Assembly: GCA_037721765.1 (NCBI GenBank)
Contig: JBBJOE010000003.1
Coordinates: 1-42,930, forward strand
Direction: 5' to 3'
Origin: Thermomicrobiales bacterium
GTDB taxonomy: Bacteria > Chloroflexota > Chloroflexia > Thermomicrobiales > UBA6265
DNA length: 42,930 nucleotides
Under the pieces are notes generated by a model. The model was not told the DNA's origin. It was given only the letters and a program-made list of their open reading frames with translations, and searched no databases. Positions 1-42,930 of the stretch are shown here, in pieces (position 1 is the first letter of the stretch; each line of letters opens with the position of its first letter). Made by a program: the position numbers and the translations under genes.

Positions 1-128
1 CACCCTCACCCCCGAAACGCCCCGGGTCACCTCCAGCTTGTCAACGTCGGATGGCGCCCGGCACCCGATCCCGGTCGGATCCTTCGTCTCGGTGCCGTCT
101 CGTGGCCCCCGTTCCCGAGGGCTCACGT

Positions 129-157
129 AGGATACGGTCCGGGTGTCGGGGTGTCAA
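129..157 (-). promoter_or_regulatory. sigma70-type promoter for a gene left of the window
   Basis: Minus strand TTGACA (157-152), 17-nt spacer, TATCCT (134-129). Confidence 0.6.
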
Positions 158-299
158 GGGATTTCGGGGCCCCACGTCACGGTTCGTTCATCATTGCCGG
201 ACCCGGTGTAGGATGCGTCCAGCCAGCAGTACGGACATCACCCCCCGACGTGCGGGATTCGGGGGACAAGCCTTCACCACCGAGTCCAGGAGGTGCCGG

Positions 300-1049
300 A
301 TGCCAGACCGCCCCATGATTGGGATCACGCCGTCGCCCGCGATCGAACGGGCCCCCCACGGCACATTCGAACGCTACGCCATGGCGACGACCTACGTCGA
401 TGCCGTCATCGCGGCTGGCGGGATCCCGATCGTCCTACCACCGCAGGCCGACCATGCCGCCGAAATCGTGGCCAGGCTGGACGGCCTTATGCTGAGTGGT
501 GGGAGCGATGTCGCTCCCGAGCGCTACGGCGAGAAGGTGGTCCACCCTGCCACCTATGGTGTGCATCCCTTGCGAGACCAGTTCGAACTCGATCTGGTCG
601 CCGCGGCCCACGAGCGCGACATGCCGATCCTCGCCATTTGCCGGGGGATCCAGCTGCTCAACGTGGCCTACGGTGGCACCCTCCACCAAGACGTGCCGAC
701 CAGTGGTCTCGCGTCGCTCGCGCATGGCCAAGACGAGACAGGTTTGGGGAAGGACGACATCGGACACGACGTGGCGTTGATCGGGGTATCGCCGCTCAAC
801 CAGGTCTATGGTCGGGACGTGGTCGGCGTCAATTCGTTTCATCACCAGGCGCTCGATAGGGTCGGAGATGGTCTGCGCGTCATCGCCCGGGCCACCGACG
901 ACACGATTGAGGCCGTGACCGACGACAGTCGATCGTTCGTGGTCGGTGTGCAATGGCACCCGGAGATGCTCTTCCGGCGCCACCCCGTCCACTTAGGTCT
1001 GTTCCGCGCCTTCGTCGAAGCCACGAACCGGATCCCCAGTCTGACCTGA
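300..1049 (+). CDS. gamma-glutamyl-gamma-aminobutyrate hydrolase family (PuuD-like, peptidase C26 / class I glutamine amidotransferase)
   Basis: Motifs GGSDV, AICRG (catalytic Cys), VNSFHHQA, GVQWHPE; AGGAGG just upstream of ATG at 300. Confidence 0.9.
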   Translation: MPDRPMIGITPSPAIERAPHGTFERYAMATTYVDAVIAAGGIPIVLPPQADHAAEIVARLDGLMLSGGSDVAPERYGEKVVHPATYGVHPLRDQFELDLVAAAHERDMPILAICRGIQLLNVAYGGTLHQDVPTSGLASLAHGQDETGLGKDDIGHDVALIGVSPLNQVYGRDVVGVNSFHHQALDRVGDGLRVIARATDDTIEAVTDDSRSFVVGVQWHPEMLFRRHPVHLGLFRAFVEATNRIPSLT

Positions 1050-1194
1050 CCGACTACCTGGATTCCTACCACACCTTATCCGTGCGGACGTCTGGGGGCG
1101 GCTCGATCACTCGAGACCGCCCCTTTCGTCCGCATCGGATGTCATGCGTGCCGGGGCCGATCTCGCCGGCGACCCGCCCCGACCCGATCCAGAC

Positions 1195-3834
1195 CTACGC
1201 GCTCACCTGGGCAGGGATGCGCCCCTTCCCCGGCGTGTGGGGCGGCACCACCACCGGCTCCGGCTTGGCCAGCCCCGCCCGCAATTGGGGAAGGGCCTCG
1301 GCTAGGACCTCGTCGATCGTGGTCGCCAGGACGAACCGCATCTCGGCCTTCAGCGGCTCGGGTAGATCGTCCAGGTCCACCTCGTTCCGCCGGGGCAGGA
1401 CGAACGTGGTCACCCCGGCCCGCCGGGCCGCGAGGGCCTTCTCCTTGATGCCCCCGACCGGCAGGACCTGCCCCCGCAAGGTGATCTCGCCCGTCATCGC
1501 CACGTCCTCACGGACCGGGATCCCGGAGAGGAGCGACACCAGGGCGGTCGTCATCGCCACACCCGCCGACGGGCCGTCCTTGGGGATCGCGCCCGCCGGG
1601 ACGTGCAGGTGGATATCCGACTTCTCGAAGAAGGCTGGGTCGATGTTGAGATCCCCCGCCCGCGACCGGACGTAGGATAGCGCCGCCTGGGCAGACTCCC
1701 GCATCACGTCACCTAACTGGCCAGTGACGGTCATCGTGCCCTTGCCGGCCATCCGGCTCGCCTCCAGGAACATGATGTCGCCACCGACGCTGGAGACGCC
1801 GACCCCGATCGAGACGCCCGGCTGGGCCGTCCGCGCCGCCAACTCTTCATACTGGAATCGCGCCCGGCCCAGGTACTCTCGCACCTGCTCTGGCCCGATC
1901 GTCGGGCTGACATCGCGGCCCTCGGCAACCCGCGTCGCGATCTTGCGGCAGAGGGTGCCGATCTCCCGCTCCAGGTTGCGGACCCCGGCCTCCCGGGTAT
2001 GCCCCCGGATCACGATGAAGAGACCCGGCTCGTCGAACTCGAACCGGTCCAGTGGCAAGCCGTGCGCCTTCAACTGCTTCGGGATCAGGTAGCGCCGGGC
2101 GATCTGCAGCTTGTCTTCGTCGGTGTACCCGTTGAGGTCGATGATCTCCATCCGGTCCCGCAGGGGAGCCGGGATCGGGTCGAGCAGGTTCGCCGTGGCG
2201 ATGAACATCACCTTCGACAGGTCGAATTCGACGTCGAGATAGTGGTCCCGGAACGTGCCATTCTGCTCCGGGTCGAGGACCTCCAGCAGCGCCGAGGACG
2301 GATCGCCCCGCCAGTCGTTGCCGATCTTGTCGACCTCGTCCAGCACGAACACGGGGTCATTGGTGCCGGCCCGGCGGATAGCCTGGACGATCCGGCCCGG
2401 CATCGCGCCGACGTACGTCCGCCGGTGACCGCGGATCTCGGCCTCGTCGCGGACGCCGCCGAGCGACATCCGGGTCATCTCCCGGCCGAGCGAGCGGGCG
2501 ATCGATTGGGCCAGGCTGGTCTTGCCGACGCCCGGGGGACCCACGAAGCACAGGATCGGCTCGCGGCTCGGGATCGGCTCGTCCCCTTCCCCGGCTTCCC
2601 GGTGCATGTCCTGCTTGAGCTTCCGGACCGCCAGGTACTCCAGCACCCGGTCCTTGATCCGGTCCAGACCGTAATGGTCCGCCTCCAGAATCTGGCGCGC
2701 CTTGGCGACGTCGATCTCGCCTTCGCTGCTCGTCTGCCACGGCAACGCCGTCAACCAGTCGAGGTAGGTCTTGATCACCCCGTACTCGGCGGCGGCCGTC
2801 GGCAGCTTACTGAGCCGGTCCAGCTCGCGCCGGGCTTCCCGGGCAGCCTCCTCCGGCATGTTGGCCTCGTCGATCTTGGTCCGGAGCTGGGACAGCTCCG
2901 CCTCGGTCTCGTCGCCTTCGCCTAACTCGCGTTGGATGGCCTTCAACTGCTCGCGCAGGTAGTACTCCCGCTGCGACTTGCCCAATTCCTCTTGCACGTC
3001 CGACTGGATCTTCTTGCCCAGTTCGAGGACGTCGAGTTCCTTGGCGATGAAGGCGTTGAGCTGGGTCAACTTCTCGTGGATCGAGTCCAACTCCAGCAAC
3101 GACTGGCGCTCGGCCGACTCCATCCGCAGGTTGGTGGCGACCAGGTAGACCAGGTGCCGCGGGTCCTCCACATTCAAGGCGGCAGTCACCAATTCGTCCG
3201 GGAGGTGCGAGACCAGCGACACCAACCTTTGGAACAGTTCGACGGTGTTCCGGGTCAGCGCTTCGATTTCGACCGATGTCTCCGTGTTCTCCGAGAAGGG
3301 CACGACGATGGCGCGGAGAAACGGCTCCTCCTGGGTGAAGCGCTCGATCCGCATCCGCTCGACGCCCTGGATGGCCAACCGGACCGACCCGTCAGGAACC
3401 CGCATCATCTGGTGGATCGTGGCGATGGTCCCGATCCGCAGCACGTCGTCCGGGCCCGCGCCTTCTTGCTCGTCGTCCTTCTGGAGGACCAGCGCGACCC
3501 GGCGGTCACCGGACATCACATGGTCGATCAACCGCAGCGAGCGGGCCTGGGCCGCGGCCAGCGGGACCACCGTCTGGGGGAACACTACCGTGCCCCGCAG
3601 CGGCAGGACTGGCAGATCCTCCTCGACCGGCGCGTCACCCGCTACCGGCGATGCGGTCTCGACCCCGTCCGGGGTCATCTCGCCCGTCGGGTCGGTGGTC
3701 TGGATATCCCGTGGCGCATCCGTATCCGTGGTCCTTTCTGCTTTGGCGTTGGCGTCATCGGTCGTCTGGTCGTTCGTTGCCGAACGGTCGTCCTCATCGG
3801 GATCGGGGGCGTCACGTCGCGTTTCATCGTCCAT
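1195..3834 (-). CDS. lon: ATP-dependent Lon protease
   Basis: N-domain LPVLPLRGTVVFP, Walker A GPPGVGKT, Walker B FVLDEVDK, PKDGPSAG catalytic Ser, GGIKEK. Confidence 0.97.
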   Translation of the reverse strand: MDDETRRDAPDPDEDDRSATNDQTTDDANAKAERTTDTDAPRDIQTTDPTGEMTPDGVETASPVAGDAPVEEDLPVLPLRGTVVFPQTVVPLAAAQARSLRLIDHVMSGDRRVALVLQKDDEQEGAGPDDVLRIGTIATIHQMMRVPDGSVRLAIQGVERMRIERFTQEEPFLRAIVVPFSENTETSVEIEALTRNTVELFQRLVSLVSHLPDELVTAALNVEDPRHLVYLVATNLRMESAERQSLLELDSIHEKLTQLNAFIAKELDVLELGKKIQSDVQEELGKSQREYYLREQLKAIQRELGEGDETEAELSQLRTKIDEANMPEEAAREARRELDRLSKLPTAAAEYGVIKTYLDWLTALPWQTSSEGEIDVAKARQILEADHYGLDRIKDRVLEYLAVRKLKQDMHREAGEGDEPIPSREPILCFVGPPGVGKTSLAQSIARSLGREMTRMSLGGVRDEAEIRGHRRTYVGAMPGRIVQAIRRAGTNDPVFVLDEVDKIGNDWRGDPSSALLEVLDPEQNGTFRDHYLDVEFDLSKVMFIATANLLDPIPAPLRDRMEIIDLNGYTDEDKLQIARRYLIPKQLKAHGLPLDRFEFDEPGLFIVIRGHTREAGVRNLEREIGTLCRKIATRVAEGRDVSPTIGPEQVREYLGRARFQYEELAARTAQPGVSIGVGVSSVGGDIMFLEASRMAGKGTMTVTGQLGDVMRESAQAALSYVRSRAGDLNIDPAFFEKSDIHLHVPAGAIPKDGPSAGVAMTTALVSLLSGIPVREDVAMTGEITLRGQVLPVGGIKEKALAARRAGVTTFVLPRRNEVDLDDLPEPLKAEMRFVLATTIDEVLAEALPQLRAGLAKPEPVVVPPHTPGKGRIPAQVSA

Positions 3835-3837
3835 GGG

Positions 3838-4323
3838 CTAAGCCCCTCCGTCCTGGTCTCGAATGCCCGCGGTGACCACCACCTCGCCAGCGCGCCGGGC
3901 CACGATGGCGCGGGCGGCTTGGCGGGGCAAGATGATCTCCAGGAATCCGTCACGGTACTCGGCATCGGCCCGGTCGAGGTCAATCGGGAAGGGCAGGAAG
4001 ACATCGGCCCCGAACGCCCCGTAAACGACGTGCGCCTCGTGGTACGACCGGCGCTCGGCATGGGGCCGGTCCGGTCGCTCGCCATAGATGGAGAGCCTAT
4101 CCCCCTCGACCCCGACTTCAAGCCGCTCCTGGTCCATTCCCGCGATCTCCGCCCGGACGACCAGGGACTGATCGGTCTCGAAGACCTCCAGCGGCGGCCG
4201 CCAAACGCTCGACACCCCGGCCGCGAAGGCCGGTCGGCCCGGGATCAGGGCCCGGAAGACCTCTTCCATTTCTCGTTGGACCCGCAATGGATCGCGACCG
4301 CGCACCCGCTTCACCACATACAT
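3838..4323 (-). CDS. Hsp20/alpha-crystallin small heat shock protein
   Basis: WRPPLEVFET, AEIAG, YGAF, AEYRDGFLEI; GGAGGAGG RBS; 3 nt from the lon start. Confidence 0.9.
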   Translation of the reverse strand: MYVVKRVRGRDPLRVQREMEEVFRALIPGRPAFAAGVSSVWRPPLEVFETDQSLVVRAEIAGMDQERLEVGVEGDRLSIYGERPDRPHAERRSYHEAHVVYGAFGADVFLPFPIDLDRADAEYRDGFLEIILPRQAARAIVARRAGEVVVTAGIRDQDGGA

Positions 4324-4452
4324 GTCGCCTCCTCCACACCGGCCGGTCGAGAGCGCCGTCTCGGGTCAACGGCCGCCATGGCGGGCCACTGGCCCCGTCG
4401 TGGGCGGACTCAATCGCGTGTCGCCACGCGTCTGTCCGGCCAACGTGAGTGT

Positions 4453-4458
4453 ATTATA
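4453..4458 (-). promoter_or_regulatory. probable -10 element of hsp20-lon
   Basis: TATAAT on the minus strand in an AT-richer intergenic patch; no clear -35. Confidence 0.5.
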
Positions 4459-4547
4459 CACCCTCGATCCGGAAGTCTGCTACGTGCCGTATAAACTATC
4501 CTCAAGAAAGCAACCTGGACTGGGAGGGTTCTGTCTCCGGACTCGGC

Positions 4548-4578
4548 GAGACCGCCCCCGGAATCCGGGGGCGGTCTC
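4548..4578 (-). terminator. GC-rich hairpin downstream of the UbiA-family gene
   Basis: Perfect 15-bp inverted repeat GAGACCGCCCCCGGA-a-TCCGGGGGCGGTCTC; no U-tract. Confidence 0.65.
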
Positions 4579-4638
4579 CGCATCGACAGGCATTCGACAC
4601 GAGCGGGGCGTGGACCGGGGCCGGGGAGAGCGCCCCTC

Positions 4639-5625
4639 TCAGGACCAGAGGTACAGGATGATGGCACTGCAGAGTGCCCAGCCGATCACGCTGCCGAGCA
4701 GGGGTCGATCGACGAACATGAGCGATTCGGGACTGCCGCCGAGTTGGAGGCGGTAGATCAGGTAGAGATACCGGAAGACACCGTAGATCACGAACGGCAG
4801 GGTCAGCATCATCATTTGGTTATCGGGGACGGCCGCGGCGTCGAACGTGTAGAGGGCGTAGGCCATCACGGTCGACGCGGCGACGATGGCGATGAACTGG
4901 TCCAGGAGGGGGATGGAGTAGGCATCGAGATTGGCCCGGTGGGCGGACGCGTTCTCGCCCAACAACCCCAGTTCGTGGCGCCGCTTGCCGAACCCGATCA
5001 ACAGGGCCGCGAGCATCGTGCAGACATAGAGCCAGGGAGAGATCGGCACGTCGATCGCGACCGCTCCACCCGCCGCCCGCAGGACGAAGCCGGCCGCGAT
5101 GGCGAAGACGTCCAGGATCACCATCCGCTTCAGGCCGCCGGAATAGGCAACCATCAACGCGCCATAGGCGGCGATCACCAGACCGAACTGCCACGCGATG
5201 GCGAAGCTCAACCCCAGACTGGCCACCATCAAGACACCGGAGAGACCCAGCGCGAACCGGGGCGCCACCTCGCCGGCGGCGATCGGCCGGAACCGCTTTC
5301 GGGGGTGCATCCGGTCGCTCTCGACATCCCGGACATCGTTGATCAGGTAGATCGAGCTGGCGACGCAACAGAAGGCGACCACGGCGGCGGCGGCGAGGAG
5401 CAGTCGATCGATCTCGAAGAGGCGCCGGTCGAAGACCAGCGCCGCCAGAACTACCCCGTTCTTGATCCACTGCGCCGGCCGCAGGGCCCGGAGCACGGGG
5501 ACGACACGAAATGCCGGCGGCGCCGGAACCGGAGCGGTCAACGCCGCGGGGTCGACGACCCCCCCACCGGGACGCGTGCGCCCGGGGCCACGACGGGTCG
5601 GTGCGGTGATGGGAGTCTTGGCCAT
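4639..5625 (-). CDS. UbiA prenyltransferase family, decaprenyl-phosphate phosphoribosyltransferase-like
   Basis: LRPAQWIKN, YLINDVRDVESDRMHPRKRFRPIAAG, GKRRHE, YGVFRY; multiple TM segments. Confidence 0.88.
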   Translation of the reverse strand: MAKTPITAPTRRGPGRTRPGGGVVDPAALTAPVPAPPAFRVVPVLRALRPAQWIKNGVVLAALVFDRRLFEIDRLLLAAAAVVAFCCVASSIYLINDVRDVESDRMHPRKRFRPIAAGEVAPRFALGLSGVLMVASLGLSFAIAWQFGLVIAAYGALMVAYSGGLKRMVILDVFAIAAGFVLRAAGGAVAIDVPISPWLYVCTMLAALLIGFGKRRHELGLLGENASAHRANLDAYSIPLLDQFIAIVAASTVMAYALYTFDAAAVPDNQMMMLTLPFVIYGVFRYLYLIYRLQLGGSPESLMFVDRPLLGSVIGWALCSAIILYLWS

Positions 5626-5637
5626 CGGATGGGTCGC

Positions 5638-7506
5638 CTAGCTCGCGGGATCGGGGAACGCATCGACCGAGTATTCGTTGGCGGCGTTCCAGAGGAGCCA
5701 GCCACTTGCGCCGAACTCCTCGGTCGCCCGGATCTGGGCCGCCACGTCCTCGGTGGTATACGCCCGCCGGGTCTCGTCCTCTTGGGAGAAATCCTGAAGC
5801 CACGGCCTCTGCTTTTGCGCCGTGCCAGGGATTAACTCCTCACCGCGCTCCAGCGTCTCCAGCACCGTCTCGTAGGGAAAGTTGTTCGGGTGACCGTCGG
5901 CCGCGTTGATATTCCCTTCCACGTAGTGGGAGGGGTAGATCATCAGGCAAATGTAATCGACCAGGGGCGCGATCTGGACGAGTCGCTGGCCGATACCCTG
6001 ATCGTTGTCCTGCAACGCGATCATCGCGAAGAGGTCGGCGGCCAGCTTCACCCCGGTCGGGCGGATCCGTTCCGAACTCCGCTCGAAAAACCCGGTGATG
6101 GCTCCCTCTCGCGCGGCTTGGCTGTAGTCGGGCCCGAAGTTGGCCGTCGTCAGATCCCCGTCGGAGGGGAAGCGGACGTAGTCGTACTGGACCTCGTCGA
6201 AGCCGAGCCCGCCGAGTTCGAGGGCCAACTCGATGTTGGCGTCCCATAACTCTTCATAAAAAGCATTCACCCAGGCGGCGTCGTTGTAGTCGCGCCAGGA
6301 TCCACCGGTCACGTCGTCGCCGACCGCGAGGTCGGGTCGGGCCTCGGCGACGATCGGGTCCTTGAAGACCACCATCCGGGCGATGGTGTAGATGTCGTGG
6401 GCCCGCAACGTGGCTAACAGTTCGGCGGGATCGTACAGCGGGGAGACCATCCCCTCGATGTCCCGGAAGAACGGCACCTGGGTGTCGTAGAAGATGGTGT
6501 CCTGCTTGACATCGACGACGAGGGCATTCGCCGCCGTGGTGTCGATCAGCTCGATCAGGCGATCGACCTCGGCCGGGTCGGCAAGGGTGAACTGGTTGGC
6601 GTAGAGCGCCCGGATCGTGGTCTGCTCCAAGGTGGCGTTGACGATCCGGTCGGCCGCGATCGGCGCGGTCACGTCGCCATACCCGGAGGCGGAGACCAGG
6701 ACCTCGGAGGCGTCTCCTGCCCCGGTCAGGCGATACCGGCCCTCGGCGTCGGTCACGGCCGTCACCGGGCCGGCGTGGACGACGGCGCCCTCGAGCGGTT
6801 CGCCGCCGGTCGCCAGGACCTGTCCGACCACCACGGTCTTCCGCATCGTCACGGTCATCGCCGTCTGTTCGCCGACCTGCTGCTCGACGATGCCGTGGTC
6901 CCCGGCGTCGATCGAGAGGATCGCCCCCCGCGGGACACCCTCGACCCGGAATGAACCGTCCGCCGCGCTCGACGTGGTCTGGCCCGTGCCCTTCAGGGTG
7001 ACGGTGGCCCCGGCGATCGCCTGGCCGCTCCCCTCATCGACGAGCATGCCATCGACGTAGGCCGGTCGTAGGGCGACCCGGATCGCCCCGTCGTCGGACC
7101 CTGGCACCTGAGCGTTGGCGACGGTGTAGCCCGCCATCGAGGCCGACAGTGCCATCGCCTCACCGGAGCGTGCGAGCCGGACCTGGCCGGTGTCGTCCGT
7201 CGTCCCCGTCACCGCCCCGAGGGAGACGCTGGCATTGGGAAGCGCGTTGCCGGTGTATTCGTCGACGACGAAGACGATGGCCCGGCTCTCGCCCTCGGCG
7301 CCCCGTAGGGCCGCCGCCGCCGCCAGAACCAGGATTGGCGCCAAGATCAGGAGGCTATACCACCAGCTCACCGCGTTCCATGGTCGGGTCCGCGATTCCG
7401 GCGCGACCCGGGCCCGTGCACCCGCTCGGCGGGCATTTCGCCGGTCGGCCAGAGCCCGGCGAGTCACGATGGTCTCGGTGGCCACCTGGGAGTCGGCTGA
7501 CATCAA
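5638..7506 (-). CDS. membrane-anchored putative glycoside hydrolase (DUF4015-type) with N-terminal carboxypeptidase-regulatory-like repeats
   Basis: One N-terminal TM; three G-x-P-L-x-GA-x-V...T-TD-x-x-G repeats; C-terminal VVDVK, ARMVVFKD, GFDEVQYDYVRFP, MIYPSH, RPWLQDF, GWLLWN. Confidence 0.8.
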   Translation of the reverse strand: MMSADSQVATETIVTRRALADRRNARRAGARARVAPESRTRPWNAVSWWYSLLILAPILVLAAAAALRGAEGESRAIVFVVDEYTGNALPNASVSLGAVTGTTDDTGQVRLARSGEAMALSASMAGYTVANAQVPGSDDGAIRVALRPAYVDGMLVDEGSGQAIAGATVTLKGTGQTTSSAADGSFRVEGVPRGAILSIDAGDHGIVEQQVGEQTAMTVTMRKTVVVGQVLATGGEPLEGAVVHAGPVTAVTDAEGRYRLTGAGDASEVLVSASGYGDVTAPIAADRIVNATLEQTTIRALYANQFTLADPAEVDRLIELIDTTAANALVVDVKQDTIFYDTQVPFFRDIEGMVSPLYDPAELLATLRAHDIYTIARMVVFKDPIVAEARPDLAVGDDVTGGSWRDYNDAAWVNAFYEELWDANIELALELGGLGFDEVQYDYVRFPSDGDLTTANFGPDYSQAAREGAITGFFERSSERIRPTGVKLAADLFAMIALQDNDQGIGQRLVQIAPLVDYICLMIYPSHYVEGNINAADGHPNNFPYETVLETLERGEELIPGTAQKQRPWLQDFSQEDETRRAYTTEDVAAQIRATEEFGASGWLLWNAANEYSVDAFPDPAS

Positions 7507-7674
7507 TGGCTATCCATGGTCGTGCCGCGAAGGTATCGACGGGGCGACATCGTCCAGCGCGGGAGTCGGGCGCGGCGCGGGAGAGATTGAGTTCGCGGGT
7601 AACCGCGGGTCGGAGGGCGTCCGGACGAACGTGATTCGAGTGTAGCATACGGTGCCGGGGGCACCGGACCGTGA

Positions 7675-7704
7675 TTGACAGGGCCGCGTGACGACGCGGA
7701 TAAT
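7675..7704 (+). promoter_or_regulatory. sigma70-type promoter of the polyprenyl synthase
   Basis: TTGACA (7675-7680), 18-nt spacer, GATAAT (7699-7704). Confidence 0.5.
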
Positions 7705-7756
7705 CCGGGGGTCCGTACCGATTTTCACAATCGGTCTCCGGAGCGGTCGCTAGCCG

Positions 7757-8767
7757 TTGGGATCAGACCGCGTGACGTCATCCGTGCGTGACATCCAGGA
7801 CGTCTTCACACGGGTCGCCGGCGATCTCGGCCGCGTGGACGACCGGGTCATGCGGGCCGGTTCGGTCCCGTACCCGCTCGTCGCGTCCCTCCTGAGCGAC
7901 ATCGTCGCCGCCCGGGGCAAGCGTCTGCGGCCGCTCCTCCTGATCCTCGCCAACCGGGCCTTTTGTCCCTCCTCGGACCGGGTCATCCCGGCCGCCGCCG
8001 GGGTGGAATTGCTCCACATCGCCTCGCTGATCCACGATGACAGTATCGACCACGCGGCGCTCCGGCGGGGTCAGCCGACCCTGAATTCGTCCCTGAGCTC
8101 GGGTGCCGTGATCTTGGTAGGGGATTACCTCTTCGCCCAGTCGGCCATCCTGGCCGCCGAGACGGGAATCCCCCGCATCGTCTCGATCTTCGCCTCGACG
8201 CTCGGCGACATCTGCGACGGTCAGCTCCGAGAGATGTTCGACGCCCACCGTCTCGAACAGACCCGGGAGGACTACACCCAACGCATCTATGGCAAAACCG
8301 CGTCGCTCTTCGCTGGCGCCGCCGAGATGGGCGCCTACCTCGGTGAGGCGGATGACGACGGCCTATCCCGGCTGCGCGATTTCGGGATGCACATGGGCCT
8401 GGCATACCAGATCATCGATGACGTTCTCGATTTTCGGGCCAGTGAAGACATGCTTGGCAAACCTGCCGGCAACGACCTCCGCGAGGGGGTCGTCACGCTA
8501 CCGACCATGATCTTCGCCGAATCGCTCCCTTCCGGGACGTCCGACCGGCAGACCCTGCTCGACGTGATCGGCGGCCAGGAGTCCGACCGCGCCTCCATCG
8601 ACCGGCTGGTGTCCCGCATCCGGGCGTCGGGTGCGCTGGACGAGGCCACCACCGAGGCCGAGCGCCAGATCGACCACGCCAAGTCGGAGATCGCCCTGTT
8701 GGACCGGGGAGACGTGGCCGAGATGCTCGGCGAATTGGCCGACTTCGTCCTCAGCCGGTCGTCCTGA
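7757..8767 (+). CDS. polyprenyl diphosphate synthase (trans-IPPS, HepT/IspB-like)
   Basis: GKRLRP, first Asp-rich HDDSID..RRG, GKTA, second Asp-rich QIIDDVLD, GKPAGNDLREG; start may be GTG 7772. Confidence 0.92.
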   Translation: MGSDRVTSSVRDIQDVFTRVAGDLGRVDDRVMRAGSVPYPLVASLLSDIVAARGKRLRPLLLILANRAFCPSSDRVIPAAAGVELLHIASLIHDDSIDHAALRRGQPTLNSSLSSGAVILVGDYLFAQSAILAAETGIPRIVSIFASTLGDICDGQLREMFDAHRLEQTREDYTQRIYGKTASLFAGAAEMGAYLGEADDDGLSRLRDFGMHMGLAYQIIDDVLDFRASEDMLGKPAGNDLREGVVTLPTMIFAESLPSGTSDRQTLLDVIGGQESDRASIDRLVSRIRASGALDEATTEAERQIDHAKSEIALLDRGDVAEMLGELADFVLSRSS

Positions 8768-8886
8768 GGTAGATAGGTCCAGTTGCGGGCACCAGCGGGT
8801 CCGGAACGAGGGCGGGCGAGTCCACGGGCAAGGGAATACTGCCCGATGTCAGATTCGCCGCCCCTCACGTATGAGATCACCGGAGG

Positions 8887-9606
8887 TCAGGGCGCGGGTG
8901 TCGCCTCCGGAGTGCCGGGGTCGGTACCCGAGATCACCTCGACATCGTCGATTAACCAGGTATCCCTTGACACGGTGAAGGTGACGAAGAACGCGACCGG
9001 TTGAGCCACTCCCTCGACGACCGGTTCGAGGATCGCGGCCACTCGCCCGTCGTTCAGCAGCCTGGCATTCCGGATCGGGATCATCGCCACCTGCTGCGCC
9101 GCGTCGATGTCTTCGACGTTGATCGGGACGGGGAACCGCTCCTCCAGCGTGGCCTGCACGTCCGCACCCGGCGTCTCCCCGTCGACCTGCGCCTGGAGAC
9201 CGAGGGCCGCCCCGGCGAGTGCGATCTGAAAGTCCGGGGACAGCAGCGCCACGATCCGAAACAGGTCGCGGGCGTTGGCGCAGGAGACCAACTGACGGGT
9301 CGCTGCCGTGATTCCGGCGACCTCGTCCTCATTCGCGGCCGGTCCCGTGGGCAGGTCTGCCTCGGCGATTGGCTCCCGGGTCAACAGGTCGTCCTCGCTG
9401 GGGTTCCCCGTCAGCAAGGTGATGAGGTCGCCGGTCTCGACCGGCTCGACGACGCATTCGGACGCCGCCGGGATGTCCGCGGGTGCCGTCGGTGTCGCCC
9501 CCTGCCGCGCCAATGTCCCGCCGGCGGCGGTGGTCGCCACCAACGCGACGCTCACCACGACGACCGCGACGACCCGTCCCCATCCTGTCCCGAACGTGTT
9601 CTGCAT
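8887..9606 (-). CDS. exported hypothetical protein
   Basis: Signal-peptide-like N-terminus, acidic body, two Cys, ATPxA motifs at both ends; GGAG RBS. Confidence 0.75.
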   Translation of the reverse strand: MQNTFGTGWGRVVAVVVVSVALVATTAAGGTLARQGATPTAPADIPAASECVVEPVETGDLITLLTGNPSEDDLLTREPIAEADLPTGPAANEDEVAGITAATRQLVSCANARDLFRIVALLSPDFQIALAGAALGLQAQVDGETPGADVQATLEERFPVPINVEDIDAAQQVAMIPIRNARLLNDGRVAAILEPVVEGVAQPVAFFVTFTVSRDTWLIDDVEVISGTDPGTPEATPAP

Positions 9607-9637
9607 CCCGGTGATTCTCCCCGATGTCGGCGTAGGG

Positions 9638-10228
9638 TCAGATCGCGATCAGGTTGGTCTCGTACATCCGGTGAAAGAGCCGGTCCCAGTAGGCCCGACT
9701 GGGGTCCACCGAGCGGAACTCGGCCTCCAACGCCTGCGGCTGGTCCGGCACCAGCACGATCGTGGCCAGCCGCCGCCGATAGCGCCCTTCCAGCGTCTCG
9801 TCCAGGACCAGCGCCTCGTGGTGATGGGCCGGCCGGAGGCCGGAGAGGACAAGCAAGTCGGCGCTCAGCATCTGAGCCTGGGTCCCGCGGGTGATCTGGC
9901 TGGCCAGGTCGTATTCGTGTCGAACCCGGGAGTCACCGCCATCGACCGCCGGGGCCAACTCGGGCAGGCCGATCTCCCGGACGTAGGCCGACAAGGCGAA
10001 CTCCTTCCAGGGCATGATGCAGGACGACACGTCGTCCCCGACCGTCGACACCCGTTGCTGGATGAACGACATGATCCGGCCCGAGCGCCCCCCTCGCGCG
10101 TTGAAGATGAACCATCCTTGCCCCTGCCGGAGACGCGAATCGAGCGCGTCGAAGTAGATGCTGAGCCGCTGGAGCAGATCCCGGTCCTGGAGCGAGGACT
10201 CCTCCGAGAGCAGACGATCGTCGGCCAT
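9638..10228 (-). CDS. DnaC/IstB-like AAA+ fold protein with degenerate Walker motifs
   Basis: GQGWFIFN, ADLLVLSGL, RYRRRLATIV, DRLFHRMYE follow DnaC/IstB motif order; AAGGAAG upstream of ATG. Confidence 0.7.
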   Translation of the reverse strand: MADDRLLSEESSLQDRDLLQRLSIYFDALDSRLRQGQGWFIFNARGGRSGRIMSFIQQRVSTVGDDVSSCIMPWKEFALSAYVREIGLPELAPAVDGGDSRVRHEYDLASQITRGTQAQMLSADLLVLSGLRPAHHHEALVLDETLEGRYRRRLATIVLVPDQPQALEAEFRSVDPSRAYWDRLFHRMYETNLIAI

Positions 10229-10391
10229 CACGCACTTCCTTGTCCCGAGGCGTGGGCTCTCCCCACACGATGATCGGTCCGGGCGGGGCAGTCGGATATT
10301 CCGCTTCTCCGTTGGATACCACGACCCAGGCCTGTTGAACAGGGCCAGGCATCCCCTATTCTCCTTGGTGCGTCTGTAGCGCACCGTCGGG

Positions 10392-11330
10392 CTACGCCGG
10401 TCCGGGCCGGGTGACCGTCTCTTCGATCCCCAGGACGGAGTGGAACCATTCTCCGAACGTGGCGATGTCCACCCCCAGGGCGACCTTGGCGGAACCGCCC
10501 TCCTTTAGGGTGGTCTTGCCTCGGGTGGTGGCGTCCAGGGAGACCTCGATCCGCCCCGGAACGGTGCTCACCAACCCGGGCCGGGACGCGACGCCGACGG
10601 CCAGCGGGTCGTGCAGGGAGAAGGCGTCGTCCTTCCGGGTGGAGAAGGAATGCCGGGCCACCAGGTAGACCAGCCGGGCGGGTGCCCCGTTCGCGGCCCC
10701 GAGTCGTTCCCAACCCGGCCGGTCGATGGCCACGTGCTGGGTGACGTCGAGCCCGACGACCGTGATGTCCGGGAAGTGGGCCTCGAACACCTGCGCGGCC
10801 GCGTCTGGATCGGCGTAGATGTTGAACTCGGCCGAGGGGGTCACATTGCCGGCCCGCTCGAACGCCCCGCCCATCACGACCACCGAGCGTAGGAGGTCCG
10901 GCAACCAGGGCACGACATTGAGGGCGATCGCCAGATTGGTCAGTGGTCCGAGGCAGATCAGCGTCACCTCGCCGGGCCTCACCATCGCGTGCCGGACGAT
11001 GGCCGCCGGACCACGATCGGCCGCCAGTGCGCGGGACGAGACCGGCAGGCCGCTCCCGCCCAAGCCATCCTCGGCATGGAAGTAGGTCGCGTCGCGGTTA
11101 CGGCCCACCAGGGGTCGGCTCGCCCCACGGTGGACGGGGATGTCCGGGGCCCCGAGCCAATCCAGGATGGCCAGCGCGTTGGCGGTCGTCAGGTCGGCGC
11201 CGACGTTTCCGGCCAACGTCGTGATCGCCTCGACCGATAGCGTCGGGTCACCGAGCGCCGCCGCCATCGCCACGGCGTCGTCGACCCCCGGATCGACATC
11301 CAGGATCACCGGGATCATCCCATCCGTCAT
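10392..11330 (-). CDS. inosine/uridine-preferring nucleoside hydrolase
   Basis: DVDPGVDD, GNV, LGPLTN, NVTPSAEFN, HDP. Confidence 0.92.
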   Translation of the reverse strand: MTDGMIPVILDVDPGVDDAVAMAAALGDPTLSVEAITTLAGNVGADLTTANALAILDWLGAPDIPVHRGASRPLVGRNRDATYFHAEDGLGGSGLPVSSRALAADRGPAAIVRHAMVRPGEVTLICLGPLTNLAIALNVVPWLPDLLRSVVVMGGAFERAGNVTPSAEFNIYADPDAAAQVFEAHFPDITVVGLDVTQHVAIDRPGWERLGAANGAPARLVYLVARHSFSTRKDDAFSLHDPLAVGVASRPGLVSTVPGRIEVSLDATTRGKTTLKEGGSAKVALGVDIATFGEWFHSVLGIEETVTRPGPA

Positions 11331-11424
11331 CTGCCCGCGTCCCTCGCTCCCTTGGACCTCGTCGTACCCGCGACATCGCACGTCCGATTCCTTCGACGAT
11401 CAGCGCCCGGTCATCGGGCGCCAG

Positions 11425-12771
11425 TCACCGGTCCCGCACCGCGACGTAGAGGTCATTGACGTTGGTCCCCGTCGGGCCCGGCGCGACGACCACCCCGCTC
11501 GCCGCCAGGACCCCCAACGTATCGTTCCGGTCCAAGGAAGATCGGATGTCCACTCCCGCCGCCGTCGCCCTGGCCATCGTCGTACCATCGACGATGCCAC
11601 CCGCCACCCCGGTCGGGCCGTCCTGCCCGTCGGTCGCCAGGCTGGCGATCGTCCAGCCGGTCAGACCGCCCTCGGCCATCGCGAGGGCGGCCGCTACGAC
11701 AAATTCCGTGTTGCGGCCGCCCACTCCGTCCCCCCGGACCGCGACCGTGGCCTCCCCCCCGCCGAGCAGCACATCGATGTGGGTGGGCGCCGCATGGCAG
11801 GCCGCGACCCAGTCCCGAGCCAGATCGCGGGCCTCACCCGAGCGGCCGCGCCAGATCACGGCGGCGTGCAGGCCCAGTGCTGCCGCGGCCGACGCCGCCG
11901 CGTCGAGTGCCGCGTCGTTGTCCCCGATGACCACGAAGGCGAATGGCCCTAGGCCCGCCTCCGGTACGCCGGACGACCCGCGCCGCACCCCGGCCGGCCG
12001 GGACAGCACCGCCCGGACCGGCGTCGGCACGAGGTCGAGGAGCCCGTACCGGGCTAGCGTTGCCAGGCCGGCCTCCGCCGGCGCGTCGGCGACCACGGTC
12101 GGGCCGCTGGCGATCATGTCTGGGTCGTTACCGATCACGTCGGAGAGGATCAGGGTCAGCGTCGTCGCCGCGCCGGCCGCCCGGCGCAGCCCGCCGCCCT
12201 TGACCCGGCTCAGCGGTCTCCGGACCGCGTTCAACGCCTCGATGGGCGCCCCGGCCCGCAACAGCAGATCGGTCGTCACCACCAGATCGCCGAGTGACAC
12301 GCCCTCGACGGGCGCCTCGAGCAGGGCCGAACCGCCGCCGGAAATCACCGCGACGACGATGTCGTTGGGGCCGAGCCGCCCGAGCAACCCCAGCATCTCG
12401 GCCGTGGCCGCCACGCCGCGCCCGTCCGGCAAGGGATGGGCGGCCTCGACGACCCGTACTCTATCCGGTAGCGGCATCGTGGCGTGGCCGTCCTTGGTGA
12501 TGACCAGACCGCCGGTGACGAGGTCGCCCGCGACCCCCTCGACAGCCCGTGCCATCCCGGTCGCCGCCTTCCCCGCCCCGACGACCCAAACCTCGCCGTC
12601 GACCGGCCACGTCCGACCACCGCACCGGAGGCCACGCCCCTCGCGGGACATCGCCCCGGCCACGCACTCGCCGGGCCGGACTGCCGTCAGCGCGGCGTCA
12701 TAGAGTGACCGGATCAGATCGCTGGGCCGAGACGCGGCCGTTTCCGGATCACCAGCTCCCGGCGCGGTCAC
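11425..12771 (-). CDS. glycerate 2-kinase (DUF4147/MOFRL, class II)
   Basis: GAGKAA, AAHPLPD, ISGGGSAL, IASGPT, GGRN, TGTNVND; GTGA overlap with the rluA stop. Confidence 0.9.
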   Translation of the reverse strand: MTAPGAGDPETAASRPSDLIRSLYDAALTAVRPGECVAGAMSREGRGLRCGGRTWPVDGEVWVVGAGKAATGMARAVEGVAGDLVTGGLVITKDGHATMPLPDRVRVVEAAHPLPDGRGVAATAEMLGLLGRLGPNDIVVAVISGGGSALLEAPVEGVSLGDLVVTTDLLLRAGAPIEALNAVRRPLSRVKGGGLRRAAGAATTLTLILSDVIGNDPDMIASGPTVVADAPAEAGLATLARYGLLDLVPTPVRAVLSRPAGVRRGSSGVPEAGLGPFAFVVIGDNDAALDAAASAAAALGLHAAVIWRGRSGEARDLARDWVAACHAAPTHIDVLLGGGEATVAVRGDGVGGRNTEFVVAAALAMAEGGLTGWTIASLATDGQDGPTGVAGGIVDGTTMARATAAGVDIRSSLDRNDTLGVLAASGVVVAPGPTGTNVNDLYVAVRDR

Positions 12772-13853
12772 CGCTCGTCGTCTCGTAACCGGTTCAAGAT
12801 CGAGGTGACGGCCGGCGGGAGCATGGAGTGGAACGTCTTTCGCTCGCCCGTCGGCAGGTCGAAGCCGAGCCGGGCCGCGTGGAGCAGGTGGCGCTTGCCG
12901 ACCCGGATCCCCTGCCGATCGGCCCCGTAGACGGTGTCGCCCACCACGGGGTGACCGACGAAGGCCATGTGGACGCGGATCTGGTGCGTTCGCCCGGTCT
13001 CGATCGAGAGGTCAAGCATCGTGTAGCGCTCGAACCGCTCCGTGACCTTGAAGTGGGTCACCGCCGGGCGACCGGTCCGGACGACCGCCATCCGCTGGCG
13101 TTGGGTCGGGTGGCGCCCGATCGGGGCATCGACCGTGGCCTCCTCCTCCGGCACCGTCCCGAAGACCAGGGCCACATAGCCCTTGTCCACCGTCCGGGCC
13201 TGCCACTGGGCCACCAGGCCGTTGCGGGCCCGGTCCGTCTTGGCGACGACGATCAGGCCGGAGGTGTCCTTGTCGAGGCGGTGGACGATGCCCGGCCGGA
13301 GCCGGTTCCCGACCGTGATCGTCGGGTCGTGGTGCAGCACCGCGTTGACGAGTGTGCCGGTCGGGTGACCAGGGGCGGGGTGGACGACCATCCCGGCCGG
13401 CTTGTCGATCACCAGCACGTCGTCGTCCTCGAAGACGATCGTCAGCGGGATCGCCTCGGGGCGGGCGATCAATTCGAGCTCCGGCGGCGGGATGACCACC
13501 GTGATCCGCTGGCCCGGCGTGACCGAGAACGACGGCCGCCGGACGATGCCGTCGACCAGCACCTGCCCGTCCTCGATCAACTGGCGGACGAACGTCCGGC
13601 TGCGGTCGGCCATGTGCCGGGCGACCAACTTGTCGAGCCGGTCGTCCCGGTCCTCCGGGGCCGGCGCGATGACGACCTCGCCGGGCCCGGACGTGGTCTC
13701 TGCCGCGTCGTCCCCATCGTCCCCGTAGAGGTCCTCCGGCCCGGTATTGTCTTCCTCTCCGTTGACCTCGTCCATGACGTCCATATCGTCGCTGTCCATG
13801 CCCTCGTCGATCGGGTCGTCGCCGACCATGTCCTCCCCATTCCGACCACTCAT
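12768..13853 (-). CDS. RluA/RluD-family pseudouridine synthase
   Basis: S4-like RLDK, DKPAGMVVHP, HRLDKDTSG, TGRTHQIRVH, LHA; acidic N-extension, start uncertain (13853 or 13829). Confidence 0.92.
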   Translation of the reverse strand: MSGRNGEDMVGDDPIDEGMDSDDMDVMDEVNGEEDNTGPEDLYGDDGDDAAETTSGPGEVVIAPAPEDRDDRLDKLVARHMADRSRTFVRQLIEDGQVLVDGIVRRPSFSVTPGQRITVVIPPPELELIARPEAIPLTIVFEDDDVLVIDKPAGMVVHPAPGHPTGTLVNAVLHHDPTITVGNRLRPGIVHRLDKDTSGLIVVAKTDRARNGLVAQWQARTVDKGYVALVFGTVPEEEATVDAPIGRHPTQRQRMAVVRTGRPAVTHFKVTERFERYTMLDLSIETGRTHQIRVHMAFVGHPVVGDTVYGADRQGIRVGKRHLLHAARLGFDLPTGERKTFHSMLPPAVTSILNRLRDDER

Positions 13854-13866
13854 CGCCGCGCGCCGG

Positions 13867-14424
13867 TCACCCATGGTGACCCACCGAAGGACCACGGTCG
13901 CGACTGGAGACCGCGTGGTCGCCGAGCCCAGGCCGGCGCACGACCGGCGCGGGCACCGGTTTGGGCCGGAACAGCGTCGCGGCGAGGACGACGACGCCGA
14001 TCGAGATCGCGGCGTCGGCGACATTGAAGGTCGGCCACGACCCGACGGACACGAAATCGACCACGTACCCGAGCCGGACCCGGTCGACCAGATTCCCGAT
14101 GGCACCGCCCAGCATCAAGGCCATCCCGGCCCGTCCACTGCCCGATCCCTCCCGGCCGCGCCAGGCGTGGACCGCGACCGCGGCCGTCAGAACGACCACG
14201 GCCACCGTCAGCAGGGCCCCGGCCCCGGACAGGAAGCCGAAGGCGATGCCGGTGTTCTGGCTATATTCCAGCCGGACAACGTCGCCGATCAGCTCGACCT
14301 CGTCCCGTTCCGCGCCAGCGCCCAGTGCCCTGACGACCACGCGCTTGCTGATCTGGTCAGTCGCCACGACGGCGGCGACGATCGCGACGATCTGGAGACC
14401 GCGGCCCGAGGACGTCTCGCTCAT
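13867..14424 (-). CDS. lspA: lipoprotein signal peptidase II
   Basis: DQISK, NTGIAFG, GGAIGNLVDR, VVDF, FNVAD. Confidence 0.93.
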   Translation of the reverse strand: MSETSSGRGLQIVAIVAAVVATDQISKRVVVRALGAGAERDEVELIGDVVRLEYSQNTGIAFGFLSGAGALLTVAVVVLTAAVAVHAWRGREGSGSGRAGMALMLGGAIGNLVDRVRLGYVVDFVSVGSWPTFNVADAAISIGVVVLAATLFRPKPVPAPVVRRPGLGDHAVSSRDRGPSVGHHG

Positions 14425-14453
14425 CTGGTCGTCACCAGGACACCCGGATCACG

Positions 14454-14843
14454 CTAGCGCGGCACATGGAGGCCGGCCTCGCGCTCCATGATCCCCTGGC
14501 ACTCGACGTCGTACTGCACCCACGGGAAGGCTTCCAGGCGCTCCGGGTCGATCGGCTTGCCGCACCGCACACAGATCCCGTAAGTCCCTTCGTCGAGCCG
14601 CCCCAACGCCCCGTTAGCCTCGCTGAGCATATCGTTAAGATCATGACTGATCGTCAGGATGCGCTCCTGCTCATTGACGTCGCTGCCGTCGTCGGCGGAG
14701 TGATTCCCCACGCTGCCACGCTCGACTTCTTGGTCGGCACCGAGCTCGCGCATCTCGGAGGACAGGTGGTCGAGTTCTCCCTGGAGTTGGTCCCGGCGGG
14801 CCACGAGGGCCTCACGGATGCTCGCCTGCTGGTCAGTCTGCAT
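14454..14843 (-). CDS. TraR/DksA-family protein
   Basis: Coiled coil with NHSADDGSD tip; GTYGICVRCG..I..ERLEAFP. Confidence 0.88.
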   Translation of the reverse strand: MQTDQQASIREALVARRDQLQGELDHLSSEMRELGADQEVERGSVGNHSADDGSDVNEQERILTISHDLNDMLSEANGALGRLDEGTYGICVRCGKPIDPERLEAFPWVQYDVECQGIMEREAGLHVPR

Positions 14844-14945
14844 GGTCTGGTCCGCTCCGTCCGGGGTCGGGAAAAGGTCGATCGTGGGGCGATGGTACCA
14901 CGGTCACCACCGTATACTCGGAGCCGAACGGGGGGCGATCAGCGC

Positions 14946-16097
14946 ATGTCATCGGGACGACCATTGCGATTGGTGATCGCCGGGGGCGGGACGGGCGGGC
15001 ACGTGCTGCCCGCGATGGCGGTGCTAGAGACCCTGGCCGCCCGCGGAATCACCATCGATCCACTCTGGATCGGCAGCGTCTCAGGCGTAGAGGGAGAGGC
15101 GGCCCACCACGCCGGGATCCCGTTCGCCGCGATCCAAACCGGCAAACTGCGTCGCTACCCCGATCGGAAGACCCCCGGCGACCTGGCCCGGATCCCCGTC
15201 GGCATCGTTCAGGCCCGGCGTCTGATCCGCCGTCACAGGCCGGACGTGGTCCTCGGTACGGGCGGTTTCGTCAGCGTCCCGACGGTGCTCGCGGCGGCCC
15301 GCTCGGCCCCGGTCCTGACCCACGAGCAGACCGCCATCCTCGGCCTGGCGACCAGGATCACGATGCGGTTCGCCGGTGTCCTGGCCGTCTCCTACGAGGA
15401 GACCACCCGGCTGGCCAGCGGTCTTCGGGCCCGGGTGGTGGTCACCGGAAACCCCGTCCGCCCGTCCCTGCTCGGCGGCGACGCCGCCCGGGGTCTCGCC
15501 GCGTTCGACTTCGAACCCGATGTCCCGTTGATCTATGTCACCGGCGGCGCCCGGGGCGCATCGCCCCTCAACGAGCGGCTCACGGCCCTGCTGCCGGATC
15601 TCCTGGACCGGGCCCAAGTCCTCCACCAGACCGGTCCGGCCGGGGCCAACGACGACGCCCGCGAGGCGCGAGAGCGCCGTGACACCTGGCCCGGGGCCAC
15701 CCGTCGCCGCTACCACGTCCGCGAGTACGTCCGCGACGAGATGGCCGACGTCTACGCGGCGGCGAACCTCGTCATCGGCCGGGCCGGGGCGGGGACCGTC
15801 GCCGAACTGGCCCGCCTCGGCAAACCCGCGATCCTGATTCCCCTCCCCGGCACCGGTGGCGACGAGCAGACCCACAACGCCCGCCTGTTGGCCGACGCGG
15901 GCGCCGCCGTCGTCCTGACCCAGGCCGAAGCGACCCCGGTCCGGCTCCGCGCCGAGATCGACCGCCTCCTCGCAGACCCAGCGACGCTAGCGACCATGTC
16001 CGCCCGGGCGAGCGGCGTCGGGCGGTCGGACGCCGCCGACCGCCTCACGGACGAACTCCTCGCCCTGGCAGGTGAGCCTTGGTCGACCGGGGGCTGA
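14946..16097 (+). CDS. murG: MurG undecaprenyl-PP-MurNAc-pentapeptide GlcNAc transferase
   Basis: GGGTGGH, TGKLRRY, GGFVS, HEQ, GNPVR, GRAGAGT, EQTHNA; TATACT at 14913-14918. Confidence 0.9.
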   Translation: MSSGRPLRLVIAGGGTGGHVLPAMAVLETLAARGITIDPLWIGSVSGVEGEAAHHAGIPFAAIQTGKLRRYPDRKTPGDLARIPVGIVQARRLIRRHRPDVVLGTGGFVSVPTVLAAARSAPVLTHEQTAILGLATRITMRFAGVLAVSYEETTRLASGLRARVVVTGNPVRPSLLGGDAARGLAAFDFEPDVPLIYVTGGARGASPLNERLTALLPDLLDRAQVLHQTGPAGANDDAREARERRDTWPGATRRRYHVREYVRDEMADVYAAANLVIGRAGAGTVAELARLGKPAILIPLPGTGGDEQTHNARLLADAGAAVVLTQAEATPVRLRAEIDRLLADPATLATMSARASGVGRSDAADRLTDELLALAGEPWSTGG

Positions 16098-16143
16098 ACG
16101 GACTGCCTGTCTCCGAACCGATCTCCTGCGCATAGGGCCGGGC

Positions 16144-17511
16144 CTACGTCATCGCCGCCTCGATCGCCTCCGCCAGCGTCCCGACCCGCACCGTCTCGAC
16201 CCCGGAGACATCCCCGCCCCGTTGCCGGACCGAGGCCCGGGGCACGATCACCCGCCGGAACCCCAACCGGGCCGCCTCGTTCACCCGCCGGTCGATCTGG
16301 TTGACCGACCGGAGCTCCCCGGAGAGGCCCACCTCGCCGATAAGGGCGGTCCGGCCATCGACCGGCCTGTCCCGGAAGCTGGAGGCGATCGCCGTCGCCA
16401 CCGCCAGGTCGGAGGCCGGCTCGGCGATCCGCAGGCCGCCGACCACGTTGGCATAGATGTCCTGGCCCCCCAGCGCCAGCCCGACCCGCTTCTGGAGGAC
16501 CGCCACCAGCAGTTGGAGCCGGTTCGCTTCCAGGCCATTCGCCGTCCGGCGCGGCAGCCCGAACGAGGTCGAGGTCGTCAGGGCCTGCATCTCGACCAAG
16601 ATCGGCCGCGTTCCCTCCATCGTCACCGCCACGGTCGAACCGGACGCACCGTCGCGTCGCTCCTCCAGGAACGCCTCCGAGGGGCTGCGGACTTCCCGCA
16701 GCCCGGCGTCGGCCATCTCGAAGACGCCTACTTCGTCGGTCGAGCCGAACCGGTTCTTCACCCCCCGCAGGATGCGGTACTGGTGGAAGCGGTCGCCCTC
16801 CAGGTACAGCACCGCGTCGACCATGTGCTCCAGCACCCGGGGCCCGGCGATCGTCCCCTCCTTGGTGACGTGGCCGATCAGCAGGACGGGGATGTTGCGG
16901 GGCTTGGCCCACTGCATCAGCCGGGCCGTGCATTCCCGCACCTGGGAGACGCTGCCGGCCGCCGAGGTGATGTCATCGACCCAAACGGTCTGGATCGAGT
17001 CGATGATCAGTAGCGCGGGCTGGTGCTGCTCCGCCGCCTCGATCACCGACGTCAGATTGGTCTCGGAAAGCACCCACAACCCGTCCATCGGCACCGCCAG
17101 TCGTTCGGCCCGAAGCTTGATCTGCTGCGCCGACTCCTCGGCCGAGACATAGAGGACCACCCCGGCCTGCCCGGCGATCCCGGCCGCCGCCTGTAGGACG
17201 AGGGTCGACTTGCCGATCCCCGGGTCGCCGCCGATCAGCACCAGCGATCCGGGCACCAGGCCGCCGCCCAGCACCCGGTTGAACTCCCCGATCGGCACCT
17301 GGACCCGGTTGGCCTCGGCCGAGCCGACCTCACCCAGCGGCTGGGGCTTCTCCGCCACCCGGCTCGTCCGGGGGTTGCCCCCGGTCGGCCGGCGATCTTC
17401 GATCGTCTCGACCATCGAGTTCCACGAACTACAGCCCGGGCAACGCCCGAGATAGCCCGGGCTGGTCGTGCCGCATTGCTGGCAGACCCACTGCGTCTTG
17501 ACCTTGGCCAC
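16144..17511 (-). CDS. radA: DNA repair protein RadA/Sms
   Basis: C4 zinc finger, GDPGIGKST, IIDSIQT, KNRFG, GEVGLSGE; start GTG 17511 or ATG 17517. Confidence 0.96.
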   Translation of the reverse strand: MAKVKTQWVCQQCGTTSPGYLGRCPGCSSWNSMVETIEDRRPTGGNPRTSRVAEKPQPLGEVGSAEANRVQVPIGEFNRVLGGGLVPGSLVLIGGDPGIGKSTLVLQAAAGIAGQAGVVLYVSAEESAQQIKLRAERLAVPMDGLWVLSETNLTSVIEAAEQHQPALLIIDSIQTVWVDDITSAAGSVSQVRECTARLMQWAKPRNIPVLLIGHVTKEGTIAGPRVLEHMVDAVLYLEGDRFHQYRILRGVKNRFGSTDEVGVFEMADAGLREVRSPSEAFLEERRDGASGSTVAVTMEGTRPILVEMQALTTSTSFGLPRRTANGLEANRLQLLVAVLQKRVGLALGGQDIYANVVGGLRIAEPASDLAVATAIASSFRDRPVDGRTALIGEVGLSGELRSVNQIDRRVNEAARLGFRRVIVPRASVRQRGGDVSGVETVRVGTLAEAIEAAMT

Positions 17512-17572
17512 GATCATTCCTCCTCGCGTGAACGGACGAGGGGCTCTGGAGGAGATTCTCGTCGAGCCAATG

Positions 17573-17607
17573 ACGAGGGGGGCGGCCATTGGCCCACCCC
17601 CCCTCGT
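17573..17607 (-). terminator. hairpin between clpC and radA
   Basis: ACGAGGGGGG...CCCCCCTCGT stem with an inner GGCCA/TGGCC stem. Confidence 0.5.
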
Positions 17608-17644
17608 TCACGGTCCGCGAGGTATCACGTCTGACGACATCGAG

Positions 17645-20122
17645 CTAGGCGACGCCCGCTGGCTCCAGCGCTTCCGCCTCGGCGACCTCGGCGACGGTAA
17701 CCTTGAGCAAGTCTTCCTCGACCTCGACCCTGACGGTGTTTCCCGCCTGGAACCGGCCATTGAGGAGACCCTCTGCCAGGGGGTCCTCGATCAGGTTCTG
17801 GATGATCCGGCGCAGCGGCCGGGCCCCGTAGACGTGGTCGTAGCCACGGACCCCGATCAGGTCCATCGCCTCGGTCGTCACCTCGAGTTTGATGTCCTGC
17901 TCGGCGAGTTGCGCCCGCACCCGCTCCAATTCCAGGTTGACGATCTCCCGGATCTGCTCCGGGGTCAGGGAGTGGAAAACGACCACCGCGTCGATCCGGT
18001 TCAGGAACTCGGGCCGGAAGGTCTGCTTCAGCTGGCCCGTCACCTTGTCGCGCATCGTGTCGTACTCGCGCTGCTGGGTCTTGTCCGGGTCTTCCTTGAA
18101 GGCGAACCCGAGCGTCATGTCCCGGCTAATCTGTTCGGCCCCGACGTTGGAGGTCATGATGATGATCGTGTTGCGGAAATCGACCTTGCGCCCCTTGGCA
18201 TCGGCCAGGTTCCCGTCCTCCATGATCTGGAGCAACATGTTGAAGGCTTCCGGGTGCGCCTTCTCGATCTCGTCGAGCAGGATCACCGAGTACGACTTGC
18301 GCCGCACCGCCTCGGTCAACTGGCCGCCCTCCTCGTAGCCGACGTAGCCCGGAGGCGCCCCGACCAGGCGGCTGACCGCGTGGCGCTCCATGAACTCGGA
18401 CATGTCGATCTTGATCAGGTGGTCCTCGGAGCCGAACATGAACTCCGCCAGGGCCTTCGCCAGCTCGCTCTTGCCGACGCCGGTGGGGCCGAGGAAGATG
18501 AAGCTGCCGATCGGGCGGCGGGGATCCTTGATTCCGGCCCGGGCCCGGCGGACGGCCTTGCTGAGAGTCGCGATCGCCTCTTCCTGGCCGATGATCCGCT
18601 CGTGGAGGACCGACTCCATCTGGAGCAGTCGCTCCGACTCCTCGCCGGCGATCCGGACCAGGGGGATGCCCGTCCACATCGCGACGACCTGGGCCACGTC
18701 CTCTTCGGTGACGTAGGTCTCTTCCTCGCCCCTGGCGTCCTTCATCTCCTGTTCCTGATTATCGATCCGCTCCCGCAGCTTGCGCTCGCGGTCGCGCAAC
18801 TCGGCGGCCAGCTCGAACTCCTGCCCGTTCACGGCCGCCTCCAGCTCGCGCTGCAGCGATTGCAGGCCGAGCATGGCCTCCTTCAGGCGGGGCGGGGCGG
18901 CAGAGCGGGTCATCCGGACCCGGGAGGACGCCTCGTCGATCAGGTCGATCGCCTTGTCCGGCATGAACCGGTCCGGCACGTAGCGGGCGGCCAGGTTGGC
19001 GGCGGCCTTCAAAGCCTCGTCGCTGATCTTGAGCCGGTGATGCTCTTCGTAGAGCGGCCGGACCCCGGTCAGGATCTGGATCGTCTCGTCGATGCTGGGC
19101 TCATCGACCTGGACGGGCTGGAAGCGCCGCTCCAGGGCCGCGTCCCGCTCGATGTACTTGCGGTACTCGTCGAGGGTCGTCGCGCCGATGGTCTGCAACT
19201 CGCCCCGGGAGAGGGCGGGCTTGAGGATGTTCGCGGCATCGACCGCGCCCTCGGCCGCACCGGCCCCGACGAGGGTGTGCAGCTCGTCGATGAAGAGGAT
19301 GCTGCTAGTCTCCTTGACCTCGGCGACGATCTTCTTCAGCCGCTCCTCGAACTCGCCCCGGTATTTCGTCCCCGCCACCAACGCCCCGATGTCGAGGGCG
19401 ATCAGCCGCTTGTTCTGGAGTTGCTCCGGCACGTCGCCGTTGACGATCCGCTGGGCCAGTCCCTCCACGATCGCCGTCTTACCGACGCCGGGCTCGCCGA
19501 TCAGGGCGGGATTGTTCTTGGTCCGCCGGGAGAGGATCTGCATCACCCGGTCGATCTCCATCGACCGGCCGATCAGGGGACCGAGCTTGTTGGACCGGGC
19601 GGCCTCGGTGAGGTCGAAGCCGAGGGCGTCCATGTACGGGGTCTTGGTCTGCTGCTTGGACTGCTGGCTGTAGGTCGAACTCTGGCTGACGACCTGCATC
19701 ACCTGGGCCCGGACCTTCTCCAGATTGACGCCCAGGCTCTCCAGGACGCCGGCGGCGATGCCCTCGCCCTCGCGAACCAGACCGAGGAGGAGGTGTTCGG
19801 TCCCGATGTAGTGGTGGTTGAGGCGACGGGCCTCGTCCACGGCCAACTCGATGACCTTCTTGGCGCGGGGGGTGAGGCCGATGTCCCCCATGATCATGGT
19901 CTCGCCGCGGCCGATGATGAACTCGACCGCCGAGCGGACCTTGGGCAACTGGACACCCATGTTGCTCAACACGCGAGCGGCGACGCCGTCGCCCTCGCGC
20001 ACGAGGCCAAGCAGCAAGTGCTCGGTGCCGATGTAATTATGGTTGAAGCGCTGGGCCTCTTCCTGGGCCAATGTCAGGACCTTGCGGGCTCGTTCGGTGA
20101 ACTTGTCGAACTTCTCTGCCAT
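17645..20122 (-). CDS. clpC: ATP-dependent Clp protease ATPase subunit ClpC
   Basis: Two Clp-N repeats ([13 protein letters not shown]), [11 protein letters not shown]-type M domain, [11 protein letters not shown] ClpP loop, GARPLRR. Confidence 0.96.
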
Positions 20123-20322
20123 TGTGTAGTACTCCCGCCACGTCGGGTGAAGAACCCGCTCCATCGCCCGGCGCCGTGCTCCGCGTCCTCGAACGGGTGG
20201 CTGGTGATCTCCGCGTCCGTCCGTCGTGATCGTCCGGGTTAAGCATACGCAGGATCGCGTCCGCCCACCCCCGCCCTTCGGGTAGTGCCTCCCGTATAGC
20301 GTGCCACGGGGTCGGCGGGGAA

Positions 20323-20358
20323 GCAAACGGCAGGCGCATGTTTGCGCCTGCCGTTTGC
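20323..20358 (-). terminator. terminator-like hairpin after rpsA
   Basis: Perfect 16-bp stem GCAAACGGCAGGCGCA-tgtt-TGCGCCTGCCGTTTGC. Confidence 0.75.
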
Positions 20359-20413
20359 GAGATCGTGACGTTTGTCGGTGCGGGAGGTTCCCGGACGGGG
20401 CCGACCCGGTCAA

Positions 20414-22420
20414 TTACGAACCGTTCTGGTCCGACTCCGGCTCAGGCGTCGCGTCGGACGCGGGCGGTGCGTCCACTTCCGCCTCGACCACTGGCTCCCC
20501 GGTCGGCGCCATGTCGTCCGGCGCGGTGACCGCCTCGTCCGTGGCATCGGAGGTAGCGGCCGCGGCGGTCTCGTCGGTGGCGGTGTCCTCGGGTTCCGGG
20601 ACGGTCGCGACCGCGGAGGCCTCGACCGTCTCGGCGGGCGACTCCGCCACGGGGGAAGGCGATGCCTCGCCGGTGAGGATCTCGGCCCCGGCGGCCGTGG
20701 CGTCCTCGGCGGTGACATCCGGCGGCGCCGTCTCGGCGGAGGAGGCGGCCGGCTCGGCCGGGCCGACCTCCGCCACGACGTCGGCCTCGACCTCCGATTC
20801 GGTCTGGTCAGTGACCGTCTCGATGTCGTCGGACGCTCCGGCCATCGCGAAGGCGAGGGCCATCGCCGACAGCCCCTCGTCACCGAGGTCCACCGGCATC
20901 TCGACGGCCGACGGTCGCGGCTGTGTCGCGCGGGAGCGCGACTTCGGTTGCGGGCGCTCGGTCGGCATCTGGAACTTGGCCAGATTCGGGTTCGGCGCCG
21001 CCTCGACGGCGTCCGGATCCACGGTGCGCGGACCATCACCCCCGTCGCCCCCGGCCAATGCAGCCGCGGCGGCCTCTTCCGCCGCCGCGCGGGCGCCGGA
21101 GCCGATCTCGATCCCCTCGGCTTCCAGGGCCGCGTGGATGCGGGCCACGATCGCGTCGCGCTCCTCGGTGACGCCCTCACCGAAGGCGGTCGTCAGTTCC
21201 TCGTCCGGCGTGTCCAGAGCACGCTTCAGGCTGAGGCCCATCCGCCGCCGCTGGGGGTCGATCCGGATGATCCGCAGGATGAGGTCCTGGCCCTCCTGGA
21301 CGACCTGCTTCGGATGCGTGATCCGCTCGTCGGTGAGTTCGGAGACGTGGATCAGGCCCTCGATGCCGTCCTCGATCCGGGCGAAGGCGCCGAAGTTGGC
21401 GAGCTGGGTCACGGTGCCGCGCACCAGTTGGCCGACCTCGTAGACGGCAGCCACCCGGCTCCACGGCTCCGGCTGGGTCCGCTTGATCGAGAGGGCGATC
21501 TTCTTCTCCTGGGAATTGATCCCCAGGACGTAGACATCGACCTCCGCCCCGACCGAGAGCAGCTCGCTCGGGTGGCGGACACGGCTCCAGGACAGCTCGG
21601 AGAGGTGGACCAGCCCGTCGGCCCCGCCGATATCGACGAAGGCGCCGAAGTCGCAGATCGAGGAGACGCGGCCCTTACGGACCTCACCCTCGGTCAGCTC
21701 GGCGATCAGCCTTTCCTTCATCACGTCACGGCGCTCTTGGACCGCCTGGCGCTCGGAGAGGATCAGCCGGTTCCGGTGCCGGTTGATCTCGATCACCTTC
21801 AGCGGTAGCGTCGTGCCGATCAGGCGGGCCATGTCGGCCTGCTTGCTGCCCTCGTCACCGCCCCGGATCTCGGAGACCTGGGAGGCGGGCACGAAGCCCC
21901 GGACCCCGTCCAGGTTGACCAGCAGGCCACCCTTGTTGTAGTTGGTGACCTCGGCTTCGATGACGTCGTTGGCCTCGTGGATCTCCTGCAACCGGCGCCA
22001 GCTCTTCTCCTGGCGAGCCCGGTTCAGCGACACCACCGGGTGTCCCTCGGGATTCTCGGGCATCACGACGAAGACCAGAACCGTGTCTCCCACCTGGAGC
22101 GCCGACTTCTCGTCGCCCGTGAGGTCGGAGTACTCCTTGGCCGGCACGATGCCTTCTGCCTTGGACCCGATGTCGACCAGGAGTTCGTCCCGGTCGATGT
22201 GCATGATGACGCCGTCCATCACATCCCCATATTTCAGGGTCTGATAATCGTTGGACGGGTCGCTGAGGAACTGTTCCATCAGCGACGCCCCATCGAGGGG
22301 GGACTCGTCACGAGAGCCGTTCGTCGCTACCGCGTCGTCCAGCACGGTGGTTGCCGTCATCCCGGCATCGTCCCGTGGCGACACGGTCGCCTCTGGCTCG
22401 CGAACGTCCGTGGTTTCCAT
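20414..22420 (-). CDS. rpsA: 30S ribosomal protein S1 (four S1 domains) with long acidic C-terminal tail
   Basis: VDIGSKAEG, NKGGLLV/GFVPASQ, FGAFVDIGGADGLVHLSELSW, FGAFARIEDGIEGLIHVSEL; AAGGAAGG RBS. Confidence 0.93.
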   Translation of the reverse strand: METTDVREPEATVSPRDDAGMTATTVLDDAVATNGSRDESPLDGASLMEQFLSDPSNDYQTLKYGDVMDGVIMHIDRDELLVDIGSKAEGIVPAKEYSDLTGDEKSALQVGDTVLVFVVMPENPEGHPVVSLNRARQEKSWRRLQEIHEANDVIEAEVTNYNKGGLLVNLDGVRGFVPASQVSEIRGGDEGSKQADMARLIGTTLPLKVIEINRHRNRLILSERQAVQERRDVMKERLIAELTEGEVRKGRVSSICDFGAFVDIGGADGLVHLSELSWSRVRHPSELLSVGAEVDVYVLGINSQEKKIALSIKRTQPEPWSRVAAVYEVGQLVRGTVTQLANFGAFARIEDGIEGLIHVSELTDERITHPKQVVQEGQDLILRIIRIDPQRRRMGLSLKRALDTPDEELTTAFGEGVTEERDAIVARIHAALEAEGIEIGSGARAAAEEAAAAALAGGDGGDGPRTVDPDAVEAAPNPNLAKFQMPTERPQPKSRSRATQPRPSAVEMPVDLGDEGLSAMALAFAMAGASDDIETVTDQTESEVEADVVAEVGPAEPAASSAETAPPDVTAEDATAAGAEILTGEASPSPVAESPAETVEASAVATVPEPEDTATDETAAAATSDATDEAVTAPDDMAPTGEPVVEAEVDAPPASDATPEPESDQNGS

Positions 22421-22508
22421 ACACCTTCCTTAAGCACCAAATGTCCGGGCAGCACACTGGTCCCGAAGCGACACCCATCGCCATCGTCAGTCACGCCCGT
22501 GGCATCGC

Positions 22509-22538
22509 AGTATACCTAGCCACGCATGACGCCTGCAA
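22509..22538 (-). promoter_or_regulatory. probable rpsA promoter
   Basis: TTGCAG, 18 nt, TATACT on the minus strand. Confidence 0.55.
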
Positions 22539-22539
22539 C

Positions 22540-23697
22540 TTATCCGAACTCGCGCACCCCGGACCCGGCCATCGCGGGCGCTGCCGCCGCCGATCCGGCC
22601 ACCAGCCACTCGACCGACTCCCCGATCGCGTCGAGGGCCAATCGCATCTCCGGCTCGTGGACCCACCCCATGTGCCCCAGGCGCACGACCGAATCGACGG
22701 TGGCGCCCTTGCCCGCCTCCAGGGCGATCCCGTGACGCTCCCGGACGGCCGCGACCACCGCCCGGGCCGCGATGCCCTCCGGCGGCCGGAACCCGGTCAC
22801 CGTGTTCGAGGCATGGGCTGGGTCCGGGAACAACCGCAGCCCCCGGCCGAGCAGGTCGGCCCGGACCATCTCGCCGAGCGTCGCATGTCGGGCCCACGTC
22901 GCCTCGATCTCTTCCGCGAAGATCATCCGCAACGCGGCATCGAGGCCGAACAGCAGCGAGAGCGGCGGGGTGGTCGGAGTCATTCCCTGCTCGGCCTGGC
23001 GCCGGGCCGCCGTCCAGTCCCAGAAGAAGCGGGGGAACCGCGCGTTCTCGTGCGCCGCCCAGGCCCGCGGCCCGATCGCCATCAGCAGCAGCCCCGGCGG
23101 GCACATCCAGGCCTTCTGCGACCCGGACAGGACGACATCTACGCCCCACGCGTCCGTTTCTAACGGGAGCCCCCCGGCGGCACTGACAGCATCCACCACC
23201 ACCAGGGCGCCATGCTCTCGCACGACTCGGGCGATCTCCGGCAGCGGATTCGTCAACGCGGTCGAAGTCTCGTTGTAGGCGATGAACACGGCCTTTGTCC
23301 CCGGCCGCCGCGCCAGCGCCTTCGCCACGCCCTCTGGCGTGACCGCCCGCCCCCACGGCACCTCCAGCCGCTCGACATCCAGCCCGAACGTTTCCGCCAC
23401 CCCGGCGAAGCGGTGCCCGAAGTCGCCGCAGACCGTCGCCAGCACCGGGTCGCCCGGCGAGAACAGGTTCACGACGACCGATTCCCAGCCCGCCGACCCC
23501 GACCCGGGCCAGATCAGGACATCGTGCTCCGTCCGGTGCGCCCGCCGGACCAGCCCGAGCAGGTCGGTGTAGAAGGCGCGGAACTCCGCCCCCCGGTGCG
23601 AGATCATCTCCCGCCCCATCGCCGCCACGACCTCCGGCGGCACCGGCGTCGGCCCGGGGATGCGGAGGGTCTCGCGGGTTCCTGTCCCGGTCATCAC
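22540..23697 (-). CDS. alanine/serine--glyoxylate aminotransferase family (class V PLP)
   Basis: IPGPT, HRG, NETST, VDAVS, SGSQK (PLP Lys), PPGL, RLGHMG. Confidence 0.9.
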   Translation of the reverse strand: MMTGTGTRETLRIPGPTPVPPEVVAAMGREMISHRGAEFRAFYTDLLGLVRRAHRTEHDVLIWPGSGSAGWESVVVNLFSPGDPVLATVCGDFGHRFAGVAETFGLDVERLEVPWGRAVTPEGVAKALARRPGTKAVFIAYNETSTALTNPLPEIARVVREHGALVVVDAVSAAGGLPLETDAWGVDVVLSGSQKAWMCPPGLLLMAIGPRAWAAHENARFPRFFWDWTAARRQAEQGMTPTTPPLSLLFGLDAALRMIFAEEIEATWARHATLGEMVRADLLGRGLRLFPDPAHASNTVTGFRPPEGIAARAVVAAVRERHGIALEAGKGATVDSVVRLGHMGWVHEPEMRLALDAIGESVEWLVAGSAAAAPAMAGSGVREFG

Positions 23698-23780
23698 TAG
23701 GTCGCTCCTATCGTTCCCTTGCGGAATGGTGACGTGTCAGCGTCACCGATCTGTGCGGGCGACGAGCATGGACGTCCGCA

Positions 23781-24371
23781 TCACGGCTTCACGTTCACCA
23801 GATACCGCGGGTCGCCGTACAGCACCAGTTCCGGCAGGATCGCCTCGGCCGTCACCTGGAGCAGGCCGACCGAGAATTCTTCCTGCCAGCGGCGGTCGGT
23901 CGCCGATCCGGGGTTGAACAGGATCGTCTCGGCTTCCTTCTCGATCATCGGGACGTGGCTGTGGCCGTAGACGACGCAGTCGGCGTCCCTGGCCAGGCGG
24001 CGGGCCTCGCTCCGGGCCGAGCGGCCGCCGTGGCCGTGGACGAGCAGGAACCGGTGCGTCCCGACGGCGAACCGTTCCTCGCGGTCGAGCAGGACCATCA
24101 GGTCCCGGTCGTCGTTGTTGCCGGTCACGGCGATCACCGGGGCGACCTCCGCCAGGGCGTCGAGGACCGCGCCGGTGTTGACGTCTCCGGCGTGCAGGAT
24201 CAGACCGACTCCGAACCGGGTGAAGAGGTCGGGCACCTCCGGCGGCAGGCGCCGGACCCCGTGCCGCATGACGTGGGTGTCGCTGACGACGCCGATCGTC
24301 AGGGGTGGCGTGAAGATTCGCTGGTCGGTCGGCCAAACCGGGTCATCGAGGAGCGACCTCGGCTCAGCCAA
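23781..24371 (-). CDS. YfcE-like metallophosphoesterase
   Basis: SDTH, HAGD, GNND, HGH, GHSH, NPGS. Confidence 0.9.
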   Translation of the reverse strand: MAEPRSLLDDPVWPTDQRIFTPPLTIGVVSDTHVMRHGVRRLPPEVPDLFTRFGVGLILHAGDVNTGAVLDALAEVAPVIAVTGNNDDRDLMVLLDREERFAVGTHRFLLVHGHGGRSARSEARRLARDADCVVYGHSHVPMIEKEAETILFNPGSATDRRWQEEFSVGLLQVTAEAILPELVLYGDPRYLVNVKP

Positions 24372-25296
24372 CCGCGACCGCGCCGATCTCCGCCTCTCGC
24401 AGCGTGCGGCGGACCTCGTCGGCGTCCTTCTGACCCAGCGGCTGGTGTGGCGGCCGGGGCGGCCCGCCGCGCAGGCCCACGGCGTCCATGGCGACCTTCA
24501 GACCCGGCACGCCGAAGCGAGAGGTCACGGCGGCGTTCGGAGCGATCAACCGCAGTTGCAACGCCCGGGCCGCGTCGTGTTCGCCCACCAAGGTGAGCGC
24601 CTGGAGGTCGGCGCAGAGGTCCGGGGCCAGGTTACCGAGGGCGAGGATGCCGCCGGTCGCGCCTAGGCAGAGCGCCGGATAGAGGAAGCTCGCCGACCCG
24701 GCCAGCACGCCGAAGTCGGGACCGCAGCGGGCGATGACCTCGGCGACCCGGGGGGCGTTGCCCCCCGAGTCCTTGATCCCGACCACGTTCGGGTGCCGGG
24801 CGATGTCGGCCACCAGGGCCGGGGCCAGGTCGACCCCGGTGTAGGCCGCCATCACGTAGATGATGACCGGGATCGGCGAGGCCTCCGCCACCGCCTCGTA
24901 GTGGGCCAGGTAGGCGGCGTGGTCGTAACGCGGCGAGTAGTAATGGGGGGTGACGACCAGAGCGTAGTCGGCCCCGGCCGCGCCGGCCCGCCGGGTCAGG
25001 GCGATCGTGGCCCGGGTCGATTCGGCCCCCGTGCCGACCATCACGGTCCTCCGCCCGCCGACCGCCTCGATCCCGGCCTCGATCACGGCGACCTTCTCGT
25101 CCGCGTCGAGCAGGGCGAACTCCCCGTTCGAACCCAGCAAGACGACCCCGTCGAGCCGCGACCGGGCGTACCAGTCGAGGTTGTCCCGGAACGCCGCCAA
25201 ATCCAGCTCACCGTCGGTCCCAAAGGTCGTCGCCACCGGCGCCAGCACGCCCCGCGGGATCTTTCCGGTCACCGCTCGCCCGTCCGATCGTTCCAT
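24364..25296 (-). CDS. DHDPS/NAL-family aldolase, 4-hydroxy-2-oxoglutarate aldolase (HOGA)-like
   Basis: GSNGE, VVTPHYY, GIKDSGG, VLAGSASFL, LQLRLIAPNAAVTSRFGVPGLK. Confidence 0.85.
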   Translation of the reverse strand: MERSDGRAVTGKIPRGVLAPVATTFGTDGELDLAAFRDNLDWYARSRLDGVVLLGSNGEFALLDADEKVAVIEAGIEAVGGRRTVMVGTGAESTRATIALTRRAGAAGADYALVVTPHYYSPRYDHAAYLAHYEAVAEASPIPVIIYVMAAYTGVDLAPALVADIARHPNVVGIKDSGGNAPRVAEVIARCGPDFGVLAGSASFLYPALCLGATGGILALGNLAPDLCADLQALTLVGEHDAARALQLRLIAPNAAVTSRFGVPGLKVAMDAVGLRGGPPRPPHQPLGQKDADEVRRTLREAEIGAVAVG

Positions 25297-25343
25297 GGGT
25301 GTTTCCCGCTCTCCTTCACCGGCCCGCGCGACGCGGCCCAATG

Positions 25344-25691
25344 TCACTTCTCGTCGAGGACCGAGAACACGATCCCGGACGCGATGCTGGTGATGACCGA
25401 CCCGGCCACCGCTCCCCAGAACGTCGTCTCGATCCCCGGCGTCAGCCGCGCCGCCACGCCCCATAGTGCCGCGTTCAGCACCAGCGCGAAGAGGCCGAAC
25501 GTCAGGCAGGTCAACGGCAGCGTCAGGATCTTCAGGACCGGCTTGATGTAGGCACTGATCAGGCCGACGACCAGGGCGAAGATGATCACCGACTCGCGGT
25601 CCTCGTACTTGACGAGGCGCTGCTCGGAGATCGACCCCACCACCAGCGTGGCCACGATCGCACCGACGATATAGGCGATGAGCCGCTTCAC
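25344..25691 (-). CDS. YvlD/'phage holin family' 4-TM membrane protein
   Basis: IKPVLKILTLPLTCLTFGLFALVLNA, FWGAVAGS; GAGGGAG before GTG. Confidence 0.85.
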   Translation of the reverse strand: MKRLIAYIVGAIVATLVVGSISEQRLVKYEDRESVIIFALVVGLISAYIKPVLKILTLPLTCLTFGLFALVLNAALWGVAARLTPGIETTFWGAVAGSVITSIASGIVFSVLDEK

Positions 25692-25928
25692 GCTCTCCCT
25701 CTCGACGCCCGGCGCGCCAAGTCCGCGCCGGTGAGTCACGACCGCGCCCGCCACGATCGTCCGATGCCGCGACCCGTTGCGGACAGCACCCGAACACGGG
25801 GTGATCCTAGCACGTCCGCCTATGCTATCATTTTGACAGTATTGCGGTCGCGGCAACGATCGAGCGTTGATTTGGGCGACGAGCGCACCGCCCAAAGACG
25901 GATCCGATGCCGCGCGGGAGGACGCACC

Positions 25929-26375
25929 ATGCCATCGTCGCATCACCCCGCCACGGCCACGGTCACTCCCATGCCATCTCGTCCCCGGGATACCGCCGCA
26001 TCGCTCGGCTGCCCCGTCGCTCGGACTTCGGAGGTGATCGGCAACCGGTGGACTCCCCTGATCGTGCGGGACCTCGCGGGCGGCTCGCGCCGGTTCAGCG
26101 AATTGGAGCGGTCCCTGGTCGGGGTCAGCCCGAAGACCCTTTCCGAGCGGCTCAAGCGCCTCGAAGAGGCGAGCGTCGTCACGCGGCGATGCTTCGCCGA
26201 GGTCCCGCCCCGGGTGGAGTATTCCCTCACATCCAAGGGATATGCCCTGTTGCCGGTGATCGAGAGCATGCGCGAGTACGGGATCCGCTGGCTGCCGGCC
26301 GAGGAATGCGAGGACGACGCCGGCGCTGCCGAAGAGGTGGTGTTCTCCACCTCCGCGGCCCGGGTCCCACGATGA
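25929..26375 (+). CDS. HxlR-family winged-helix transcriptional regulator
   Basis: CPVARTSEVIGNRWTPLIV, RRFSEL, SPKTLSERLK, PPRVEYSLT; GGAGG RBS. Confidence 0.92.
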   Translation: MPSSHHPATATVTPMPSRPRDTAASLGCPVARTSEVIGNRWTPLIVRDLAGGSRRFSELERSLVGVSPKTLSERLKRLEEASVVTRRCFAEVPPRVEYSLTSKGYALLPVIESMREYGIRWLPAEECEDDAGAAEEVVFSTSAARVPR

Positions 26376-26603
26376 CCGGATAGTGATTCCCCCGAGGGGA
26401 GGGCGGCGATGCATGGACCCGCCCCGATCTCACGCGAGAGTCCTTCCCCGGTGGAAAACCCCTCGTGCGGAGCGGCCATTCCCGCATCGTCACGACGCCA
26501 GGACCCATACCGTCGGATTCGCGGTGCCGCGACTCGCCCGCATGGCGTCATCGACGATGCTCTCCCCGGGCGCCGTCTCATGTTCCGACGTCGCGACCAT
26601 GCG

Positions 26604-26631
26604 AAAAGGGGCGGATACAAGAACCTCCCCT
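26604..26631 (-). terminator. intrinsic terminator-like hairpin, minus strand
   Basis: GGGGAGG-ttcttgtat-CCGCCCC followed by TTTT. Confidence 0.55.
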
Positions 26632-26760
26632 CCACGATGATGCTGCTGTTCACTCCTGAAGACCAAGACGTCGGATAATCTGAATCTGGAAAGACCACTC
26701 CATTCCAGGTGAGGACCTCGTGTCCTCCCGTGCCTCACGACCGTGCCCCCCGGGCAGCAC
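26604..26760 (-). ncRNA. candidate structured small RNA (family unknown)
   Basis: Lower-GC patch with several hairpins, ending in a terminator; no convincing ORF. Confidence 0.3.
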
Positions 26761-26963
26761 GGATATGCTTGCCGCGGCCAGCCCGTCCCTGCCCGACGTG
26801 GATCGAGGGGGTTCCATGGGAGACCACAACCGTCACCGGCGACGCTTGGTCACGATCGCCTCGTCGCCCCCGGCCGTCCCACGTCGCCCTCCCGTATACT
26901 CCCCCCTCGTCAGCGGGCCGATCCGCGACGGTCGCACCCCCCTAGCGCGAGGTCCCATCCGCC

Positions 26964-28010
26964 ATGGTCGCCACCCCCTCGACGGATCGCCAGACGACCG
27001 GACTCTCCCTGGCTCCCGCCCGGCAACGGGTCTTCTCGGGAATGCAACCCTCTGGCAACATGCACCTTGGAAACTACCTCGGGGCGATCCGGAACTGGGT
27101 CCGCCAGCAGGACCAGTACGAGAACGTCTTCTGCATCGTCGACCTGCACGTTCTCTCCCAGCCCATCGATCCGAGCACCCTGCGCCAGAACACGATCAGC
27201 CTGGCGAGTGTGATGCTGGCCGCCGGCATCGACCCCGCCCGCTCGATCCTCTTCGTCCAGTCAGATGTCCGGGAGCACGCCGAACTGAGTTGGATGCTGA
27301 ATGCGGTCACCCAGTTCGGTGAACTGAACCGGATGACCCAGTTCAAGGACAAGTCCGCCGGCAAGAAGGACGAGGCAGTGTCGGCCGTCCTGTTCTCCTA
27401 CCCCGTCCTCCAGGCGGCCGACATCATCCTCTACGACACGGACCTCGTCCCGGTCGGCGAGGACCAGAAGCAGCACATCGAACTGGCCCGCGACATCGCC
27501 GAGCGGTTCAATGGCCGCTACGGGGAGACCTTCGTCGTGCCCCGGCCTGACATCAAGGCCGAGGGGGCCCGGATCATGGCTCTCGACGACCCGTCCAAGA
27601 AGATGAGCAAGAGCGACGCCCGGCCCAACGCGGCGATCGCCCTCGAGGACGACATCGACACCATCCGCCGCAAGGTCAAGCGGGCCGTCACCGACTCCGA
27701 CGGTGAGGTTCGCCTCGCCCCGGACAAGCCCGCCGTCTCCAACCTGATCACCATCTATGGCCTCCTCTCCGGCGACTCCATCGCCGCCATCGAGGCCCGC
27801 TATGACGGGCGCGGATACGGCGACTTCAAGGCCGACCTGGCCGAGGTGGTCGTCGGCGCCATCGGCCCGATCCAGGCCCGCCTGGCCGAACTCCATGCCG
27901 ACCCGGGCCACGTCCGGGCTATCCTGGCCGACGGCGCCGACCGGGCCCGGGCCATGGCCGCCGTTAAGATGGAGACGGTCCGCGAGCGGATGGGCCTCGG
28001 CACCGGGTAG
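26964..28010 (+). CDS. trpS: tryptophan--tRNA ligase
   Basis: FSGMQPSG, HLGN, RMTQFKDK, YPVLQAADI, VPVGEDQ, KMSKS. Confidence 0.97.
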   Translation: MVATPSTDRQTTGLSLAPARQRVFSGMQPSGNMHLGNYLGAIRNWVRQQDQYENVFCIVDLHVLSQPIDPSTLRQNTISLASVMLAAGIDPARSILFVQSDVREHAELSWMLNAVTQFGELNRMTQFKDKSAGKKDEAVSAVLFSYPVLQAADIILYDTDLVPVGEDQKQHIELARDIAERFNGRYGETFVVPRPDIKAEGARIMALDDPSKKMSKSDARPNAAIALEDDIDTIRRKVKRAVTDSDGEVRLAPDKPAVSNLITIYGLLSGDSIAAIEARYDGRGYGDFKADLAEVVVGAIGPIQARLAELHADPGHVRAILADGADRARAMAAVKMETVRERMGLGTG

Positions 28011-28125
28011 TGCCGCCGCCCGGGGCACTCCCCGCCATCAACCGGTCCCCATGCCCTCGTGCGTGCTCCGTCCGCGGGGCCGGCAGTTTGGGAGTCCCGG
28101 AGTCCGAGTCTGGTTCACCGGACGA

Positions 28126-28413
28126 TCAGGTCAACGTCGCGTACGTCTCCCGCATCCGTTCCGCCAGCAGGGGGACGACCTGTCCAGCGATGATCCGCGC
28201 GAAAGCGTCCGTCTCGGAGTGGGCCCGGAAGGCCGCCTCGTCGACGTACTGCTCGTAGAGCAAGAATTGGTGCGGGTCATCGACTGACCGGTTGACGATA
28301 TAGGCGGCGCAGCCCGGTTCGTCATTCGCCAGGGGCTCCATCTCCACCAACAACCGCGCGACCTCATCGCCCGAACCCTCGGCCGCCAGGAACTTCGCCA
28401 CGATCACGTACAT
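28126..28413 (-). CDS. antibiotic biosynthesis monooxygenase (ABM) family protein
   Basis: EPGC..Y, FLLYEQY, AFRAH, ~95 aa; GGGAGG RBS. Confidence 0.88.
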   Translation of the reverse strand: MYVIVAKFLAAEGSGDEVARLLVEMEPLANDEPGCAAYIVNRSVDDPHQFLLYEQYVDEAAFRAHSETDAFARIIAGQVVPLLAERMRETYATLT

Positions 28414-28885
28414 CCCGACCTCCCCTCCCACGCACTCCGACCATCGATGGACCCATCCGGGCCGTTCGTCGCCATCCTATCCCGGATCGTCCCGCTGCGG
28501 GTCGTCGACGCCGGGGGTCGCACGAAACGTCCTTGGGGGCGCCCCATCGCCGGCGCGTCGATCCCCCGGCCGAGAGGCGACGGGCGCTTGCCCATCTCGA
28601 CTCGCCGGGGGTATCAGGTGGTGGGCCCGGGCGCTGCTCAGGCCCGCCGCCGCGGCGGGACGAGAGACGGGGCATGGCGGGGCCGGGCGCGCCCGGCCGG
28701 CCGGCGACCCGCTCGCCGATGGCGATGACGACCCCACCGACGGTGCGGCGGACATCGGCCAGGACGGTCGTGCGCGGCTTGCCCTGGCGGGCGATCCGGG
28801 CCATGTGGTCCCGGTTGGCCTCGGCCAAGTAATCATCGTGACGGCTGACGGCGATCGAACTCATCGACGGGTTCATGGGGTACAT
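28364..28885 (-). CDS. hypothetical small protein (3' end doubtful)
   Basis: GAGGAG RBS, then amphipathic MYPMNPS...RHDDYLAEANRDH...RRTVGGVVIAIGERVAG; after ~65 aa it turns into low-complexity R/P/G and overlaps the ABM gene. Confidence 0.45.
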   Translation of the reverse strand: MYPMNPSMSSIAVSRHDDYLAEANRDHMARIARQGKPRTTVLADVRRTVGGVVIAIGERVAGRPGAPGPAMPRLSSRRGGGPEQRPGPPPDTPGESRWASARRLSAGGSTRRRWGAPKDVSCDPRRRRPAAGRSGIGWRRTARMGPSMVGVRGRGGRDVRDRGEVPGGRGFGR

Positions 28886-29240
28886 GGTGGTCTGGCTCCT
28901 CTGGCGTGGCGACGGCTCGGCCGTCCTGGGGTCGATCGAAAACGCGTGGACGGATCGTCCGGCCGGCCGGATCGTGGGAGACATCGCCCGGTCATCTCCG
29001 GGGTGACCCGTCGTCTGGACGCTCAACGGGCGGACGAGGGCTGACCTGTCCGCGGGACCTTTCCAGCGGGCGGCGAGGCGATTGAACGGGGCACGGATCG
29101 TCACGGCGAGTCCTCCCTTGGTCGAAAATGGCGCATTTCGCCATTATCGGCACGGCGCTGCTGAACCCTGGACATGCGTCCGAGCGGTGCGACCCGGTCA
29201 TTCCGGATCGAGACGTCTTACGACTACAGAGAAATGGGCA

Positions 29241-29270
29241 CAAAAAACCCGGGGCGCTGGGGCGACCCGG
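29241..29270 (-). terminator. intrinsic terminator
   Basis: CCCGGG-tcgccccagcgc-CCCGGG followed by TTTTTT on the minus strand. Confidence 0.75.
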
Positions 29271-29307
29271 GAGAGCGGCGCGAGGTGATCGGCGACGGCC
29301 TAACGCG

Positions 29308-29421
29308 TCACCACCCCGCACGCTCCCCATCGGCGGCACATTGTCCTCCGGCTCCCGCCCGAACGGCGGAACCACGGACGACGGACAGGCCGAGGGTCGT
29401 CATGATCGCGTGTCGCAACAT
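29308..29421 (-). CDS. putative 37-aa leader/small peptide MLRHAIMTTLGLSVVRGSAVRAGAGGQCAADGERAGW
   Basis: GGAGGG 7 nt upstream of ATG; lies between a promoter and a terminator. Confidence 0.45.
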   Translation of the reverse strand: MLRHAIMTTLGLSVVRGSAVRAGAGGQCAADGERAGW

Positions 29422-29577
29422 GGGGGTGCCCTCCATTTCGTCGTTCGTCGCGCCGGGGGCCTCTCGGCAACCCGATCACGCGGGGATCACGTGTCGGCCG
29501 TTTCCTCGGTCCGGTGCGTGCCGGCCCGACCATCGCGGCGGAGCCGTGCGGCCCTTGCCGCGTTCACTCCTACATAG

Positions 29578-29606
29578 GTTGTATCACGGCCCCGATCGGC
29601 TGTCAA
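29578..29606 (-). promoter_or_regulatory. sigma70-type promoter overlapping the yfhO-like stop
   Basis: TTGACA (29606-29601), 17 nt, TACAAC with extended TG. Confidence 0.55.
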
Positions 29607-32073
29607 TGGGTTGGGCCGACGAATCTGGTGCTTTCCGCCAACGCCCCCAGCGAAGGCCCCGACCCGGGTGAGTCAGCCACAGGCCAATGAGCAGCGACGC
29701 CGCCGTGAACGTGGAGATACCCAACCCCCACCCGGAGGCGGGAGAGCGATACCGCATCTCGACGACGTGGGACCCTGCCGGGATCGCCACGGCCCGAAAC
29801 AGCCCGTTCGCGACCACGATCGGTGCCACATCGCCATCGACCTTCGCCTCCCAGGCGGGGTAGGCCACCTCGCTGAGGACCAGCAGCCCCGGTGCCGTCG
29901 TCTCGGTCCGGACCCGGATGCGGTCGGGATCATCGTCCCGGATCACGGTCGCCACGTCCGGTACCGCCCCTGGCTCTCGTTCCGATAGCCCGGTCACCGG
30001 TTCACCGACCAACGCCACCCGCGCCGGGTCGACCGCCCCGACGGCCAGCATCTCGAGTTGCTCGGGTTCCGGCACCACCGTCGCCTCGTGAACGATCCAG
30101 GCCCGCGGCATCGCCCCGGGGTTCTCGACGATCCGCACCACTCCAAGTTCTGCCACGGTGGGCCACCCCGCCGCGGCGAAGGGGTCCGCCGCTGCCTCCC
30201 CCTCCCAAGCAGGGGTCACCACGTAGCGAACATTCAGCAGGTCGAGCAAAGGTGACGCTAACCCGCCGGGATAGATGTCCGCCCCGTGGTACTCCTGCGG
30301 CGCCCCGTTCATCGCTGCCACGTAGGTGGCATACCGGCCGATCTGGATCGGGTTATACCCTTGGCTGTCCTCCAGGCCCAGCAGGGTCGCCCTGTTGTTG
30401 ACGACCAGATCCCGCGTCCGGGGATCGGAGAACTGGTAGCGGTACAGCACGGTCTGGCCGTCTTCGATGAAGACCAATGAGGGGTCGTATCCGGCATAGC
30501 GGAAGGGGGCACCATCGGCCTGCCAACCGAGCAGCGTTCGGGCGGCGGCGGCGGGGCCGTAATCCGCCCCGATATCGACCCGGTGGAAGCCACCGAAGGG
30601 CGCCCCGGACCCCGCCAGGCGACCGAGCGCCCACCCGCCATCCAGACCGACCAACAGGACCAGCGCGCCGGTCGCGACCGCGGCCGCTCGCCCTCGCGCC
30701 CCCTGCCTGACCAGCCACAGTCCGCTGGCCAGCGCGACCGTCACGATGGTGATGACGGGTACGGCCGTGCCAGCCAGCGCCAAGATCGTCAACAGCACGA
30801 GGGGGACGGCGGCGGCCGTAGCCTGGCGCCCCCGCCCCAGACCCGGGTTTGGTGAAGCGGCCGACCCGGCCAGCATCGCCATCCCGACGAACGCGACCAG
30901 GATCACCCGCTCCGGGTAGTGCCGGTGAAGGGATTCCATCCTCGGCAGCAGGTAGAGCAGGGCATGGAGCGGGGTCGTGTTCGGCAAGGTGAGAACCATC
31001 GCCGCCAGCGCCAGCGCCAGCCAGAACCGGCTCGCCCGCCGCCGGGCCGCCACCAACACCCCGATCGCCGCCAGCGTCACGGCGGCGATGCCCGGGTAGT
31101 AGAGTGAGGGCAAGAGGAACCGGTCGATCGCGCCCTCCTTGCTCGACCCGCCGACCACCGCCTCGACCGCGCCGCTCCCCGAGTAGACCCCGCCGGCGAC
31201 GTTCGAGACCGCGTTGAACTCCAGGCGAGGCAGCACGCTCATCGCCGCCAGGCCGAACCCGGCCAAAAGGATCGCCGCACCGCCGAGGAGCAGCGTCACG
31301 ACTCGCTGGCGGCCGTCGCGGGCCCAGGCCCGCTGGGTCGGGGGGTCGATCAACACACGGTAGACGAAGAAGAGCCCGGTCGCGATCAGGAGGTAGTAGG
31401 CGCCCTGTCCGATCCAGGCGGCCAAGGCTTGGCTGATGGCGAGTCCGGCGATCGACACGCCCACCAACCAGGCCCGGGGTGACCTCGCACGGACCACCAG
31501 GTCGGCCCCGACCAGCGCGATCGGGACCCAGGTGACGATCTCGTAGGAAGCCGGACAGCAGGGCGACCGGCCCAGGAAGACTCCGGTCCCCGCGTAGGAC
31601 GCCGCCGCGACCGCCGCCCCGAGCGGGGCACAGCCGACGAGGCGGGCGAGGACGTAGGCACCGGTGGTCGCCAGGACGATGTGCGTCAGGAGAAAGACGA
31701 CCACGGCCGCGACCAGCGGCAGGGCGGTGAAGATCACCATCGCCGGCAGGTAGCCCCACCCGGCCTGCGGGTCGGCGGCGAACGGGGCCCCGGAGAACTG
31801 GGCCGGGTTCCACTCCGGGATGCGGCCCTGCCGGATCTGCTCGCCAAGGAAGCCGTACCAGGGGTAGAACTGGGTGGCGGAGTCTTGCCCGACGAGGACA
31901 CCCCCGGTCGTCAGGTACGCCAGGGCTCCCGCCGCGACCAGAGACACCAACCCTGCCGCCATGCCCTCCCGGCGAACGACGACCATGGCCCGGGATGCGG
32001 TCACCGGCGGCGTGGCGCCCGGCCCGATGCCCGGGAACGCATCGCCGCGGGGACCCGCGATGCCCGCGACCAC
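29584..32073 (-). CDS. YfhO-family polytopic membrane protein (putative GT-C glycosyltransferase)
   Basis: D...QFYPW, GRIPEWNP..FSGAPF.ADPQ, YPER, QGYNP, LLDLLNVRY, N..AMPRA, LVLSE..YPAW.A.VDG, FRAV.IPAG.H; start may be ATG 31986. Confidence 0.85.
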   Translation of the reverse strand: MVAGIAGPRGDAFPGIGPGATPPVTASRAMVVVRREGMAAGLVSLVAAGALAYLTTGGVLVGQDSATQFYPWYGFLGEQIRQGRIPEWNPAQFSGAPFAADPQAGWGYLPAMVIFTALPLVAAVVVFLLTHIVLATTGAYVLARLVGCAPLGAAVAAASYAGTGVFLGRSPCCPASYEIVTWVPIALVGADLVVRARSPRAWLVGVSIAGLAISQALAAWIGQGAYYLLIATGLFFVYRVLIDPPTQRAWARDGRQRVVTLLLGGAAILLAGFGLAAMSVLPRLEFNAVSNVAGGVYSGSGAVEAVVGGSSKEGAIDRFLLPSLYYPGIAAVTLAAIGVLVAARRRASRFWLALALAAMVLTLPNTTPLHALLYLLPRMESLHRHYPERVILVAFVGMAMLAGSAASPNPGLGRGRQATAAAVPLVLLTILALAGTAVPVITIVTVALASGLWLVRQGARGRAAAVATGALVLLVGLDGGWALGRLAGSGAPFGGFHRVDIGADYGPAAAARTLLGWQADGAPFRYAGYDPSLVFIEDGQTVLYRYQFSDPRTRDLVVNNRATLLGLEDSQGYNPIQIGRYATYVAAMNGAPQEYHGADIYPGGLASPLLDLLNVRYVVTPAWEGEAAADPFAAAGWPTVAELGVVRIVENPGAMPRAWIVHEATVVPEPEQLEMLAVGAVDPARVALVGEPVTGLSEREPGAVPDVATVIRDDDPDRIRVRTETTAPGLLVLSEVAYPAWEAKVDGDVAPIVVANGLFRAVAIPAGSHVVEMRYRSPASGWGLGISTFTAASLLIGLWLTHPGRGLRWGRWRKAPDSSAQPIDSRSGP

Positions 32074-32942
32074 GACTCTCCGACGGCCAAGCCGGTCACG
32101 TCGCGGTGGATCGAGTCAACGGGTCCCACCACACCGGTGCCGGCAGCCGCCGGTCGGGCCGTGCTGGCCATCCCGGCGACGGGCACCCGGCCCCGGCGCA
32201 GGTGGCTCGTGATGGCCAGCGCGGCCCAGGCCGCCCCGACAATGCCGAGACCGCCGACGATGTCCAGGACGTAGTGGTTCCCGGTCACCATCACCGTGAC
32301 GCACATCGTTCCCAGGTGGACCGCGCCGAGGGTCGCCCCGAGGCGCCGCCGGGGCAGACCGATCGCCAGCCAGAGGGCCGCGATCGCCGTCCAGGCGACG
32401 TGCATGCTCGGCATGGCGGCGAACTGGTTCGCGGCGGCCAGTCCCGACGTGGCGTTGGGCACGGCCCCGTACGCGGCCAGGGTGTCCACGAACGGGTAGC
32501 CGTACGCACCCATGAATCGTGGCGGTGCCAGCGGGTACAGGGCATACATCGGGAAGGCGATCACGGTGGTGACGATGAACAGTCGCCAGACCCGCGTGAA
32601 GCCAACCGGGTCCTGGAGGAGGGCGAGCCCGGCCGCCACGAACAGGACCGGCTTGAATTGCCGGTAGTGCGCGTTGAAGAAGTCGATCGCCGCACCCTGG
32701 GCCAGCACGCGGCGTTGGAGGTCCAACTCGATGTTCAATCCGAGGGACCGCTGCCACCGGATGATGTCCAGGGCGTTGGCGAAGGCGACATCGTGGTCCG
32801 GTTGGAAGAACGTTTTTCGGAACCAGGAGTAGAAGGACAAGATCACCAGCAACGTGATCAGGTGCGACACCAGCGAGAGGAACCGGTGCGCGGCGGTCGA
32901 GCGGAGCATCGTCCCACCCTGCCGGACCACCATCCCGCTCAC
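32001..32942 (-). CDS. PAP2-superfamily, Aur1/IPC-synthase-like membrane protein
   Basis: YPLAPPRF, FAAMPSMHVAW, TGNHYVLD; GGAGGAGG before GTG. Confidence 0.85.
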   Translation of the reverse strand: MSGMVVRQGGTMLRSTAAHRFLSLVSHLITLLVILSFYSWFRKTFFQPDHDVAFANALDIIRWQRSLGLNIELDLQRRVLAQGAAIDFFNAHYRQFKPVLFVAAGLALLQDPVGFTRVWRLFIVTTVIAFPMYALYPLAPPRFMGAYGYPFVDTLAAYGAVPNATSGLAAANQFAAMPSMHVAWTAIAALWLAIGLPRRRLGATLGAVHLGTMCVTVMVTGNHYVLDIVGGLGIVGAAWAALAITSHLRRGRVPVAGMASTARPAAAGTGVVGPVDSIHRDVTGLAVGESWSRASRVPAAMRSRASGRAPRRR

Positions 32943-33151
32943 GTTGCCCTCCTCCGGTATCGTCGCCAGCCCGGGTGACCCACCACCCGGTCGAACCGCC
33001 CCGACCGTCGTCCAGGCAGCGTAACAGACGACCCTGGCCCCGATGATCGCCGGGGACCTCGGGGCAGCCCGCACCAGCATAGCCGGGCGCGGGCGGCGTG
33101 GAATTCGATTCGGTGACCTCAGCCCGCCTTTCGCGACCGCCGCACGGGGCA

Positions 33152-33727
33152 TCAGTCCCCCAGGGGCATGGCGGACAGCGCGACCAGGTCCGCTCGCAGG
33201 CCGTCCCGGTTCAACCGGCCCCAGCGCTTCGCGACCGCCGCGTGCCGCTTTCCCCGATCGGTCCGCTCCCGGGCAAGGAGCGCTTCGAGGCCCCGGGCGA
33301 GGTCCGTCTCGCTCGTTCCGGTCGTCGTGTCGGCCGGGCCAATCTCGCCGTCCGACGCTGGCGCGCCGGTCCCGTCGGTATCCGGAGCCGCCGCATCTGC
33401 CGCCCCCGGCAGGGCCGCGATGGCATCCGTGATCAGGGCGATCCGGACATCCGCGTCGTGCAGGGTGCCCAGGTCCTCCTGCAGGGCCTTGATCGCGACG
33501 ATTGCCGCGTCCCCGCCCGCGCCGAACACGGTGCGGAACAACTCCAGCGTGTACCGCAAGCGCTTGGCCGCGATCCGGGCGTCATGCAGCTCCCGGGTCC
33601 GGTCGGCCTCGGGCATGATCGGACCGTAGCTCCACAGTTCGCCGATCCGCACGGCCAGGATCCGCCGGGCGTTCACGGCCAACGGCGCGCCGGGGTCGAC
33701 ATCGGGCACGGTCCAGGCACGGCTCAT
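33152..33727 (-). CDS. CHAD domain protein (C-lobe-type half)
   Basis: LHDARIAAKRLRYTLELF, LQEDLGTLHDADV; ATGA overlap with the upstream gene. Confidence 0.85.
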   Translation of the reverse strand: MSRAWTVPDVDPGAPLAVNARRILAVRIGELWSYGPIMPEADRTRELHDARIAAKRLRYTLELFRTVFGAGGDAAIVAIKALQEDLGTLHDADVRIALITDAIAALPGAADAAAPDTDGTGAPASDGEIGPADTTTGTSETDLARGLEALLARERTDRGKRHAAVAKRWGRLNRDGLRADLVALSAMPLGD

Positions 33728-34629
33728 CGCTTCTTCCCCCGTTGCCCGGCCTGCTCGGCCGCGGCCCTCGTCCGGGCAGATCGTGCCGTCCGGCCGGACG
33801 CTGGCGTCGCGGGCGCCTCGCTCGTTTGACCCTCGGCAGGCGTATCGGACCGGTCCGTCCCGGCGGCACTCCCGGCGAGTGCGCCGGATCCCCGACCGCG
33901 CTTCGTCCCCTTCTTTGACCTCGAACTCGGCGACTTAGGACGCGGCGATCCCCCTGAACCGGAACCCCTCTCGACCGAATCGGGTGATCCGGCGGACTCC
34001 TCGGCCCCCGGAGACCCCGCGACGCCGGTCGAGTCCCCGGTGGGCGACCTCTCGCCCGGACGATCCGCCCCCCAGCCGTCCTTCCCGGCATCCCCCTGGG
34101 CCTCGTCGGTCGCCCCGGTCGCCGGCGCCATCTCCGTGCCGGCCACCTGTCGCGGGAAGCGGCGCCGCGTCTCGGTCGCCAGGGCCGCGGGGTCGATGCC
34201 GGCCAGGAACCGCAGCATCTCCTCCCGGACCACCCCGCGCTCCCGTTCCACCCGGGCGATCAGCAGGTCGATCCCGGCCCGGTCGGCCGCCTTTGCCTTA
34301 CCGCGCCGCTCCTGGAGGTGACCGAGCAGGACATCGCGGTCCCGCACGTCACCCAGCGCGGCGGTGATCGCCTTCGCCGTCCGGTGCAGCCTCCGGTACC
34401 ATGGCTTGGGGAAGGCGTCCACGGCCACGTCCATCGCGGCCCGCAGGCGCCGGGATGCCACCCGCACGTCGTGGACGCCCTCCGGGTCGGTCCCGTCGAT
34501 GGCGGCCGGCAGGGCGGCCCACACCGCTTCCCATCGCTCCCCGATCAGGTGGGTCATCGCCTCCCGGTAGGGTGTCTCCGGGCCCGCCGGATCGCTCGCC
34601 GCCAGGCCGGTATCGTTCCTCGGCATCAT
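33724..34629 (-). CDS. CHAD domain protein (N-lobe-type half) with disordered tail
   Basis: DPEGVHDVRVASRRLRAA, LGDVRDRDV; G/S/P/K-rich C-terminus. Confidence 0.82.
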   Translation of the reverse strand: MMPRNDTGLAASDPAGPETPYREAMTHLIGERWEAVWAALPAAIDGTDPEGVHDVRVASRRLRAAMDVAVDAFPKPWYRRLHRTAKAITAALGDVRDRDVLLGHLQERRGKAKAADRAGIDLLIARVERERGVVREEMLRFLAGIDPAALATETRRRFPRQVAGTEMAPATGATDEAQGDAGKDGWGADRPGERSPTGDSTGVAGSPGAEESAGSPDSVERGSGSGGSPRPKSPSSRSKKGTKRGRGSGALAGSAAGTDRSDTPAEGQTSEAPATPASGRTARSARTRAAAEQAGQRGKKR

Positions 34630-34682
34630 GTCACTCCGTCTCATCTGGTCATGACCGCCACGGCGCGGTCCGGCCTCGTCGG

Positions 34683-35651
34683 TCACCCACCCGCGGGGAC
34701 CGTGCCTAGTCCTGTGGCGTCGGGCCGTGCTTCGAGACTGGCCGCCCCTCCATCCATCATGTCGAAGGTGTGGAGGAGCAGCCCCGCGCGGAGGCCACTC
34801 CGTGCGACCTCCACGTGCGATGGTCGCAGCAGGCGGTCCAGGGCCCGGACGATCGCGATCCCGGCTGGCAGGACCCGCGCCCGCGCCCCCTGGATACCGA
34901 GGTGGGCCGCCAGGGCGGCGGCGGGCTCCTCCCCGCACCGGGCCAGGGCCGCCTCGATCTCTACCCCGGTGACATGGTGAGCATCGGGCACCAGGCGGGC
35001 CAGGTACTCCCCGGTGCCCCCGACCGCGACCAACCGGCCGCCGATCCCCCCCGTGACCCCCCCGACCGTCAAGATGTCGAGGGCGGCGACCGTGCAAGCA
35101 TCCAGGTCGGCGACGGTCGGCGGGTCGGCCGGGTCGAGGAGGTCTGTCAACGCGCCCGAGCCCAACCGCAACGACGTGGCGGACCGGATCTCCCCGTCGA
35201 CCGCCACGATCACCTCGGTGCTGCCGCCGCCGATGTCGGCCACGGTGACCGGCCCGGTCAAGTCTATCTCCAGCGCCAGACCCCGGAACGTCATCGCCGC
35301 CTCTTCGTCGCCGGTGATCGCCGCCAGCTCCCATCCGGTCTCATCCCGGACCCGGCGCAGGAACTCCGCCCCGTTGCTGGCTCGCCGGGTCGCCTCGGTC
35401 GCGACCCCGACCAACCGCGTCGCACCCTGGTCACGCGCGACGGCGGCGAAGCGGGTGAGGGCCGCCAGCGCGGCCTCGACCCGATCGTCCGCCAATGAGC
35501 CCCGTACGGCCAGCCCGGCCCCGAGCCGGACCGTCTCCGCGTCCCTGGCAAGGGTCTGGAGGGTCCCGTCCGGCCTGCGACGCGCCACCGTCATCTTCAC
35601 GGTGTTGGACCCGACATCCACCGCGCCGATCACCGGTGCTCGTATGGTCAA
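34683..35651 (-). CDS. ppx: Ppx/GppA-family exopolyphosphatase (short form, no HD domain)
   Basis: AVDVGSNT, VRLG, ATEATR.ASN, EEA, DIGGGSTE, GGT, GLRAG; AAGGAGG before TTG. Confidence 0.88.
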   Translation of the reverse strand: MTIRAPVIGAVDVGSNTVKMTVARRRPDGTLQTLARDAETVRLGAGLAVRGSLADDRVEAALAALTRFAAVARDQGATRLVGVATEATRRASNGAEFLRRVRDETGWELAAITGDEEAAMTFRGLALEIDLTGPVTVADIGGGSTEVIVAVDGEIRSATSLRLGSGALTDLLDPADPPTVADLDACTVAALDILTVGGVTGGIGGRLVAVGGTGEYLARLVPDAHHVTGVEIEAALARCGEEPAAALAAHLGIQGARARVLPAGIAIVRALDRLLRPSHVEVARSGLRAGLLLHTFDMMDGGAASLEARPDATGLGTVPAGG

Positions 35652-35843
35652 GGGGCTGTCCTCCTTCCCAGCGTCATAAACGCGTGGGATCGCGGATGTT
35701 AGAGATTTGCTAAGCTTATCGTCTGGGTCCAAAAGGTGCCCATTCGTCGCCAGAAAGTTAATACCGTTAACGACCGGTCAGCCGCCCCACCTGCCGGGAC
35801 GGGCCGGAGACCTTCGACTTGAAGTGAAGTACGGAGAGTGACC

Positions 35844-36110
35844 ATGGCCACGTCAAAGACCAAGATGACCGAGGACCGCCCCGTCGAGGGCTCCGAACCC
35901 ACCGCGAAGGGCCCAGACATCGTCACGGCCGCCGGGGCCGAGCGGCGACTGATCGCGGCCGAGCGCCGCGCCGAACGACGATTCGCGAGGGCTACGGCCA
36001 AGCACGCCGCTGCCGAGGCGACGCTGGCCCGCCGCCAGGTCAAGCTCGCCACCGCTCGCCAGACGCTCCGGGAGCGGCAAGACGCCCGGATGGTCGGCCC
36101 GGCGGCCTAA
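35844..36110 (+). CDS. small basic coiled-coil hypothetical protein
   Basis: GGAG RBS, high GC3, Arg/Ala-rich helical sequence. Confidence 0.65.
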   Translation: MATSKTKMTEDRPVEGSEPTAKGPDIVTAAGAERRLIAAERRAERRFARATAKHAAAEATLARRQVKLATARQTLRERQDARMVGPAA

Positions 36111-36153
36111 CCCCGGCACCCGACCGATCGGTCACGGTCTGATTGGATCTCGA

Positions 36154-37146
36154 TCAAGGCGTGGCATAGGTGTGCCAGGTCGTGAATCCAGCCTTGGCGT
36201 AGAAGTCCAGCAACGTCGTCCAGTCCGCGACGGCCTCGTCGACGCCGAGGTCGCGCAGGGAGGCCATCGTGGCGTGGAGGAAAGCTAAGCCGAGGCCGAG
36301 CCCCCGCAGCGACGACGCGATCCCGATCGGCCCGAGACCCCCCATGTGCGGCCCCGGGCGCCAGAACCGGGCCGGTCCGATGATGGCCTGGCCAGCGTGG
36401 TGCAACTGGGCCATTCCCACGATCCGCCCGTCCTGGGTGAGCAACAGCCAATCGCCGATCGCCCCACCGGAACGGAAGAAGCGGTCCGCGTTGGCCCACC
36501 AGCCGAGGCCGAACTCGTCGCGGACGAATCGGGACAGGACCTCCCGGTCGATCGCGTTCGCCCGCCGCACCACTAACCGGTGCCGTGCCATCAGGTGGCG
36601 GGACTCATCGGGCATCGTGGATCCGGAGATGTCCGCCCGGACATCCGCGACGGTTGACGCGAACCGGTACCCTAGCGACGCGAAGAATGCTCGCGCACCG
36701 GGCAGGTCGTCCGGCGGGCCCGGGAAGAGCCACACCGGTCCCCCACCCGCCGCCACCCGTGCCGGGTCGAGTCCATCCCCGTCGGTGTCCAGGAGGTGCC
36801 GGTGCATCCCGGTCCCGATCCCCAGTCGCCGCGACCCCGGTTCGACCACGATCGCCGTGACCCAGCCGGACGACCGCCAGGCCGCCCGGTCCGCGTCCTC
36901 ACCCCGGTAACGGCCCAGCGACCCGAACCCGACGATGTCGTGGTGACGCATCGCCACGACGGCGTCGCCCGGTCGGAAATCGCCATTCCCGAGGGTCACT
37001 TGCCGGAGCAGCGCCTCGCGGAGCGGGAAGGCCGGACCGACCGCCCGCTCCCACAACCCGAGCACGCCGGGCACGTGTCCCTCGGCGAACGGCAGGAGGA
37101 CGATGACGCCCGCCTCGTCAGCCAGGGGTGGCTCCGGGGCGGTCAA
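36154..37146 (-). CDS. tandem GNAT acetyltransferase
   Basis: Two acetyl-CoA motifs (V.PGSRRLGIGT; GPIGIASSLRGLGLG), DFYAKAGF; TTGA overlap with the upstream dehydratase stop. Confidence 0.82.
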   Translation of the reverse strand: MTAPEPPLADEAGVIVLLPFAEGHVPGVLGLWERAVGPAFPLREALLRQVTLGNGDFRPGDAVVAMRHHDIVGFGSLGRYRGEDADRAAWRSSGWVTAIVVEPGSRRLGIGTGMHRHLLDTDGDGLDPARVAAGGGPVWLFPGPPDDLPGARAFFASLGYRFASTVADVRADISGSTMPDESRHLMARHRLVVRRANAIDREVLSRFVRDEFGLGWWANADRFFRSGGAIGDWLLLTQDGRIVGMAQLHHAGQAIIGPARFWRPGPHMGGLGPIGIASSLRGLGLGLAFLHATMASLRDLGVDEAVADWTTLLDFYAKAGFTTWHTYATP

Positions 37147-39407
37147 TCGGCCGGCACCGCGACCGGCTCGGCAGCCGCGCCGACCGGCGAGCCATTGCGC
37201 GAGACGCCGCCGACCGTGGTCGCCGACCAGAACGGCACCGTGGCGTCCTCGGCCACCGCGATCGGCACCACGCCCATTGAGGCGTCGGTGCAGCCGACCA
37301 TCCGGTTGCTCGCCGCCACTCGCCGCTGCCGGGACCGCAGCCGGACCATCCGCTCGGCGGCCAGGTCGTCCCGGCCGGCCAATAGCGTCCCGGCATCGGG
37401 CACCGCCCGCCCGGCGACGAGCGCCGTCGGGTCGAGCAGGTCGATCCGGCGGGCCCGGAACCGGAGGTGGATCGGGTCCCCCGTCTTGAGGCGGAGGATG
37501 TCGCCACCCAAGGCGGCCTCGGGCACGACGTGGCCGATCGCGGCACCGTAGCTGACCCCGGAATACCGCCCGTCGCTGATCACGGTCGCCAGTTTCCGCA
37601 GGGCGCGGTTGGCGTTGATGTGCTGCATCGGGGTGAACATTTCCGGCATCCCGTAGGCGACGGGTCCCTGGGCAGCGATCACGATCGCCAGCTTCAGCGT
37701 CCCGGTCCGGACCATGTGGTCGAAGAGGTCGTCGTGACCCATTGCCCCGGTCCCCGCCGTGTCCAGGCGAAGGTCGGCCGCGTTGTGGCGCCAGGTCGCC
37801 CGCAGCGTCGCCTCGTCGAAGGCGCGGCCCTGCCGCCAGCGGTCGAGCAGGTGGATGTCGAGCAGATCGTCGTTGGCGTCTTCCTCGCACTCGTAGGCGA
37901 CGGCGAGGGCGACCTGCTCGTCGAAATGGTTGACCTGCGCCTCCGGCATGCCGCTGATCTTGACCACCGCGCTCTCGAAGAAGTTCCCGGCCAGGATATC
38001 GACCCCAGAGATCGCCCGCCGGGGCCGGGCCAGGATGACCGGGTTCTCCGTCACCCCGTCGGCGCTCAGGCCCTCGGGGTTCGCCAGGCGCTGGCGCCAC
38101 GTCGTCCCGGTGACGGTCATCGCGTCGAGGTCCATCGGCGCCCCGTTGCGGACCAGTTCGTGGACCAGCGTCTCCATGCCCCGGATGTCGCCCGAGCAGC
38201 ACTGCTTGGCCAGGGCGAAGATGTCCCGCCCCTGGGTCAGGCTGTAGTCGAACAGGTCCGGGATCGGGGCGGCCCGGTGGATGCGGTCCAGGTCATGGAT
38301 CGAGAACGCATAACCCGCGTACAGGACCGCGCCGACCAGGTGCATCAGCAAGTTCGTGCTGCCTCCGGAGGCGGCGTGGAGGCGGACCGCGTTGCCCATG
38401 TTGTGCAGCAGCACGTCGGCCACGCCGCATTCCGGCCGGTTGGCCAGGCCGACCAGGTCGGCCACCACCGCGTCGACCTGCGCGGTGGTCGGCGGGTCGG
38501 TCAGCAACTCGACGGCCGGGTGGACGAGGCCCATCGCCGCCACCAGGTGCCGCGACGAGTTCCCCGTCCCGTTGAAGGCGCAGATACCGCCCTTGCTATC
38601 ACAGGTGTTGATCGCGAGCGCCCGCTCGAAGTCCTTGTGCCGCTCGGGGGAGAGGATGCCGTGCTCGACGGCCCGGTGGAACACGCCCTGGAAGGCGGTA
38701 TTCGACGAGCACTGGAGGATGTAGGCCATCGTGTCGCGGAGGTCCTCGGCCACCTCCGGGTGCCCGGCGGTCACCGAGGCCCGGGCCAAATCGTCCAATT
38801 GCTCCCTGACATCCGCCGGGATCTCACCGCCCTTCAGGACGTGGGCCGGGGCGAAGGCCGCGAACACGGCCGGCTCGCCCCGAAAGCGGCGCAGGGTGTC
38901 GAGGTGAGCCAGCGCGGCGACCACGGCGAGGGGCATCTTGTCGCAGCTCTGGATCACGAAGGCGCCGTGGTAGGAATGGGCCTCCATCTGGTTGACGACC
39001 ATCTCGGCGATCGCGTTCCGGCTCTGGAGGCTGTAGCTCATCCCCATGTTGCTCTGGGCCGTGCCATCGCAGAGGACGGGGACCGAGAACGTGAACGGCA
39101 CCCCGCCTCGAGCCCAGATCGCCAGCGCCGCCCGGGCTCCCGTGCCGGGGTCCATGACGTGGGCCGGGTGGTCCGGCGACCCTCCTATGACCGCGATCCG
39201 CGGGGCATTGTGCTCCAGCCGGTCGTAAATCGCGCCGAGCGACCAGTCCGCCTCCGCCACCCATTCCCCCTCGGAGAGCAATTCCTTCCGGGCCCGGTCC
39301 AGGATCGCGGCCACGGTGATCGGCTCGTTGGCCTTGCCCTGGACGTTGTCCCGGTAGGGATTGACCGGGGTCTCGACACGCGGTCGGAGCGAGAGCGGGG
39401 CATCCAT
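37143..39407 (-). CDS. dihydroxy-acid dehydratase (IlvD/Edd) family, divergent
   Basis: CDG, SLQSRN, SCDK, GGICAFNGTGNS, GGSTN, GMPEM, SDGRYSG, IGHVVPEA. Confidence 0.87.
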   Translation of the reverse strand: MDAPLSLRPRVETPVNPYRDNVQGKANEPITVAAILDRARKELLSEGEWVAEADWSLGAIYDRLEHNAPRIAVIGGSPDHPAHVMDPGTGARAALAIWARGGVPFTFSVPVLCDGTAQSNMGMSYSLQSRNAIAEMVVNQMEAHSYHGAFVIQSCDKMPLAVVAALAHLDTLRRFRGEPAVFAAFAPAHVLKGGEIPADVREQLDDLARASVTAGHPEVAEDLRDTMAYILQCSSNTAFQGVFHRAVEHGILSPERHKDFERALAINTCDSKGGICAFNGTGNSSRHLVAAMGLVHPAVELLTDPPTTAQVDAVVADLVGLANRPECGVADVLLHNMGNAVRLHAASGGSTNLLMHLVGAVLYAGYAFSIHDLDRIHRAAPIPDLFDYSLTQGRDIFALAKQCCSGDIRGMETLVHELVRNGAPMDLDAMTVTGTTWRQRLANPEGLSADGVTENPVILARPRRAISGVDILAGNFFESAVVKISGMPEAQVNHFDEQVALAVAYECEEDANDDLLDIHLLDRWRQGRAFDEATLRATWRHNAADLRLDTAGTGAMGHDDLFDHMVRTGTLKLAIVIAAQGPVAYGMPEMFTPMQHINANRALRKLATVISDGRYSGVSYGAAIGHVVPEAALGGDILRLKTGDPIHLRFRARRIDLLDPTALVAGRAVPDAGTLLAGRDDLAAERMVRLRSRQRRVAASNRMVGCTDASMGVVPIAVAEDATVPFWSATTVGGVSRNGSPVGAAAEPVAVPAD

Positions 39408-39645
39408 GCGGGAGGACCTCCTGGCAGACGGCGACGGGGGTCGAAGTGGTCTGGATCATACCGCACGGGCCGGGAACGGCGGACTGGGTCGTCGGGGACG
39501 GACCGGGTCGAGGAGGTCGCGCAAGCCTGCCCGGCCCTGCCACCCGGTGGACCGACGCGTGCATGACGGCCACCAACGCCCCGCCGTCGTCTTGGGTCGC
39601 GGGTTTGGCTGGCCGGACGATCGGCCCACGGATGGGGATCGAGAG

Positions 39646-40125
39646 ATGCGACGGGATGTGGTCGAGCGGGCGATGGTCCTCGGTGTCGCGACTGGCCTGC
39701 GGTCCCAGACGCCGATCGCGGTTGTGGCCCAAGTCGCCCAACGCCATCCCACGGTGGTCCGGCGGGGGAGTGTGGCGGTTCGCCTGCGGGAGCCTCGGGC
39801 GGCCCACTTCACCGGGGCGTCCGCGATCGGCGAGATGGTGGCCGACAAGTTGCCGTTCATTCCCAGCCGGCTGACCATGCCCGTCCTCGGAGGTCGCATC
39901 CTCTTCGGTGCCCTGGGAGGGGCCGCCATCACCCCCTCGGCCCACCCTGCCTGGCTCGGTGCCGCGGCCGGGGCCGTCGGTGCCGTGGCCGGCAACTTCG
40001 GTGGCTATCACGCCCGGGTCTGGCTCGGTAAGCGCACCGGCTGGCCCGACCCGGCCTTCGCCCTGGTCGAGGATACCATCGCCGTTACCCTGTCACTGTG
40101 GGCCGCCCGCGCGAGCGTGGATTAG
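39646..40125 (+). CDS. DUF4126-like membrane protein
   Basis: G.ATGLRS, GEMVADKLP..PSR, GRI..GA, ALVED. Confidence 0.7.
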   Translation: MRRDVVERAMVLGVATGLRSQTPIAVVAQVAQRHPTVVRRGSVAVRLREPRAAHFTGASAIGEMVADKLPFIPSRLTMPVLGGRILFGALGGAAITPSAHPAWLGAAAGAVGAVAGNFGGYHARVWLGKRTGWPDPAFALVEDTIAVTLSLWAARASVD

Positions 40126-40191
40126 CGTCCGGCGCCCCGTGCCGTTGCGTCGACGGCGACGGGTCGCGCTGGCCCATATCAGGAATCCCCG

Positions 40192-40200
40192 TGCTATCCT
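40192..40200 (+). promoter_or_regulatory. extended -10 promoter of the ArgE-like gene
   Basis: TG-c-TATCCT about 58 nt before ATG. Confidence 0.45.
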
Positions 40201-40257
40201 CCGCGACACTCTCCCCGTGGTCGTCACGAGAGACACGCTGGCCGGGAAGGATCACGC

Positions 40258-41565
40258 ATGGCAGACGGGTTGACGATGACGGGGCTCGACCCGGCGGTGA
40301 TGCGAGACATCACGGGTCGGGTCGATGTCCTGCGGGACGACCTCGTCGAATTGGTCCAAGCCCTCGTCCGCGTGCCGAGCATCACCGGGAACGAGGGCGC
40401 CGTCCAGGCGGTCGTTGCCGACCGCATGCGGTCTCTCGGGTTAGAAACCGAGGTCTGGGAACCGCGCACGGCCGACCTCCTTCCCTACCAGGACGAGGTC
40501 GGGACGATCGAGAGCCTAGAGGGCCGACCAAACGTGGTCGGCACCTGGAGGGGCCGGGGCGGGACCGGTCATTCCCTGATCCTCAACGCCCACATCGATA
40601 CGGTTGAAACCGGCGACCCCGCCCGCTGGACGCATCCCCCGTTCGCGGCCGAGGTCGCCGGCGGCATGATCTGGGGCCGGGGCGCCTGCGACATGAAGGG
40701 CGGCCTGGCGACTCACCTGATGGCGCTCCGCGCGATCCGGGACCTGGGCCTGCTCCCGGCCGGAGACGTGACGGTGCAGAGCGTCATGTCCGAGGAGGAC
40801 GGCGGGGCAGGGGCGGCGGCGGCCATCCTGCGCGGCCCCCGCGCCGACGCGGCCATCATCACCGAGCCGACCCGGCTGGCCATGATCCCGGCCCAAGGCG
40901 GCTCACTGGTCTTCCGCCTCCACGTCGAGGGCAAATCCGCCCACGCCTGCGTCCGCGACGAGGGCGTCAGCGCGATCGAGGCCTTCCAAACCATCCACCG
41001 GGGCCTCCTCGCCTTCGAGGCGCGGCGCAACGCGACCCTCGACCACCCCCTCTACCGCCCGATCGCGAATAAGGTCCCCATCAGCATCGGGACCGTGAGG
41101 GCCGGGGCCTGGCCGTCATCGGTGCCCGAGTGGCTGGAAGCCGAGGGCCGGGCGGGCCTGGTGCCAGGGGAATCGATCGCCACCTTCCGGGGGGAGTTCG
41201 TGGCCGAGGTCGCCCGCATCGCCGGAGCCGATCCCTGGCTGCGCGAGCACCCGCCCCGGATCGAGTGGTTCGGTGGTCAGTTCGCGCCGGCCGAGGTCGC
41301 CCCGGACAGCGCCATCGCCCGGGCGGTCATCGACGCCCACGCTGCCGTCACCGGGTCCGAACCCCCGGTCGAGGCCGCGACCTACGGCGCCGACATGCGC
41401 CACTTCCTCTACCTGGCGGGAATCCCCTGCGTGATGTATGGCGCGGGCGACGTCCGGGTCGCCCACTTCACTGACGAGCACGTCTCGATCGACGACCTCG
41501 TGACCGCGACCAAGACGATCGCCGTGGTCGTCGCCTCTTGGTGCGGAGTGGTAGCCGCGAACTGA
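40258..41565 (+). CDS. M20 ArgE/DapE-family deacylase
   Basis: LNAHIDTV, GRGACDMKGG, SEED, EPT, GKSAHA, AHFTDE. Confidence 0.92.
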   Translation: MADGLTMTGLDPAVMRDITGRVDVLRDDLVELVQALVRVPSITGNEGAVQAVVADRMRSLGLETEVWEPRTADLLPYQDEVGTIESLEGRPNVVGTWRGRGGTGHSLILNAHIDTVETGDPARWTHPPFAAEVAGGMIWGRGACDMKGGLATHLMALRAIRDLGLLPAGDVTVQSVMSEEDGGAGAAAAILRGPRADAAIITEPTRLAMIPAQGGSLVFRLHVEGKSAHACVRDEGVSAIEAFQTIHRGLLAFEARRNATLDHPLYRPIANKVPISIGTVRAGAWPSSVPEWLEAEGRAGLVPGESIATFRGEFVAEVARIAGADPWLREHPPRIEWFGGQFAPAEVAPDSAIARAVIDAHAAVTGSEPPVEAATYGADMRHFLYLAGIPCVMYGAGDVRVAHFTDEHVSIDDLVTATKTIAVVVASWCGVVAAN

Positions 41566-41765
41566 GGTCCACGCGGCGGCGATGACGATACCAGGGTTGC
41601 CCGGACCACCTGACACCCACCGAACACCGCGTTCTCGTTTCTCCTCTCGGTTGCGCCCTCGGGGCGGCGTCGTACCGCCGACCCGGCCAGAAAAGGGTCG
41701 CTCGACCTGACCGGTCCGGGAGTCGATGGCCCGGTGCCGTGCCCCGGGACGACCGCGATGCCGCC

Positions 41766-41794
41766 GGAACGACCAGGGACGACCAGGAACGACC
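41766..41794 (+). repeat. three tandem 10-bp repeats GG(A/G)ACGACCA (third truncated)
   Basis: ggaacgacca-gggacgacca-ggaacgacc read directly. Confidence 0.6.
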
Positions 41795-41831
41795 CCCCGG
41801 GTTCTCCGGCTTCCCAGGGTGAGAGGCCACC

Positions 41832-42065
41832 ATGGGACGGGTCGTCGTCGTGAATCGCCAAGGCCACCAAGTCGTGGATCGGGACACCACCGACACCGAG
41901 CAGGCGCGGGCGGGCATCGCCGAGGCCGAGCGGATCGTGCGGGAGGCTCGCGTCGCGGGCTGCGCCATCTCGAAGAGAGTCGACGGGATCCATGTCCCAG
42001 ACGAATCTCCCTTCGACCCGGCCGCCGAGGAATATCAGATCATCGCCCCGATCGCCGGCGGCTGA
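41832..42065 (+). CDS. 77-aa protein with C-terminal di-glycine (ubiquitin/ThiS/MoaD-like tail)
   Basis: GAGAGG RBS, high GC3, ends FDPAAEEYQIIAPIAGG-stop. Confidence 0.75.
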   Translation: MGRVVVVNRQGHQVVDRDTTDTEQARAGIAEAERIVREARVAGCAISKRVDGIHVPDESPFDPAAEEYQIIAPIAGG

Positions 42066-42068
42066 CCC

Positions 42069-42360
42069 GGTGGTGCGCCGGCTCGCCCCGTGGCGGTGGC
42101 GGTCACGCCACGGTGGCGCGCGCTCCGGTCTGCCGCATGCCAGGGCCAGGGATGCTGGACTCGAACTCCCCTGGCGGTACCGCTGGGATCTCCCGCCGAA
42201 GCGTTCTGCCAGTATCGATTATTCCGACCGGGTCTACCGGTTGGCCCGGAGGCGGACCGGACACCTGGCCGAACGTACCCTAGGGACCGAACTCTGGCGG
42301 CAGGACGGCCGCGACGGCCATCTGGACCTACCCTCGGGCCCGTTCCCCGGCATCGGCTAA
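42069..42360 (+). other. possible small ORF or gene remnant
   Basis: 3' part (LELPWRYRWD...YSDRVYRLARRRTG...LWRQDG) has GC3-rich codons; no clear RBS or start. Confidence 0.25.
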
Positions 42361-42738
42361 CGCCTCCACATCGGGCAGAGGATCGAGGTCGTCACGGTTC
42401 CCGGCGTCCGGCTCCCGTGGCGATATCCATACCTGTGCATCAATCCGGCCCATCCTCTCCCCGAGGCCCAGCTCCTCGCCCACCCCTATCTCTCTGTCCG
42501 GGATCGGGAGACCGAGGTGATCCGCGTCGCCACCTCCCAACGCTGGGACCAGGCCCTGAGCCGCACCTACTGATCGTCACCCCGGCCCGGCCCGCGCGGG
42601 TTCGGCCGGAGAAACGTCCTCTCCTTGCCGAACATGGGACGCCCCCGGCACGACGACGAGGGTCGCGGCGGGGGCGCTCTTTAGAACGGCGACATCCGAA
42701 GGAACCTCGGTGTCCCCGGGGACACTCCCAGTCCAATT

Positions 42739-42930
42739 CTAGTTGGTGACCTTCTTGACGAGATCGTCGACCTTGTCTTTGGCATCGGCCATGCCCTGCT
42801 GAAGCTTGCCCTTGTTCTCCTGGGCCTCGCCCTCGGCCTGCGTCTCCTCGTCGCCGGTCAAGTCACCGAAGCCACCCTTTACCTGGCCGCCGACCTCATC
42901 CATTTTGCCATCGATCCGGTCCCGGCTGGA
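42739..42930 (-). CDS. csbD: CsbD-family general stress protein (5' end outside window)
   Basis: Not in the ORF track; my translation is SSRDRIDGKMDEVGGQVKGGFGDLTGDEETQAEGEAQENKGKLQQGMADAKDKVDDLVKKVTN-stop. Confidence 0.88.
   Translation of the reverse strand, partial: SSRDRIDGKMDEVGGQVKGGFGDLTGDEETQAEGEAQENKGKLQQGMADAKDKVDDLVKKVTN

Follow-up and report, generated by a model that had tools for sequence, protein, structure and literature searches.

What does a bacterial protein of 77 residues with a free C-terminal Gly-Gly do when no enzyme that could activate it is encoded nearby? The question is raised by an open reading frame (ORF) near the end of a 42,930-nucleotide stretch of a Thermomicrobiales contig (JBBJOE010000003.1; this whole stretch is referred to below as the window), the product of which ends in ...YQIIAPIAGG directly before a TGA codon (Table 1). 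The original prediction, made from the letters alone, had taken this product for an orphan ubiquitin-like protein (Ubl) working with enzymes encoded elsewhere. The family, the fold and the P-x-x-G-G terminus that it proposed are supported by the analysis reported here, and the orphan status falls, since a partner gene adjoins the Ubl gene in all 81 loci. The Ubl is one half of an undescribed two-gene module of Chloroflexota, the other half being the gene directly downstream.

Table 1. Positions of the Ubl gene, its partner and associated features in the window
Feature	Position	Strand	Remarks
Ubl gene (77-aa beta-grasp-like protein, free C-terminal Pro-Ile-Ala-Gly-Gly)	41832..42065	+	ATG start, TGA stop
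Shine-Dalgarno-like GAGAGG	41821..41826	+	5 nt 5' of the Ubl ATG, read directly from the sequence
Partner gene, very probably a pseudogene	42070..42573	+	Putative GTG start at 42070; core from near 42157 (LELPW...), end ...ALSRTY followed by TGA
In-frame TAA in the partner	42358..42360	+	In place of an invariant Tyr codon

The Ubl gene and its family

There is hardly any doubt that the ORF is a real gene of a conserved family. Homology searches returned 663 homologues among 665 candidates at E ≤ 0.01, a scan of species-representative genomes yielded 136 encoding loci, and comparison with a genome of the same genus gave a dN (0.095) far below dS (0.635), so that a chance ORF was rejected. Synonymous change greatly exceeds non-synonymous change between relatives, and pairwise dN/dS values against more distant loci, at which synonymous sites are saturated, are of qualitative use only. 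The ribosome-binding site, rated as good in the original prediction, corresponds to the GAGAGG of Table 1. Among the 120 matches listed, identity ranges from 68 to 100% and the length is mostly exactly 77 aa. A promoter scan of positions 41400-42930 gave 0 sigma-70-like sites and an Rfam search of positions 40000-42930 no match at E ≤ 0.1; one terminator-like site lies within the CsbD gene region.

Conservation of the terminal Gly-Gly and of an FDPxAE motif had been put forward as a check on the family. The Gly-Gly is invariant in a 23-sequence alignment, as are F61-D62-P63 of the motif, and it is likewise invariant in a 31-sequence alignment that includes members at 37-45% identity. A stop codon follows the GG directly in 77 of 80 genome loci, which end in Pro-Ile-Ala-Gly-Gly, and in the other three (L003, L009 and L080) the Ubl extends 2 to more than 15 residues beyond it. 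The P-x-x-G-G terminus is kept in members as distant as 37% identity and also in a paralogous Ubl family of about 80 aa, comprising at least 3671 proteins, in which 19 of 20 loci have the exact GG end; the core and paralogous families are about 31% identical and homologous (98.9%, E 1.4e-17). The Ubl of the window departs from columns conserved at ≥95% at 3 of 34 positions (I4V, A7V and W17R).

The family was rightly called uncharacterized: no Pfam, NCBIfam, PHROGs or PADLOC model matched the Ubl, and a published description of the Ubl or partner family was not found in the mainly non-subscription literature covered, including PMC11354881. The Pfam hmmscan gave 0 families at E ≤ 1, so the ThiS/MoaD model PF02597 does not recognize the protein, and whole-genome PF02597 searches of the host genome and 20 relatives matched other loci, never the Ubl gene; canonical PF02597 carriers are present in all 21 genomes. 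The sole NCBIfam match, to an rRNA methyltransferase (E 0.086, 12 bits against a cut-off of 380), is noise, and a match to phrog_21306, of unknown function, lies above the usual threshold (E 0.033). Four profiles (A3, A2, A8 and A7) searched against the sequences of solved structures gave nothing real, the A3 matches to designed Kelch 'SAKe' proteins being due to a recurring hairpin motif of the FDPxxEEYxxxAP type, for which each repeat has an E of about 16 or higher. A metal-binding role, suggested by two conserved His and a Cys in the Ubl and by the JGI name 'ArsR family metal-binding transcriptional regulator', was dropped because H12, H54 and C44 are lost in the paralogous family and the name is without model support.

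The partner gene and its decay in this genome

A conserved partner gene of about 165 aa lies directly downstream of the Ubl gene in 81 of 81 loci, including the window, where its start follows the Ubl stop codon by 5 nt. When the neighbors within 7 kb on each side were clustered for these loci, the partner was the only conserved one, the next commonest being an ABC-F ATPase (18 of 81). Both genes are found in the same 6 of 21 related genomes, and neither is found in the remaining 15. The partner consists of a variable Trp/Arg-rich N-terminus and a conserved core of about 115 aa with a single invariant Cys, present in 39 of 39 core partners. The pairing is also kept in 18 of 20 loci of the paralogous family, in which the N-terminus of the partner is a true membrane helix, as well as in a divergent subfamily whose partner is long. 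The two partner families are homologous, like those of the Ubl (96.8%, E 2.9e-10), and the Cys is retained in 12 of 12 aligned paralogue partners (with LC in all 18 listed) and in the long partners of the divergent subfamily (YLCVGP). A Pfam hmmscan of three intact partners and one paralogue partner at E ≤ 1 gave no UQ_con, RWD, UEV or Prok-E2_A-E match, and NCBIfam gave none. The only longer fused partner is a 1043-aa 'glutamate synthase' call that covers 39% of the partner at 90% identity and is probably a run-through gene call. In all, the module occurs in thousands of Chloroflexota sequences, including those of cultured Ktedonobacteria; Thermosporothrix and Dictyobacter are examples with an intact paralogous module.

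A pair with this distribution might be cargo of mobile elements or serve in defense, for example as a toxin-antitoxin-like or anti-phage pair, instead of being a housekeeping module. Its presence in close relatives is patchy (4 of 13 genomes of the family), the paralogues occur in 1-3 copies per genome, the divergent subfamily sits within a conjugative-element-like gene block, and the partner has a weak fold match to an unnamed phage protein (E 3.2e-3). Nevertheless, such a role is highly improbable, given that core-family loci lie amid varied chromosomal housekeeping genes without integrases, that the Ubl is 68-79% identical across orders and has a low dN, and that neither PADLOC nor PHROGs at the usual threshold, nor tblastn in phage and plasmid collections, gave any match for the module.

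In this genome, the partner is very probably a pseudogene, marked by a nonsense codon and by the loss of conserved residues. The whole-genome profile search recovered it at 190.6 bits with '1 TAA', and tblastn with the intact partners of L071 and L004 aligned 137-138 aa at 57-61% identity, interrupted by a single in-frame stop, the window reading PGIG*RLHIG where relatives have PGVTYRLRVG. Of the columns conserved at ≥95%, 13 of 62 are changed; among 71 sequences the median is 0 and the next-highest value 7. A sequencing or assembly error was rejected as the cause of the TAA, as the site is present in contigs of four public runs, which belong to four studies, with no difference listed. A split functional partner was rejected as well: no in-frame ATG, GTG or TTG occurs soon after the TAA, which makes translation of the distal half unlikely.

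This decay is probably the reason why the original prediction overlooked the partner. It also means that the module probably no longer works here, and the Ubl gene, which is still intact and has a dN no higher than that of orthologue pairs, is probably a survivor that is either still under constraint or only recently released. Among the public runs, no RNA data set was listed as carrying the sequence, which speaks neither for nor against expression. Such an intact gene beside a dead partner would be odd if the Ubl were useless without it, and in this genome the Ubl may act alone, if it acts at all. A Ubl that stands alone as modifier or sulfur carrier, lacking any partner nearby and working only with enzymes encoded elsewhere, is nonetheless very unlikely for the family, in view of the adjacency in every locus, the perfect co-occurrence across the 21 genomes and the predicted binding of the partner to the tail. 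For annotation, the outcome is that a real small gene, belonging to a new family, adjoins an unannotated pseudogene, with loss of the module under way in this species.

Predicted folds and complex

The strand and helix noticed in the original prediction recur in the AlphaFold2 model of the Ubl (pLDDT 84.6, pTM 0.66), which has strands at 2-8 and 11-17, a helix at 23-41 and strands at 45-50, 53-56 and 67-71, that is, the bb-a-bb-b order of beta-grasp domains. The C-terminal tail block has a pLDDT of about 70, and the free Gly-Gly is predicted to lie on a flexible tail. Fold matches are weak (best Foldseek E 0.017, best VIA Z 5.5), and every strong row in either search is a beta-grasp domain. 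The lists consist almost wholly of such domains, aligned over residues 1-77 at Z 3.3-5.5, a range that may reflect merely a common arrangement; they include Mth1743, Urm1, TtuB, MoaD, CysO and BubA. The model and these matches make it probable that the Ubl has the beta-grasp fold proposed for it.

E2 enzymes carry their catalytic Cys, and RWD domains a YPxxxP loop, in the region that follows the fourth strand. The partner core is modeled with a-bbbb-aa topology, with Cys117 at the end of strand 4, ahead of a Pro-rich N-P-x-Y-P-L-P loop and a helix, and it weakly resembles RWD, E2 and UEV folds. Judged by title, roughly half of the 50 best VIA rows belong to RWD, E2 or UEV domains, although at a Z of only 2.4-3.8: these include the RWD entries 2daw (3.8) and 2yz0 (3.4), Ubc9 (3.3), the FANCL central domain (3.2), the Tsg101 UEV (3.0) and many E2s, and all rows are below 4. 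SAS-6/CCDC61 heads tie with the RWD/E2 rows and SAS-6/XRCC4-like heads lie within 1 Z, and the best Z of 3.8 is below 7-8, the range that the tool itself gives as usual even for unmatched models. The partner differs from these folds in lacking an HPN motif, in having an additional N-terminal segment (ERPW) and in that Foldseek, like Pfam, gave nothing (best E 0.6).

Prediction of the complex between Ubl and partner scored 0.88 (runs at 0.87, 0.88 and 0.88), against 0.00 for the best of 3 controls. Among solved complexes, 116 of 157 score this high, as do 2 of 215 mismatched pairs; the calibration is only rough because unpaired alignments were used for the score. The runs share at least 96% of contacts, with a partner pLDDT of at least 89 and an interface of 141-145 contacts. 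In the models, the Ubl contributes its hairpin 5-13, strands 42-56, strand 67-71 and the whole tail 69-77, and the partner contributes residues 117-125 (Cys117 and the N-P-x-Y-P-L-P loop) and the two helices behind them, so that the entire Gly-Gly tail is laid on the Cys loop and the ERPW segment wraps around the Ubl. Since no comparable complex is known, the predictor is unlikely to have reproduced one that it had been trained on. Taken with the genomic linkage, the prediction makes it probable that the partner is obligate and forms a complex with the Ubl.

Nearly all invariant residues of both proteins fall in the predicted interface, and the conservation of the GG and of the Cys could be structural because both are buried there. 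The pair might be a stable non-covalent heterodimer, possibly a membrane-associated structural or regulatory complex, in which the Gly-Gly is only a slim plug for a narrow groove and no E1 takes part. The fold matches of the partner, weak as they are, are best to RWD and UEV domains, which are non-catalytic binders; residues after the GG are tolerated in 3 of 80 loci; and no E1, E2 or deubiquitinase is linked to the module in 81 loci. However, this arrangement is on the whole unlikely, as it leaves aside the exact GG end that such divergent families keep (core loci, 77 of 80; paralogue loci, 19 of 20), the strict invariance of a single Cys beside the tail in three partner subfamilies, and a similarity to MoaD/ThiS that is concentrated at the tail.

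Possible chemistry at the Gly-Gly tail

The absence of ThiF/MoeB, JAB, thi and moa genes from the window, pointed out in the original prediction, holds for the ORFs scanned, a set of 25 long ones and a set of 5. The search for partners of this kind around the homologues, proposed at the same time, came back empty: no E1, JAB or known-family E2 is linked to the Ubl within 7 kb on each side in any of the 81 loci. The host genome has one PF00899 (E1) gene, unlinked to the Ubl and adjoining a class-V aminotransferase/cysteine desulfurase-like gene, and a complete genome with three paralogue copies likewise has a single PF00899 gene. To our knowledge, every characterized bacterial Ubl conjugation operon is unlike this module without E1, E2 and JAB, as the described systems carry their own E1.

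The best explanation overall, which we favor tentatively and below an even chance, is a two-gene Ubl/partner module that works by E1 activation and thioester relay. The tail carboxylate of the Ubl would be activated by the single housekeeping ThiF/MoeB-type E1 of the cell, encoded elsewhere; the Ubl and its partner are predicted to associate tightly at 1:1, the tail being placed on the Cys117 loop, and the activated Ubl would be passed to the partner cysteine as a thioester. The partner would then be a small E2/RWD-like acceptor, associated with the membrane, from which the Ubl is transferred to a target. As to the parts of this scheme, covalent chemistry between the tail and the partner Cys is about evenly balanced, and an E2-like thioester relay specifically is doubtful. 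A further elaboration, which is quite speculative, would make the module a minimal Chloroflexota Ubl transfer system, with a housekeeping E1, a thioester on the partner and attachment to envelope proteins or lipids, following an Atg8/Atg3-like logic with no dedicated E1, E3 or protease gene; an ancient duplication would have given rise to at least three Ubl-partner lineages that co-evolve, including one on conjugative elements. If confirmed, the module would amount to such machinery in two genes, a Gly-Gly beta-grasp protein and one small cysteine protein without a known family, and would be either the simplest known Ubl-E2-like relay or a new sulfur-carrier/acceptor pair.

The second of these outcomes corresponds to a distinct reading, in which the Ubl is a MoaD/ThiS/CysO-type carrier, adenylated and thiocarboxylated by the housekeeping ThiF/MoeB E1 with a cysteine desulfurase, and the partner is a 'synthase' or sulfur-acceptor subunit that takes the tail into its active site as MoaE holds MoaD. 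In moaD-moaE, too, the carrier and a small partner are adjacent and the E1 is encoded elsewhere, an architecture that the module shares, and here the sole E1 gene adjoins the desulfurase-like gene. The Ubl resembles MoaD, ThiS and CysO in being a small (about 80 aa) beta-grasp protein that is encoded beside a protein of about 150 aa predicted to receive its tail; its P-x-x-G-G end matches those of MoaD and CysO in related genomes (PPVSGG, PAMAGG). Its profile similarity to MoaD/ThiS is weak but above controls: hhalign against 24 MoaD/ThiS sequences of related genomes gave a probability of 36% and E 3.8e-4 over 61 columns, in register up to the GG end, and the paralogue gave 76% and E 2.4e-5 over the last 26 C-terminal columns, compared with E 0.22-0.24 for unrelated pairs. 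The best Atlas feature match (0.95) is a cluster auto-named 'putative ThiS'; outside Chloroflexota, the Atlas gave hints of Planctomycetota, Actinomycetota and phage clusters. The predicted interface, very large, confident and burying the tail, resembles that of obligate heterodimers (a sulfur carrier and its synthase, for instance) more than that of an E2 and a Ubl that pair transiently.

A sulfur-carrier pair is nevertheless unlikely. The partner is unrelated to MoaE, ThiG, CysM or TtuA by Pfam or fold, its core of about 115 aa spends half of its surface on the Ubl and leaves little room for a substrate pocket, and it carries one invariant Cys and, in the paralogues, a membrane anchor, which is unusual for cofactor synthases. 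On the Ubl side, PF02597 misses the protein, canonical carriers of that family already serve all 21 genomes, and the patchy, lineage-restricted presence of the module misfits an essential cofactor pathway.

Bacterial relatives of the ubiquitin machinery, namely CBASS Cap2/Cap3, Bil and Bub, are an active field, and the thioester-relay module that we favor is comparable to them in combining a beta-grasp Ubl with a C-terminal Gly and a small a/b, maybe E2-like, protein. BubA (9eav_C) is found among the Ubl fold matches at Z 3.9 and a BubCD stretch (9eav_D) among those of the partner at Z 2.6. According to PMC11601596, genes for E1, E2, Ubl and a protease are combined in Bub operons, which act by way of oxyesters. 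The Chloroflexota module differs in having two genes only, with no E1 or protease linked in the 81 loci, and in its chromosomal housekeeping context and lack of a PADLOC match.

Archaeal SAMPs and Thermus TtuB are Ubls for which a single ThiF/MoeB-type E1 serves both sulfur transfer and protein conjugation, without an E2. The module is similar in its GG-ended beta-grasp protein and the single ThiF/MoeB E1 of the genome, and TtuB is among the Ubl fold matches (Z 3.8-4.3); sequence similarity of the Ubl to SAMPs or TtuB was not detected, and unlike the Ubl these proteins are not known to have an obligate Cys-bearing partner gene. Pup is disordered and ends in GGQ or GGE. The Ubl shares with Pup and UBact the character of a small bacterial protein, here a candidate modifier, with Gly-Gly near its end. 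It differs in that no PafA/Dop-type ligase was noted among the conserved neighbors in the 81 loci, and from Pup in being predicted to be folded and, as the original prediction had remarked, in not ending in GGE or GGQ, its GG being followed directly by the stop codon.

A narrow family of small proteins ending in Gly-Gly

The original prediction took the small ORF with its ribosome-binding site for a gene, and this is upheld: of 665 candidates drawn by word index from 5.8 billion proteins, 663 are homologues at E <= 0.01, 136 encoding loci were confirmed in a scan with one genome per species, and a GAGAGG hexamer precedes the ATG. The Ubl ORF is thus a real conserved gene and not a chance frame. 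Among 120 matches listed, identity is 68-100% and the length is mostly exactly 77 aa. When 1.84 billion cluster representatives were scanned exhaustively with HMMER, only 43 matched at E <= 0.001; the family is narrow though populous. The 80 loci kept are, by title, MAGs of Chloroflexota (Thermomicrobiales, Ktedonobacterales, Dehalococcoidia and others), with one labelled Proteobacteria and two merely 'uncultured bacterium'. The window itself is the entire contig C174 of a 3.07-Mb assembly in 418 contigs.

Ubl is a new family. It has no match at E <= 1 in Pfam-A, only noise in NCBIfam, no hit in a PADLOC search and no real match among PDB sequences; in PHROGs it meets a single function-unknown family (E 0.033). 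The ThiS/MoaD model PF02597 picked up canonical carriers on contig C6 of the window's genome and in each of the 20 relatives searched (unpublished G007 and G011 included, in this tally alone), and it never matched the Ubl gene. No description of the family was found in the literature searched, including the available parts of PMC11601596 and PMC11354881. The JGI label 'ArsR family metal-binding transcriptional regulator', carried by six records (P0020, P0056, P0074, P0091, P0113 and P0115), was rejected, having no Pfam or NCBIfam support. In the Atlas, a viral 76-aa cluster is the second-best feature match of Ubl. The C-terminal hairpin, H-V-x-D..FDPxxEEYQIIAPI, resembles the consensus repeat of the 'SAKe' proteins, which are Kelch-type designs (summed E 4.7e-16, per-repeat E ~16); the resemblance is at motif level only.

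The terminal Gly-Gly, whose conservation had been one of the points to check, is retained across homologues. The P-I-A-G-G end is invariant in all 23 aligned sequences; G76-G77, P73, D62-P63, N8, G11 and H54 remain so once the alignment takes in members of 37-45% identity. A stop codon follows GG immediately in 77 of 80 loci, the protein being extended past GG in L003, L009 and L080. Among the divergent representatives read, P0142, P0149, P0156 and P0160 end in P-[IL]-x-G-G and P0126 in ...PLIGK; P0144 and P0125 look frameshifted.

Coordinates of the features discussed (window positions unless a locus is named)
Feature	Position	Strand	Remarks
GAGAGG hexamer	5 nt 5' of Ubl ATG	+	read from sequence
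Ubl ORF	41832..42065	+	ATG start; 77 aa; C-terminus ...EEYQIIAPIAGG, then TGA
Ubl C-terminal hairpin	41989-42062		Ubl residues ~53-77
Partner pseudogene frame	42070 to 42573	+	GTG, 4 nt past Ubl stop codon; one in-frame stop
In-frame TAA	42358-42360	+	invariant Tyr in relatives
ORF, back of CHAD model	33155-33727	-	model positions 141-227
ORF, front of CHAD model	33727-35334	-	model positions 3-132
ORF with GNAT matches	36154-38202	-	two GNAT acetyltransferase matches
Dehydratase ORF	37143-39407	-	754 aa; ILVD/EDD family
CsbD-like gene	42739-42903	-	small stress protein; PF05532, E 3.5e-13
P0142-subfamily loci	L086:1-13548; L081:1-7203		metagenome
E1 locus of the window's genome	L102, 1459-3712 (G000:C305)		PF00899

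An adjacent partner gene and its decay

The claim that Ubl is an orphan does not hold. When every ORF of >= 70 aa within 7 kb of the Ubl gene was clustered across 80 loci and the window, the only conserved neighbour was the + strand ORF directly downstream, present in 81 of 81 loci; the second commonest, an ABC-F ATPase, occurs in 18, and the M20 peptidase upstream in the window is common to only 7. The Ubl and partner profiles match the same six of 21 related genomes (G000, the window's own, with G001, G003, G005, G013 and G017) and neither matches in the other 15; the module is thus patchy and its two genes inseparable. Within the family to which the window belongs, four of 13 genomes carry it, that of the window among them. 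The partner gene is an obligate adjacent companion of the Ubl gene.

The partner has 160-200 aa. Its N-terminus is variable and rich in Trp and Arg, and its core is strongly conserved (...E-R-P-W..RWDHLPKRSAG...GYLDLPS...TYRLRVGRRIEV...PYLCINPTYPLPE.EFFAHLYLYVRD...AAPQPWDQ.LGRTF); 49 columns are invariant in an alignment of 39 sequences, among them one single Cys. It has no family in Pfam or NCBIfam and no relative among PDB sequences, and its Atlas matches are solely 'hypothetical' Chloroflexota clusters.

The partner gene has decayed to a pseudogene in the window's species, as follows from the in-frame TAA, the losses at conserved columns and the single copy of each of the two genes in the genome. 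Contigs of four public runs from four studies cover the TAA with no difference listed there; one of the runs may be the source sample. Of 62 columns conserved at >= 95%, 13 are changed in the window's copy, against a median of 0 and a next highest value of 7 among 71 sequences, and its core shares 96 of 137 residues with the intact partner of the same-genus genome G001, at dN 0.187. The nine population differences in the partner fall at first (4), second (1) and third (4) codon positions. The window's Ubl gene is intact, its acceleration slight at most: 3 of 34 conserved columns are changed (I4V, A7V, W17R), dN is 0.095 and dS 0.635 against the consensus-like Ubl of G001, and both population differences (41870, 41933) are synonymous. 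Position 56, in the predicted interface, is Pro in the window and Leu in the 23-sequence consensus.

Predicted folds, complex and possible chemistry

From the window's own Ubl sequence and a 31-row alignment, AlphaFold2 gave a model (pLDDT 84.6, pTM 0.66) with the elements E2-8, E11-17, H23-41, E45-50, E53-56 and E67-71 and a less confident tail beyond them, the predicted order being that of a beta-grasp. In the PDB, nothing reached E <= 0.001 with Foldseek; the top rows (E 0.017-0.1, TM 0.3-0.45) are all beta-grasp proteins: Raf RBD, ubiquitin, PB1, RA and protein L. VIA-align, over 48,161 chains, ranked protein L first (Z 5.2), then Mth1743 (Z 4.9, rmsd 2.7, 58 aligned residues), PB1, RnfH, Urm1 (Z 3.9), BubA (3.9) and TtuB (3.8), with MoaD at Z 3.5-3.6 and CysO at 3.4; re-examining Foldseek's top 1000 chains raised the top Z to 5.5. 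These values lie where the tool warns of a merely common arrangement, and therefore the beta-grasp fold originally proposed is supported at the level of topology, through element order and match lists, and not as proof of kinship. Profile-profile comparison with 24 MoaD/ThiS sequences taken out of related genomes aligned 61 columns, keeping register up to the GG end, at a probability of 36% (E 3.8e-4); two unrelated control pairs gave E 0.22 and 0.24.

For the cognate pair of L071, a locus with both core-family genes intact, complex prediction with an alignment for each chain scored 0.87, 0.88 and 0.88, and the best of three controls 0.00. Among solved complexes, 116 of 157 attain this mark; among mismatched pairs, 2 of 215 do. 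This calibration is only rough because custom alignments were used. Contact agreement between runs was >= 96% and partner pLDDT >= 89. The model supports a tight Ubl-partner complex as a prediction, not as proof of binding. The predicted interface takes in the hairpin, the strand 3/4 face and the whole tail of Ubl (residues 5-13, 15, 31, 35, 38-39, 42-45, 47, 49, 52-56, 67, 69-77), and on the partner residues 19-20, 24-30 (the ERPW segment), scattered residues from 41 to 69, 117-125 (the Cys and NPxYPLP loop), 128-149 and 161. Almost all invariant residues of both proteins fall in these sets, which would account for their unusual conservation, and the Ubl tail is predicted to rest on the partner's Cys loop. 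An association of the two proteins that involves no chemistry may be all there is, a reading rated nearly as probable as the E2-like transfer proposed below.

The partner of L071 alone (39 alignment rows; pLDDT 84.5, pTM 0.74; residues 1-45 of low confidence) was modelled with a confident core of H47-65, H67-76, E79-82, E89-93, E99-103, E115-117, H126-139, H141-147 and E149-151. Foldseek found no PDB match (best E 0.6). In BFVD, the best match of the model (mf5c3a9b8bcf6, L071:7165-7647) is an unnamed 268-aa phage protein, A0A1P8DIP4 (E 3.2e-3, probability 1.00, TM 0.45, 113 columns), and another protein of that accession series follows at E 0.041. VIA-align in its wide mode reached a top Z of just 3.8; about half of its 50 rows are, by title, RWD (2daw, 2yz0, 7e2k, 2ebm, 2day), E2 (Ubc9, E2S, Ube2W, E2E1, UbcH5, UbcH10 and others), UEV (Tsg101, VPS37A) or FANCL central domains, tied with the heads of SAS-6, CCDC61 and PAXX. 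The model's order a-bbbb-aa matches that of the E2/RWD superfamily, and so does the place of the invariant Cys, which closes strand 4 and is followed by a Pro-rich loop and a helix. Together these give a hint only of kinship to that superfamily. Activation of Ubl by a housekeeping E1, followed by E2-like transfer to the partner Cys, would be our preferred mechanism, held tentatively as one possibility.

Contig C305 bears the only PF00899 (ThiF/MoeB) gene of the window's genome, encoding a 350-aa E1 that has CxxC pairs and an additional domain at its C-terminus; 3' of it, with a short overlap, lies a 425-aa class-V aminotransferase/cysteine desulfurase-like ORF, and the two look like a sulfur-mobilising pair. 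Use of Ubl as a thiocarboxylate carrier is unlikely. In five other genomes PF00899 matches number one to four, and a complete genome with three Ubl paralogues has a single one; the module has no dedicated E1.

Paralogous families and surrounding genes

The Ubl profile matched 83 of 401 Chloroflexota genomes (unpublished G058 and G246 included) in two tiers: E values run from 1e-36 to 1e-44 for the core family and from 1e-7 to 1e-14 for full-length matches in ~80-aa genes of one to three copies. Twenty of the latter, fetched for inspection, follow the pattern MGMLRVMSRRGDDR..W......AAVREAERIF...RGATAF....FD..AEQIVMVPRVVGG, with the stop after GG in 19 and GGEE at the end of the remaining one. 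At least 3671 proteins belong to this paralogous family; all are named 'hypothetical', and some come from cultured Dictyobacter, Ktedonosporobacter and Thermosporothrix. In 18 of the 20 loci a ~136-155-aa gene lies downstream, its product beginning with a hydrophobic membrane-like helix and continuing ...GYLEVPSP...YRIP...V.V...LCLQP.EPLPD.DVV.HKLMIE..E..YL..AN. Comparison by hhalign of core and paralogous families (Ubl 98.9%, E 1.4e-17; partner 96.8%, E 2.9e-10) confirms, at the level of sequence profiles, that both pairs are homologous. The last 26 columns of the paralogous Ubl align with MoaD/ThiS (probability 76%, E 2.4e-5).

A third, divergent Ubl subfamily is represented by P0142 (85 aa, C-terminus APLVGG). 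At two metagenome loci, L086 and L081, the Ubl gene is followed by one for a ~360-aa protein with a C-terminal partner core (...GYLEV...YRL...YLCVGP...), in a block with TraG/VirB4-like P-loop proteins of 963 and 817 aa (TraG P-loop and AAA_10 matches), a large polytopic membrane protein (631 aa) and a protein of 386 aa that carries an SH3_3 tail. The block looks like a conjugative element; in L081 a TnpB/IS605 OrfB gene lies just upstream of the Ubl gene.

The rest of the window is housekeeping (Lon, Hsp20, a ClpB-like ATPase, a RadA-like protein, S1, TrpRS and others). The two abutting CHAD ORFs may be a split or frameshifted gene. The ORF with GNAT matches overlaps the 3' part of the dehydratase ORF in another frame, and its upstream part is probably non-coding. 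The contig closes with the CsbD-like gene, which is convergent to the partner pseudogene.
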